Notes under the pieces: generated by a model
The model's input: only the letters and a program-made list of their open reading frames with translations
Databases searched by the model: none
Told to the model about the DNA's origin: nothing
Made by a program: the position numbers and the translations under genes
DNA from: Piedraia hortae CBS 480.64
Taxonomy: Eukaryota
Direction: 5' to 3'
Length of the DNA: 64,000 nt
Assembly (NCBI GenBank): GCA_010093745.1
Contig: MU005970.1
Coordinates: 143,549-207,548, forward strand
Shown: piece by piece, positions 1-64,000 of the stretch
How positions within the stretch are numbered: position 1 is the first letter of the stretch
How the letters are laid out: the number at the start of each line of letters is the position of its first letter

Positions 1-105
1 TGTGGAGGCGTTGGTGAATGGGGCGGTGGAGGCGGCGGGGAGGGTAAGGGGGGTTGTTGAGTTGGTTTTGTTGGAGGAGAAGGTGGCGGGGGGTGATGCT
101 GGCAT
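1..105 (-). CDS. 5' end of a possible gene running off the window (Ser/Thr/Pro-rich start)
   Basis: ATG at 105 followed by an open frame MPASPPATFSSNKTNSTTPLTLPAASTAPFTNAST... to the window edge. No family motif is visible. Confidence 0.3.
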   Translation of the reverse strand, partial: MPASPPATFSSNKTNSTTPLTLPAASTAPFTNAST

Positions 106-300
106 GAGATGAGATGGATGATTGGTGGTTAATGCACTAAGATGAAGGTCCGGCAACCCCAGCGCAGGGACATCAACCCCTGGTCAACGTGCGGAGATTT
201 CCTGACCGATTTTGACATTACGACCGTTTACGGTCATTCATTAAACACCTGCAAAGGTCTAGTTTCATTATACAAGTCATTAGAGTGGAATTCGAATCCC

Positions 301-403
301 TTTGCTTTTTTTTTTCTTTTTCTTTTTCTTTTTTTCTTTCTTCTTTTTTTTTTTTGGTGTAAAATCAATGCAGAAACTTTTGTCATCATCATCATCATCA
401 TCA
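301..403. repeat. T-rich low-complexity tract plus (TCA)n microsatellite
   Basis: T/C-rich run at 301-356 and (TCA) repeats at 383-403, just downstream of the PTH11-like stop. These explain the poly-F/poly-K/poly-S ORFs in the track. Confidence 0.9.
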
Positions 404-1622
404 TTGCCACCGTTCGACGTCGGGATGCGGTTCAGATCGAACGTCTGTGCGTCTTGTTGTCTTGATCGCGGCGAGTTCCGTGGGCATGATGTCTTCATGG
501 CTGTCATGACCGGGTGCATTGGCCTCGATGGTAACCGAGTAACGCACCGTGGGGAAGTGCATTCCCAACGCCCGTGAGAGGTTCTGTTGGATGTCGGAGC
601 TGTCGTGTGTTTCCAAATCGGAAGATATCGGTGGCTTTCGCCAGTTTAGGCGCCTAACCAGAGGCCCTAACGTCGGAATGCCGGTTCCGATGAAGATAAG
701 GTGGACTTCCATTGAGCAGGAGACGAGAAAGGCTAGGCCATCGTCTGGAATCTGTTAGTCTTGGTTCAAATATGATAGGCGATGCCTTACATGTAATGTC
801 CTTTTTGGGGTGGAACATTGTCGCAATCTCAGTCTTTCTCCATATAGACGCTGCCATTGCCCTGAACAGTTAGCTTGAATATGACCCCCAAGGTAGATGT
901 GCATACATGAAGCTCAGGGAAAGCACAGCGGTGGCGGCGAACTTGGCCCGCTTCGTGGTTTGTAATCTAGAGATGAGCAGGGCCGGCACGATGGTCAGGA
1001 CGCCATCAGTGACGATGTTCCAACCGGCAACCGTCTCCATGTAGTTGTGCAAATGTCCAGGCTGGAAGCAGGTCGTCTTTGGATTCGCAAAGCGAGAAAG
1101 GGTGAGCCCACAGACGCCATACAGTGAAAAGATGAGGCTAAAGTTCCCAAGCACTTGTGTGACCATGAAAAACACAAGCACATATTTCAGCCACAGTCTT
1201 GCTTTGCCAATAATGGACAGCAGGTAAAGGATGAAAGATACCCGACCAGTCGTCAAAGCCATGAGACAGAAAGCCTGAGCGGTAAAGTTGAATTTGAGAA
1301 TCATCGCAAGATGGCTGATTGGAAGCGTCCTCATCGAGAGACCCAGTCCCCAATCGACGGCTGCCTGGACACAGGTTACAAACACCAGGTCGCAAACCTA
1401 ACAAAACGGTTAGTCTAGACCAAGAGTGACTGAAAACGGGCGACACACTATTGCGCACAACATCAAGGCATCGTCTGCGCCAAAACGTTTCACGCCCAGG
1501 AACCTAGACAGGACCCGACCAGCGGTGATGAGGACTGAGATTGCAAAAAGCGTCCAGTTAAGAGGGCAGAGGATGCGACCATAGATGCTGCGACCGTGAT
1601 GGATTGGCTCAACTGCGTCCAT
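401..1622 (-). CDS. PTH11-like fungal rhodopsin-domain multi-pass membrane protein (4 exons)
   Basis: Manual splicing (intron 1448-1398, then two more near 906-867 and 790-746, each GT..CTAAC..AG) gives ...RFLGVKRFGADDALMLCAI-VCDLVF...GLG...GRVSFILYLLSI...WNIVTDGVLTIVPALLISRLQ...KDITYDGLAFLVSCSMEVHLIFIGTGIPTLGPL. These motifs are typical of the PTH11/rhodopsin-domain family. No CFEM domain is seen. Confidence 0.85.
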
Positions 1623-2174
1623 AGCAAGCACATGTCCTTCTCCAGGAAGGGACGAAAGAGTGTATATCAACAACTTGACAAGGTGGCCCGAGTTCACCCA
1701 CGGTCAGGACCCTGCGCTGTCTGGAGAGTTAACGGGTGCCGCCAACGTTTGGGAACGGGCGCAGAGGCCAAGTTTTGAAAGTGTTCATCTCGCATGTCAA
1801 TGAAAGTTAGGCTGAGGGAAGCGTTAGTATGATCTGCAAATGTTCCTGTCACGCCACGCCGGGATCAGCACGTAGTCCCTGGGGAGGGGAACACTTCGCT
1901 TCCCTAAGTCCACGCGTAAAGAACAAAATAACCTTCCAGGTCCAGACGCCCATCACACTGATACGCAGAGCGCAGCGGGACGGCCCCATCCATGTGCAGT
2001 AGTCTGCGTGATGGGGGGATTTGTCCACGAGAATCCCGGGCAGCCTTGCATAAGAGAGGCGCGAAACTGAAGCCAGCCACCACCATCTCCCTGTCAAACC
2101 GTGTTAAATCAACAAGTCTCTCTGTTTCCCAAACCTTGATCTCACACAAACCATCTTTTTATCCTCTTTCGTCG

Positions 2175-2928
2175 TCAGGGTCCAGCATGATCGTCGCTGC
2201 TGCTGTCGTTGTCCACGTGGGACTGCGTTGCACAAGATTGATTACCTTGTGGCTCCCGGGATTCGCCAATAGAAGATGCATTATGCATGAGATTTTTGCC
2301 ATCTTCTCCATCTCCTTTTACACCAATCGGAGTTCTCCATTTAGACCGATCACATCCCCAGAATGGCTCGTCATCCGGGTTTTCCAATCCCATCCCCAAG
2401 ACGTCCTTGACAGCAGCCGTGCCTATGATAGCTCTCGAGTCGAGGTCTCGACATCCACGTCGAAGAGGCATCCTCCCTACTATCCATAACCCCTCAATCC
2501 GATCCAGCCCACTAACCCTTTCCGCCAACTAACCAAATCAAGCAATTCCCAAACCTTTTTCCTATGACCCACTCATCAAGGTTCTTGCCCAACATAACAG
2601 CGCCACTTCCTCACTCCCCGTGCGGGCAGATCATCAGCAAAGGAGGGGGCGGATGATCTCTATACAGAAAGTCCTGCAAAAGGACGGATTTACTTGATGG
2701 AGAGGGCGAAGACTTGATGGAGTACCTTGTGAGGGGGATCGGCTGGGCGAGTTGTCGTAAGTCCAGCCTCGTGAATTGTACATGTGGTCTGGGGGAAAAG
2801 GGATGTGCAGGATGAGGATAATGTTTCCCATCGAGGGAAGCCAGTTTTACAGAGTCTAGCGATAAGGTCGTTGCTATACCAATCTGAATGCTCTGCATCC
2901 AAGTCTCGAGCGTGTGCAAGTCCGTCAT
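2175..2928 (-). pseudogene. possible degenerate or orphan ORF
   Basis: Two ORFs (2611-2928 and 2175-2528) lie on the same strand with in-frame stops between them. There is no recognisable domain and no clean splice solution. Confidence 0.2.
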
Positions 2929-3171
2929 TCGCCTAATCTGGATTCATATTCGTATGCAGGTAAGCCCATTGGTAGCCACACTTTCCTAGTCCCACTTCCC
3001 TATCTCATGAGAGAGTGGATAGAGGCAGTTGTCCCATCTATAGCCTGAACAGCTACGAATAAATCCCACCAAATGCATAACCTCAAGTGTAGGACCCAAC
3101 TAACATCAACATTGCACATGTCACCGCCACAAGTAAAAACTCACTGTGCCGTCTACACTAACACTACTCAC

Positions 3172-3341
3172 TCACCTCCCAACCTTAACCATCACATACG
3201 GCACCTCGACCTCCTCATCATTCACATCATCCGCCGTAATTTCAAAGATGACATTCTTCTGATGGGCGGGAATCGGCTTTTTACTGATGAACTCCACCAG
3301 GTCTGACATTCTGTATCGACGTTAGCAGCATTCTTCCTCTC

Positions 3342-3378
<37 letters not shown>

Positions 3379-6363
3379 TTCCCAAAAAGAATATCTCCCA
3401 ACTCACTTCAATGGCATCCGATCCTTTAGTTTCGACGGCGGATAAAAGCTTGCGTAGAGAAGACTCACTCCGGAGCTGATCATTGAAATAATCAACCCCA
3501 GCTTCTCAAAATGCTCGATGAAATCTTTCAGAGGAATGTCGTCGACTTCAAATCGGTCCCAGAGCTTGTCAATGGTGACTTGTCCATTGGGTCCACTGTA
3601 TGTCCCTTTTGGACTGGCAATGGGGTCGCTGAAACCGAAAAAGGGCAGGGCGAGATTGACAAAGCCGTTGTTGTACTGCTCTAGGTCTTTCTTTCCATCG
3701 ATGAGCTTGTAGAGTTCTAGGATGACTAGTCCGGTGACTAGAGCTGTGGTTGTTGCGATTGCGGGGATGATTTTGCCGGCGATGAACTTGGTCTTGTGAC
3801 GATCTGCCGATGCGATTTTGTAGTTCTCGGCCCTCAGGTTCGATGCGGCGGTGATGAAGTCAATGTGGAAGTTGCTGTCATCGTCCTTTTCAAACTCAAC
3901 GGGCTCCATCTTGTAATTGTTCACGTCTGATGGCTTGGGCAGGTCATTGATGATGGCCTCGAGTGCGGCGTTGTCATCTGCCGCCGCGTTGTTGGCATTC
4001 GGGTCGGGCTCCTTGTCGTCAGTCTGGATCTTGACGCCTGGGTCGGGTTTGAATTCTGGAACAATCATTCGGTCAAGAACAGCCAGCATATGGCTCTCGT
4101 CGTTGACTGGCTTGATCTTGTAGATAAAGGCATACAGGTTAGCAGCTGCTTCCACGAAGCCAAGATGCATTGGGTTGTTGGGGTCAAACTGGAGCGGATC
4201 GGGGGCTCGTTTGGGTCCCGACCAGAACGGTTGACCGGTTGACGTCTTGGAATCCTTGGGAAAGTTGTGCAAGAGCTGCTGGATTGCATTGTTAAACTCC
4301 CTCTCAAACTGCGTCCGCGCCCACTCGATGCAGTCGTCAAAAGACTCTGGCTTGTCCTTTTGCAGATAGTCCCGCAGCATCTCCAGAGTGGCCTTTTCGT
4401 TGCCCGACTGCTTGAGAGACTTGGTCAGGTAGTCTTCCTGCGTCAGGTACGTATTGACAATCTCTGGATTGCCAGTGAACCACGTCTGGAACTTTTCCTT
4501 GGCCCAGGCAATCGTATGTTCGATGCGGTTGGGAAAGGATCGCAGAGTGCACATGGGAAACGACTGCTCAGGCGGATCCTGCGAGCTGGAGTACGACTCG
4601 CTAATGTGAGGCAGGACGACCTGAGTGTTGCCCTTGGTGCCCAGAGTACCGCTGTCCAACAAAGGCTTGCGGAAGAACACACAGCGTCTGTCGACGTACG
4701 TTCTCGCATCAACATTGTCCAGAGCATTTGTCACTCCATCCAGACCTTCCCAGAATTCTTCATTGAATATTCCCTCAGTCTCCGGTGCCACGCGGTCTTT
4801 CAAGGCCACAATGTGACCCTTTAGCCCGGGATTCATGGCCTCCACCGCAGCCGCTGCACACTCGCTCTTGAGCTTGCCAACGTCTCTCGGGCGGAACAAA
4901 AACTGCCTGTTGAGGTTGCTCTTTTCTATCTGGTCCATGTCCGTGACGGTTATGCTGCCACGGGGCCCGACTGCGAGACCAATCATGGCCCAGTTCTTGA
5001 GCATCTCGCAGCCAATGGCCCCAGCCCCGACCAGAAACTGCTTCACATTTCCCAGCTTTTCTTGGTAGGTCTTACCAAACACAGCAATCTGACCATCGTA
5101 CCGCGTGCCCAGAGGAGCACATTCTTTCTCGTTGCGTGGGCTGTCGGTGGGCAGCGACTCCAAGGAGTCAAAGTACAGCCATTGCTTCACCGGGGTGAAC
5201 TTGCCAGACACAGATTTCAGCACTTCTTGAGCCGCAAGACCGCCGAAAAAGGCAGCCATTGGGCACAGATCGCCGCGTGCTTGATAGGACAACTCCTTGA
5301 TAAGCTTCTCGCTCAGCTCCGGTGCATCTTCCATCTTGCTGGCGAGTCCCTGAGCCGATTTGAGAATTTCTGCAGCATCGACATCGTTCATGGGACGGGG
5401 AAGATGGCCATGCTTTTCGGCAAACATGTGCAGTGCTTGGAAGCCTACATGAAGCTGTGCGGGCCGATCGAACTTGGCAAAGTCAGATATCATGAGCTCC
5501 GGCTTCTTCAGCTGCTGGCTGAGCGGTTCGAAATCTATGATTTTGGGCATTTTGACCTGAGTATACAGCCCTCCACGGCGGTACTGGCCGAAGCCTGACA
5601 CATCGCCAATGGAGAACGTATAAGGCCCCTTGACTTCAATCCTGCGTGGCTTCCCGTCGTTAAGACCCTCCATGCCCTCAACTTCTGTAAATGTGACATA
5701 GTCGCCATCCTCAAGCCCATGCCGTGTCTCATCCAACGCCGACACCAGACCGTCCGTGTCGATGTCTGCAACGATACCACTCAGCGGATTCTCACCCGTG
5801 GGATCCCCGACGGTAAAATTCTTTCCAAAGTCTGTGAATATGTGTCCAAAGAGGCCAAAGGTGTCCGTCACGACGAGATATATACCGTTTTGGTGGCAGT
5901 AATCTGCAATCTTGAGCTGAATATCTAGAGGGGTGTCGGTAAGGGCGATGCACTGGTAGTTCCTCAACTGGCTGAGGTCGCTGGTGAGATCCTTTGCCTG
6001 GTGGATGCTGACCGGAGTGTACGGATTCAGTTCGCTCACCCGTGGCACCGTCACCTCTGCTCTCGGCTTGCCAATGTCGCTGGGAGTCAGGAAGAACTGC
6101 GAGGATAAATCTTCAATGCGCACAGGTTTGGGATCGTAGAGAGTAAGGCTTTTGACGCCCGCGAGGGCCACGTTCTTTGCAATTTCCACGCCGAGACCGC
6201 GAAGACCGACGATGAGGACGTTAGATGATCCCATCCGCTTCATGGCTTCATGGCCGAGCACATACAGCTGCCGACTGTAGAGGCTCTCGTCTATCGTAGA
6301 GTCTTGGGCCTGCTTAAGCTGTTCGACGTCCATCTTGTCTGGCGTTCTAATGTCTGGAGTCAT
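3172..6363 (-). CDS. UBA1: ubiquitin-activating enzyme E1
   Basis: [32 protein letters not shown] and catalytic PMCTLRSFP. Intron 3406-3311 (GTGAGT..GCTAAC..CAG), then last exon [24 protein letters not shown]...[11 protein letters not shown]. First in-frame ATG is at 6363 (see CUG finding). Confidence 0.97.
3343..3378. repeat. C36 homopolymer (G36 on the UBA1 sense strand) inside the last UBA1 intron
   Basis: Direct reading. Confidence 0.9.
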
Positions 6364-6553
6364 TTTCTTCTTGTTGGCCACAGCCACCTCTCCCGATAGC
6401 CGTCGCTTCCCCAGTTTGCCGGTGGATGAACGTTTATGTGGAAGGAACGTGTGTAAGATGAAGTAAGTGCCCGCAGGTTGAAGGCTTCAAGCCGCAAAAG
6501 TGACAGGCTGTGACATCATGTCAACGAGTTTTGTCATGGTGCCTCAGGCATAT

Positions 6554-6563
6554 ATCACGTGAT
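6554..6563. promoter_or_regulatory. ATCACGTGAT palindrome (bHLH/Cbf1-type E-box) in the UBA1-GCP4 bidirectional promoter
   Basis: Perfect palindrome about 50 bp from the GCP4 ATG. The same core recurs upstream of MDV1 and PPG1. Confidence 0.5.
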
Positions 6564-6615
6564 TGGGTTACAGCACAACATCAGCATAGCAGCGTAGGAA
6601 TGACTGGTTCACGCC

Positions 6616-8694
6616 ATGCTTCATGAGGTCCTGCTTGCCCTCTCGGGCCACAGTTCGCCGCTGTTCGCTGATGATGGCGGCCAGCAGAACGAGCTGTCAA
6701 CTCTGCTTACAACATCCGAGAAAGCGCTCTTGCAGTCAATTGGGCAGCTCGCTACTTGCCATAGGAGGCTACAGCGGCTCTTGCAGTACATAGTGTCCCA
6801 ACATAGGTCCATCATCAGCCGGGCTGTGGCAACGTCTATTCTTGAAACCCATCTAGCGTCCTTTCAGAAAAAGATTCTTGATGTTGAAAGTAAAATAATC
6901 ACAAAGGATGCCACCATGGTAGGAGCCTACGATATAGTGCCTCTTGCAGGCGTTGTAGCTGAATTCGATGATTGGCAGCGACTGATGGCTTGGTTGTGGG
7001 AGATTGCCAGCTTCGATACAGAAGCTAATCGTACGAATGGAGCCATGTTGATCAATAAGTTACGAAACGAGGCAAATACTGGATTTCCAGATATCCAAAC
7101 TGCTGCAACGCAGCTCAGTCAAGTGGCGGAGATGGCTTGGCTAAGGCAATTGTCAAGCTGGCTGCTTGTTGGAAAGTTGCCATCCGTTGGTGCAGATGAT
7201 TTCTTCATCAGAGAAGATGGAGAGATGTTGACATGCCGAAGAGAACTGTACCCCGTCTTCTTATCGTCTCAGACTGCCAAGTCTATACTTTTCACCGGCA
7301 GGTCACTCAACCAGATCAAGTTCTGTTCACAAAAGGGGCAGAATCTAGACAAAGAGATGAACATTGAAACAGAAGAGCAAGCGCTTGCTAAGAAACACCT
7401 AGAAATGCTTTCGGCGTTGTCATTTCCTATCCAGCCTGCTCAACTTTCGCGGGTAGTTTCTTCCATTCGACAGTCGTTGTCTGAGAATCTATTGAAGCAC
7501 TTGCTGCCGCAAGAAACCACCCTTCAAATCTTGCATTACCTACGACAGTACTTCTTACTTGAACGGGGCGAATTTGCAATAGCATTGATTGACGAAGCCG
7601 AGACGGTGCTCCACAAGCGACATGTAAACATGAGTCGTCTGTTGCAGCAGGATCGAGCCATACAAAACATGACGATCCAAGATGCAGAGCTCAACGAAGC
7701 ACTTTCGCGCACTTGGAAAGCCCTGGCTCGACTGGACGAGCACGGCGAGGATGAGCTTCTGGAATTTGCTGCTCAACACACCACCTTGGAGTCTCGAACA
7801 CATGCCGCCTCACGTCCCTCAACATCTGACAGCTTCATCGGCACAGAGTTGGAGATTTCACCAGTGTCATTCAACGATGTTCTCTTTCCCAGTGCAACAC
7901 ACCTACGTGCCAATTTCGAATCCCCGATGGACCTCTTCATCACATCTACGGAAGTCGAAACCTACTCCTCGATAAATTCGTATCTCCTCGCAATCAGACG
8001 CGCACAAGTCCGACTGTCAGAGCTATGGAGGAGAACAGCAGCGAGACGGACCGTCCCCGCTCTGAACAAATCACCAACATCAAAGCAAAGAGTCAAAGCC
8101 AATCGTAAGCTGTGGGCCACATGCAGCGCCGCCAATCTACTAGTATCCGAAATAGCCGCCTACTTTGAAGGCGAGATTATCGTCAAATCGTACGCGCAAT
8201 TTGAGAAGTGGGTTACAGCCAAAGACTCGACTGCCAAGACGCAAAGGGATCCAGAGAGTCTTGCTGCAGGTCATCGATCATTTCTCGCTTCTCTCACGTA
8301 TGCATTGCTACTCACCGACGTGCCCTTTACGCGTGAACTGCGCTCTCTACTGGGTAACGTTGACGCTCTAATTGCCTTCTTCACCTGCCAGCTCGATCTG
8401 CAGCAGAAGATGGATGAAGAAGTGGAATCCGGCGGGATCAGTGCTTATACGGAGTCTGACGACCGCCGCACAGCTCTCGAAGCCGACCGGTCTCGGAAAA
8501 AAGTCCGAAGCGACCTGAAATCTGTCATTAACCGTCTACGCCAACTAAACCGCGAACGAATCGGCTTCGCACGGTACTTCGACGTCGGAGCATCCCAAAG
8601 CGCAGGTTTCGAGCCGTGGAAAGGCGGCTCCGTCGACCGTCTGTTGATAAAACTCGAATTCGGCACAATTACCAACCACGAACTTTTCAAATAG
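6616..8694 (+). CDS. GCP4: gamma-tubulin complex component, GCP4 type (Spc97/Spc98 family)
   Basis: Starts MLHEVLLALSGHSSPLF; contains LRQYFLLERGEFA and ends DRLLIKLEF. 692 aa, no intron. Confidence 0.85.
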   Translation: MLHEVLLALSGHSSPLFADDGGQQNELSTLLTTSEKALLQSIGQLATCHRRLQRLLQYIVSQHRSIISRAVATSILETHLASFQKKILDVESKIITKDATMVGAYDIVPLAGVVAEFDDWQRLMAWLWEIASFDTEANRTNGAMLINKLRNEANTGFPDIQTAATQLSQVAEMAWLRQLSSWLLVGKLPSVGADDFFIREDGEMLTCRRELYPVFLSSQTAKSILFTGRSLNQIKFCSQKGQNLDKEMNIETEEQALAKKHLEMLSALSFPIQPAQLSRVVSSIRQSLSENLLKHLLPQETTLQILHYLRQYFLLERGEFAIALIDEAETVLHKRHVNMSRLLQQDRAIQNMTIQDAELNEALSRTWKALARLDEHGEDELLEFAAQHTTLESRTHAASRPSTSDSFIGTELEISPVSFNDVLFPSATHLRANFESPMDLFITSTEVETYSSINSYLLAIRRAQVRLSELWRRTAARRTVPALNKSPTSKQRVKANRKLWATCSAANLLVSEIAAYFEGEIIVKSYAQFEKWVTAKDSTAKTQRDPESLAAGHRSFLASLTYALLLTDVPFTRELRSLLGNVDALIAFFTCQLDLQQKMDEEVESGGISAYTESDDRRTALEADRSRKKVRSDLKSVINRLRQLNRERIGFARYFDVGASQSAGFEPWKGGSVDRLLIKLEFGTITNHELFK

Positions 8695-8714
8695 AAACGT
8701 TAATACTTACCCTC

Positions 8715-10281
8715 TCAATCTTGCTCAAACCCATCCGGGAGATTGCCCACTTCATCAGAAACCTTCCAATAAGCCGAAGGTCCCACAGGTCCAAAAGGAT
8801 CGTAATCCTTATGGAACCAACTCCCCACAACTCCCCTAGCGGCTCTCAACCCTCCAATCTGAATCCCTTCCGACTTCCACCTCTCTTCGCCGTTGAATAT
8901 GGACAGTGTCGTCCAGCGAATTTCGCCTTCGGGGGTTTCCTGTACGGTTCCTAGACCGCGTTAGCGACTGTACAAATCCATCGATGCGAACGTACCTCTA
9001 ATCTGACTCGTCCTCTGTGCAGTCCACTCCACGGCGAGGAGCGTACTAGTCCCCTTGAAGTGCACAACAGGCAACCTCCCGTTTTCAACCGGATCAATCC
9101 TCGTAACCCATAACTTCATCTCAATCATTAAAATCGCTAGATCAATCAGCCCGCCCAACCCAACAAAAAAGACCATCCGAAGACTCACCCTCCTGCGAAG
9201 CATCAATCCCCAGTTGTCCATTAAAATTAAACGCATAGAATTCCGTATAATCAAGGAAGCAGACCACCCGTTTCCAAGTTCCCGTAACTCCATATGGGTC
9301 TGCCACGGGCGTGCCTACCCCCGCCGTAGGCATCCCTCCCCCCCACGGAATAGGCGTAACCCCCCCAAACTCCTCCCACCAAGTCTCACTAACCTCCCCT
9401 TTAACCCTCTCCCCGGAATGACTTAGATTAAACCCCAAAAGCCTCACAATCGCAAGAGTTTTAACCCAATCAACCCTCCCCGAGCCATCGTCCCGAAAAG
9501 GACCCCAGAACGATCCTCGCGAATAATTCCGGATAGAGTAGACATGCTCCCGCGCGGAATGGATATCATCGTCGAGGTGTGGACACTTGCCCTTGGCGAG
9601 GTGGTAGGTTGAGCCGCCTGGGGTTGTTGCATTGGCTGTATCGGGGGATGGCCCGGTGGCTGCTACTGTAGATGTCCCCCCGGTGCCCCCGTTAGCTGCA
9701 CCGTTGCCTGCACTGGGACCTGCTTCGGGGTTTGTCCCTGCGAGGTTTGTTCCCCCATCACCTACCCCATCACCGGTTCCTCCGGCCCCCCCGTTGGAGA
9801 CGACGAGTGTGATTTTAATCGGCACATCCACCGACCCCCCAACTAAACAACTCAACTTCGCTCTCTTCTGACATGACGCCTCCCCCTCACACAAAAACGC
9901 ATCCCTATTCCCCCCATCACAAAAATACCCCACCAACCGCTTGACATTCCCCGAATTTTCCCTCTTCGCGGTCTGGAGGAGGAAGATCACCACCCGGTGC
10001 ACGAAGGTGAGATACAACTGCCGCCGCCGCTCGGTGAACGTATCCGTGTAGTTGTTCAGGATATTTTCGAGTTGGGTTACTTCGTGGAGAAGGGTTATGT
10101 AGTTTTGGGGGGGAGGGGGCGGGTCGTAGTGGGTTAGGTAGATGTCGCGGTGGAGGAGCGTGTTGGTGGTGATGAAGGTGTGCAGGAATTTGTTGGTGCG
10201 GGAGAGGGAGGCCAGGTCCTCTGGGTTGAGCGAGAGGAAGGTTAGGTGAAGGAGTTCGTTGCTTAGAGTTAGGAGGGACAT
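8715..10281 (-). CDS. F-box domain protein (3 exons)
   Basis: N-terminal LLTLSNELLHLTFLSL..EDLASLSRTNKFLH is F-box-like. C-terminal DPYGVTGTWKRVVCFLDY...GEIRWTTLSIFNGEERWKSEGIQIGG...GPVGPSAYWK is reached through two GT..AG introns near 9188-9137 and 8995-8952. Confidence 0.8.
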
Positions 10282-10485
10282 TTCTTGGGGGTTTTTTTTT
10301 TGGGGGGGGGGGGTCAGGTGTGTGTTGAGTTTGTGGTTGGATTAGTGGTTGGTGGTAAGAAGTAAGACCCCGCTGCAGGGATCGGCGCTTGTGATGATCA
10401 GTGACAGGATGGATAGGGCTTGACGATGCACGGTTGTGGGATTCATCTACTTGTTATGTACACAGCTTTGTTATATAATTTGTGG

Positions 10486-11383
10486 TCATTGCCTCCTATG
10501 CAGAACTTGCGCGGCAGCCTAATCCGTTAGCATCCATCCATAAGACCTAGGATGACCTCACCTGATGGTTCGGAAAAACAAGCATGTCCGCAACGACGAC
10601 ATTCTCCCTCCGCGACGCAACCCAGACAATCGTCTCTGCAATGTCCTCTGGCGTCAGGGGATCCACACCTTTATACACCTCCTTTGCTTTCTTCTCATCA
10701 CCACTGAACCGCACAATCGAAAACTCCGTCTCGACCTGTCCGGGATCGATCTCCATGACCCGTACTTTTGTCGAGATAAGCTCCTTGCGCATGGCTTCTG
10801 TGAAAGCCCTCACCGCGGCTTTGGATGCGCAGTAGATGCTCCCTCCAGGATAGCCTTCTCGACCCGCGATAGAGCCAATGTTGATGATATCGCCCCGGTT
10901 GCGGGATTTCATCCCTGGCAGGACGGCCTGAGTCATGTGGATTAGGCCTGAGACGTTGGTATCGATCATGCTGGAGATGTGGTCTTCCGGCACTTCGCCG
11001 GCGGGTGCTACGCCGCGGACGGTGCCGGCGTTGTTGACTAGGATGTCGATTTCTTGGTATTCTTTAGGGAGGCTCGGGAGGAAGGATGTAATGGCTGATG
11101 AGGAGGTCATGTCGAGTTGGGCGGTATGAACAGAGACTTGTGGAAAGGATGATTTGATGGAATTGGAGACTTCATCTAGATTGCTGGTTCGTCGTGCGGT
11201 TAATATTAGTTTCAGATTGTGTTCCGGTGCGGTTTGGGCGAATTCATGAGCTGCTGCACGACCGATACCGCTAGATGCGCCGGTTATCAGAATCGTTTTC
11301 CCGTTGAGACGGGACGCCGCTGAGGAAGACATTGTGCGAGCGAATGACCTAGAAACAGCTGATCTTGTTAGGATGGACAACAT
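10486..11383 (-). CDS. NADP-dependent short-chain dehydrogenase (YMR226C/YdfG-like 3-hydroxy acid dehydrogenase)
   Basis: TGASSGIG, LVNNAG, GSIAG, YCASK, DPGQVETEFS. A terminal intron after PNHQ leads to last exon AAAQVLHRRQ*. The N-terminus resembles a mitochondrial presequence. Confidence 0.9.
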
Positions 11384-11409
11384 GATGCCGAGGTTGATTG
11401 CGTCACAAG

Positions 11410-12822
11410 CTACAAAAGACTAGTGTGCAGGTCGGCCACAACTTCAGGTCCGTCGCCCCATAAGAGAGCTCGATCACCCCATCGTTGCGGATGTGGTGAG
11501 AGAAATTTGATTAATTTCTTCTCCATATCCACGTCGTCCACATATAGAAATCCCATCACTGCACTATCTCTAACGCTGACCTCTCCGCTTGCTGCGGGAC
11601 AGAGTTTTACAGCTATCAGTGATCCCGTCAACCCTACACTTGGTTCTATCACCTCCAGACCAGCTGCCGACGCGGGAGATTGTGGCTCATAGTCATCAAA
11701 ATCATTGTTAGTGGTATACCCGCGAGACTGTTGCGTCTGTGACTTGGCGCGGTAGATTGTAATCTCCCCAAAAGTCATGGCATGCGTATGCGGAGAGAGA
11801 ACCTGATCATCCCGCTTGCTGCCAAAGAAATACTCAATCGTCTGTTTTCTCCGAAGGAGCTTCATGTGAGCTGCGTCCCTGTCCACCACGCCGCCTGGTC
11901 TTGAAAGCTTCAACACTGTGGTTGCAGCGCCAAACTTGCGATTCAAGTCGTTGTAGAGTCGCTCAGAGCCTATGGACAGGATGGCATTGATGCTGAACTC
12001 CGATACAATGTGTGAAATGACTTGGTAGTTGCCCTTTGGATCATTCAGCTCCCCTGGAGTATCGATAATGAACCCGCCGTGTTTGACCTTCCGGTTCTCC
12101 TCCATCTTGCTCGTCATGCTAAGCGCCATTCGAGTCAGGAGTGATTTGTAAAACTCGGTATTGGACGCTATACTTTGAAACGGAAAGCTGTAGACCAGCG
12201 GTGTCTGAACTGGCACGAGGGTGGGACAAGCAATAGGACTTATGCCGAAACCATGCTCTGGATCTGGTGGAGTTGCAATCGTAGCGAGTGTGAGGCCCGA
12301 TGGTGGGCATAAAAGTCCCTCTCTGGGATCAAGATTTATTACTGAAGGTTGATGCTTCATTCTGACTCCCCATGCTGCCAGACACTGCACAAGGCTTGAT
12401 TTGCCGGTATTATTGGGTCCGACAACAAGTACTCGAGGCCCGTCACCCGGCTGCTCGCGGAGTTCTTCCAGCAGCCCGTGTGTATTTAGCCATTCTAACG
12501 CATAGTCGGTCTCCTGTGCACAATATTCGCTCTCAGCTTCCCCAGCTATCTCCATGGTACACCCTTGCCACGCAAAGATGGAGCCATTGTGGCCAGCAAG
12601 ATTATATAGCACGTTTAGCGCGAGCTCGGAACCGAAGAGTTCCGCATGACCATTCGTCAGCTTGATGTTGTATACCGATGCGCCTGCGGCCTCAAACCGC
12701 CATTCACTCTGCGGGGGAAGGTTTTCCGTTCTCGTCGCCGATGAAGCTGCTTCGCCGCCTGGCGGAGGAACCGAACCTAGTTCTAACCCTAGTCCTGGGA
12801 GGTCTAAACCAGGCAATGCCAT
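11410..12822 (-). CDS. CLP1: mRNA cleavage and polyadenylation factor / polynucleotide 5'-kinase Clp1
   Basis: EWRFE, GHAELFGSEL, P-loop GPNNTGKS, IIDTPG, SERLYNDL, GGVVDRD. Confidence 0.93.
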   Translation of the reverse strand: MALPGLDLPGLGLELGSVPPPGGEAASSATRTENLPPQSEWRFEAAGASVYNIKLTNGHAELFGSELALNVLYNLAGHNGSIFAWQGCTMEIAGEAESEYCAQETDYALEWLNTHGLLEELREQPGDGPRVLVVGPNNTGKSSLVQCLAAWGVRMKHQPSVINLDPREGLLCPPSGLTLATIATPPDPEHGFGISPIACPTLVPVQTPLVYSFPFQSIASNTEFYKSLLTRMALSMTSKMEENRKVKHGGFIIDTPGELNDPKGNYQVISHIVSEFSINAILSIGSERLYNDLNRKFGAATTVLKLSRPGGVVDRDAAHMKLLRRKQTIEYFFGSKRDDQVLSPHTHAMTFGEITIYRAKSQTQQSRGYTTNNDFDDYEPQSPASAAGLEVIEPSVGLTGSLIAVKLCPAASGEVSVRDSAVMGFLYVDDVDMEKKLIKFLSPHPQRWGDRALLWGDGPEVVADLHTSLL

Positions 12823-12962
12823 GTTGTTACTGATATTCTACAAAGTTGTGGGAGGGAAAGAACTAATTTTTGGCCGGAAACGGCTAGTCGGCGGGAGTTG
12901 CCGCTGCCAGTAAGTCAACCAACTTCACCCGTCTATCGCGATATCAATTACATACACTTCTC

Positions 12963-13934
12963 TCAGGCTGACTGAATCAGCGCTTGCATCTGCTTCTCCA
13001 CGTTTATCAGACCAGCTATGACGTTTTCGTCCTTTCCCTGGCCGGGCGTCCAATGGGCGTGGGCGAAATCTATCAGCTTAACCTTGGACGTCACGGGCGG
13101 GGCCTCTTCGTCCTCGCTGTCTTCTGCCTCCTTTGAAGTCTGCCGTGGTTGATCCGCCATGACTTCTCTCAGTGCGCTTCCATCGCCTTCATATACGACC
13201 AAGATGCTGGCGCCGTACATGCGGCTCTCCTTGGTCTCTAATGCCTTTCGCAGTTCCCTGATATCGGCTTCGATATCCTTCAACGCCCTAGCTGCAGCGC
13301 TAGCTGGTAGCTCAGCTTTGAGGCCACGGAAAAAAGTTTGAAATGACTCGCCCACGTTCTCTGCGGTGAGTTGCCGACCATAAAACTTGTCATAAACGTC
13401 GGTAGTTTGGCCGTTCCACACGCGCATACCGGTATTGCGAAACCCGAGGCTGCCGCTGGTTGTTTCCGCCGATACCTTTTTCATTCTCTCGACCTTATCG
13501 GGAGCGGTATCATCATCGTAAAGCCTGGACCCAAGCTTGATATCCATGATGCTAGGATGCTTGAATCCATGCTCCAGATTCTCCAGCACGATAGCGAGTT
13601 CGGTCTTGATCTTGGTTCCAAACAATTGCTTGGAGTGGGCTTTGCTACCCGGCAGCACTTCGCTACCCGCGTTTTCTGCAACCATCTCTTGCGCGGCTGC
13701 AGTCTTGGCTACATTTGCGGGAGCTCCGAGCTGCAACGTGCCCATAAAACTCGGCATGAACCGAGTAAAATCTTCATGCTGAAGCAGTGTTTCTTGGTAA
13801 AAGTCTGCTTCGGCTTGAGTACATGGCTTGACGATGATCTCTCCAGAAGCATCCGCGAGAACGCCCTCGTGGCCTGCTGCTGCTCCACCATAGGCTGTCA
13901 GGCCCGCGGGATCCATGTCTTTGCTACGTTGCAT
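12963..13934 (-). CDS. ARG82: inositol polyphosphate multikinase
   Basis: AAGHEGVL, IVLENL..F.HPSIMDIKLGSRLY (PxxxDxKxG), SILVVYEGD, KLIDFAHA. The true start may be the second Met (MDPAG). Confidence 0.9.
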   Translation of the reverse strand: MQRSKDMDPAGLTAYGGAAAGHEGVLADASGEIIVKPCTQAEADFYQETLLQHEDFTRFMPSFMGTLQLGAPANVAKTAAAQEMVAENAGSEVLPGSKAHSKQLFGTKIKTELAIVLENLEHGFKHPSIMDIKLGSRLYDDDTAPDKVERMKKVSAETTSGSLGFRNTGMRVWNGQTTDVYDKFYGRQLTAENVGESFQTFFRGLKAELPASAAARALKDIEADIRELRKALETKESRMYGASILVVYEGDGSALREVMADQPRQTSKEAEDSEDEEAPPVTSKVKLIDFAHAHWTPGQGKDENVIAGLINVEKQMQALIQSA

Positions 13935-14691
13935 GCGCGCAGGAGAGAAGGAATGGGAATTAGACTTTCTACCGGAGTTAGGAGGTATGAATACACGTGT
14001 GTCACTATAACTACTTTGCTCCTTCGGCTTGTGTCACTCCCAGATCAGCGGGGCTGCCCCACTTCTAAGGGCTCAACTGAACGTGTGACGTGCAGGCTGC
14101 GAGTCATCTCGGTACGACAGGGATCATCCCCAGGGACGCAGCATCAGTCGTTTAATCAGGCTGGAAAGGGTAGCCGTGAATGTCCCAGGTTAATCAATAG
14201 ACTTTGGGGCTAGATGGTCGAATGATCGCCGAGATGCTTGATTGATTGATTGCCTCACACGTGGCATGTATTGTAGAGAATCAAGTGATTAATGTCGCGT
14301 AGCATCGTAGAATTCCATGCCTCGATGTGGGCGACATTGCTACCCATGGCATCAAGGGCCAATGAATGTGTTAACGAATGACTATTACTTAGCTGAAATG
14401 TTTGAAGCACCGGACGTTCTGTTCAGTTACTCTATAGCATTTCTCGCTGGAAGACCTGAATGGAACCAAGGCAGATTTTTCCACGTCAGAACCCCGGCAT
14501 CCAGATGATGAAGGATCGCCATGATGCCTGAGGCATTGACTGTTCTAATTGGCAAGCGCGGCTCGGCGCTAGTGCCTAACAGCACACACGTACATACACC
14601 ACATTGCGCAAACAAAGTTTGTAGTCTCCGATCTTTCCACTGGCAATACAAGCTACTCTTACCAGCAGCCTCCAACACTACAACATCACCA

Positions 14692-16419
14692 ATGGCCGCG
14701 CAAGTAGCGCCACCGCCGGAGATGCCTCCCATCACCGTTAACGATTGGTTTCAATCCCGAGCTCTGCCGGGCGATGCATCGGAGAACGGTCCCCATCCAC
14801 AGGAGGAAGAAATCATCCGCCAAGTCGACTATTACTTCAGCGACGAGAACCTCCCTCACGACCAGCATCTCTTAGCCCTCACCGGCGGGGACGGAAACGG
14901 TATCGTCCGCCTCTCCGACATCACCCGTTTTCCCCGGATGAGAAAATTCAAACAACCTTCCAAAGTCCGCGCCGCCATCTCCAAATGCGAGCTCGTCGTC
15001 TTCGTCGACAAAAAGCACATTAGACGCAAACACCCCCTCACATCTCCCATCACCGTAACCCCCGAATTCAAAGGTCCCGAGAACGACCGCCCCCCACCCC
15101 GTCTCAAATCCGGCCCTAAGTCCACCGGTTTTGAAGCCGACGCAGTGGAAGCCGACCCTACCGCAGAACAACGCGAACAAGAACTCGCACAGTACGACCC
15201 CGAAAACTCCCTGTCCACCCGCATCGAATACGCCATCTTCAAATTCTGCGACGGCCGCAAAATGCAACAAGAGTCCCGCAGAATCTTTTCCAAGTTCGTC
15301 CTCTTCGGCGGCTTCGTCCATAACCCCAAACTCTGCCAGGGCGGGATGACGAAAAAAGAGATCAAAGAATCCGGCGATGACGAGCAGGCCGCGTCGGATT
15401 TCATCCTCATGGACGAAGTCAGCGAAGCGATTTTCAATGCAGAGGACGGATTACCCGCGAAATGGGTTGTTGATTTTGAGGCTGTAGCAAAAGGATTCCT
15501 TGGGTCGAGGTTTCAGGGTACGATTTCAAGGGGATTTGACGATGATATTCACGAATCGGCACAGATTTTGAGAAAGTTCTTTCAGTATATAATTCTGAAA
15601 CAGGTTTGTCCCGAGTATGGGGAGAATTTGCAGGCTGCGTTGAGGGTTTGTACCAAAGCGCAGAATGAGATGCCGAAGATTACGAGGTTGGGAAGGGAAC
15701 TGCCGGATTCGTTTAATAAGGCTTGTGCTACGGTATGTGAGGGGAAAAAGGATGAAAAGGAGGGGGTTAAGTGGTGGAATGAATCTGAATGTGTGCCTGG
15801 GTTAAGTTATGAGCATGCGATGCTGATTTTGAAGCTGGGGCTTGCTGCGCATGGGACGGAGGAGCAATATGAAAAGGGGAATGCGGTTCTAATTGTCAAT
15901 GGACCGGGACTGACTGTGATATCTGAAGAGGAAGAGGTAGGATTGGAAATCGTGCAGGTCGAACTCCCGTCGCAGGAAACTAAAGCAATGTACGAAAACA
16001 TTGCGAAACGATACAAGGATCAACTGAATATCAAGACCACGGGAAAGTTGATCTGCAAGCGCTGGACGATTCCGAACAACCCACCGATTGACCTTCCCGA
16101 GCATGTCTTGGAAGAGATGAAGGAGTATGAAGCCTCGCATCAGGATTTTACGTTTATTGTTGATGAGAATGTCCTCAAGGATTGCGAGCCGGGGATGACG
16201 ATCGAGGCGAAAGTGAAGACATTTGATGTGGGACTGAGCTTTATCGATGCGGTCTATACCTGCCATCCGTCGTTCTATGTGTGGTTGGCGAACGAGACGA
16301 TTTCGGACTGGAAGGAGCCGGATGATCTCGTAAAGATTGATATTCCCCTCCCCGAGGGAGAATTGCCGGAGCTGAAGGAGGATGATGAATTGAGTGAGTT
16401 GAGTGATGAGATGCCTTAG
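14692..16419 (+). CDS. ARB1: Argonaute-binding protein Arb1-like with an N-terminal La-motif domain
   Basis: La motif IIRQVDYYFSDENLPHDQHL...VRLSDITRFPRMRK, followed by Arb1-like STGFE..ADPT.EQ..QELAQYDPE.SLSTRIEYAI.KF...RKM...RRIFSKFVLFGG, WVVDFEAVAKGFL, ILRKFFQYI...VCPEY and C-terminal PSFYVWLANE. Confidence 0.8.
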   Translation: MAAQVAPPPEMPPITVNDWFQSRALPGDASENGPHPQEEEIIRQVDYYFSDENLPHDQHLLALTGGDGNGIVRLSDITRFPRMRKFKQPSKVRAAISKCELVVFVDKKHIRRKHPLTSPITVTPEFKGPENDRPPPRLKSGPKSTGFEADAVEADPTAEQREQELAQYDPENSLSTRIEYAIFKFCDGRKMQQESRRIFSKFVLFGGFVHNPKLCQGGMTKKEIKESGDDEQAASDFILMDEVSEAIFNAEDGLPAKWVVDFEAVAKGFLGSRFQGTISRGFDDDIHESAQILRKFFQYIILKQVCPEYGENLQAALRVCTKAQNEMPKITRLGRELPDSFNKACATVCEGKKDEKEGVKWWNESECVPGLSYEHAMLILKLGLAAHGTEEQYEKGNAVLIVNGPGLTVISEEEEVGLEIVQVELPSQETKAMYENIAKRYKDQLNIKTTGKLICKRWTIPNNPPIDLPEHVLEEMKEYEASHQDFTFIVDENVLKDCEPGMTIEAKVKTFDVGLSFIDAVYTCHPSFYVWLANETISDWKEPDDLVKIDIPLPEGELPELKEDDELSELSDEMP

Positions 16420-16519
16420 CATGCATAGTGTAGAAATGATGCAATGGTCATTTGTCAGCATACCGCCACAAGTGTCTAGATGTCCCTCTCCATGTTGCTT
16501 TTCCTCTTGTATCTGAACA

Positions 16520-17515
16520 ATGGCTGATCAAATACCAAAGGAGATGAAGGGCGTGCTAATCGACAAAACGGGAGGCACAGAAGTGCTGCAATACCTAACC
16601 AATCTGCCCGTCCCTGAAGCCGGAGACGGACAGGTCGTGGTCAAGAACGACTACATCGGAATCAACTACATTGACACATACTTCCGCACGGGTCTCTACG
16701 CGGCAGAGCAATTCCCTCTTATCCTCGGCCGCGAAGCAGAAGGGACAGTCGTCAAAGTCGGACCTGGTGAAGTCTATGGACTCAAAGTAGGAGACAAGGT
16801 GGCATACATGAGTGAGAGCACTTATGCTGAATACACCGCTGCAAAAGCCTCCAAGGTTGTCAAGTGGCCTTTTGACTCCAGAGTCGGAGCTGCATCGCTC
16901 TTGCAAGGTCTCACGGCACTGACGCTTATTCGGGAATCGCATCATGTGCAAAAGGGGGACTGGGTGTTGGTGCACGCTGCTGCAGGAGGTACGGGTCTCT
17001 TGCTATGCCAGCTACTAAAAGCTGTTGGTGCAAATGTCATTGGAACCGCATCAACACCTGAGAAGCTTGAAGCTGCCAAACGTGCTGGGGCGACGCATGT
17101 GATTAATTACACCAAAGAGGATGTCAAGGCTGAAGTCATGGCACTTACTGACAACAAGGGCTGTATTGCCGTTTTCGATGGAGTGGGTAAGTCCACGTTT
17201 GATCTTTCATTGGAGTGTGTTGCTCGCAAAGGTACGTTGGTGTCGTTTGGGAATGCGTCTGGCATTGTGCCCCCAGTTCCACTTGCGAAGCTCGTGCAGA
17301 AGAATAACAAGTTGGTTCGTCCGACTTTGATGAATTACATTACGGAGCAAGAAGAATTTGAGACGTATGCAAAGGATCTACTGAAGTTCATTGAGAATGG
17401 AGAGTTGGAGGTGAAGATACACAAGGTATATCCGCTGAGCGAGGTCGCTCAGGCTCATTCGGATTTGGAAGGGAGGAAGACGAGCGGCAAGCTGCTGTTA
17501 GACCCGACCAAGTAG
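16520..17515 (+). CDS. ZTA1: NADPH:quinone oxidoreductase (zeta-crystallin-like MDR)
   Basis: GINYIDTYFRTGLY, LGREAEG, HAAAGGTG, FDGVGKSTF, VSFGNASG, LEGRKTSGKLLL. Confidence 0.92.
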   Translation: MADQIPKEMKGVLIDKTGGTEVLQYLTNLPVPEAGDGQVVVKNDYIGINYIDTYFRTGLYAAEQFPLILGREAEGTVVKVGPGEVYGLKVGDKVAYMSESTYAEYTAAKASKVVKWPFDSRVGAASLLQGLTALTLIRESHHVQKGDWVLVHAAAGGTGLLLCQLLKAVGANVIGTASTPEKLEAAKRAGATHVINYTKEDVKAEVMALTDNKGCIAVFDGVGKSTFDLSLECVARKGTLVSFGNASGIVPPVPLAKLVQKNNKLVRPTLMNYITEQEEFETYAKDLLKFIENGELEVKIHKVYPLSEVAQAHSDLEGRKTSGKLLLDPTK

Positions 17516-17676
17516 TTGTGTACATACACACTCTGTAGTTTACCCGACGAGATGAAGATGCCCCACCATGTTTGTGCCACAGTACGTCATTGCAAGGTGG
17601 GGGGGTTTTAGGTGTTTTTGTGGCGGGGTTCCGACAAAAAACACCATCAAGACAGACATTCCAAAGGACTGCCATC

Positions 17677-18166
17677 ATGAGCCAAGCTCAATCAAACGTC
17701 GGAAGCCGTGCCATCTACGAGGCTGGTGACCAGGTAATGTGGCTGGCTGACAGCAAGCCAACTCTGACATGTACAGAGGCCTCATGGCAACGAAATGGAC
17801 AACAAGGAAGCCTACCACGAGGGCGAGAAGCATGCTCACAAGAACCTTGATTCCAGTATGCATATAAATGCCAAGACGTTGAGTGCTGACAGGAGCAGAG
17901 GATGAGCGCAGCATCGCCAACAAGCTAGCCGCCGAGTCCAAGGATGAGAAGAAGCCCGAGGAAAAGGACCTGGAAACCGTTCAGGCTCAAAAGGACCCCA
18001 CTCTTCCTGTAGGTTGCAATGAGAATGACAATTGACATGACTGATTTTCATGCAGGCCATTAGCCACGGCAACGAGCCTTCCAAGGGCGCCAAGATTGAC
18101 AAGCAAATTCAGGAAGAGGAGGAGGAGCTTCTGAAGAAAAAGGGCCACTGGGGACCCAAGAACTAG
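17677..18166 (+). CDS. small hydrophilic conserved fungal protein (4 exons, unknown function)
   Basis: Three GT..CTGAY..AG introns join MSQAQSNVGSRAIYEAGDQ-RPHGNEMDNKEAYHEGEKHAHKNLDS-KDERSIANKLAAE...KDPTLP-AISHGNEPSKGAKIDKQIQEEEEELLKKKGHWGPKN*. The ORF track does not recover it. Confidence 0.8.
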
Positions 18167-18265
18167 GTAGCTGACTTGTATGAGTTGTTCCTAGACGTTT
18201 TTCGTGGATCTCTTGGCCACGTGGCTTGGCAAGCGACATGCAACTCCATAATTAAAATCCCCACC

Positions 18266-21200
18266 ATGGGCCAGGGCTACTCCACGCTGCCCGTCGGCCC
18301 CAACGCCGTTGAAGCGGCGGAGTTGACTGACCTTACGTTTGAGCGCGGGCTGGGCGGAGCCCGTTTCTGGAAGACCGTGCGGGCCAGAGACGCCCAGGGC
18401 GTGGTTATAGCCAAAGTATGCATGAAAGTAGACCCGAATGTATCGTTCAAAAAGTATGCGAAAGCGCTGCGACAAGAGCGCGAGGCGATAAAAGGCGTGT
18501 CCAATGTTCTGCCATACCAGTACATGCACGAGACCAACTCGTTTGGCTTGCTGGTGAGACCATACATCCAGTCTTCGCTATACGACCGCATAAGCATCCG
18601 ACCCTTTCTGGAGAATATCGAGAAGAAATGGATCGCGTTTCAGCTCCTATGCGCTGTACGCGATTGTCATTCCCGCGGCGTCTTCCACGGTGATATCAAG
18701 ACGGAAAACGTTCTAGTCACATCCTGGTCCTGGGTCTATCTCTGCGACTTTTCATCGGCCATAAAACCCGCCTATCTTCCAGAGGACAACCCGGCTGACT
18801 TTTCGTACTACTTTGACACCACCGCCAGACGGACGTGCTACCTTGCCCCCGAACGCTTCCTCGCAGCCGGCCAGAAGCCAGTGCAAGATGAGGTTGTGCA
18901 GTGGAACATGGACATTTTCAGCCTCGGCTGCGTCTTGGCTGAGTTGTTCACCGAATCGCCTACGTTTACGCTGAGTCAATTGTTCAATTATCGTAAGGGA
19001 GAATACGACCCAACAGCGAGTTTGTTGAGTAAGATCAACGACCAGCATGTTCGGGATTTGATTGGAAGCATGTTGAAGCTGAACCCCGAAGAGAGATGGC
19101 ATGCGCAGGATTACCTGGATGAGTACAAGGACAAGGCGTTTCCGCTCTACTTTTACCAGCATCTACATGTTTTGATGCAGGAGATTACAGATCCGAGAGC
19201 AGGACAGAAGAGAGCAAGCAATGCTGGTATCTCGGACGATCGCATAAATCGGTTATATGACGACTTTGAGATGATCTCCGCCTCTCTGGGGTACAGCGCG
19301 TCGAATGCCGAAGCCACGTCTGATGGACAGCTTTTTCCATTGCAGATTGACCTCCCCAATGTCCGTCACACGGCTGAAGCGAATCAGGAGAATAGCGGGA
19401 CGTTCATCCTCTTGAATGTAGTCACCTCATCGCTTCGTAGCGCGGGTTGGGCAACTACCAAGATGCACGCTTGCGAGTTGTTCCTTGCGTTTGGCGAGCG
19501 GCTCACAGACGAAGCGAGATTGGATCGAATATTGCCATATGCCATGCTTCTTCTTGACGATCCTCACGAAATGGTGCTCGTGTCCGCCCTACGCACAATG
19601 ACACACCTCCTGGCCATGGTGAGAGTTGTCTCCCCGATCAACTCTTTGCTTTTCACGCAGTACGTCTTCCCTCGGCTGCAGACATTCATCAGAGGGACTG
19701 CGTTCAAGAATAATCCCATTGTGCGGGCTACTTTTGCAGCATGTTTGACGAGTCTTGCGGAGACGGCGATACGCTTTCTGGACCTGATGCAGGCACTCGG
19801 AGCGGAGGATGCCCTTCCTTCCAATGACAAGGATGATACCTACACAGCGACCCATGCTGAGATCATGGAATTCGTCTCCGCCCAGACACGTCTCTGTCTT
19901 ACAGACGACTCTGTTTCTGTGAGACGGGCTTTCCTTCCATTCATCCCACGTCTGTGCATCTTCTTCAGCTCATCAAGGGTAATCAGCGAGGTCATTCTCG
20001 TTCACCTGAACACGTATCTAAACGACTCCCCATGGGAACTCAGACGAGCCTTCTTCCGCACAGTGGTTGGCGTAGCAGTGTACATGGGCGTGGCTATCCT
20101 CGAAGAGTTCTTCCTCCCGCTCATGCTGCAAGCTTTGAGCGATAAGCAGGAATTTGTCATTGAGCAAGTCCTACGTTCGCTGGCCACGATGGCGGAGCTG
20201 GGACTCTTCCAAAGAGAAAAGTCCTACGTCCTAATTGATATCGTTGCGAGGTTTCTGTTACATCCAAACGGCTGGATCAAAGAAGCTGCAGCGCATTTCA
20301 TCTCCGCCTCAACGACGTTTATGACCGCCCCGGAAACACGCATCATCGTCTTGCCCCGTGTGCGGCCTTATCTCAAGTATCCTATTGCAGATTTCCACGA
20401 AGTAGAGCTATTAGATGCACTCACGCAGCCGCTGCAACGGGGCGTTTTCGAGCTCGCTGTCGAATGGGCACGACGTGATCAAGCACAACGAGAGGGTAGT
20501 GCTTTCTGGAAACGGGTCAAACCTTCAACTCAGACAGTCACGGAACTTGTTCCCAAGTCGCTTGCTAAATTGGCAAAAACGGAGGAGGATAACGCTTGGT
20601 TGAACCGGCTCCGCAGCGCAGGAATGCAGAGCAACGATGAGGGGAAGATTCTCGTGTTAGGGGAGTACATCTACCGCATCGCACGAGGACAAAAAGGTCC
20701 CCCAGAAAGCCATCCCGATGAGAACTACGATAGAGTCATCCCCCTCTCGAAGCAGCCCTTGCGAGTAATGACCGTGCAATGGGATCAGGACAACTCACAA
20801 ACCACTACAACAGCGTCAATCAGAGAAGCCCTCGAAGAAGCTGTCTCTTCGGGGAAAACTGTCTCCAAAGAACCCACAATCCCAGTTCACAACTACCAGG
20901 GCAACTCCTCCAACGTGCACGAGCTCCTCACAAAACTCAGCGTGGACACTCAACCGCTCGAAACCACAACCTTCTCCCCCCGGGTCCACCCATATTCCCC
21001 CCCAACCACAGCGCCATTCAAACTCAAAGGCCAAATAATCGCCAACCTCTCCGAAAACCTCTCCCCTATAACCTGTCTGACCATCTCCCCCGACCAAACC
21101 TTCTTCCTCACCGGCTCGCGAGACGGCAGTATCAAAACCTGGGACACGGCTAGGCTAGAGCGGAATCTCTCCCACCGCGCGCGAAGCAGCTTTACCCTCT

Positions 21201-22183
21201 CCTCCCCCATCACCTCCCTAACCTTTATCCCTCAAACTCACGTCTTCGCCTGCTCCACTCAAGCGGGTGAAATTTCCCTCTACAAGGTAAACTACACCGC
21301 GCCTGCATCGTCTCACGAGCAGGGGAAGTATCGCAAAGCGACGCACCTCTCATCCTACACATTTAGTCAAGGGGAATACGCGGTATCCTTGCAGAACCAC
21401 CACCCCGACGGCCTGATGGGTATTACCAACCAGTCCCGCATCGTCGACCTCAACCTTAGAACCATGACCGTGAGCTTATCCCTCCTCAACCCCGTTACGT
21501 ACGGAATCCCAACCTCATTCCTCCCCTCAAGAAAAAGGGATTTTATATTAGTAGCCACGAACCTGGGAGTATTAAGTCTCTGGGATTTGAGGTTTAATAT
21601 CCTTTTGAAGAGTTGGGTTGTTACGCCGCAAGCGGCGATTGGGGACTTGAGAACAGTCCCGTCACGGAAGAGTGGGAGGAGGAATTGGACTGCTGTTGCG
21701 GCTGGTGGGGAGGTGGTTGTTTTTGATGTGGAGAGGGGGGAGGTGAAGGAAGGATTTGTGCCGGGTGGGGGAATGGGAGGACATGGTGGATACGAAGGAC
21801 CCCGTGGCTCCCCGGGAAGTACACTCCGCAGACTTGAGGACCAGATACTAGAGATTCCTGAGCGGGGCAGGGGAGTGGCGATGTGTTTCGCCCCCGGAGA
21901 GGGGAGGTTAGTTACGGCGGGGCCGGGAGGGTGGGTTCGTGGGTGGGACGTTGACGGGAAGAATACTTGGGGGGTGTCGATGGATGGGGAACAACGGGAG
22001 GGGTCTAGGGTGGAGGGTAGGAATGGAGGTAGAGTTGTCACAACCGAGGAGCAGCAGGGAAAGAAGGTAAGTGGGGATTGGTGGGGATTAGGTGGTGAAG
22101 AGATTTCGATGGTTGAGATGTTGGAGAGGCCGTTTGAGTGCTTGCTTCTTGTGGTGGGGGGAAGGGTGGTTGTTGTTGAGTAG
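18266..22183 (+). CDS. VPS15: PI3-kinase regulatory subunit Vps15 (kinase-like, HEAT, WD40)
   Basis: Myristoylation-type start MGQGYS, SLYDRISIRPFLENIEKKWIAFQLL, HGDIKTEN, CYLAPERF, WD40 region TGSRDGSIKTWD. Confidence 0.95.
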   Translation: MGQGYSTLPVGPNAVEAAELTDLTFERGLGGARFWKTVRARDAQGVVIAKVCMKVDPNVSFKKYAKALRQEREAIKGVSNVLPYQYMHETNSFGLLVRPYIQSSLYDRISIRPFLENIEKKWIAFQLLCAVRDCHSRGVFHGDIKTENVLVTSWSWVYLCDFSSAIKPAYLPEDNPADFSYYFDTTARRTCYLAPERFLAAGQKPVQDEVVQWNMDIFSLGCVLAELFTESPTFTLSQLFNYRKGEYDPTASLLSKINDQHVRDLIGSMLKLNPEERWHAQDYLDEYKDKAFPLYFYQHLHVLMQEITDPRAGQKRASNAGISDDRINRLYDDFEMISASLGYSASNAEATSDGQLFPLQIDLPNVRHTAEANQENSGTFILLNVVTSSLRSAGWATTKMHACELFLAFGERLTDEARLDRILPYAMLLLDDPHEMVLVSALRTMTHLLAMVRVVSPINSLLFTQYVFPRLQTFIRGTAFKNNPIVRATFAACLTSLAETAIRFLDLMQALGAEDALPSNDKDDTYTATHAEIMEFVSAQTRLCLTDDSVSVRRAFLPFIPRLCIFFSSSRVISEVILVHLNTYLNDSPWELRRAFFRTVVGVAVYMGVAILEEFFLPLMLQALSDKQEFVIEQVLRSLATMAELGLFQREKSYVLIDIVARFLLHPNGWIKEAAAHFISASTTFMTAPETRIIVLPRVRPYLKYPIADFHEVELLDALTQPLQRGVFELAVEWARRDQAQREGSAFWKRVKPSTQTVTELVPKSLAKLAKTEEDNAWLNRLRSAGMQSNDEGKILVLGEYIYRIARGQKGPPESHPDENYDRVIPLSKQPLRVMTVQWDQDNSQTTTTASIREALEEAVSSGKTVSKEPTIPVHNYQGNSSNVHELLTKLSVDTQPLETTTFSPRVHPYSPPTTAPFKLKGQIIANLSENLSPITCLTISPDQTFFLTGSRDGSIKTWDTARLERNLSHRARSSFTLSSPITSLTFIPQTHVFACSTQAGEISLYKVNYTAPASSHEQGKYRKATHLSSYTFSQGEYAVSLQNHHPDGLMGITNQSRIVDLNLRTMTVSLSLLNPVTYGIPTSFLPSRKRDFILVATNLGVLSLWDLRFNILLKSWVVTPQAAIGDLRTVPSRKSGRRNWTAVAAGGEVVVFDVERGEVKEGFVPGGGMGGHGGYEGPRGSPGSTLRRLEDQILEIPERGRGVAMCFAPGEGRLVTAGPGGWVRGWDVDGKNTWGVSMDGEQREGSRVEGRNGGRVVTTEEQQGKKVSGDWWGLGGEEISMVEMLERPFECLLLVVGGRVVVVE

Positions 22184-22320
22184 ATGCCATGGTTTCCATG
22201 TTGGGTGCTTTGCATGGATATAGCATTGATGCGGGTCCATCTCGACCACAGAATACACCCCCAGCATGACATATCCCATGGCATGAAACATCCCACAATT
22301 TCTTTCTCTACTATACACTA

Positions 22321-24105
22321 TCAACAACTCCAAACCCCCACGCTCCCATCGTTTCTCCCCCCAACAAGAAACCCATCCTTAATCCTCACATCCGTAATCG
22401 CCGCATTACCACCACCACAATCCCACTGATTCGCATCCCCACGATCATATACCTTAACAACATTCTCCCCGGCAGCAGCAACAACCCTCCGTGCATCAAA
22501 CATCATCGCCGAGACCGGATGGTCATACGCATACGCATCGTATATCCCCCCTGTTCTGAGATCCCAGATCTGCCGTTAACGATTAGCATCAACCAACCAA
22601 CCAACCCAGTGGATGTCTTACCCTCACAGACCGATCCCAACTAGCCGTAACGATAAACATCTCATCAAACTGCAAGGCCGTTACGCCCGCCGTGTGTCCC
22701 ACAAGACTACGATGGACCATTCCACTTCTCAAATCCCAGAGTCTTACCATCCCGTCCGCGGTCCCACACGCCAACGCCGCGTCAAAAACCTGGAGTGCGC
22801 CGATAAATTCCCCCTCGCCGGTCCAGTCAGACGGGTTCGTAGGCCCGGAGTTGGCTGCTGCCGCAGCCCAAAGGACATCAAGCGTCTGCACGCACCGTCC
22901 ATTCTCAAGGTCCCATTGTCGAAGCGTCTTATCAGCTGAACCGGAGACGAGGGTGTTTCCTCTGAAGTTCAAAGCGGTGATGGCGTCGACGTGCGCGGAT
23001 AGGATGGTGGATTTATCTGTGGATTGGTCGGTGTCCTTGAGGGTGGCAAGGTCCCAGAGACGAATACTCGCGTCTGCGGAGCCGGTGGCTACGAGGTTAT
23101 CTTCGACTTGGAGACAGCGGACTCGGGAGAGGTGACCCTCGAGTTGGCCGTAACAGTGTCCACTGTTCAGGTCCCAGACGCGGACGGTATCGTCCCATGC
23201 CGCCGTGACCATTGTGCCGAAGGGGGAGTCGAAATCTAAGGCGGAGATGGCGTCCGGGTGGGTTTCCATCTCGCGGATTGAGGTTCCCGGGGCCATGTGT
23301 TCGTGGAGGATGGGTGCTGAGACGACGCGGCGGGGGGCTTTGCGTTTGGACTTTTGGGGGAGTTTTTCGTAGATGCTTTCCGACATGAAGTCGGTTTTCT
23401 CTTCGATATCGTCGTCGGGGGTTGACTGTGGTTGTTCGTCGAGCTCACGCTCTAGTTCGCGCTCTTCACGCTCCAGGTCGGCGAGTCGCTGTAATGCCTC
23501 CTCTCGCATCTTCTGGAGGACTTGGATTTTGCTGTCCAATTCGCGCATCTGGCTGACGCACATCGTCTTCCGTACCGCCATCATATGTAGCCGACTGTCT
23601 GGCGTTCCGTTCGAGCCTTGGGTGATCAGTTTCCTGCTCCCACGCCGCCCGTGACCTTTCTTCCTCCTCCCACGCTCCTCTTCTTCCTCTGGCATGCTGG
23701 CGCGGAACCCGTCTAGAAGGCTGTAAGAGACACTACTCTCTGGTACCGCGCGGAGTAGCTCATCCGGGACAGAAAAGCGCGCAGCCTCGAGTCCTTCCAG
23801 CGGCGGGCCGAACGTACGACGCATGAGCTCACGCGGGTGCGAGGCAAGGGAAAACACGCCGCGTTGAACAGCCGGTCGTCGCACCGAGGAATGCAGACTA
23901 GTCAATGCACTCCGATATGCATCTGTCTGACCTTCGCGGCTCGCCAGAAGCTGCGTCGCTGTCGCCTGCACCGTGCGGCCGATCGCTTCGATCTGTCGCG
24001 TCTGCGAGGTTAGTTAGGATTACCTCCGGCATGGTTGCTACGCACATTGATGAACCCGTCGCCATCGTCGTCAAAGGCTTCGCCGGGCGACGGACTGCGT
24101 TCCAT
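22321..24105 (-). CDS. MDV1: mitochondrial division protein Mdv1/Caf4 (coiled coil + WD40)
   Basis: [11 protein letters not shown], 44-nt intron, then [15 protein letters not shown]. Contains [21 protein letters not shown] and [23 protein letters not shown] terminal intron leads to IWDLRTG...DGSVGVWSC*. Confidence 0.9.
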
Positions 24106-24144
24106 GGGTGTTTCGCAGTTGGGTAAGTCGCGTGTAGAAACTTT

Positions 24145-24154
24145 GTCACGTGAC
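24145..24154. promoter_or_regulatory. GTCACGTGAC palindrome (E-box) in the 94-bp gap upstream of MDV1
   Basis: Perfect palindrome about 40 bp upstream of the MDV1 ATG. Confidence 0.5.
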
Positions 24155-24199
24155 GTGGATGCAGCATGACGTATTTGGCTACAGGCTACGTAAACGTAA

Positions 24200-25648
24200 T
24201 TACGACTCAAACTCCTTTACCGCAGATTTTTTGCCAGAGAGCGCCAGGGGAACGATGCCCGACACGTGCATTTCAGGTCCGTAGACGTGCATGTTGAGGC
24301 CGAGTTCTTGGCCTACCGCCTTGATGTTCTTGAGACCTTCTTGGTAGTTGGGCCCCGCACGACGGACCCAGATCTGGACGTGATGTTCAACCAGTAGCGG
24401 TGCAACCTCGCGAAGGGCACGGATGACTCCCTTGAACGTGCTGGCTACATTTGTGAAGTTGGCGATACCTCCGCCGATGAAGAGGACTTTGCCCTCGGGA
24501 GGCGTAGGTGCGCGCAGCATGAGATCGAGGACGGTGCGAGCGTAGTGATACGTCTGAGTCTCGGTCGGGGCTCCCGAGTACTCGCCGTAGTTGGCCAGTT
24601 CAGAGGCAAACCCGGCTGATGCAATGGCATCGGCGTATACCACCGACGCACCACCACCGGCAACCAGCGTCCAGATGCGGCCTTGGGCGTTGAGCACAGT
24701 CAGCTTAAGCGACGCACCAGTCTTGGCATCCATCTCGGCGATGTAGGCCTCCTCCTTGCTGAGCTCTCGGCCAAACGGAGCAGGGAACTCCATTGGGGGC
24801 CCAGCATCGATGGTGACCTTTGAATCCGCAGCGGGCGTAATGCCTAATGCAGCGGGCGAACGAGCAATGGCCCACTTGACTCCACACTCAAACTCTGCCG
24901 TCTGATCGAGCTTGGCGGCCAGATCGAGAAAGTGGACGTCAGCGCCGGTAACGTCCTTGTTGGGGATGACGACAAGGGGGTTGATTTCGAGGTAAGTAAA
25001 CTGACACTCGACATACACGGCATATAGACGCGTGATGAAGTCGACAAGGACATTGTGGATGCCCTTGGGGACGTGGGACAGCAGCTGCTTGGCAATCTGC
25101 TCGTTGCTGGGGTACTCTGAGAGATCTACGGGCACGAGCATCTTCTCGGCCTTGGAATCAACGTCTCCCACGTCAATGCCACCCTCGTGGTAAAAGAGGA
25201 TCCAATCGCCTTCGCGCACCGAGTGAATGTTGACATAGTACTCCGTCTCTTGTTCGTGCGGCACAAATGGCTCGACGAGGAAGTTGCGCAGCTTGCCCTC
25301 GACTGTCTCGACTGTCTGCGTCTTGTTGGCCCGGGCCGCAATCCATTCGCGCGCCTCCGGCCACGTTGCGTTGAGCTTCAGCAGCCCAGACTTGCCGCGT
25401 CTCTTGATTAATTGATCGGGTTTGGCCACAAACTTGGCGCCGGACTTGCTGAGGAATGGGTACGTCTTCTCCGCTGCGTCAAGCACGGCTTCGACATCAT
25501 CTCCGTCCTGGAAGGTGATGGTAGCAAGCTTGGCCGGCGGGTTGTGGGCTGGAGGCGGCAGCGGCGAGGGTTTGATGGGCTCAGCACGGGTGAGGTGGTA
25601 GTTGAGAATGGCCTTGCCATCGGCCTCGTAGATTGATTTTGCAGCCAT
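24200..25648 (-). CDS. ACL2: ATP-citrate lyase, ATP-grasp subunit
   Basis: MAAKSIYEADGKAIL, KPDQLIKRRGKSGL, LEINPLVV, VAGGGASVVYAD, ANYGEYSGAP. Confidence 0.97.
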   Translation of the reverse strand: MAAKSIYEADGKAILNYHLTRAEPIKPSPLPPPAHNPPAKLATITFQDGDDVEAVLDAAEKTYPFLSKSGAKFVAKPDQLIKRRGKSGLLKLNATWPEAREWIAARANKTQTVETVEGKLRNFLVEPFVPHEQETEYYVNIHSVREGDWILFYHEGGIDVGDVDSKAEKMLVPVDLSEYPSNEQIAKQLLSHVPKGIHNVLVDFITRLYAVYVECQFTYLEINPLVVIPNKDVTGADVHFLDLAAKLDQTAEFECGVKWAIARSPAALGITPAADSKVTIDAGPPMEFPAPFGRELSKEEAYIAEMDAKTGASLKLTVLNAQGRIWTLVAGGGASVVYADAIASAGFASELANYGEYSGAPTETQTYHYARTVLDLMLRAPTPPEGKVLFIGGGIANFTNVASTFKGVIRALREVAPLLVEHHVQIWVRRAGPNYQEGLKNIKAVGQELGLNMHVYGPEMHVSGIVPLALSGKKSAVKEFES

Positions 25649-25737
25649 TGCGAGGGGAAGAAGAGAGAAGACGAGCTTGACAAAAGCCTGGGAAGCAGGT
25701 TCTGGATCTAGCTGGCGGCCCCTAAATTTTTTGGTGT

Positions 25738-25750
25738 GGGGGGGGGGGGG
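25738..25750. repeat. G13 homopolymer in the ACL2-ACL1 bidirectional promoter
   Basis: Direct reading. Confidence 0.85.
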
Positions 25751-26053
25751 ACGGGCTGACCGACCGTTGAGTGTTGGGTGGCTTTGATAAAGTGTCTTGG
25801 GGCACTCAGCTATCAGTCAGGGGATCGCAGCTGTCTGTCAAGTCACTCAATTTAGTCCCCACCTTGGTGGAGCCTTAATCAATTTCAGCCAAATCCTCAG
25901 CCCGGAACTTTAAACACGGAAAAAGGATTCGGAGCGCATCCAAGAATTTCTTCCTTCACCCGCAGGGACGCCTTCAGCTAATTCCTTAGCTCTTGCACTC
26001 CCCAGGCCCGCTGTCTCCGGTGCTCTTCCGTTCTCTCTCCCACTCTGCCCATC

Positions 26054-28003
26054 ATGCCCTCCCAGAACGACAACATCCAGCGCTTCACCACCTCCCCCGG
26101 GCCCCATACGCCCCAGCCCCGGCACACCCTCTTCCACCCCAAGACAAGATGCTTCGTCTACGGCCTCCAGCCGCGTGCAGTGCAGGGTATGCTTGACTTT
26201 GACTTCATCTGCAAGCGCAAAACGCCGTCGGTGGCCGGAATCATCTACACCTTCGGCGGCCAGTTTGTGAGCAAAATGTACTGGGGAACGTCGGAGACGC
26301 TGCTCCCCGTCTACCAGTCTACGGAGAAGGCCATTGCCAAGCACGCTGATGTTGACACTGTCGTCAACTTTGCGTCGTCCCGTTCGGTGTACCAGTCCAC
26401 CATGGAGCTCATGGAATACCCCCAGATTCGCTGCATTGCCATCATTGCTGAGGGCGTGCCCGAACGTCGTGCTCGTGAGATCCTGCACGTTGCCCAGAAG
26501 AAGGGCGTGACCATCATTGGGCCCGCGACCGTCGGTGGAATCAAGCCTGGTGCCTTCAAGATTGGCAACACTGGCGGTATGATGGACAACATTGTGGCCT
26601 CGAAGCTGTACCGCCCTGGCTCTGTTGCCTACGTGTCCAAGTCTGGTGGCATGTCCAACGAGCTGAACAACATTGTAGCTCAGAATACTGACGGCGTGGC
26701 CGAGGGCATTGCCATCGGTGGTGATCGTTACCCCGGAACCACCTTCATCGACCACATGCTCCGTTTTCAGCAGGACCCCGACGTGAAGATCCTACTGATG
26801 CTGGGCGAAGTCGGCGGTGTGGAGGAGTACCGCGTGGTCGAGGCCGTCAAGAACGGCACCATCACTAAGCCCGTAGTTGCCTGGGCCATAGGCACTGTTG
26901 CCGGTATGCTGAAGACCGAGGTTCAGTTTGGTCACGCCGGCTCTTTTGCCAACTCGCAAATGGAGACGGCTGCCATGAAGAACCGCACAATGCGTGAGGC
27001 TGGAATCCACGTACCTGACACGTTTGAGGATCTGCCTGATGTGCTGGCACGCGTCTACAAAGACCTCGTCAGCAAGGGCACCATCCAGCCCAAGCCCGAG
27101 CCTGCCGTGCCCAAGATCCCCATTGACTATTCCTGGGCCCAGGAACTCGGCCTTATCCGCAAACCTGCTGCCTTCATCTCCACCATTTCCGACGATCGAG
27201 GCCAGGAGCTGCTCTATGCTGGCATGCCCATCTCTGACGTGTTCCGCGAGAACATTGGCATTGGCGGTGTCATGTCTCTGCTCTGGTTCCGTCGCCGTCT
27301 GCCGGACTATGCCGGTCGCTTCCTTGAGATGGTTCTCATGCTGACGGCTGACCATGGTCCTGCCGTCTCTGGTGCTATGAACACCATCATCACCACACGT
27401 GCTGGTAAAGATCTCATTTCCGCCCTCGTCTCTGGTCTTTTGACCATTGGCTCACGTTTCGGTGGTGCCCTCGACGGAGCTGCCGAGGAATTCACTAAGG
27501 CCTACGACAAGGGCCTCAGCCCACGCGACTTTGTCGACACGATGCGCAAGGAAAACAAGCTCATTCCCGGCATTGGTCACCGTGTCAAGTCTCGCAACAA
27601 CCCTGACCTGCGTGTCTCGCTCGTGCGCGAGTACTGCCAGAAACACTTCCCCTCGACCAAGCTGCTCGACTACGCTGTGGCTGTCGAAACCGTTACGACG
27701 TCTAAGAAAGATAATCTGATTCTCAACGTCGATGGCTGCATTGCAGTCTGTTTTGTTGATTTGCTACGCAACTGTGGTGCTTTCTCTGCAGAAGAAGCCG
27801 AAGACTACCTACGCATGGGTGTGCTCAATGGTCTCTTCGTTCTCGGCCGTTCAATCGGTCTTATTGCCCACTTCCTGGACCAGAAGAGGCTACGCACTGG
27901 TCTGTACCGCCACCCATGGGACGACATTACCTACCTCCTCCCCGAGCTGGGACGTGGCGCACCCGGAAACGAGGGACGGGTGGAGGTGAATTTGGGGCAC
28001 TAG
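26054..28003 (+). CDS. ACL1: ATP-citrate lyase, CoA-binding/citryl-CoA lyase subunit
   Basis: [29 protein letters not shown], phospho-His motif [30 protein letters not shown]. Divergent from ACL2, as is typical of filamentous ascomycetes. Confidence 0.97.
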
Positions 28004-28109
28004 TGTACTCTATAAATAGTTTCTGCATGCGGTACGCTTGCCAGGAAAGGCAACTACCAACGTCACTTCGTGTCACTACCTCGTATAGCAACACGATGTG
28101 AGCGAATCG

Positions 28110-30602
28110 ATGGATCATTTGGGTCCTGTCGACGCCGCTCCTCCAGATACGATTGCCGATGTTGATGTCGAACCCCGAATTCGACCGGAGTCTCCCCGTA
28201 AGATTAAAAAAGAAGTGCGAGAAGCGAATGTGGAAGACGAAGATGATAGACCGTTATCCCAGTTGACGCTCTACGAGACTCCAGCTCGATACTGGGTAAC
28301 CGGAACCGATGTTCGCGAACGTCGTCATCGAGTTCTCCGCATCGACCGCACCTCTCCGCCGGGGGAGATCGGGTTGTTCGAGGATGAGACAACGTATAGT
28401 CGCGATGAAATGCGCGCGCTTCTTTCCAGCATGGACGAAGGGAATCGTTCATCTGGCGGACTCCGATTGAAATGTTACTTTTGGGCTTTGCTTGGGTTCA
28501 TCCGATTTACCGAGTCCTACTACATGCTGATTGTAACCAAGCGCCGTCAAGTGGCCAGTGTGGGAGGCCACAGCGTTTATCAGATTGCCGGTACAGAACT
28601 AATTCCCTTGACTTCTGGGTCTGGGCCGCGCTTTGGACGCAATGCTGATGAGACTCGATTCCGCACAATCATGGGCAATCTGGATCTGACACGACACTTT
28701 TACTTTTCGCCCATGTATGACATTACAAACACGCTACAGACGAATATGATGCGTGGCCAGGGTAATCAGTCAGGCGATGAGGAACTCCACCGCGAGATGT
28801 TTGTATGGAATGACCATCTACTCCAGCCGGCGATGGTGTTGAAGCGGCTATGGGTGTGGTGTCGTCCAATCATTCACGGGTTCATCGATCAGATGGCTCT
28901 TGATGTACTCGGACGTCGTGTGTACATCACCATCATTGCCCGTCGTTCTCGTTTCTTTGCTGGTGCCCGTTTTCTCAAGCGCGGTGTCAATGACCGTGGC
29001 CATGTAGCGAACGATGTTGAGACGGAGCAAATAGTGGCAGAAAAGCTGACGACTTCTTTCCATGCCACCAATCATCCATATGCCAATCCAACTTACTCGT
29101 CATATGTTCAACATCGTGGCAGCATCCCGTTATCCTGGACGCAGGATGCCAGCGGCGTTACACCAAAGCCAGACATCGAGCTGAATGCGGCCGATCCGTT
29201 TTGTCAAGCGGCTGCCCTGCACTTTGACGACCTCTTTGGGCGGTACGGTGCTCCGGTCATTGTCTTGAACCTCATCAAATCGCGGGAGCGCATGCCTCGA
29301 GAGTCGAAATTGTTGGGTGAATTTGAGCGCACCGTGCGGTATCTCAACCAGTCGCTTCCTGCCAACCGTGAGATTGAGTATCGCGCATACGATATGAGCC
29401 GAATCTCCAAAACACGCGGCGGCGATGTCATTGGGGGTCTGGAAACCATTGCCCGCGACTTACTTGTAAGAACGAGCATATTTCACAACGGTGGGCCGAA
29501 TGCCCGCATTCAAAACGGCGTCGTCCGTACAAACTGTATAGACTGTCTGGACAGGACCAATGCAGCACAGTTCATCATTGGCAAACGAGCCATGGTTGAG
29601 CAGCTCCGCGCACTTGGCTTGTTCGACGGGCAAGAGTTGGATTTTGACAGCGGTGCTGTAGAAGCCTTCACACGCATGTTCCACAATCACGGTGATACCA
29701 TCGCCGTCCAATACGGAGGATCACAGTTGGTAAACACCTTGTCCACCTACCGCAAAATCAACCAATGGCAGGGCCATTCAAGGGACATGTTTGAGAGCTT
29801 TAAACGCTACTACCACAATTCCTTCCTCGACGCTCAACGGCAAGAAGCCATCAACCTATTCCTGGGCAACTACATTTTCACCCCCGGAGGCCCCATGCTC
29901 TGGGACCTAGCCACAGACCTACCCTTACACCAAACCCACCCCCGCGAACGCGGCGTAGCAAGACGTAGCTACATCCACTGGTTCACGCCCGAACACCTCC
30001 GTCCACGCGAACTAGGGACCCGCCACGGCGAAGCCAATGACTGCTACTGGGTGGAATACTACCGTCCACGCATCGTATCAAGCTTGGAAAAAACCTTTGC
30101 GTACAAGCTCAACTCGGAGCAAAGAGTCGAAGGCTGTACCCCGTTCGAGTGCAAAGATGGCAAGTCCGCTAGCAATACCGCTGAGAAACATCCACCCCCC
30201 GCACAAGCCGAAGAAGCAGCCTCCCTCGCCCTTCCGGTCCCTGCACCCGCCGCCCTCCCGCCTTTAGTCTTAGAGCCGTCAGTCTCCCACTTCGAAGCGA
30301 GTGAGTACAAAAGATACATTGCCCATCCCCTGCACCTGCAGATTGTCACCTCGCATTTACCAGAGGATGGACAGCGGAATTTGGAGCTCGGACTGGATCT
30401 GGGGGTTGATTTGCCGGTTGTGGATATGAAAATTGAGGCGGAGGCGAGTGAGAAATTGGAGAATTTTGGGGAGAAGGAGGAGGAGTTTAGGGATTGGTTG
30501 GTGATTGGTGAGGAAGGACTGAGTGTGACGGAGGCGGATAGGGAGAAGAAGAGGTATAAAGCTTATAGACAGTGGTTGAGGGGGAAGAGTTTGTTTGTTT
30601 GA
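28110..30602 (+). CDS. FIG4: SAC-domain polyphosphoinositide phosphatase Fig4
   Basis: ARRSRFFAGARFLKRGVN.RGHVANDVETEQ, QHRGSIPL, catalytic RTNCIDCLDRTN, QYGGSQLVNT, C-terminal KKRYKAYRQWL.GKS. Confidence 0.93.
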   Translation: MDHLGPVDAAPPDTIADVDVEPRIRPESPRKIKKEVREANVEDEDDRPLSQLTLYETPARYWVTGTDVRERRHRVLRIDRTSPPGEIGLFEDETTYSRDEMRALLSSMDEGNRSSGGLRLKCYFWALLGFIRFTESYYMLIVTKRRQVASVGGHSVYQIAGTELIPLTSGSGPRFGRNADETRFRTIMGNLDLTRHFYFSPMYDITNTLQTNMMRGQGNQSGDEELHREMFVWNDHLLQPAMVLKRLWVWCRPIIHGFIDQMALDVLGRRVYITIIARRSRFFAGARFLKRGVNDRGHVANDVETEQIVAEKLTTSFHATNHPYANPTYSSYVQHRGSIPLSWTQDASGVTPKPDIELNAADPFCQAAALHFDDLFGRYGAPVIVLNLIKSRERMPRESKLLGEFERTVRYLNQSLPANREIEYRAYDMSRISKTRGGDVIGGLETIARDLLVRTSIFHNGGPNARIQNGVVRTNCIDCLDRTNAAQFIIGKRAMVEQLRALGLFDGQELDFDSGAVEAFTRMFHNHGDTIAVQYGGSQLVNTLSTYRKINQWQGHSRDMFESFKRYYHNSFLDAQRQEAINLFLGNYIFTPGGPMLWDLATDLPLHQTHPRERGVARRSYIHWFTPEHLRPRELGTRHGEANDCYWVEYYRPRIVSSLEKTFAYKLNSEQRVEGCTPFECKDGKSASNTAEKHPPPAQAEEAASLALPVPAPAALPPLVLEPSVSHFEASEYKRYIAHPLHLQIVTSHLPEDGQRNLELGLDLGVDLPVVDMKIEAEASEKLENFGEKEEEFRDWLVIGEEGLSVTEADREKKRYKAYRQWLRGKSLFV

Positions 30603-31373
30603 AATAGGGACTGAATGGCACGACGGGTGGGATCGAGTGATCCGTTGAGGAGGATCATGGAACGATGAGTACAAGAACTAGCCTATAAAATAAGGGTAAA
30701 CGATGTCCTTGTGAAGGCTTCCAGCACGGCTATGCTATGGTTGACTCTGCTGCAACTGTTGAGGTTAATATGAGGTGGACGCGGGGCGGGATCTCCCCAC
30801 GGCGCAAAACCCGTTTGATCCACCGCTCCAGCTATACTGCCGTAGATGGGAAAAGCGCTGAGCTATTGCAATCAAGTGGTAAGATGGCTGTACGTCCCCC
30901 CTCGTCTACCTACTTCTCGTGGGCTGCCAGAGACCATTCTGCCGAGGTGTCCTGCACACTAGGCTGTGCAGTTGCCGTTGCGCCCGTGAGCGTGCTGAGA
31001 AAGCACGAGTACCCGTCGCATAGATCTGAGAAAGGCTACATCCAGAATATTCCATGAGTTGGAGTGTGACAAGGCATTGGATTGATCCTCCTGTGCACGG
31101 TGGGATGGAAGGGCGGATTATCAGCTCTGATAAGATGCCGTCAGCTTACCCAGAGAAAAACAATGGCAAAGAAGGCTCCGCCACTTGGCCCCAGGATGAT
31201 TATGGCCCATAGCATCGTGCTGGGTCCAGAAGCTCCGCAAGGCTGGATCCTTCGGCGCTTTAGGAACACCCCGGTATCATTCCACCACTTTCAAGCCTTG
31301 TTCGCTAGCTCGTAGGGGATCGGGATTTTCAAAACAATGACTCTTTCTTCCAGCCACCTACCTACTGCCTATC

Positions 31374-33078
31374 ATGAGGCTACCAACGGCCTTGTTCGCT
31401 GCCGGAGCGCTGGCCCTGCCTGAGCTGTCCGTCTCAAAACTCGACCACCGGCTGCAAAAGTCCCATCTCACTCGTGGTACGCATAGCGCTGCCTTGTCAT
31501 GATAGCAGCCTCGTCTAATTCCACTCAGGTGTCCTAAAGCGTGGATTCCTCGAAACGACAGTGTACGATGTTGAGACATGGACTAAAGCTGGAGCTTACT
31601 ATGTCAACCTCACTGTTGGATCGCCTCCCCAGGAACAGATTGTTTATATTTCGACAGAATCTTCGGGCTTTTATTTTGAAGCCTCATCATCAAATGCTTG
31701 CAAGGGCGAAGTTTCTTTCGTTGAGTGTCGCGCAGGCTCTTTTGATCCGAGGAAGTCAAGTTCTTACAGAGTGGTTAAGCCATCCTTAGCATTCAATTAC
31801 ACCAATTATCAAACAAATATAACGGGTCCTGTTGCCAGGGATGTCGTGGGTATCGGCGATTTGCGCATCAATGACGTGCAATTCGTCTTATTTGAGACTC
31901 ACGAAACGAAGGTGTGGGCTGCAGCGGGTACACTGGGCGTCGGATATTCAACATTAGATTCTCCGGACAAGTCTTACACCAACATGCCTGAACTCTTGCA
32001 AGCAGGAGGTGCCATAAACAGTCGCTTGTACTCGGTATACCTCGATGACGAAGCAACCACAGGCTCCATCCTCTTTGGTGGGATCGATGTATCAAGGTAC
32101 ACAGGACCACTGACGACGCTCAATCTAATCCCTCAAAACGGCTCCGACACCACAATCAAGAGGTTTATCACCACCATTACCGGTCTCAGTGCGGCTGTCG
32201 GCGACAACTTTACGACCTTTTATTCAGATGGACCAAGTGATAGTAGCGCCTGGGACGTCAACGCGTCCAGTTTACCTGTCGAACTATCGTTAAGCACCAC
32301 TGCATCCTGGTTTCCCGCAACTTACTTCAACAACTACATCAGGCCGGCATTTCCCTACATCGACGATTTTCTTACAGCCCCCTGTTCTGAGCGCAATCGT
32401 AACGACAGCCTGACTCTCACACTCGGAGGTGCAGCTCAAATCACCGTTCCGTTACGTGAGTTTCTAGTACCCGTTTACAATCCAGGCACATCACTGCCTA
32501 TCCCATACCAAGACACCCAAGAAGCGCTCTGCATGTTCCTTGTTCGCCCAGACTATGGCCTGTCATTGGACGCCCCAGTTCTCGGTGAGTCCATCCTTCG
32601 AAGCATGTACGTCGTCTACGATCTCGACAACGGCCAAGTGTCGGTCGCGCAAGCTCACATGAACGCGACCGAGAAGAAACAAATCGTCACCGTCGAAGCA
32701 GGCCCCTCGGGCGTTGCCAAGGCTGCAAATCAACATTCTTACATCAGCGCACCACAGCAGACTTATAGCATTGCCCCACCAATCCTGGATGCTAGCTCAA
32801 ACATACAGATCAGCACGGTCAAGAGTCCTATTGGCACGGCTACTGGTATTGCGGCGTTCCCTGCTAATGGGCGGCCCTCTGCGAGCAGTACCGTCCATGC
32901 ATCCGCTACTAGCAATGGAAATTCTGGGGCTGGCACCCGGGCGTCTAGTGCAGCTAGGTCCAGTACGTCCAGTACGTCCAGTACGTCCAAGAGCGCTGCT
33001 GTCGGCCGGGGGACGTGCTGTAGAGGAGTTGTCAGCTTGCTGAGCTTGGGGCTCGTTGCTGTGCTGGTGATAATATGA
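31374..33078 (+). CDS. secreted, probably GPI-anchored pepsin-family (A1, yapsin-like) protein with both catalytic Asp replaced
   Basis: Signal peptide MRLPTALFAAGALA, intron 31477-31528, KR site, YYVNLTVGSPPQ, GTLGVGY, LYSVYLDD, GSILFGGID.SRYTGPL, VLGESILRSMYVVYDLDNGQVSVAQA, then a Ser/Thr tail and hydrophobic C-terminus. The two DT/SG motifs read STES and SLST. Confidence 0.88.
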
Positions 33079-33229
33079 TGGGGATTACAACTAGAGCCCA
33101 CGCACGTCACATGTACAGGTACGAAATATGTAATATACCCCAAGCATACTCTTAGGGAAGCGCTAGTCCAGTGTTGATAGGCTATGTAGATTATAATGCC
33201 CAATACGATGGGTCAATCAAGTCCCAATG

Positions 33230-34720
33230 TTCAGCCCGTTATCAACTGCTGTATTTGGAAGGGACTGGAGGGGGCGTTTGGCGTCGTCAGCAGTGCTTCA
33301 CAACGCATGTGGACATGACAGGTGTTCCCTATCACAGGAGGCAGCCCTCGAGAACAAAGTGCCGAGAAATGCCCCATCAAGACCGAACCAATCGACCTTC
33401 GTCGCGGATCCATCTTTACACAACTCAAGCCGTCGACGGAACCAATTAACCTACAGTTATCAGGCCTTCGGGACTTCTGAAGCGCGCAGAGCTCCCTCCG
33501 TGGCCAGAATCGAAAATGGTCTTACCAACTCGAAGACAACAGACATCAGTAAATGCTGTAGTGTCTCACAGACTCGAAGGCCTGGGCTTCATAGCTTCAG
33601 GAGCTGCACTTGCCCTTCCATCACCCACAGTAAGCACCCTCTCACAATCCATGATCACAGCCACGTCATCGTCCTTTTCTTTGCACACTTCAATGCGTAT
33701 CCCGAACAGTAAAGGAAAAAAGCGAAGCAGAGATGTGAGCACTCCGCAGCTAAGTGACAGAGAAGGTGGCTGACCTCCGGGTGGGAAATTCACCGCGATA
33801 GCACCGGAGAGATGTACAAATGGTATAATGCGCGCGGTCACCATCGCCTATGAATCTACATGTTCACAAACTGGGACCAGCAACTGGAACGAGGGGTGGA
33901 CCATGGAGGACGAAGTCTTCGTGTTGTCTGGAATCCCAATTGCGCCGGATCAAGCATGACTATCTCCATCAGTTTAACCGGAAGCGTATTGATCTGGTGA
34001 TGCGAATTCTGGTAACGCCGTGAAAGGGGCGAAGCCTCGAAGACCTGGTCACGATGAGACCGTGTTTCTCCGCTGCGCGATTGTCTGCAGCTGATGTTCG
34101 CGGCTGCGGAGTCCGGCGACCAGGAAAGCCGCTGGAAGGCCTTTTGCACGTGCAACCCATACCATGGTACCCCTTTGAATCAGATGTCCATTGCATTTGG
34201 TTCATGCGCTACCATTCCAAGAAGTGATCTGGAAAAACAGAACGATGTCAAGGACAGATGTCCCGTCTCTAAGTAAGCTCAAGAAGACAAGGAGTCTGTC
34301 AACTGCTTCATCGAAGTAACATCACTGAACAGCCTTTTTACGCCTTCAGCATTAGGATGGGGGCTAGTAGTCTTGAGTCCATGAACCTCGTTGAGCGGCC
34401 AGAGACTAATTCGTTCGGATGAGACTTTCGGTTTACGGACAGAGGTGTGTGGTAGTGTTAACGCAAATAGACAGAGGCTGTTGAAATTCATCGGAGGACT
34501 GCAGGACTTGGCAAACCAGACGCGTCTAGTCTCCCGTTGCTTGAATAAATGCGAGTTTGGAGGTACCAAGGTCGAACGTACGGTGGAGTTCGTGGAGGTA
34601 GAGGCAATTCAATTCTGCGAGGCACCCACTGCTTCCTGGGCTTCACGAACTACTGCCGGGGTTCGTCCCCAACTACGCTCTCTTGCGACTGGCACGCGAA
34701 TGGGTCTACAGTCTAGTCGA
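33230..34720 (+). mobile_element. decayed Mutator-like (MULE/SWIM-type) transposase remnant
   Basis: Ordered, frame-broken blocks VDMTGVPY, HFNAYP, EIHRDSTGEMYKWYNARGHHRL*IYMFTNW, LESQLRRIKHDYLHQFNRKRIDLVMRIL and WKAFCTC. These resemble, from memory, fungal MULE/SWIM transposase-like proteins. Stops and frameshifts are present; no TIR was found; boundaries are approximate. Confidence 0.55.
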
Positions 34721-36376
34721 TGAACTTAGTACGAATCCCTTTTGATGCTGAACAAGGACTCAGACAAGGTAGAAAAAAAAATCCAACCTTGGAAAAGGCG
34801 TCCGCTCATTCCTGGGTTTCGCAAACTACTACATGGGTTCGTTGAATACAACGCTCACTTGCGACTGACTCTCGAAAGAGCCTACAATTTGGTTGATGAA
34901 CGTATTGAATTCCCTGGTTGAGGCTGGACGAGGACTCAAGATGGATCCTGACAACGTGCTCTGGGCCCAATCGCCACTTGCTGGTTCCTGGGTTTCGCGA
35001 ATTTTTACCGGGAGTTCGTCGCTGGCACGGTAGTGAATGGATTCCGGCACCGAGGCGGGTTCCGATTCGTTAAACACATTCGTTTCCGATAACGAATGAT
35101 GTGGATGCCACCTATCGACACGCAGAGATGGATCGCTTTGGGTGCGGAACTGTGGTATGCTTGCGGCTGTTGCTATCAGTGCAGTTTGGTGCGAACACGC
35201 TTCTATGGGAACGCCAATGGGTCTAGGTTTGGATGTAGCATCTTTGGCAGGACGAAAGGGAATCCGATGCCAATAACCAGGTGGAGCTATCGCCCAGGTG
35301 ATGGTTTAGCCAACGATTTATTTTTGGTGGTAATCTACACCTCTGTGGGCAGGGAGTTCATGTGCCGGTCACGGACTGAACTTGCCTGAGCGGGCTGGAC
35401 AGATGACTTTCCTCCGAGGCAGGCCGTAAAGCTGCGCCGTTTCGTCCTTTCGATGTCTATCGGGGGCTTGGGGCCAGTGCTAGAAGTATATGGAGATGCC
35501 GCGTTTGCGGACTGGGGTCCCAGGGACAAAAGAGATTTATGACACCATGCGCCCTGAGTTTTACGGCACTACAGAATGTTGTTTGGCGAAGCTACGAGAC
35601 GATCAGCGTTTGCTCTTCTTGTTGGGAACTATGTACAGCACGTTAATATTTCATGGATTCCGACGACGGAAATGAGAGCAGACGGCTCCACGACGGCCCC
35701 CACCTCCGACAACTGTTAGAAAAGATCACGGCAGGTTGCAGAAATTAGACCTGCGAATGAGGAATATTTTGGTACGCCATAGAGAGGCGTGGCAGGTCTT
35801 TCGAACGTTGTCGGAGCTCATGCAAGGAAAGCTGAAAGTTCGAGCGCTGATTGCGTAGACTGCGTGAAGGATTAGGGAGATCCTCGTGAATGTTACGTAT
35901 GGAACGAATACAGCTTTGCCTCTTTCTGGGACCAATTCTGTAAAGTAGGTTACTGAGGGAGCAGAAATATATTTGTAGTGGGAGGTAGCTAACCTGGACA
36001 GTGGCTTGGATGGGAAGACCTTTGTGAAAAGTATTGATTTTTACTTTGAACAATTACCTATCCAATAGTATCAACCTAGTTTGTTTTGGATTCAAGCATC
36101 GCCGCTAGCGCATATGCAGGGCACTTGCATAGCAAGTCAGCGATACCTCCTACACTACCAGCTGCACCCTAGGTTTTTCCCTCACAGAGGTTTTCCCTCA
36201 GGGTTATGTCATATGTGACATGGTGAATGCGCCCTGCTAGTATACGACGTGACATCACCGGCCCACCGGTACAGAATTTCCATTCTGACGTCTCCTCATA
36301 GAGATATATAGTCATTCACACCGTCAGATCGACACTGGTGTTGACTCATATCCATCCTCATCTGTCCTGTTCCTGT

Positions 36377-36690
36377 TTCCGTCCACCGCTGCGCACTCTC
36401 AACCACGGGAGCCCAATCGCTACAGTTTGCAGTGGACCCGTTCGCGATTGCGGCCCCGTCTCCATCACTCTCCCACCACTTTTCCAGAAAGAGGTTGGTG
36501 GAGGCGGAGCCGCAATTACAAAAGTGCCGCGTCTAAACGAGCGGTCATGTGTACTGGAGTTCGATTGTGATACCCCTTGAACTCTGTCTCGCATGTCGCC
36601 AAGAATTAGGCACCGTACCCCTGATCGACATGTCGAGTCATGGGTCGTGGTTGTACAGCATGGGGTTGGCGGGTGGCGGAAGACTTTTTG
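36377..36690 (+). ncRNA. candidate structured non-coding RNA (family unassigned)
   Basis: Long-range closing helices plus several internal hairpins with G-U pairs on the + strand. TATATA lies near 36305 upstream and ACTTTTTGA directly downstream. Confidence 0.4.
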
Positions 36691-36966
36691 AATGGCTGCT
36701 CCTCCGACGCGATCATCAAGCAAAGTTGCTTCCTCCTTCCAAGGCCATGCTATTGCGTTCTATTGTCCGCGTGGCAATTGAGCGCAATGGTGGCCGGAGC
36801 CGACAAACCATGCACTGGCCCGCCAGCACGTCCAAACAGATGACCCTTTTACACACGCTCTTTCCTAGGGGATGTGCGACGCACATGCACTGGGCACTTC
36901 CATCTCTACAGACTTGAGTGATCGTACTCTCGTCTTCTTCTCGAGCCTTATCTTCTTAATCTAAAG

Positions 36967-37605
36967 ATGCGTTGCTCAGCTGCGCTGCTGTCTCTGGCTG
37001 CTTCGGCCCTGGCTCAGACTTCAGCGTAAGTGTGTCGTTGGGATTGTGATAGATTTGCTGAAGGTTGTGACAGAGGGGATGACTGGGAGTCGATGCTCAT
37101 GACGGCCATGCCGTCTTCTCTCCTCGTCGAAGCCACGGGCAACCCCGATGCATTCATATCCGATGTTTCGTCCCAGCTCCTGGCCAGCACCGTCAAAACC
37201 CTGCCGGGTTGGTTCAAAGCGATGCCGACAGATGCACAACAGTACTTTACTATGGGTCTGGAGGAGTATATCAAGGAGCATGGACAGGGTTCAGCTACGA
37301 CAGCTTCCGGAGCGGCCTCTATAGCGGATGCTTCTGGCTCGGACTCAACGGCCACGGACTCGGCAATTAGCGATCAGAAAACCGCTTCGGACATTACAGA
37401 GTCGGGAAAGGCCACACACTCAGGTGGGAAGTCGACCGAAAGCTCGGCCACAGCTTCGGATTCGGAGATCAGCCAGACCTCAGATGGCCTTCCCGCCGTT
37501 GCTGCCCCTTCTAGTGCAGCTTCTGCCGCGGCTCCAGCAAGTCCTATGCCGGCCGTCGTCTTTGCGCTCGGTGCATCCCTTGTTGCCGGCTTGTTGGCCA
37601 TGTGA
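36967..37605 (+). CDS. small secreted, probably GPI-anchored Ser/Thr-rich protein, array paralogue A
   Basis: Signal MRCSAALLSLAASALAQ, phase-2 GT-AG intron, core TAMPSSL...FISDVSSQL..STVKTLPGWFKAMPTDAQQY, S/T stalk, hydrophobic tail. Confidence 0.85.
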
Positions 37606-38105
37606 TGTGCATCGTTTTTGGAGTTGGGAAGGAAAAGCATTAGCGGGAACGGCATCGGATTTAGTTACACTGCGTCGAGTATTGATAGAGCTGACTGCTT
37701 CAGACGATTCTATTTCCATCGTTGGTAATTGTTGGTGTCCACGTTGATCTGCTGGCCGTGTACATCCAACAGTACCCACGCGTGGCGCCAGACAAGGCTG
37801 CAGCGCCACAATATCAACGCATGTACTTGCGTACTCTATCCAACGGCCACTAACATCGACCATGAACAACGAACTTTGAAACGATATTCCATCCGGCTGT
37901 CAGTGCAAACAGGAGCAAAGACAATAAAATGATTGGCCGCATCGAACATCCAGACCGACCAGGCTCGGAAGTGGCTTTCGCCAAAGGATTCTGCACCGCG
38001 ACGGCACGAGCCAACCCCCAATGAGTACATAAACATAGCCTCTCAAAACCCCGGGGGTACTGGACATTGTCTTCCATAAGTCTCGTCGATACACATTCGT
38101 TCAAC

Positions 38106-38758
38106 ATGCACCACTCTCTCCTTCTCCTCCCGGCCCTCGCAGCGTTTGCTCTCGCGCAGAGCGGAACCGGCACCGAGTAGGTATTCCGACGCGAAAGCGA
38201 CTTGCCCACTCACCAAGCAATCACAGATATGAACACTATAGATCAATCATCGCCACGGCTGTGCCATCATCCATCCAAGCCGCAGCCGCTTCAAGCGTCG
38301 ACCAATTAACTTCCGAATTCATGGTCGGCTCAGCGACGACACCCCCACCTTGGTTCGCGGCACTGCAGAGCGATGTACAAGAGTACATCATCCCAGGCAT
38401 AAATGCATACTACAGCAGCCAAGCCAATGCAGTCGTAAACGGCACGATTGCGTCGTCCACGAGACATACTACGACTGTTACTGTATATGCCGGCGCCGCG
38501 AGTGGGAATGCAACGGCTGGGAATTCGACCGCTGTTGTGGCTACAACTTCTTCGAGCCGGCGGTCGACTTCACGATCGTCGACGAAGTCGACGGAACCTG
38601 CGACTACGTCGTCAGCGGAGCAGAGTTCACCGGCCAGCTCGGCGGCGGCAGCGAGTAGTCCGTCCTCTACAGGTAAGAGTTTTGCGGTCGGGCTTGAGTC
38701 GTTGCCTGTGGCGGGTATTACCATTGTCGCGGGTGTTGTTGGGTTGCTTGCTTTGTAG
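38106..38758 (+). CDS. small secreted, probably GPI-anchored protein, array paralogue B
   Basis: Signal MHHSLLLLPALAAFALAQ, phase-2 intron (GTAGGT..CAG), core TAVPSSI...LTSEF...TTPPPWFAALQSDVQEYIIPGI, S/T stalk, tail VAGITIVAGVVGLLAL. Confidence 0.85.
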
Positions 38759-39026
38759 CTGGTTTATTTCGTTGTCTTTTCAGTTTTGTATTGTTCCAAC
38801 ATTTGGCCAATGAGCTATGCAATATCCCGAATCTAGCCATGCGCAGTGGCTATGCAATGTTCCTCCCAATCAGCCTCATCCCTCGACCCAACACCCGTCC
38901 CAAAAACAGCTCAAGGCCTGACAAGGATGAAAAAGGTCCTTCAGCCTCACAGCCTGTAGACATAAAACCGCCCTCGATTATTTCACTCCCAGTCACTCGT
39001 TCATCCCACCCAACCGAATGAGAATC

Positions 39027-39470
39027 ATGAACCTCCTCCCCATTTTCCTCCTGGCAACCCTCACCTCAGGAGGCGAAACTACAACCCAAGCGTGCGTCCC
39101 ATCCTCATCCGGGGCACCCTACCCCCTTTATATTCATTGCCCCAGCAGTTCTAACACAAACAGCGACGAAGACTATTTAGAGTCCGTGATCGGCACCGCC
39201 CTCCCCCGAACCCTCTACGATTTATTAGAGACAAACCTCCCCTCCGCATTCGCAGCAATCAAACAAGAACTCTACGCACCCACAGCAACAGGTGAACCAA
39301 GTTGGTTCACGCACATGCCCACGCGCGCGCAGACCTTACTGGACCCGGGGGTGGTGGCATATGAGAAGACGCATAACTTTGCGTTGCCCACCGGGGGCAC
39401 AGGGAGACGTAGTAGGGCTGCTGCGCTGGGGGTTGGGGTTGCTGTGGGGGTTGGGGTATTGGGGGTGTAG
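39027..39470 (+). CDS. small secreted, probably GPI-anchored protein, array paralogue C (almost no stalk)
   Basis: Signal MNLLPIFLLATLTSG, 72-nt in-frame phase-2 intron 39092-39163 (GTGCGT..CTAAC..CAG), core TALPRTL...IKQEL..PTATGEPSWFTHMPTRAQ..DPGVVAYEKTHNF, tail LGVGVAVGVGVLGV. Confidence 0.85.
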   Translation: MNLLPIFLLATLTSGGETTTQACVPSSSGAPYPLYIHCPSSSNTNSDEDYLESVIGTALPRTLYDLLETNLPSAFAAIKQELYAPTATGEPSWFTHMPTRAQTLLDPGVVAYEKTHNFALPTGGTGRRSRAAALGVGVAVGVGVLGV

Positions 39471-40506
39471 GATCGTGGGTGTATGATATGAATGTGATGT
39501 TCTTTTGAAGAGTTCCAGTGGGATTGATGTTGGATGGGCGAGTTCGTGGTTGGAAGGATGACAGGTTGATGGGTTTGTCAGATGGAAAGGGTATTTGGGC
39601 TTAGGTTCAAGGAAGCTTAGTCTAGAGGTATAAGGTTTTTGTATGTGGTTTTGAGGGATATGTGAGGATGTTGAATGGGTTCGTTCTCGAGGTTGATGGT
39701 TTGACTGAGTCAGCATCGACTGTGGGGAAGATCGGGAGGTTTCATGACTAAGGTGGACAGTGGATAGAGAGAGGAGGGCAACTCCCCGCTAGGCTCGGGC
39801 CGCTTGGGGGATAGATGCTTCGGGGGTTCTAGCTGCGGTGGTCGGATGGATAAGCATCTTCGAGGAGAAAGATGAACACTTTTTAGCTTCGCAGTGCAAC
39901 ACATCGCCGAAACGGATTTGCGCAAGTGACTGCCGGACTGTTGGCCATCTGTTTGTTAGGTTTGAATTGTTCGGAGCTTTTTGAATGTGAAGTGTTCAAG
40001 CTGGGCGTCCCCGTCCTTCGGCAATATCCGCTGCGCAGCCCGTCGATGATACTACGTACTGCTTGCACCACGATCTATAAGTGGAAACTCTTATCCCAAA
40101 GGCTGGGTCTGGAGCAAACCTGCGCATGGTGTCGCACGCAGGCATCTCCACACCTGCATCAAGATCAGTCTGAGCCGGCGAATGAAACGCCACCTGTTAC
40201 GAGTCCTGTCTGCGGCTGTGGACGACAACGCGATCGATGAGGGAAGAACAAGCGAGCTCGTTCCAGGGCTTCAAAAATAGAGTTTCCACTTTTTTTCCCC
40301 GGTGAGATGACAGGTCCTGGCTGCCTTGCAACGGTTTCTTATTGGTCCGCAAGAGTTATGTTTCCCAGGCTGACCACATACACAGCCTGATCCTCCATGC
40401 TTACCGCATTTCTTTCGGCTAAAAGGCGGACGCCGGCAAAGCGACAAAAATTCCAATCTAACCCATCTAACCCTCCAAACCCAAAGACATATCAGAGCTC
40501 AGAACA

Positions 40507-41414
40507 ATGCATTCCCTCGTAGTTCTCCTCTCAACCCTAAATGTCGGCGTCTTCGCCCAAAGGCATGCCTTCCATATGACTTATCCGCAATTCGGCTAAC
40601 TCCCAGAAGCTACGATGACGAATACTTCAGCTCAACAGTGGAAACATCAATGACTACCGGTTACGGCCGTATTACTACCAGCGCGGGCGATTATGCCTCT
40701 ACGGATGTGTCCGGGAGTTCAACTCTAAGCGACCAATACAGCTCAATAGTTTCAGATGTCGCGTACTACAGCTCTATGCTCGAAACAGCATTGCCCTCCT
40801 CTCTTCTCAGCCTTATATCCGCCGACCCCGAAGCCGCAATATCGGAGATCAGCTCTGAACTCCACGCTTCCACCGGCCTACCTAGTTGGTTTACCCACCT
40901 GCCCACTCCCTTGCAGTCTGAGATATTGTTTGGCGTGGACGGATATGCCTCTATTACTTCATTGATAAGCGAGACTTTTGCGGCTACGGCAACAGGTTTT
41001 ACGAGTGAGCCGACAGAAATGTGAGTACCACCCAGCTCTAAGAGGGGCATCGCGAAAACAGCCTCTCTTAAAGGCCTTCTTTGAAGTTCTGATATGCTGA
41101 CTCTTAGCCGTAGATCTTCGAGCGAAACCAAAAGCTTGGACTATGGCAGTGGTGTAATTGCCAGCAGTGATGCACAGACTTTAACTGCGAGCTCCGACGT
41201 CAGCAGCAGCGCCGATAGCAGTGGCAACAGCAGTGCCACTAGCAACCGCAATGGCGATAGCAGCAACATCAGAACCAGCAGCCCCAGCCCCAGCACTAGC
41301 AGCACTGATAATACTGGAACACAAAGTTCTTCCGCAATGTCTTTGGGCTCGATAGGGACATTCGTCGCAGGATTCGCAATCGCGGTGGGAATTGGCGGGG
41401 TACTGGTTATCTGA
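40507..41414 (+). CDS. small secreted, probably GPI-anchored protein, array paralogue D (3 exons)
   Basis: Signal MHSLVVLLSTLNVGVFAQ, GC-AG intron 40563-40606, core TALPSSLLSLISADPEAAISEISSELHASTGLPSWFTHLPTPLQ, intron 41021-41113, S-rich stalk, tail FAIAVGIGGVLVI. Confidence 0.82.
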
Positions 41415-41862
41415 GGTTTGTAAGAACAACACTGGTTGTGTCATGTGGAGGACTCAAGATGGTGAGCATATGATACTGTCGTAATGTAGTTCGACATGTT
41501 TTTCTATTGTACACTTTGAATTTATCCATAAGAAGGCTGTAAGCCACTTGAAAAGTCTAGACTAGGCCAAATCATTTTGCCTTTAGCCCGATTCAACGGT
41601 TTTCCCGATTGGAAAATGGTTATTGCCTCAATTCAGACCTTTGTTCCACAAAAGAAATGTTCAAATTAAGATAACACCGTCAGACTGAGCGAAGGAATAG
41701 TTCAGCCTGATCCTTCGTTTTTGCTTCATTTCCCCTTCGACTATAAGCCCCAAGTGTTAGCGCAATGCTCCGCTTTAAAAGGCCCAAAGTGCCCCATCAT
41801 ATTCCATAGAAAGAGTTGTCGTTGAATCTCAAACACCGAGTCACACTTCAGAATCCAGAACC

Positions 41863-42502
41863 ATGCGTTCCCTTCTATTCATCATCCCAGCTCTGAGCAT
41901 TGGCGCCCTCGCCCAAAGGCATGCCTCAAAATCATATGCATACACAGTCCAACTAACCCTCCACAAGCGACGACGAGTACACGTCGTATGCCAATGTATT
42001 GTATACCGCAATGCCAGAGTCCCTTCGCAAGCTTGCCACGAGCGATGAAGAGGCTGCAATATCTGAGATTGCAGCTGAGTTTACGGCATCTACGGTTACA
42101 GGCATCCCAAGCTGGTTTACCCACATGCCCACCGCTGTGCAGGAGGATTTGGTTCCAGGAATACTCGATTACGAATCTACACATTCATTTGCAAAGGCTA
42201 CGTGAGTACCGCCCGCCCAACCATTCCCAATTCATTCCGTCCATTCTAAACAATGCAAACAATTCAATCTAACTCAACCCATAACAAACCATAACAACTT
42301 ACCCCACCCTACTCCATCTCATGTCGACCTACCGCATCCCACCCCCTTCTTCAACCAATGAATCGAGCTAACGCCTCCTAGTGGCGCCAGCACCAGCAAT
42401 GGAGGAAAGAAATCTTCCTCTGCACCTACCATGCGCTTTATAGGGGCAGTTTCTGCCGGAGTTGCGGTTGCGGTCGGAGTGGGTGGCGTATTGGTACTGT
42501 AA
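41863..42502 (+). CDS. small secreted, probably GPI-anchored protein, array paralogue E (3 exons)
   Basis: Signal MRSLLFIIPALSIGALAQ, GC-AG intron 41919-41967, core TAMPESL...EAAISEIAAEFTASTVTGIPSWFTHMPTAVQEDLVPGILDYESTHSF, intron 42202-42381, tail VAVAVGVGGVLVL*. Confidence 0.82.
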
Positions 42503-42623
42503 TCTATTGTTCGAGAATACGATAACTCTTCCTGGCGAAACTATATCATTTATCCTCCATATGAATTTCGAGTTGGAAACCTGTGGGGATTTGTGAAATC
42601 AGAAACTAGCTCTTCCTCCCGGA

Positions 42624-42641
42624 GGGGGGGGGGGGGGGGGG
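42624..42641. repeat. G18 homopolymer
   Basis: Direct reading; it lies between paralogue E and the broken paralogue F. Confidence 0.85.
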
Positions 42642-42920
42642 TGCTCTGAGTTTTCTACGGTAATATAGAAGCCCTCCCATCGCTATACCCGACTACCTTC
42701 CAGAAGTGCAGAGTTCATAGTGCGATGCGAAGGCAGAATCAATCCACACCGTGACAATCCAATCCCGCCATCAAACTTCACAGTCTTCCACCCGTATTTA
42801 GTGACACTCTGATATGCTGCTGCATCCCAGCCTGTAAAGCCAACCCCATGGAAGTCTCGTGCGAAGTACTCTGTTATGATGTGTCCTGGGTTCGGGCTGA
42901 GCTTGAAAAGGGATTTTGAC

Positions 42921-43348
42921 ATCGAGATTCACGCAGAGCCCACGGTTGAGCATGACCCACGGCTACAGGCCTCCCCAGCTGGTTTGCGTATATGCACACT
43001 TCCGTGCAGAACTGGTATGCTCCGGAGGTAGTCGAGTATGGCGCTACGCATTCGTTTATGAGCGCTGTGAGAGCTACGCGAGTGCTTACGTTCCCATCTA
43101 GTCCTAATTAATCGCATTCATCCCGATCTATACAAGTGATCCAACCTACACCGAGCTATGCCGACCTACTACGACTCACCTACATCCTCCCACGTCCCGT
43201 CCCCGAGCAAGAGCCACCTCAAGGAGACTGACTCCACAGCGGGAAATCCACAACCGCCCCCCGACTCGCAATCTCCCTACCCTCCACAGGAGGCGTCGTC
43301 GCGATCCTCACCATCGCGGTGGAGGTGGGAGTAGCATTACTCCTGTAG
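42921..43348 (+). pseudogene. 5'-truncated sixth paralogue (F) of the array
   Basis: TATGLPSWFAYMHTSVQNWYAPEVVEYGATHSF core, intron-like 43078-43239 (GCGAGT..CTGAC..CAG), tail GGVVAILTIAVEVGVALLL*. In-frame TGA at 42953, a frameshift upstream, and no signal-peptide exon. Confidence 0.75.
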
Positions 43349-44758
43349 AAATCCACTCTAGTTAAACCTATCCCGATGAGATCTTCCTACCCTTTCCTAT
43401 GCTTTGGAAGGGCGGGAGGTGATTTGACGGGTTGGAAGGCGGTGTGAAGGCCACGGTGGGGTGATGGGACGTTTGGGGATTAGGGAAAGGGCACGGTTTC
43501 GTCGCTGGGTATGATGGTTGATTCAGCCACTGGATGGCTGCGTAGGGACTACAGAGTATTAAGATGACTTATTGGCTGGTGATATGTATATGACGAAGTT
43601 GGGATCTAGCCCGCGAAGTGCATCTGCAGGGAGAGCATTGCTCAGTTGGATCATGCTCGGGGGTTGGTTTAGGTATTTGGCTTTTGTATGTTCGGCTACA
43701 AGATACCCGCAACCCGCGACTGGGAAAGTGATGAATTTTCTCTATGATGATGCCATAGATTAGGTGGGAGATTTACAAAGTACTCCCGTATAATCAAGAA
43801 GTGATGCTTTTCTCAGAGGGATATCCTAAATCCACCCGGCGTGACGAATGGATTCCCCAAGCGTGCAGTAGCCTACTGCATGCCACACACCCATCATTTT
43901 TGCAAACGCAGATGCTCCTCACGAGAATTATATACCCCGCGAATCGTGCTAGCATATATTCTCGAAGTTACGCAACCAGCATCTCGAATGCTGGTGGGTT
44001 GGGGATTCGGTGCAATTCCCAGTATTCATCTGTTATGATGGCGGACAATGGGGTTGCTCGTGTCTTTCCACTTGGAGGAATCATCCATCAGATCTCTCAC
44101 GTCCTTGGTTGCGCTTGCAACCCAGGATCAAGCTCTGTGATATAAATGTGACTCTTTATAATCCCGAGGGAACTCTATATTGGATGCGTAGTAACCGAGC
44201 ACTAAAAACTTTGGGGATTACTTTGAAAGTGGGTATCAAATTGGGTCTGTAGATTGCTCTCAGAGTTTCGAAGTCGAATTGTGAAAGTTTCCCTGGTGTG
44301 CCATTTCAGAGGGGCGAAAGTTGAAGCTTGCGTTGTCGGGGGTGTGAAACTCAAGGGAGGGTTCCAAAACGTCAAGTCAGAGCTTACGCCCAGAAAATAG
44401 AAAGGTTTTTGCTAGCAAGTTATTTAGTTTGAAACGGCCGAGCTCTGGAGTCCAGCATGAGCAAAGCTTATAAGCTTCGCTCATGCTGTTAAGAAGGTGC
44501 ATGGGGTATACCCCATGCACATTCCTAACCAGGAACCAACACCTCAAATCACCTCTCAAAACAACGACCTCCAAAACAATCTAACGTTTCCTCGATTCAT
44601 TTTATAAACAAATGTATCATTTTTATCTATCTTTATCCATTTTCACCCTTTTTTTATGATTTTCTAGTTTAACTACCACAAGGTGGTGGAATAACCCAAG
44701 CCTCATCCCCGTTTCTTGAAATGTTCGGCTATGAGGGGGTGAAGGAATAAACCAATCG

Positions 44759-46507
44759 TCACCGGCTTTGGTCGTAAAGGTTCTCTTCGTTCATAACGAA
44801 GTTAGAGGGCATGGAGAGATCGGTCATGTCAATATCTTCGTGACCGTTCACATCATTCAGCATGGCGCTTGCCTCCTGCTGTCCATTCGAATTCGGCTTG
44901 ATGATGTCTTTCTTCATCCCATCCGAGCAATCATCCGGAAATGCAAACTCAGCGGGATGCTCCCTTGCCGGGGACTGCAACCTTGAACCTCCTTCCTGCT
45001 TGATCCCATCCCCGACAGAAGACAGGCTACACTCTGACTCCCCCATCCTGCTCAAATTTCTCTCCGCGAGCTTACTGATACGCTCCCACCTGATCCTACG
45101 CGCGACCTCATTCGCAAACTTGTTTTTGGTCATGTCCTCTTGCTTCTGTGCCAATGAGTCAAACGTCTCCGGGAAGGTCGACTGCAGAGATGCATAGGCG
45201 CCGCTGGCAAGGATTCTTGTCGACCTAAAGACGTTAGTATATCGCTATGTTTATGGTGGGAGAAGACTTACACATCCCAGTGCTTTTCAGCCGTCTTGAT
45301 CGCGGACGCAATGATGGGTATCAGTTCGTCGATGTTCTTCTTCAGGTGGCTTCGGAAGGCGATATCAGTGGCGAGGTCTAGGGCACGGGAGACGACTTCG
45401 GTGCGGTCGCCGGAGATGCAATTCGCTACTGTCGTGCAAAGGCGTTCGAATAGGCATTCGTTGCCCATTCGTAGCCCGGTGATTGCTTTCCTCAGTTGAA
45501 CGAGGTGGCTGCATTGGAGTTGAGAGTCAGTCTTGGGCCAGTTGCGGATGAGGGCCTCGATGAGGGTCACGGCTAGCTGGGGCTCGCGAATGATGTGTTC
45601 TCCAATGCAGGAGATGAGGTAGGGTTCGAAGAGGTGGAGGTATTCGCATTTCTTGAAGAGTGGGATGAGAATGTTTTTAAAGAAGGGGCGGTATTCGCTT
45701 GCCATGAAGAGTTGTTCGTTGCGAATGTTCATGCCACGGAAGGTGAGGAAGTTGGGGATTGCATGGGAATAGGGCTCACCGCAAAGGTACTGGCTAATGA
45801 TTTCAGACATGCAGCGGCGAATGAGCTGGCGACGTGGTACGACGTAGCGGTACAGTTGGTGGAGGGCCTTGGTGAGCGCTAACCGTACTTGTTGGCTTGG
45901 TTGGTTCATTAGGTCGAGAAATTGACGGATGAATTTTTCGTCAATGAGCTCGGTGGCGGTAGTTGCGCGGAAGTCCTTGTGCAGGAAGACGTTCTCAAAC
46001 ATTTGGCAGGCTTGGAGGAAGTTGGGCTTCAGTGTGATGCTTTGTGTCAGAGTAGAAGTGTTGTGCGAATGCTAGAATCTCGCACCCCGTGTCAAAGGTC
46101 TTCTTCGTGTTGGAACCGCTATCAGACTCATCATTGACAGAATACTCTTCGCTGACCTCACTTTCTTTGGGCTTGCCTTCTTCTTCAGATGCACTACCTT
46201 CAGATGCACTACCATCTGCATCTTCATCTGACCCAAACTCGACTGGGTCGTGTCTTTCGGCATTGATACCATTCTGCGACTTGGCATCATCTTCCGGGTC
46301 AGCGTTATCTGGCACGGATTCATCAGAGCTAAGAACATGTTTATCATTTACATAGTGTTGCAGCCAAGCCGGAATGAACCCGATTTGCGAATTGGCATTG
46401 TCATCCGGCTTGGACGAAGCTGGATCTGACCTCTTGGAACGGTTGCTGTCTTCCTGTTTGTTTAAAACCAGTGCTAGTCTTCGTTTCCGTTTATCACAAT
46501 CAGACAT
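44759..46507 (-). CDS. highly divergent PP2A B56 (Rts1-like) regulatory subunit paralogue, about 550 aa, 3 exons
   Basis: Introns 46085-46040 and 45271-45225 join the track ORFs in frame. Recognisable B56 landmarks: IDEKFIRQFLDL, LHQLY...RQLIRR, ILIPLFK, LIRNWPKTDS, VANCISG...VVSRAL, LIPII, KHW, RWERISKLA. Confidence 0.75.
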
Positions 46508-47969
46508 CACGCGAGACCATCAGCTGGAAGAACGGTAATTGGGCTGCTTTTCTATTATTAACGATAAGATAGAGCGTGTTGCAGTTGGTAAATGTTGGGA
46601 AAAGTCTCGGTTGAGTGTGGTTAAGAGTTGGAAAGTGTGGTATGAAAGTTCGAACGTCATCTAAGTTCGGTGCGCTAAAAAGGTCCATTTTTGCCTGTCA
46701 TGTTCTGTGGCTCAGTAATCAGTTTTTAAGTCTTTACTTGTTCTATTCTGTGGATCAGCAGACGGTTTGTAAGCATTACCTGTCACGGGGAAGTCGTTGA
46801 CAGGTTGTCCTTCACCATCCAAAACCTCGACCTTTCGGGATGTGGAAAGCCACCAAAGTCCTGCATGTTAGTCTGTTGGCATTTACAGTGGCCAAAACTT
46901 CACTACAATAGGCTTGGCACGGAGATATTTCCGCACGATTGGGTCAGGTTTGCGGCTTGATGGTGTGGCTGCACATGTGAAAGCAATGAGTCTTGTTACG
47001 AACCCTTCGTGTTTGATGAGATTTGAGTAGGAATCATATATCGCAGAGATTCACACATATGGTCAATTCGGTTAATTCTATCATATTCGGGCGATCATTG
47101 AGCCAATCAGAGGCAAGCAGTGGGGTCCCTCCCATCTTCCCCCGCCAAACCGCGCGGGACGCTACATAAGCCTAAAGTAGCTTGACCGAATTGGACTTAT
47201 GTGCGAGTCTCTACGGCAATCAATTTGCACCGGAAAAGGAAATGTGAGTGGTGGGGAAGCAACTGGTTGAGTAAGTGAGTAGAGTAGCGTGCACTAGCAA
47301 CACTTTACTACTTAAAAACACTGAGAATCCATTGCCATCCATACAAGTACCAAGTATGTTCCGATTGCAAATCACAATCGGGCAACGGCTGTGCGTAGAG
47401 GCAATCAAGTGCAGACGAGGCAACCAGTAGCCAATCATGACGTACGATAGGTAGGTGGCGAGACCTCACACACATGTGCTACGACCCAAACAGGAAAGAT
47501 TTTGAACAAGCTCACGCGTACAAGGCTGGTCAAGAAATTATCTTGGCGCTTTGTTGGCCTAAGGTGGGATCATTTGGTGATGAAATGGTGCCTGAGGCCA
47601 AAAATCTTGAACATCACCAGGGCCTACCCCTATTGGCGCTAGCGCTTTTCTTATACTGCAAGTCTTGGCAAGGATCACAACAACAACGCTGTCCAGTCGT
47701 CAGGCTTTTACGGAATTGGATAAGGGGTCAAGGGACGTTATGACACCCGTCTCATTGGCAAAGAGCAGGTCGTGTCTCATTGCTTTATTGGGTATATAGC
47801 TAACTTTTCTTCACTACGGTGGCGTCAATAACCGCCTCTGCAACGTACAGTTTGAAGTATTATGCACTAAAAGAATTGTATCACTTTCCAGCGCCAATAT
47901 CCCGCGCGAGCCGTGAATGAATGAATCCCAACTATGCAAATTTTCGTTTCAATGGTGAAAAGCGGTTTG

Positions 47970-49247
47970 TTATAAGAAGTAATCAGCAACGGGTTTTTTG
48001 GCGGGCATACCGCGACTGTCCTGCGGAGCGGCGCTGAAGAGTCGATAGCGGCGTCCGGGGGCGGGGCGGAGATCCCCACGGATCGCAGGAGCGCGTGAGG
48101 GATCGCCATTGGAGGCGGGCGTGTAGCCGGCGTTGGAAGCATCTGGTCCCAGGTCTAGAATGGCGGCAACGTTACCGCATCGATAGCAGTAGTTTGGCGC
48201 GCTCCAGACTGTGACGATTGTGCTGTCGAACATTTCCTTGAAGCCCTCCATGACCAACTGGTGAGCGCGACAGATGAGGCCGAGGTCATTGCGTTGGTTG
48301 AAGCAGCGCACAATCGACGGTCCAAAGAGGAAGCCGGCGCCGCGCGGCGACAGTCCCCACTTGTCAATGTCATCTGGGTCAGACCACAATAGGTCGCACA
48401 TAGCGCCCTCATGCGGGACTTCCTGCTTACGATCCAGCAGTCGGATCATGTCAACCGTCTCGATAAGCGGGCTGAGACCGCCGTGGACGCACAGCACCGC
48501 TCCGCTGTTCGAAGATACGCTGCCGCCAGCGGATGCAGTCGCGCCAGTGCCTGGGGCACCCAGGCGGTCGGGCGATGAAGATGGGGAGCTGGAGAGCGGT
48601 ACGTCAGGGGCCATGTCCGGCCCGTTGCGACTGTAGCGGTGCAGGCAATGGGCATTGGCGTCCAGGACCTCAATCTCAACGCTTTCGTCGACGGGACCGT
48701 CGGCTTCGGCGCCATCGAGCGGCGGCAGACCAGTTCCAGCGCCTAGAACCAGTGCACCAAGGGCTAGATAGTCGAATACTTCGCAGCAGTAGCGCCAGAC
48801 GTTGGGACTGCCGTATTTACGCAGACATTCGTCGTAGAAGCCGTAGACGGTGGTGATTTGTCGCGACTCGTGATTACCGCGGATTAATGTGATTCTGTCT
48901 GGGTATCTGACCTTGAGGGAGAGCAGAAGAAGAAAGGTTTCGAGCGAATAGAAGCCGCGATCAACGAAATCGCCCATGAACAGATAGCTGGTGTCGGGAA
49001 CCTCGCCGCCGACGCGGAAGAGTTCCATTAGGTCGTGGAACTGGCCGTGTATGTCTCCGCATATCGTCACGGGCGCGTCTACCAGGACCACATTGGCCTC
49101 TTCCAGCAGCAACTCTCGCGCCTTGTTGCAGATGATGCGCACCTGCGCCTCTGGCACGGGCCGACACGCACGCAGCTGCGCAATTGCTCTGCCCACGTTA
49201 GCTGCGTTTTGCACTCGTTCCGGGGTCCTACTTGTCTAAGTCGCTCA
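47970..49247 (-). CDS. PPG1: PP2A-like Ser/Thr phosphatase catalytic subunit Ppg1
   Basis: MSDLDK, intron, then [10 protein letters not shown]. Contains [35 protein letters not shown] and C-terminal ADYFL, with a long low-complexity insert. Confidence 0.9.
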
Positions 49248-49288
49248 TTGTAGCGTTATCGGATACACTGCAGGGTAGAAGTGACGCT

Positions 49289-49298
49289 GTCACGTGAT
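49289..49298. promoter_or_regulatory. TCACGTGA E-box upstream of PPG1
   Basis: GTCACGTGAT about 40 bp upstream of the PPG1 ATG. Confidence 0.45.
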
Positions 49299-49937
49299 GA
49301 TGCGGACTTGACAGGCCTATTCTTAGAAACCGCAGACCCTCGGTGGGGTATTAGCGGGGAAAATGTCTGGTGCTGGATCGCTGTTTCCTCTCTATAACCC
49401 CTGCAGGATTTCAGCTGGTATTACCCAACCCGCAGAGATGCAATTAGGTCTGCATGGATGGATCGGCCCGAATTAAGATCTTTTAACCCTTGGAACACAT
49501 TCCTTGTCGGCCAAACGTGTTCCAGCCGCACGTGGATCAGGGACGCCATATGTGGCGAGTGCGGTGGATTGGATCCAATTGGCCGCGCAAACTGCAGGGG
49601 GTTCTGTTTCTTCTTTATGGAAAAAAGCAAAACGGCCTACGTGCGTTGGCCCAACCGTTCTTGGTGCTGGGCCGAAATTATCGCAGCGGGGCATCCAGCA
49701 AAATTCCTGGTCGGTCCAGGCCGACGCCGTGGATCGTCTATGCATGACGGTTCTGCGGCCAGACAGCCACTGTGGCGGTGCTGGGCATAACGGTAAGTCT
49801 AACAGATTCTTATATTTCATCTTTGCTGGATCGCGTCGTAAGCGACTCGAGCTGCCTTTTCTAATGATCTTCTTTCCTTGTAATTTCCATACGTTAAAGG
49901 AGTTTATGGGTACCAGCTGCTGCTGGTGTGACTGATA

Positions 49938-51871
49938 ATGCGCCGCACTCAGCCTGTCGGGGCTGCAGCCAACGCGCCAAAGGCCAAACGCACGCGCACT
50001 GGTTGTCTGACGTGTCGCGAACGCCATCTCAAATGCGATGAGGCATTGCCCATCTGCTACAACTGCCAGCGCAGCAACCGCGAGTGCAAGCGCGGCGTGC
50101 GCATGCACTTTATAGATACCTGGGCACAGTCACCGCCCACGCTGGCCTCGCGGTCCGAAGAATGGAAGATCGAGTTCCAGGACGAGTCCCGAGAGATAGC
50201 TAGCGAGTATCAGGGCGGTATCGAAAGATATCCCGTAGAGGCGAGTTCATTTGGACCCCGTAAACCACCCACTCCGCCCATTGTTCCAGCGCTGCCGCCC
50301 ATCCATCCGGTACCGACAGAAACCCCAGCCAATCCATATTCCTCAAACGTGTCCAGCTCGGCATCGAGCGGCGGGAGGTCTGCAACTAGCTATCATACCA
50401 ACATCACGACGCCAGATGGCAGCAAGAAGGTCCTCGAAAACCGCGACGACACGCTGTTCATGCAGGTGTTTGTAGAGGAAGTCGGACTCTGGATGGACAG
50501 TATGGATCCGCAAAAGCATTTCTCTCGCATCCTTCCCTTTCAGTCCTTATCTGAGCCTATGCTGAAGCATGCGTTTCTGGCCTGTGGTGCGAGACATTTG
50601 ACGCTCGTCAACTCATCATACTCGGAAGAAAAGGCCCTCCATCATTACGACACGGCTACGAGGTTTCTGCTACAGAATCTCCAAAACCCAAATCGTGATA
50701 CTGTCGTCTGTGCCACGACAGCGGTGATTTTGAATGTCTACGAAATCATGTCAGAGCGTGCGCTGCAGCGGATGAACCACATTGCGGGCGCGAGAGCACT
50801 GATCAAGGAATGCGGCTGGAACGCACGAGTGGGCGGCATCGGAGGTGCTTGTTTCTGGCTCAACGTCGGGCTGGAGGTTCTCAGCTGTCTCCATTTTAAT
50901 TGGCAGGTGGCCTGGGACCCAGACGACTGGGGTGTGGACATGTCCTGGACGCGTGGTGGCGGCGATGCTGTGCCTGAAGAAGAGTGGACTCATCGAATGC
51001 TCTACCTTGTAGGCAAAGTCTGCAATTTCCGCGCTATGGTATCTGGTCCTGCACGCCAGTCACCGTCCAGTCAACAACGCTATACGGAGTGGCTGAATCT
51101 GCAGTCCCTCATCAGTGCCTGGGCGTCCAGTGTGCCTGTGACGATGCATCCCATGGCTGTGTTGCAGCCACATCAGACCCGTCCGAGGTCCTGTTTCCCA
51201 GAGATTTGGCTCGTCAGGCGGACGACCATTGTTGCCCGTCTATTCTACCACACCGCACTTCTCTTAATGTCCCAAATAAACCCCTGTGACAGGGTAGATG
51301 ACAGTTTTGACATGGCTGAGCAGCAGACCAATAACGCACATATGATCTGCGGCATCGTAGCTCACGTCAAGGACCGGTATCAACTTCCCTTCAGAGTCTT
51401 CTCCCTTGCTAACTTCATGATAGCGGCGTAGCCAGCGTAGCGATCCGCTCTCTAGCCCACGCTTCAGAAGTCCTTACTGAACGATGCGAACAGGAAGAAG
51501 TCCTATCAATCTTCACACGCATCCAAAAGGAAACCGGCTGGCGAATCGGTTTCATCTTCAAAGAATTAAAAGAAAAATGGGGCTGGAGCGAGAGTCCAGC
51601 GTATACAACAATCCCTCAGCAAATCCCCTCAGCATTGACAAAGTCGCAGCTGAACGGGAACCCTCCTCCTCCTCCTCCTCCTCCTCCACCGCCACCGCAG
51701 CAGCAGAGACCAAGAGCGGGAATTCAAAACCCAATCTACAGCGCCGCGGATTTCAGAAACCCCAAACATCCCTACCAGCAGCACTATGTTGCTCCTGCAA
51801 ACACTGCACCAGATTACAGCAGTTTCCTACAGATGAGCGAGAGGGGCGGTAAACCCGACCTGTTCTACTGA
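49938..51871 (+). CDS. Zn(II)2Cys6 fungal transcription factor
   Basis: KRTRTGCLTCRERHLKCDEALPICYNCQRSNREC plus a fungal TF middle domain. An intron near 51376-51423 continues DRGVASVAIRSL...KETGWRI...NPIYSAADF..PKHPYQ. The 5' end may include an upstream exon (GTAAGT near 49793). Confidence 0.9.
51662..51697 (+). repeat. (CCT)n/CCN repeat encoding poly-Pro in the TF C-terminus
   Basis: Direct reading. Confidence 0.85.
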
Positions 51872-51948
51872 TGTACTAATGTCACGTAAATAAACATAGC
51901 ATAGCGAAAAGGGTATCATCATACAGTACAACACAACTCCCGCAAAAA

Positions 51949-53430
51949 CTACCAATTCCACGTCCTCGCCGCCGCATTAAAAACGGGCGGTTTCCACTCA
52001 ATCAGCTTACTTGGATCAATCCCAACCTTTGTCCCCCTACTCTTCTCCTTTGCCAATATCCTTTCCCTCTGCTCCACCACCGCCTTGGTCAACACAATTA
52101 TATAATTCTTATTACTGTACCGTAGCATATTCAGCGCCTGGAGGGTATGCAGCACATCATTCTGCGTCATGGCCAGCGTCTGGGAAATCTCCTCGACACT
52201 CATCGTCGGATCCCTTTGCGCTTGTCTCCGAACCAACAGATCCACAATCGTCTCCTGCCAGTACGCACGATAACTAAGCAGTCCGAGATCGGAAAGAGGT
52301 TTCTCCGGCGATCCCAACTTTCCCTCAATCTTCGATAACTCATACGAGAATTGTATCAGCAACCGCCCGTACCCCTTCCGCTGATGCTGCGGTAGCGTCA
52401 AAATACACGCGACGTTATACCCCTCGGCGCTCTCTTTCTCTTTCGAAAAGTACCCCAGGAGGTGATGTCCCCGTTCATCGCGGGAGGTCATGCAGTAGAA
52501 GAGGAAGGGATCGACGTCGTAGTAGAGGGTTTTATGATCGAGAAAGAGTTTCGAGAGGAGACATAAATTCCGGCACCACCGTCTCTGTCTCCTTCCATCG
52601 AGCTCGAAAAACGAAACGGTCTCGTCGCGGTAGATTTCGTTACCCGGGGGGTGGAATAATGTGCATTTCTGTCTATGACGACGGAACCGCGTGGTTGAGT
52701 CGAAGTAGGAGAGGCAGAATTCGCAGATGTAGACCATTTCGGAAGCGGCAAATTCGGGAGGGTAGGGGGAGAAGTACCACGGCTCGACCTCGTAATCGCC
52801 CATTTGGATCTTTTCGAGATTGCGCACCCGGCTGATTTCGGTTTGGTTCTGGGTCATTGATCCCCCCGTGCGGAGTTTTTCGATTTCTTCTTCGCGGGTA
52901 TAGGGTGCATGGTCGGGCGCGGCTTTGGCTGCTACAGCTGCTTCACGGACGTCGACGAGATTGTTGTCTTCGGGGGCTTGGGAGGGTTCGCGCGTTGCGG
53001 TGTTGGAGCGCGCGCGGGCTGAACGCGCGGGTTGCGCTTTGGATGGCTGTGCCTTGGAGGACTTTTGCTTGTTCTTCGCATCGTTCTTCTCTGCGACGGG
53101 CCAGTCGACCGGCTGCGAGAGATCCAGTCGGTCGGCGGGGATCCATTCGTCTAGTCGCTTGTTGAATTCTTGGTAATGGACATAGAAAGTCGGTCGGCCT
53201 TTGCGCGTCTGTATCGCTAGAATCTCTGCTTTTCTCTTCTCCCCTTCCTGTTCCCCGTTAGGGTCGTATCTCCCGTGAATCGCATCGTGTAACCACCTTT
53301 TCGACCATTGCCTTGGTGCCGATACTACGACCGTCAGCACGCAACCACACACCACCGTCATCACTTGCCATAACGTCGCGAGCGTCGCATATCCCGTCTC
53401 CGCGCCGCCATCGTTGCGCGCGGGCGCCAT
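51949..53430 (-). CDS. ESA1: MYST histone acetyltransferase, NuA4 catalytic subunit
   Basis: Chromo/tudor-knot [66 protein letters not shown]. Introns at 53368-53325 (GC-AG) and 53296-53248. Confidence 0.96.
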
Positions 53431-53520
53431 TGTCAAAAACGCGAGCGAATGCGACAATCGCTGATTGGTCCACAGCGGATTGTGCCGACCTTAACACGCA
53501 CGACCCACAAACCAAAACAT

Positions 53521-53632
53521 ACACACACACACACACACACACAGACACACAAACACACAAATCCAAACACACAAATCCAAACACACAAATCCAAACACAC
53601 AAATCCAAACACACAAACACACACACACACAC
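53521..53632. repeat. (AC)n microsatellite with four embedded copies of a 14-bp unit ACACACAAATCCAA
   Basis: Direct reading; it occupies about half of the ESA1-REX4 divergent gap. Confidence 0.92.
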
Positions 53633-53642
53633 ATACAACAGA

Positions 53643-54488
53643 ATGCCCGGTCTCGACCCTTCGCAACTCTCGCACAACTGGAAATCACTCCAACAGACAC
53701 TAGAACCATCCAAAAATCGCAAGCGCGCAATCAAGGTCGTACCTCAACGCAAAACCCCCAAAATGAAACCCTGCGCGAAGCGTCCCTACCACGACGAAGT
53801 AAACATCGGTCTCCACCCGACGCATAAACTCGGCCGGTACGTAGCTCTAGACTGCGAAATGGTCGGCGCGGGACCCCCTCCCTATCGTGACCACGTTTTG
53901 GCAAGGGTCTCCCTCGTCAACTTCCACGGCGAGGAAATCTACGACTCGTACGTGCAGCCCCCTGCAGGGGTTGTGATTGGAAACTACCGCACCGCGGTTA
54001 GTGGAATTGAGCCGCATCATTTAAGTGCGGATGTTGCGCGGCCCTTTGAGGAGGTGAGGGCGCAGGTTGCTGAGCTCATTCGGCAGAGGATCTTGATTGG
54101 ACATGGGGTGCGGAATGATTTATCGGTCTTGCAGCTTACGCATCCCTGGGGGTGTATACGCGACACTAGTTTGTTTAGGAAGTTTATAAGGGAGAATGGG
54201 GGTAAGAAGCCCGCATTGAGGGATTTGGTGAGGAGGGAGTTAGGGCTGAGTATTCAAAATGGGGAGCATTGTTCGATTGAGGATGCGAGGGCAACGATGT
54301 TGCTTTATGTGAAGGAGAAGGTGGCGTTTGAGGAGGACTGTAGACGACTTTTTGGGGCGCCGTTGAAGGGGGTTGAGGAGAGTATAGAGGATGAAGAGGA
54401 GGAGGATGATGATGAAGGGGAGGTTGAATATGAGGAGGCTACGGTGAAAAAGAAGAAACGGAAACAGAAAAAAAGGACAAAGAGGTAG
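53643..54488 (+). CDS. REX4: RNA exonuclease 4 (DEDDh)
   Basis: LSHNWKSL, YVALDCEMVG, LARVSLVNFHG, LIGHGVRNDL, IQNGEHCSIEDARATMLLY, basic C-terminal tail. Confidence 0.92.
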   Translation: MPGLDPSQLSHNWKSLQQTLEPSKNRKRAIKVVPQRKTPKMKPCAKRPYHDEVNIGLHPTHKLGRYVALDCEMVGAGPPPYRDHVLARVSLVNFHGEEIYDSYVQPPAGVVIGNYRTAVSGIEPHHLSADVARPFEEVRAQVAELIRQRILIGHGVRNDLSVLQLTHPWGCIRDTSLFRKFIRENGGKKPALRDLVRRELGLSIQNGEHCSIEDARATMLLYVKEKVAFEEDCRRLFGAPLKGVEESIEDEEEEDDDEGEVEYEEATVKKKKRKQKKRTKR

Positions 54489-54495
54489 GTATGCA

Positions 54496-55030
54496 CTATG
54501 TAGTCTTCGACTTCTTGGTCCCGTACTTTGATCGGCTCGTCACACGGTTTGATACGCCTCCCTATACATGCGTTAGCCTTCGTACCCTTGGGGGTTCTTT
54601 AACTCACCAAATCCATAGCTCCTCGTACACATCTATACTTGACACCCGGACAATCCTGCAATCGCCCCCCTCGTACAAGCACTACTGAGTGCTGCTGGAT
54701 GTTATGTCCCTCCCCGGGTATGAACGCAGTGACTATCTTTCCTCCACTAAGCTGTACACGCGCGACCTTTCGCTCGCCAGAGTTTGGTTTTTTCGGATCG
54801 ACAATCGTTACGCGTAGGCAGACACCTTTTTGTTGAGGACGGTTTCGCATGGCGGGAGATTTTGGTCGGCGAGCTTTCTGGCCTTTGCGGCAGCCGCGGA
54901 GGACTTGCATGTATGTTGCGCGGAATGGGGACGTGGTTGAGAAGGGTTGGATTCGGAGAGAAGATGCTGGGACCGGTCGGGGGAAGGGAGAGATTGTGAG
55001 GCGGCGCAAGGCGCCAAGGAGGGAGGCCAT
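54496..55030 (-). CDS. MRPS12: mitochondrial ribosomal protein uS12m
   Basis: Presequence-like start [52 protein letters not shown] terminal intron leads to [17 protein letters not shown]. Confidence 0.93.
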
Positions 55031-55353
55031 GGTGGTCGTTCGTGTTCGTGGTTGCAGGATTGGAGAATCGGAGAGAGGTGAGGTTGGATTGGGATGTGTG
55101 ATTGGATCGGAGGATAGAGACGCTAGTGGGAGGGGCCGCTGATATATTACTTTGTGAGACGGAATTATTCCGAGGATAGGCGAATATATTCCTGCCATCC
55201 AATAAAGATTTATTCCATAGTATACCTCAGAATATATCCTCACTTTGCAGAACGTATCACTGCGAAGGAACGCGCAAGACGAAAATGCAAGAGATATTCA
55301 CCGTTAACTTCAAAACTCCCTCCATCATCTATCATGAAACACATCTATCACGT

Positions 55354-56339
55354 CTAAACACCACTCTCCCCCCTCTTAAACATTTCAACCCCCTCCCTTG
55401 CCGCCTCCTGTACCGTCAACCTCCCCTCCACGATTCTCTTAACTCCCTCCAAAATATCCCCCCAATCCCCAAAAACCGTAAACGGCACATCCTCCTTGAC
55501 GCAATATTTAATCAAATCTGCCCTGTTAGCCCCCTTCCCCTCCAAAAAAAATCAAAAATCACCCACCATGCCCCCTCTTGGCAAACAACAAATCCGCCTC
55601 CCTCGCCGCGGACAGATCCGAAACCCCATCCCCCGCATAAAACATCACCGGCCTCTTTTCCCCTGGTAACTCTGCATACCTCCTCAACGTCAGACTCTTA
55701 TCGTGTCCAAAATGCGAATCATCATGGAATTCAATCCTCCAACCTCCTTGTTCGTCAATCTTCTTTCCCTCCCTCGCTACAGTATAGTTACTTATAATAT
55801 CTAACTGCTCCGCTTGAGCACCGAGATTATGCTGCAGGATCGTGCGGATTATATCCTCCATCCCCGAGGAGACGATTACGGTTGGGATTTTGTTGGATAG
55901 GGACCAGGTGAGGAAGTTCTTGAAGTGGGGGTCGAGGGTTATGTTTTTGGTGAGGTAGGTGATGCATTCGGGGAAGGGGGTGCGAATGGAGTTCATCATT
56001 TCGGTGAAGGACTCGCTATGCCTTGGGTTAGGGGTTGTGGTTGGGGATATGGGTGGATTACCGAAAGGATTTGCGTCCTTCGAGGACGTCGAGGTTGCCT
56101 TGTTTGCGTTTGGAGACGCCGAAGCCTAGATTATCGGTCTACCGGTGTTAGGGGGGTTTGGGATTTTGGGGGTTCGGGTACCATGAAATCATTGCTGTCT
56201 TGGAGTGTGACTTTGGAGGGGTTACTATTGGGGATGTTGGTGGTGAGGTGGAAAACTGACCCGTTCCGTCAAAGTCGGTGAAGAAGATGAATTTTGGGTC
56301 TTTGAAGGGCCAGTTCATGGCTTTGAGATTTTCTGCCAT
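55354..56339 (-). CDS. HAD-superfamily phosphatase (YNL010W/Pyp1-, MtnX-like), multi-exon
   Basis: FFTDFDGT, DSND, LDPHFKNF, VIVSSGM, FGHDKS, YAGDGVSDLSAA, LFAK. Several GT-AG introns. Confidence 0.88.
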
Positions 56340-56483
56340 TATTGAAATGGGAAAATTTTTGAAAAAAGAGATGTTCTACTTTTTGATAGTGTTTCATTGG
56401 TTGGATGTGGCGGGAGCTAACCTCTTCTGTGACTAGCGCCCGCGGAGTTCAGGACTTTGATCTATCAAGTTGTTTTTAAGGCC

Positions 56484-57587
56484 ATGCAAAGGGCTACAGC
56501 GAGACTGAGGTGGACGTGCGTAGAGTGTCGATGGAGGACGACAAGATCATTAACAACTTCTTCCCGACTGCGTGAGAATATCCCCTCGGAAAAAGGCCTC
56601 CCATCGCATGCGGAACAACATCGATGGCAATTATCCAAAGACCTTTCCAGATTCGTAGACAAAGTCCTAGCGACAGCATCCGTGGCAAGCCACCACATCA
56701 ATGCCTACACGGGGACGGACTACACGGGAATCGATGCCCTACGGCAGGAGATCCTCCAGCAAGAGCAGCACGTCAAGAACTGCCATCAGACAGCTGAAAA
56801 AGCAAAGTCAAATCATTTAGAAGCACTCGCGAAGCAGTCAGCAGGCCAAAAGGAAATCGTTGGTCTCCTGGAAAGGAAAGCGTCGTGGCACCCGTCAGAT
56901 CTAGATCGATATATGTCACTCGTCCGTTCGGAGCACGTGTTAGATCAAGCGGTGCAGTCGGCGAAGGAAGAGGTTGACCTTGCTGAGCGGAAGTTGGAAG
57001 ATGCCAGGTCGCGCCTCGAACGGCTGGAGCGGAAGAGGTACCATGAGGAGCAAATCTGGAGCGATACTATCCGCCGGAACAGCACTTGGGTCACTTTTGG
57101 GCTCATGGGAGTCAACATTCTGCTTCTTTTGGCTCAAATTACCATTTCAGAGCCGTATCGCAGGAGGAAGATTGTGCAGGAAGTCAAAGCGGCGTTGGAT
57201 GAGAGGACGGTTGTGGAAAAGCAGCCGGATGACGTCCAACAGATGGCCGAGGAGAGCCCGTCTGAACTAGCGCTCTTGTCAGCTGATGTTGGAGCAAAAG
57301 ATCCATCAACGATGGTTGACCAGGCTGATCCTCACCCAGCAGATGAAGTTGTTGAGGCCGCTCAAAACGCATCAGCCCAAAGCATTTCCTCCCCAGACAT
57401 ACCTTCACAAAGCATCTCCTCTCAACTGGCAAGCAGATGGCAAGACTGCAAAGACACATTACAAGACTCTTTCAGCGATCGAGTTGTACAGATGAAAAAG
57501 GTCGAGGTGACGACTGCAGTATTGCAAGGCGCAATGACTGGTGTACTGATAACGGGTATAATCTCTCTAATCGCACGGTCTCGATGA
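56484..57587 (+). CDS. SHE9: mitochondrial inner-membrane protein She9/Mdm33
   Basis: Presequence-like start, TGTDYTGI, LLERKASW.PSDLDRY.SL.RSEH, RYHEEQIWSDTIRRNSTWVTFGLMGVN, EPYRRRK. Confidence 0.9.
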   Translation: MQRATARLRWTCVECRWRTTRSLTTSSRLRENIPSEKGLPSHAEQHRWQLSKDLSRFVDKVLATASVASHHINAYTGTDYTGIDALRQEILQQEQHVKNCHQTAEKAKSNHLEALAKQSAGQKEIVGLLERKASWHPSDLDRYMSLVRSEHVLDQAVQSAKEEVDLAERKLEDARSRLERLERKRYHEEQIWSDTIRRNSTWVTFGLMGVNILLLLAQITISEPYRRRKIVQEVKAALDERTVVEKQPDDVQQMAEESPSELALLSADVGAKDPSTMVDQADPHPADEVVEAAQNASAQSISSPDIPSQSISSQLASRWQDCKDTLQDSFSDRVVQMKKVEVTTAVLQGAMTGVLITGIISLIARSR

Positions 57588-57589
57588 CC

Positions 57590-58255
57590 TCACTGAAACT
57601 CTCCAAACCCGCCTTCATCAACAGGTTCCCTTCTTGAAGCCTTTGCCGGTGGCGGAGGCGGAGCAATCGAAAACAAAGCAGCCTGATCATCCTCTTCTGA
57701 CCTAGAAACAGGCGCTGGTCTCCTCCGTCCCATGTGACCCACTTCCACATGAATCTCCTCCCCTTCCTTGAGACTAAAGTCTTGCTTATTGGCAGACAAG
57801 TCCCGTTTATCTTTCTGAGGACCATCTAGGGCCTTCCGCCCCTCAGTCAACGCAACATTAAAATCAAACGCGGCACCTCGCTCCTCGAACATGATCCCCA
57901 ACGTGGCCTTCATCCCCCCCTCTCCCTGCACACGTAACGCGAAGAAGCGAGAGCTGTCATTCGCCTGCTGCACAACCGCCGCATTAGTATAAGGCGCAGC
58001 GGCGAACAACTCTCCAGTACCCGAATCCTCAAGCACAATATCCACCTTAATCTGCGCCTCAACCGTCGTTTCAATTATACGAAGTCTTGCTTTAAAGATC
58101 TCTTTCCCCGTCGTAGACCAACCAGAAGCCGCGAAACCTTTGGTAGACGTTATCGGCGGAATGGTAAACACGTGGACGTTCTCCGTAGCGAAAAGAACGC
58201 GCTGGATGGCTGATTCTTCCAAATGGCGCCCCGTCGCTGGATCTTTTGCTGTCAT
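57590..58255 (-). CDS. adaptin ear-binding coat-associated protein (NECAP, PHear domain)
   Basis: VHVFTIPP, GELFAAAPY, DSSRFFALRV, ATLGIMFEER..AFDFNVAL, FSLKEGE.I, C-terminal FGEFQ. Confidence 0.88.
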   Translation of the reverse strand: MTAKDPATGRHLEESAIQRVLFATENVHVFTIPPITSTKGFAASGWSTTGKEIFKARLRIIETTVEAQIKVDIVLEDSGTGELFAAAPYTNAAVVQQANDSSRFFALRVQGEGGMKATLGIMFEERGAAFDFNVALTEGRKALDGPQKDKRDLSANKQDFSLKEGEEIHVEVGHMGRRRPAPVSRSEEDDQAALFSIAPPPPPAKASRREPVDEGGFGEFQ

Positions 58256-58369
58256 TGTGAGATTGTGAGATGTTGACTGCCCCACTGCCCCGCCGTTGCC
58301 CCACCACCCCGCCGCGGGGCTCGTTCGTCACTCTTTTATTTTTTCTAGTTCGTCACCACCACCGCGCAA

Positions 58370-59329
58370 ATGGCTGATGCTGTACAGACGTTACAGAAGA
58401 CTCTGGTGTCAGAAGATGAGCCGCTGGCAAAACGGTTTCGCGCGCTTTTTTCGTTAAAGTATTTGGCTTCGCAGAAGCCGGCGACATCGCAGACGGTGCC
58501 CGCCATTGAGGCCATTGCGGCTGCATTCAACACGCCGTCGGCTTTGCTCAAGCATGAGCTCGCGTATTGTCTTGGACAGTCGGGACAGGACGAGGCCAAG
58601 CCGTTTCTTCGCAAGGTGGTCGAGGATAGGGCTGGAGATGCAATGTGCAGACACGAAGCGGCTGAGGCGTTGGGCGCGCTGGGGGATCAAGATAGCCTCG
58701 ATCTACTGCGGCAGAGGAGAGATGATGCAAAGGAAGATGAGGTTGTAAGAGAAACATGCGAGATTGCTATTGAGAGGATAGAGTGGGAACATTCCGATGC
58801 GCGGCTGAAGGAGAGATTAAGACCAAGCGACTTTACTTCCATCGATCCTGCGCCGCCAGTGGCAGAGGTTTCGTCCGTTTCCGCACTCGAACAAACCCTC
58901 ATGGACACTTCGCTACCCCTCTTCAAACGCTATCGGGCCATGTTTGCCCTCCGCGATCTTGCTTCTCCACCCGACCGTCCTGCCGCCGTATCCGCCGTCC
59001 AAGCTCTCGCACAAGGCTTTAAAGATCCTTCGGCTCTGTTCAGACACGAGATTGCATTTGTGTTTGGCCAATTATCGCATCCGGCATCCATCCCAAGTCT
59101 GGTTGAGACCCTCAGCAATGTGAAAGAGGCAAGCATGGTTCGACATGAGGCTGCAGAAGCGCTCGGCAGCCTGGGCGGCGAAGAGGGTGTAGAAGAGGTT
59201 CTGAAGCGTTTCCTCCATGATCCCGAACCGGTTGTGCGGGACAGCGTAGTTGTGGCGCTGGATATGGCCGAGTTTGAGCGCAATGGGGAGAGAGAGTATG
59301 CGACCATTCCGGTCGAGGCGGCAGCTTAG
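58370..59329 (+). CDS. LIA1: deoxyhypusine hydroxylase
   Basis: Four His-Glu HEAT motifs (LLKHELAY, CRHEAAEALG, FRHEIAF, VRHEAAEALG) and SIDPAPP. Confidence 0.95.
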   Translation: MADAVQTLQKTLVSEDEPLAKRFRALFSLKYLASQKPATSQTVPAIEAIAAAFNTPSALLKHELAYCLGQSGQDEAKPFLRKVVEDRAGDAMCRHEAAEALGALGDQDSLDLLRQRRDDAKEDEVVRETCEIAIERIEWEHSDARLKERLRPSDFTSIDPAPPVAEVSSVSALEQTLMDTSLPLFKRYRAMFALRDLASPPDRPAAVSAVQALAQGFKDPSALFRHEIAFVFGQLSHPASIPSLVETLSNVKEASMVRHEAAEALGSLGGEEGVEEVLKRFLHDPEPVVRDSVVVALDMAEFERNGEREYATIPVEAAA

Positions 59330-59332
59330 ATT

Positions 59333-59747
59333 TCAGTTGTTCTCATTCCACTTGTGTCCACACTCGGGACATGTGTAGAAAACTGTACTGCCCTCATCGG
59401 CCGACCGTAGTTGTTGTGTATAGAACCGAAGCGTATCGTGGCCGCACTGTTCGCAAGTCTTTTTGATCGTTGCCTGCGTCTGCAGGTCTGATTCGGTGAC
59501 TTCCTGCACGTCTGACCGGAGCCGTGTTCGTAGCGTCGACGGAAAAGCCGACGGCTTTGACGTAGTGACCACCACCTTGGATAATGTGTCTGCTCTGTTA
59601 GCCTCTTAATTCTCCTAGTGCGTTGTGCAACGAACCCTTGTTCATGGTCGAGCAAAGGTCGCATTCTATGCTTTCTTTGCGGTCTGGGTTGGGCGGCAGC
59701 AGAGAGCCGCAGTCTGTGCAGAACAGCAGGGAGCCGATGGCAGCCAT
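59333..59747 (-). CDS. RPA12: RNA polymerase I subunit A12
   Basis: MAAIGSLLFCTDCGSLL, CDLC, intron, then CEQCGH...QLRSADEGSTVFYTCPECGHKW. Confidence 0.93.
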
Positions 59748-59871
59748 CGTTGGGTTAAGGTGAGGTTGAGGCTTGGCGCTGTTGTTTGTCGTTCGCCGTT
59801 GCGGCACGGGAGCAGCCGCCGTCGACTTCACTCCAAAGTGGGTGCCACGACGGGCAGTGTTTGTGGCCACG

Positions 59872-62800
59872 ATGGACGGCTCGCAGCGGCCTCGGGGTGA
59901 GTCCTGTGCACCTGGCGCGTCCCGTCCTCCTCTACGAATTCCGACGGCCAACGAGGCCCTGCCATATACGCCATTTAGCTCTATCGTTCCCATCAATCCG
60001 GCCATGGTTCCACCACCGCTCGCTGCTCAAGCTGCCTATTCCAACGTCTGTCCGGACCCTCATAACACCCGTCAGGCTCTGGCCAAGCTCTACGCGGGTG
60101 CTACCAGCGCAGAGGAAGCCTCAAAGCGGTATCAAGCCACCCTAAGCGACGTTCAGAGGCTGTTACAAGACAGAGCCCTCACTCAGTACAAGTTCAAGAA
60201 GACCGGGCCTCCAGCTAGTAGCAGCAATGAAAAACAACCGCTTTCCGCATTTTCGTCAACGGTTTTGCAAACGAGCGCCGTCCCATATCAATATGTGGAC
60301 TCCTCGATGCAAAACGGGAGTGCTGTGAAAGAGCCGGAAGCGGAGTCACAGCCACCACAACCCGAGAAGCCTCCAGAAAATCTGCCTATCCATGCCCCTC
60401 CACCCGTTCGTAAACCCCGCATAAAGCTCAATCCTGGAAAACGCCCGGCTAGCGTGACCCAAAAGGATAAAGACGACATTATGGTACGGAATCTGACTTC
60501 CATGATGCAGAGCCTCTTCGAGGAAGAGGACACTCTTCATTCCGGCGTTGACACTGCCAATGGAAGCTTTGTTGCCCAAGATAGCGATGATACGCCTCCC
60601 GTCCTCCAGCTGGAGGCACAAATGAAACTAGAAAGTCATGTTCACAAAGTCGTATTCAGTAACCGCTTTGATAACATCGCAATTGCTAGCTGGACCCGAA
60701 CGCAAAAGCTCTGTGAGGGCGCATTGACTGTGGCGGGATCTTGCAATCTTCGCATCGGTGACGACTGGGACGAGGCAGATGTTCACGAGTGGTTGATTGC
60801 ACTCTCGCACATGGAAAAGGGGCTCGTCGCCTCTCGTACACTGCTACGTATCATGGCAGCTGGCTCTGCCGTCAGTGAGTTGCAATCCGAGACACGGCTC
60901 AACCTGGCCTTGACGGTATTTAGCAACGTAATCGAGTCTTGTCTCGTACCTGCGGTGGAGGAGCGTCCCCCTGAGGGACATGTAAAGGGAAATTCTGGCA
61001 CTTTTTCCCGGTTCATAATACTGTCTCGTAGCCGCAAAACCTTGCAGACCCTATCTTATACGGCCACAAAGTCGTTACGGGTTCTCGGCGAGTTTGTGTC
61101 CGCAACGGATCTGGATGAAAGCTGTCTCTCGACTGTGGAGTACTTGTGCAAGTTGCTGATTTTTGCTGAGAATGCATCCAGTGATAAGGAGTCAGCGATG
61201 GGGATCGAAACTATCGAGCCTGGTCGGCAGTGTGCCATGGATGTTCTTGCCAGGATTTTCACTCGATACGCGGCTCAGCGGCAACATATCCTCCAGGACA
61301 TTCTGACATCATTGGAAAAGCTGCCTGCTACAAAGCAGAATGCCAGACACTTTCGTCTTCCCGATGCCAGGCCGATTCAATTGGTATCTGCTCTGCTAAT
61401 GCGCTTGGTACAGACCAGTGCCACGTTTGAAGGACCCATGGCTGTGCATGATCTTAACAACGATGTTGAAATTGATTTGATGACGCTTGCAAAGCCTTTG
61501 CATGAAACTTCACAATCAACCGCTCAGTACATTGTCCAGATGCTTATCCAGCGGGCTTTGGTAACTCCCAAAAACAGCGATGAGCCTCACCGTCGTCTGC
61601 TTGACATTTTCATCGAGGACTTTTTGAATGTCATTGGATCAAGTGATTGGCCTGCAGCTGAAATTCTTTTGCGTGCCCTCGTCTCAAACATGATCAAGTT
61701 GACTCAAAATTCCAAGAGCACGGCGCCCGTTCGTACCGTTGCCCTAGAGTTGCTCAGCGCAATCGGATCTGGCATCATTGGTTTGCAGACGACCGCTAGG
61801 AATGCGCCTCGCACTCTTGAGTCTGCCAACACCAAGGCAAGCGAGCTGTTGCATGAATTGCTGTCCCAGTACGAAGACGATGGGTTTGAAAAAGCATCGC
61901 TTCTAGCCTCAGATGGTCCCTACAGGATCGTGATGGAGTATCTGCTTTCTCGCGGAGCAGATGACGCGCAGCTTCGTTCGGCTGCTGGGTATCATCTCAT
62001 GCGGTGGATCATGTCGACATGCGAGTCGAACAAGTCCGAGGAGTGGTCAAAATCTGCGCAAAAGGATATGCGAAGCATACTTGCGGATCCACATTGGCTA
62101 GATGTAAACCGTTACTACCCTACCATGGATACCTCAGAAGGACGTCTCGCGGCAGTGATCATTACCCTGGATTCACAACTCTGCAAAGCTTTCAAAGCGA
62201 TATTCAGTGTGCTTTTGAACTCGCTCACTAGTGAAGCATCAACAGTTAGGTCCCGCGGACTGAAAAGCGTGGCACTCATACTTGATCGGGATCCGAGCAT
62301 CCTCGACCGCGTACAGTCTATCCTCGCCCACATCGCGGTGTGTACTAGTGATCCCTCCCCGTTGGTACGAGATTCGGCATTGAAGCTCATCGAGGACTGC
62401 CTCAAAAGGCGACCAAAGTTGGATGAAACCATGTGCGAGATGCTCATTAGTCGAACTCGCGACTCTGCCACTTTGGTGAGAAAGCGGGCTCTGAAGATGT
62501 TGAAAGATGTGTACCTTCGCCAAGACTCGATCCGCTTACGCTCAGCGGTGGCGGAAGCTCTTATTGCACGAATGAGCGACAATGAAGAGAGCGTGGCCGA
62601 TCTAGCCCGTCAGACAATTGTCGAAGTCTGGTTCTACCCGCTTCAGAAACAAGACCTTGATGGCAGCAAAGCCCTCGAAGCGCGAATGGAGCTGAATGCC
62701 CAGGCGGGACTGTTGGTCAAGACCCTCGACAAAAACGACAGCATCAGAGACTTGCTTGGTGGATTTATCAAAGATCTTGCAGTGCAGACGAAGCAATCTG

Positions 62801-64000
62801 CCAGCTTCTCAGCCGTTTTCGAGAAGCTCGTTGCAGTCTTATTCGATGGCATAATTGACTCTACAGACCTCCCTGAAACGCCAAGCCAGGCTGCCATCAT
62901 CCGGTGCTTATCCGTGTTCGCTCGTGCTTGTCCCAAGCTGGTTACGGCTGAGCAGTTGGAGTGGCTAGAGCCGTATACGAAGAATTTAACAAAGTCGGAT
63001 GACCTGGAAGTGTTTCGTGCTGCCGTCATGGTGTTGCGCTATACTCTGCCTCATCAAAAGGCGTTGAAGCCGAATGCATTGATGGATTTGCAATCCTCGT
63101 TGCTGACGAGCATCGCTAAGCTTCCCAAGCAGGAACTCATCGAGGCCGTACCGTGCCTGTGGACTACAACCACAATGATAGGAAATCGAGACCGCCTTGT
63201 TAAATTCATCTCTTCAGCTCTGGTTGGCATCGATGGACTACGAAAAGCCGACCTCGGCTCCAATGCCACCAAGTTTGTCAAACTCGCGACCATTGTGGGA
63301 CAATTTGGTAATGCGTGTAACTTTGAGGGTCAGTTGTCGGCGTTCAAGGCTTGTCTGCCCATGTACAAGAGCGATTCTGTACCGGGACTGATGGTGGAAA
63401 TACTATGTCCTTTTGGGCTACCAAGACAACCTATGAACGTACGTGCGGTAGCTGTGGAGGCTGTCTGTACGGTGGCAAGGGCGTGGCCGAAGCTATTCCT
63501 GCGACCGGATGTGGTTTCTACCATGGAGCGCGGATTCACGAAGACGATTCCAGCGCTTGAGAAGGTTTTGCTGACAGAGCTGGATGAGTTTTTTATGTCA
63601 TCAGAGGCTGGCGAGTCTGTGGAGCCGGAGCAAGAGACTGGTCAAGAACGGCTAGGAAAGACATATGTCGCTACAGACCAAGACGGAGCATCGGCCTCAT
63701 TGGCCCAACGCTTCCTGCAGCCAATATTGCGATCGGCGTTCTCGGCCTCGGAGGATCTCGCTTGGGTTGCAGCTAAGCTTGTTGTTAGTATCAACCGTCA
63801 AGGTCTTGTGCATCCTAAAGAGTGCGGTCCTGCTCTGGTCGCGTTAGAGACAAGCCCCGTGGTTGCTATCAGCAAAATGGCGTTTGCAGAGCACCAGGCA
63901 CAGCACACCAAGCATGAGAGTCTATTTGACAAAGAATACATGCGAGCTGTGCAGTTGACGTTTGATTATCAACAAGATACGTTTAACAGTCCTCGAGGCT
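59872..64000 (+). CDS. SCC2: cohesin loader Scc2/Nipped-B, 3'-partial
   Basis: An apparently uninterrupted frame from ATG 59872 to the window end, absent from the track because it has no stop. Contains EALPYTPFSS, IQLVSALLMRLVQ, LLDIFIEDFLNV...DWPAAE, TVRSRGLKS, DPSPLVRDSA, VRKRALK, QGLVHPKECGPALVALETSP. Confidence 0.92.
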   Translation, partial: MDGSQRPRGESCAPGASRPPLRIPTANEALPYTPFSSIVPINPAMVPPPLAAQAAYSNVCPDPHNTRQALAKLYAGATSAEEASKRYQATLSDVQRLLQDRALTQYKFKKTGPPASSSNEKQPLSAFSSTVLQTSAVPYQYVDSSMQNGSAVKEPEAESQPPQPEKPPENLPIHAPPPVRKPRIKLNPGKRPASVTQKDKDDIMVRNLTSMMQSLFEEEDTLHSGVDTANGSFVAQDSDDTPPVLQLEAQMKLESHVHKVVFSNRFDNIAIASWTRTQKLCEGALTVAGSCNLRIGDDWDEADVHEWLIALSHMEKGLVASRTLLRIMAAGSAVSELQSETRLNLALTVFSNVIESCLVPAVEERPPEGHVKGNSGTFSRFIILSRSRKTLQTLSYTATKSLRVLGEFVSATDLDESCLSTVEYLCKLLIFAENASSDKESAMGIETIEPGRQCAMDVLARIFTRYAAQRQHILQDILTSLEKLPATKQNARHFRLPDARPIQLVSALLMRLVQTSATFEGPMAVHDLNNDVEIDLMTLAKPLHETSQSTAQYIVQMLIQRALVTPKNSDEPHRRLLDIFIEDFLNVIGSSDWPAAEILLRALVSNMIKLTQNSKSTAPVRTVALELLSAIGSGIIGLQTTARNAPRTLESANTKASELLHELLSQYEDDGFEKASLLASDGPYRIVMEYLLSRGADDAQLRSAAGYHLMRWIMSTCESNKSEEWSKSAQKDMRSILADPHWLDVNRYYPTMDTSEGRLAAVIITLDSQLCKAFKAIFSVLLNSLTSEASTVRSRGLKSVALILDRDPSILDRVQSILAHIAVCTSDPSPLVRDSALKLIEDCLKRRPKLDETMCEMLISRTRDSATLVRKRALKMLKDVYLRQDSIRLRSAVAEALIARMSDNEESVADLARQTIVEVWFYPLQKQDLDGSKALEARMELNAQAGLLVKTLDKNDSIRDLLGGFIKDLAVQTKQSASFSAVFEKLVAVLFDGIIDSTDLPETPSQAAIIRCLSVFARACPKLVTAEQLEWLEPYTKNLTKSDDLEVFRAAVMVLRYTLPHQKALKPNALMDLQSSLLTSIAKLPKQELIEAVPCLWTTTTMIGNRDRLVKFISSALVGIDGLRKADLGSNATKFVKLATIVGQFGNACNFEGQLSAFKACLPMYKSDSVPGLMVEILCPFGLPRQPMNVRAVAVEAVCTVARAWPKLFLRPDVVSTMERGFTKTIPALEKVLLTELDEFFMSSEAGESVEPEQETGQERLGKTYVATDQDGASASLAQRFLQPILRSAFSASEDLAWVAAKLVVSINRQGLVHPKECGPALVALETSPVVAISKMAFAEHQAQHTKHESLFDKEYMRAVQLTFDYQQDTFNSPRG

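What the first reader, a model, noticed from the sequence alone, without database searches (positions are those of the whole stretch)
36967..43348. Head-to-tail array of six paralogues of an uncharacterised small cell-surface protein
Seen: five intact genes and one broken copy lie on the same strand. Each has a signal peptide, a phase-2 intron right after it, a shared roughly 60-aa core (TA[LMV]P.S....A.SEI..E....TG.PSWF..[ML]PT..Q...PG...Y), a Ser/Thr stalk ranging from almost none (C) to long (A, B, D), and a hydrophobic GPI-signal-like tail. The cores are strongly diverged and copy F is decaying. The ORF track splits or misses these genes. Inference: a birth-and-death family showing variants of one small domain at different heights in the cell wall (adhesion, recognition or masking), retained in an otherwise very streamlined region. 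I cannot name the core domain.
Basis: partly seen in the sequence, partly recalled or inferred. Interest (0 to 1): 0.8.

Follow-up and report, generated by a model that had tools for sequence, protein, structure and literature searches.

The report
Fungal surface-protein gene array, unnamed domain
A hair-colonising black fungus with a very small genome has multiplied an ordinary mould cell-surface protein gene into a row of six diverging copies; the protein's small head domain is widespread in moulds and lichens but has no name or tested function, so a role in sticking is plausible but unproven.

Summary
The array is real: five intact genes (A-E) and one relic (F), head to tail. RNA-type contigs splice six of seven predicted introns, two of them GC-AG; C's intron is not seen spliced. 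A profile built only from outside relatives picks out exactly these six places in the window. The core is not special to this genome. It is a ~60-residue, cysteine-free, all-helical domain found in about 125 other fungal 50%-identity clusters, with no Pfam family and no solved fold. It heads GPI-type and single-pass membrane proteins. The five copies and a seventh gene elsewhere in the genome form one clade (97/96), and A-E share a private extension: a lineage-specific birth-and-death expansion. Best reading: non-enzymatic GPI-anchored wall glycoproteins serving coat or adhesion; that function is inferred. A language-model lead to yeast Srp1/Tip1 (seripauperin) proteins failed profile-profile tests, so these are an analogue only. 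Four look-ups found no earlier scan note on this family. Moderate-to-low interest.

The parts
36967..37605 (+). Copy A, 196 aa; exons 36967-37025 and 37074-37605; signal peptide, core, ~84-aa Ser/Thr/Ala stalk, GPI-type tail
   Evidence: Model; intron 37026-37073 skipped in contig; identical to public model P0003
38106..38758 (+). Copy B, 200 aa; exons 38106-38176 and 38227-38758; ~88-aa stalk with three N-glycosylation sequons
   Evidence: intron 38177-38226 skipped
39027..39470 (+). Copy C, 123 aa if the 72-nt in-frame intron 39092-39163 is spliced, 147 aa if retained; almost no stalk (~8 aa)
   Evidence: splicing not seen in contigs; public model P0002 retains it
40507..41414 (+). Copy D, 255 aa; exons 40507-40562, 40610-41020, 41114-41414; GC-AG first intron; Ser/Thr-rich insert before the core; ~97-aa stalk
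   Evidence: Joints (the first read with its 3-nt ambiguity); model
41863..42502 (+). Copy E, 136 aa; exons 41863-41918, 41968-42201, 42382-42502; GC-AG first intron; ~22-aa stalk; two lysines just before the likely GPI attachment site
   Evidence: identical to P0001; fold model
42800..43348 (+). Copy F, relic: open stretch 42956-43111 with the second half of the core; in-frame stops directly upstream; 5' half not recognisable; last exon 43240-43348 with hydrophobic tail. The left border is approximate.
   Evidence: (61% DNA identity to E over 222 columns); covered only by unspliced contigs
36084..36424 (.). Dispersed ~340-nt repeat, solo-LTR-like (ends in CA, flanked by a 5-nt direct repeat), 540 nt upstream of copy A; neighbour, not part of the array
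   Evidence: About 40 further places in the genome at 84-92% identity, 40 of 376 candidates scored; flanks

Best explanation
A lineage-specific tandem expansion of a common filamentous-ascomycete surface glycoprotein gene. Each intact copy is predicted to enter the ER by its signal peptide, to exchange its hydrophobic tail for a GPI anchor, to be O-mannosylated on its Ser/Thr stalk and to display a small acidic five-helix head at the membrane (E, C: short) or in the wall (A, B, D: long). The head is most likely non-enzymatic, a coat or adhesion module that contacts wall polymer, neighbouring hyphae, extracellular matrix or the hair surface. Duplication was followed by divergence of head, stalk and tail and by loss of F. 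Shown: gene structures, splicing of four copies, family membership, one clade. Inferred from established GPI-protein biology: anchoring and glycosylation. Guessed: the adhesion or coat role.
For: Anatomy. 90 of 141 outside relatives have the same head-stalk-GPI-type layout and 33 put the head on a single-pass membrane protein, so the head is extracellular. Its 16 columns conserved at 70% or more are mostly Pro, Trp, Phe, Leu and Ala, with no Asp, Glu, His, Cys, Lys or Arg, and 9 of 152 outside cores contain any Cys: no sign of a catalytic site. The fold model is confident over the head (pLDDT 80-93 in blocks, residues 21-90) and disordered over the stalk. One clade, 97/96; a G-[ILV]-x-x-Y extension in 5 of 5 intact copies and 0 of 142 outside proteins. 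The species makes a fibrillar matrix that glues hyphae together (PMC11551259, first 10,000 characters read) and has the smallest genome and gene count of 101 Dothideomycetes (PMC7082219, passages). A dibasic motif before the GPI site keeps proteins at the membrane in ascomycetes (PMC3280450, passages), which fits E.
Against: No member of the family has a tested function that I could find. All 30 look-ups by exact sequence gave 'hypothetical', 'uncharacterized', 'GPI anchored', 'transmembrane' or no name for the fungal proteins, apart from an automatic 'FAS1 domain' label on members of one cluster that Pfam did not reproduce for its representative. GPI anchoring was not predicted by a dedicated tool. 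The family also occurs in plant-, rock- and lichen-associated fungi, so the head is not a hair-specific device. Copy number in close relatives could not be counted, so six copies may be less unusual than it looks. The link to the matrix is ecological context only.
Confidence: 0.5

Rival explanations
1. The head captures small hydrophobic molecules (sterol, other lipids, pheromone), working like the yeast TIR/DAN/TIP, PAU and AFB1 proteins, with or without common descent; the array would be a parallel expansion for lipid scavenging on hair.
For: Same layout (short structured head, Ser/Thr stalk, GPI tail) as the yeast family (PMC9551191, passages). SRP1_TIP1 clusters were the top feature hits in the ESM Atlas for copy E (0.76) and for relative P0015 (0.79; 8 of the 10 best family hits agree). 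Both heads are all-helical with a Pro-(x)-Trp-aromatic motif late in the domain. The SRP1 HMM scored copies D and E second and third of 151 (5.1 and 4.5 bits; best reversed control 3.2).
Against: Both Atlas scores are under the 0.9 lead bar, and a third of shuffled proteins reach 0.8. Profile-profile: probability 0.7%, E 0.084, reached by 17 of 60 block-shuffled controls; long-type subfamily 0.2%, reached by 50 of 60, against a positive control of 99.5%. No PF00660 hit in 135 proteins at E 0.05 or in 18 family proteins at E 10. The family head (~60 aa) is shorter than SRP1_TIP1 (99 positions).
Confidence: 0.2
2. The copies are largely redundant wall filler: a dosage-driven or near-neutral tandem amplification in a transposon-touched stretch, with relaxed selection explaining the divergence and the relic.
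For: Copies B and C score below 89-95% of outside cores; B-C dN/dS is about 0.9; F is decayed; C may retain its intron; a solo-LTR-like repeat sits beside the array.
Against: Five frames have stayed open, with signal peptide, core and tail, over a time long enough to nearly saturate synonymous sites; dN/dS is about 0.2-0.5 in 5 of 6 computable pairs; four copies are spliced.
Confidence: 0.2
3. The head is a wall-contact or stress-probe module, and the GPI forms act as partners or decoys of membrane sensors that bear the same head.
For: 33 of 141 outside relatives carry the head on a Ser/Thr stalk, one membrane helix and a cytosolic tail, the layout of Mid2/Wsc-type sensors; one has a sub-threshold Mid2 hit and one an automatic 'Mid2 domain' label.
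Against: No membrane-tail member turned up in this genome in four single-protein searches (lower bounds). The Mid2 similarity lies in the stalk and membrane helix, not in the head.
Confidence: 0.1

Closest known systems
Unnamed filamentous-ascomycete family of 'GPI anchored protein'/'hypothetical protein' entries (e.g. P0010, P0013, P0015, P0017, P0019; three unnamed Ascomycota clusters in the ESM Atlas)
   Same: Same head domain (i-E down to 1e-20 from an outside-only HMM), same stalk and tail; this is the family the copies belong to.
   Different: No Pfam or NCBIfam model and no tested function found. The array copies are more divergent, acidic (-5 to -9 against a median of -3) and carry a private C-terminal helix extension. 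Whether relatives are arrayed was not testable.
Srp1/Tip1 family (PF00660): TIR1-4, TIP1, DAN1/4, PAU, AFB1 of budding yeasts
   Same: Small helical head, variable Ser/Thr stalk and GPI tail; multigene expansion with functional divergence (PMC9551191); superficial Pro-Trp motif.
   Different: No significant sequence or profile homology; longer head with an invariant TGVPWYS-type motif; reported absent outside budding yeasts.
Fungal GPI adhesin arrays (ALS, EPA, FLO; recalled, not searched)
   Same: Head-stalk-GPI layout; clustered paralogues with variable stalks.
   Different: Those have large beta-rich lectin or Ig-like heads and long tandem-repeat stalks (recalled); these proteins are 123-255 aa with a ~65-aa helical head and no Pfam adhesin hit.
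Mid2/Wsc-type wall-stress sensors
   Same: About a quarter of the family has their membrane layout.
   Different: The array copies end in a terminal hydrophobic tail with no cytosolic part.

Membership tests
GPI-anchored fungal surface glycoproteins | N-terminal signal peptide | tested here: met
   Hydrophobic N-terminal stretch in A-E by hydropathy; no dedicated predictor available
GPI-anchored fungal surface glycoproteins | C-terminal GPI signal (small residues, spacer, terminal hydrophobic tail) | tested here: inconclusive
   Terminal hydrophobic tails preceded by small residues in A-E, like 90 of 141 relatives; attachment site not predicted by a tool
GPI-anchored fungal surface glycoproteins | Ser/Thr-rich stalk | tested here: met
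   S+T 0.36-0.47 in A, B, D, E; nearly absent in C
GPI-anchored fungal surface glycoproteins | Actual anchoring to membrane or wall glucan | not testable with these tools
   Needs proteomics
Unnamed filamentous-ascomycete helical-head family | Head with L-x-T-A-x-P-S ... P-x-W-F-x-x-L-P-x-x-x-Q pattern | tested here: met
   Outside-only HMM; column conservation
Srp1/Tip1 (PF00660) | Match to the Pfam model (cut-off 25 bits) | tested here: not met
   No hit for the copies, 135 search hits or 18 family proteins at E 10; the positive control P0152 scored 100.9 bits
Srp1/Tip1 (PF00660) | Remote homology by profile-profile comparison | tested here: not met
   Probability under 1%, within shuffled controls; the yeast profile was shallow (23 rows, Neff 3-4, no AFB1 identified)
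Srp1/Tip1 (PF00660) | Shared fold | tested here: inconclusive
   Both predicted all-helical; the PAU model is single-sequence, pLDDT 59, and the two models could not be superposed
Srp1/Tip1 (PF00660) | Role in sterol uptake or pheromone binding | not testable with these tools
   Needs experiment
ALS/EPA/FLO-type adhesins | Known adhesin head domain | tested here: not met
   No Pfam family on any copy other than a sub-threshold SOG2 hit in B's stalk; helical model

The most novel reading that the evidence does not exclude
The unnamed head is the filamentous-fungal counterpart of the Srp1/Tip1/AFB1 head, reported absent outside budding yeasts, diverged beyond profile detection; and the array is an independent, seripauperin-like expansion that lets a gene-poor hair fungus bind or scavenge lipids on the hair surface.
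Probability: 0.1. Interest if true: 0.7.

Novelty: new variant of a known kind. Interest (0 to 1): 0.36.

Why it matters
Two modest gains. First, a common extracellular domain of moulds and lichen fungi, present on both GPI-type and membrane-spanning proteins, has no Pfam entry, solved fold or function; the alignment made here defines it. Second, in a fungus that has shed more genes than any of 101 relatives surveyed yet builds hard, cemented nodules on hair, an expanded and diverged surface family is a concrete candidate for the unknown adhesive or matrix components. Tandem expansion of GPI wall genes is itself ordinary in fungi, so a specialist would not be very surprised.

Full report
Observation. 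The window is part of a 16.9-Mb fungal genome (G000), and the flanking genes are ordinary eukaryotic ones. The exact look-up of P0001, which is identical to my spliced copy E, carries the species label Piedraia hortae, the black-piedra fungus of human hair. Between 36967 and 43348 lie five intact spliced genes and one relic, all on the + strand. A (196 aa), B (200), C (123 or 147), D (255) and E (136) each have a hydrophobic N-terminus, a phase-2 intron directly after it, a shared core, a stalk of about 84, 88, 8, 97 and 22 residues, and a hydrophobic C-terminal tail. D and E have a second phase-2 intron, and their first introns are GC-AG.

Splicing. One public run holds the stretch; it is RNA by guess and kept as contigs. 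Its contigs skip six of the seven predicted introns: A 37026-37073, B 38177-38226, E 41919-41967 and 42202-42381 as modelled, and D 40563-40609 and 41021-41113, with acceptors 3 and 6 nt beyond my first choice. C's 72-nt intron is in frame, stop-free and unspliced in the contig; contigs drop rare forms, so this is open. F is covered only by unspliced contigs. F keeps the second half of the core (61% DNA identity to E over 222 columns) and a last exon with a hydrophobic tail, but has stops upstream and no recognisable first exon.

Is it more than chance? Yes. The six cores align with invariant P, W, F, Q and Y. An HMM made only from 152 cores of other fungi ranks the six copies first among 1581 frames of the window (i-E 2.6e-20 to 2.2e-3; next 0.4). 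A search of the genome with E found the six plus a weak seventh on contig C13. That locus has an open frame with the core and a GPI-type tail, and in turn finds D at E 6e-5. A typical outside member found A, C, D and E and no better copy elsewhere; such searches give lower bounds.

What the core is. The profile of the six cores found 135 clusters at E 0.001 or better among 1.84 billion representatives: five own proteins, five bacterial-type motif matches that I dropped, and about 125 proteins of fungal type. Named ones come from Friedmanniomyces, Elsinoe, Sphaerulina, Zasmidium, Zymoseptoria, Lineolata, Eremomyces, Coniosporium, Rhizodiscina, Lophium, Microthyrium, Delitschia, Cenococcum, Lojkania, Clarireedia, Toensbergia, Mycoblastus, Calogaya, Chrysothrix and Phylliscum; from recall these span several classes of filamentous ascomycetes, including lichen formers. 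All are hypothetical, uncharacterised or automatically labelled. Of 141 outside proteins classified by hydropathy, 90 end in a GPI-type tail, 33 have an internal membrane helix and a cytosolic tail, and 18 are fragments or neither; 8 carry two or three heads in tandem. No Pfam or NCBIfam model covers the head. AlphaFold gives five helices over residues 20-90 of E, confident in the head and disordered beyond. No solved structure matches by sequence or fold, which does not prove a new fold. Conserved columns are almost all structural; there is no conserved charged, His or Cys residue.

History of the array. In a tree of 85 cores (own copies plus outside cores under 62% identity to each other; F and short rows left out; 63 columns; bootstrap not fully settled) A-E and the C13 copy form one starred clade, 97/96. 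A-E alone are not a clade in the best tree but are not rejected as one (p-AU 0.42). A quick tree gave a weaker picture, with A outside, and long branches may attract. Independently, A-E share a G-[ILV]-x-x-Y extension of the last helix that is found in 0 of 142 outside proteins (pattern drawn from the copies themselves). The copies are 22-54% identical over the core (mean 37%), against a mean of 60% among 13 named relatives; those relatives were top hits, and I could not control for a generally fast-evolving genome. Synonymous sites are near saturation, and dN/dS is about 0.2-0.5 in five pairs and 0.9 in one, with four not computable. This fits an old local expansion kept under purifying selection, with one loss.

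The Srp1/Tip1 lead. The ESM Atlas put SRP1_TIP1 clusters first for copy E (0.76) and for relative P0015 (0.79); both are under its lead bar. I fetched seripauperin loci and 48 PF00660 proteins and compared profiles: probability 0.7% with 17 of 60 shuffles as high, 0.2% with 50 of 60 for the long-type subfamily against a 99.5% positive control, and cross-HMM scores of at most 7 bits. Membership therefore fails; likeness of layout remains. Passages of PMC9551191 describe that family as a short structured head, Ser/Thr region and GPI tail, needed for anaerobic growth probably through sterol transport, with no homologues found outside budding yeasts. Its supplements were not opened and may hold more divergent sequences that bear on the test.

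How it most likely works. Established pathway, applied by inference: ER entry, GPI transfer, O-mannosylation of the stalk, display of the head. E has two lysines before its likely attachment site, a membrane-retention signal in ascomycetes (PMC3280450, passages); E and C are short, while A, B and D could reach into the wall. I commit to a non-enzymatic coat or adhesion role at about even odds, because the head lacks catalytic signs, is reused on several surface architectures, and has expanded in a species that glues its hyphae with a fibrillar matrix of unknown make-up (PMC11551259, first part read) while having the fewest genes of 101 Dothideomycetes (PMC7082219, passages). Rivals are ligand capture as in TIR/AFB1 (0.2), redundant filler under relaxed selection (0.2) and a sensor-related role (0.1). 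No step of function is shown.

Novelty. Arrays of GPI wall genes are a known kind (recalled). What is new is the unnamed head family and its lineage-specific expansion here. Searches for a description found none, but the library lacks most subscription journals. Earlier scan notes hold nothing on it. Verdict: real, expressed in part, ordinary in layout, unnamed in its head; interest 0.36.

Noticed in passing
G000:C13:309879-310790 (L007:1015-1926): Seventh family member, dispersed: long N-terminal Ser/Thr/Pro region, divergent core, GPI-type tail; its first exon was not located. It groups with the array copies in the tree.
   Followed up: partly
window 36084-36424: Solo-LTR-like repeat with about 40 or more relatives in the genome; a contig that splices copy A begins inside it (36263), so it might supply a promoter, but contigs cannot show starts.
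   Followed up: partly
window 35558-35719: Short frame whose end recalls the RNase H tail of copia-type retrotransposons (from memory); no Pfam hit.
   Followed up: partly
window 31519-33078: Aspartyl protease (Pfam Asp, E 2.7e-37) with a Ser/Thr stalk and a GPI-type tail, yapsin-like; a second surface-protein gene within 4 kb of the array.
   Followed up: no
window 45268-46071 (-): PP2A B56-family frame (E 3.5e-38) that matches only profile positions 116-359 of 413, in an A+T-richer stretch; possibly a divergent extra paralogue.
   Followed up: no
window 40563-40609 and 41919-41967: D and E share a GC-AG first intron with the same donor context, which marks them as descendants of one duplicate.
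   Followed up: yes
window 44453-44488: Near-perfect 36-nt palindrome (18-nt arms, 94% complementary) downstream of the array.
   Followed up: no
P0006, P0045, P0070 and 30 others: The same head sits on single-pass membrane proteins with a Mid2/Wsc-like layout in many fungi; an undescribed candidate sensor ectodomain.
   Followed up: partly
P0074: Family head, stalk and tail fused to a HET domain in one predicted protein; possibly a gene-model fusion.
   Followed up: no
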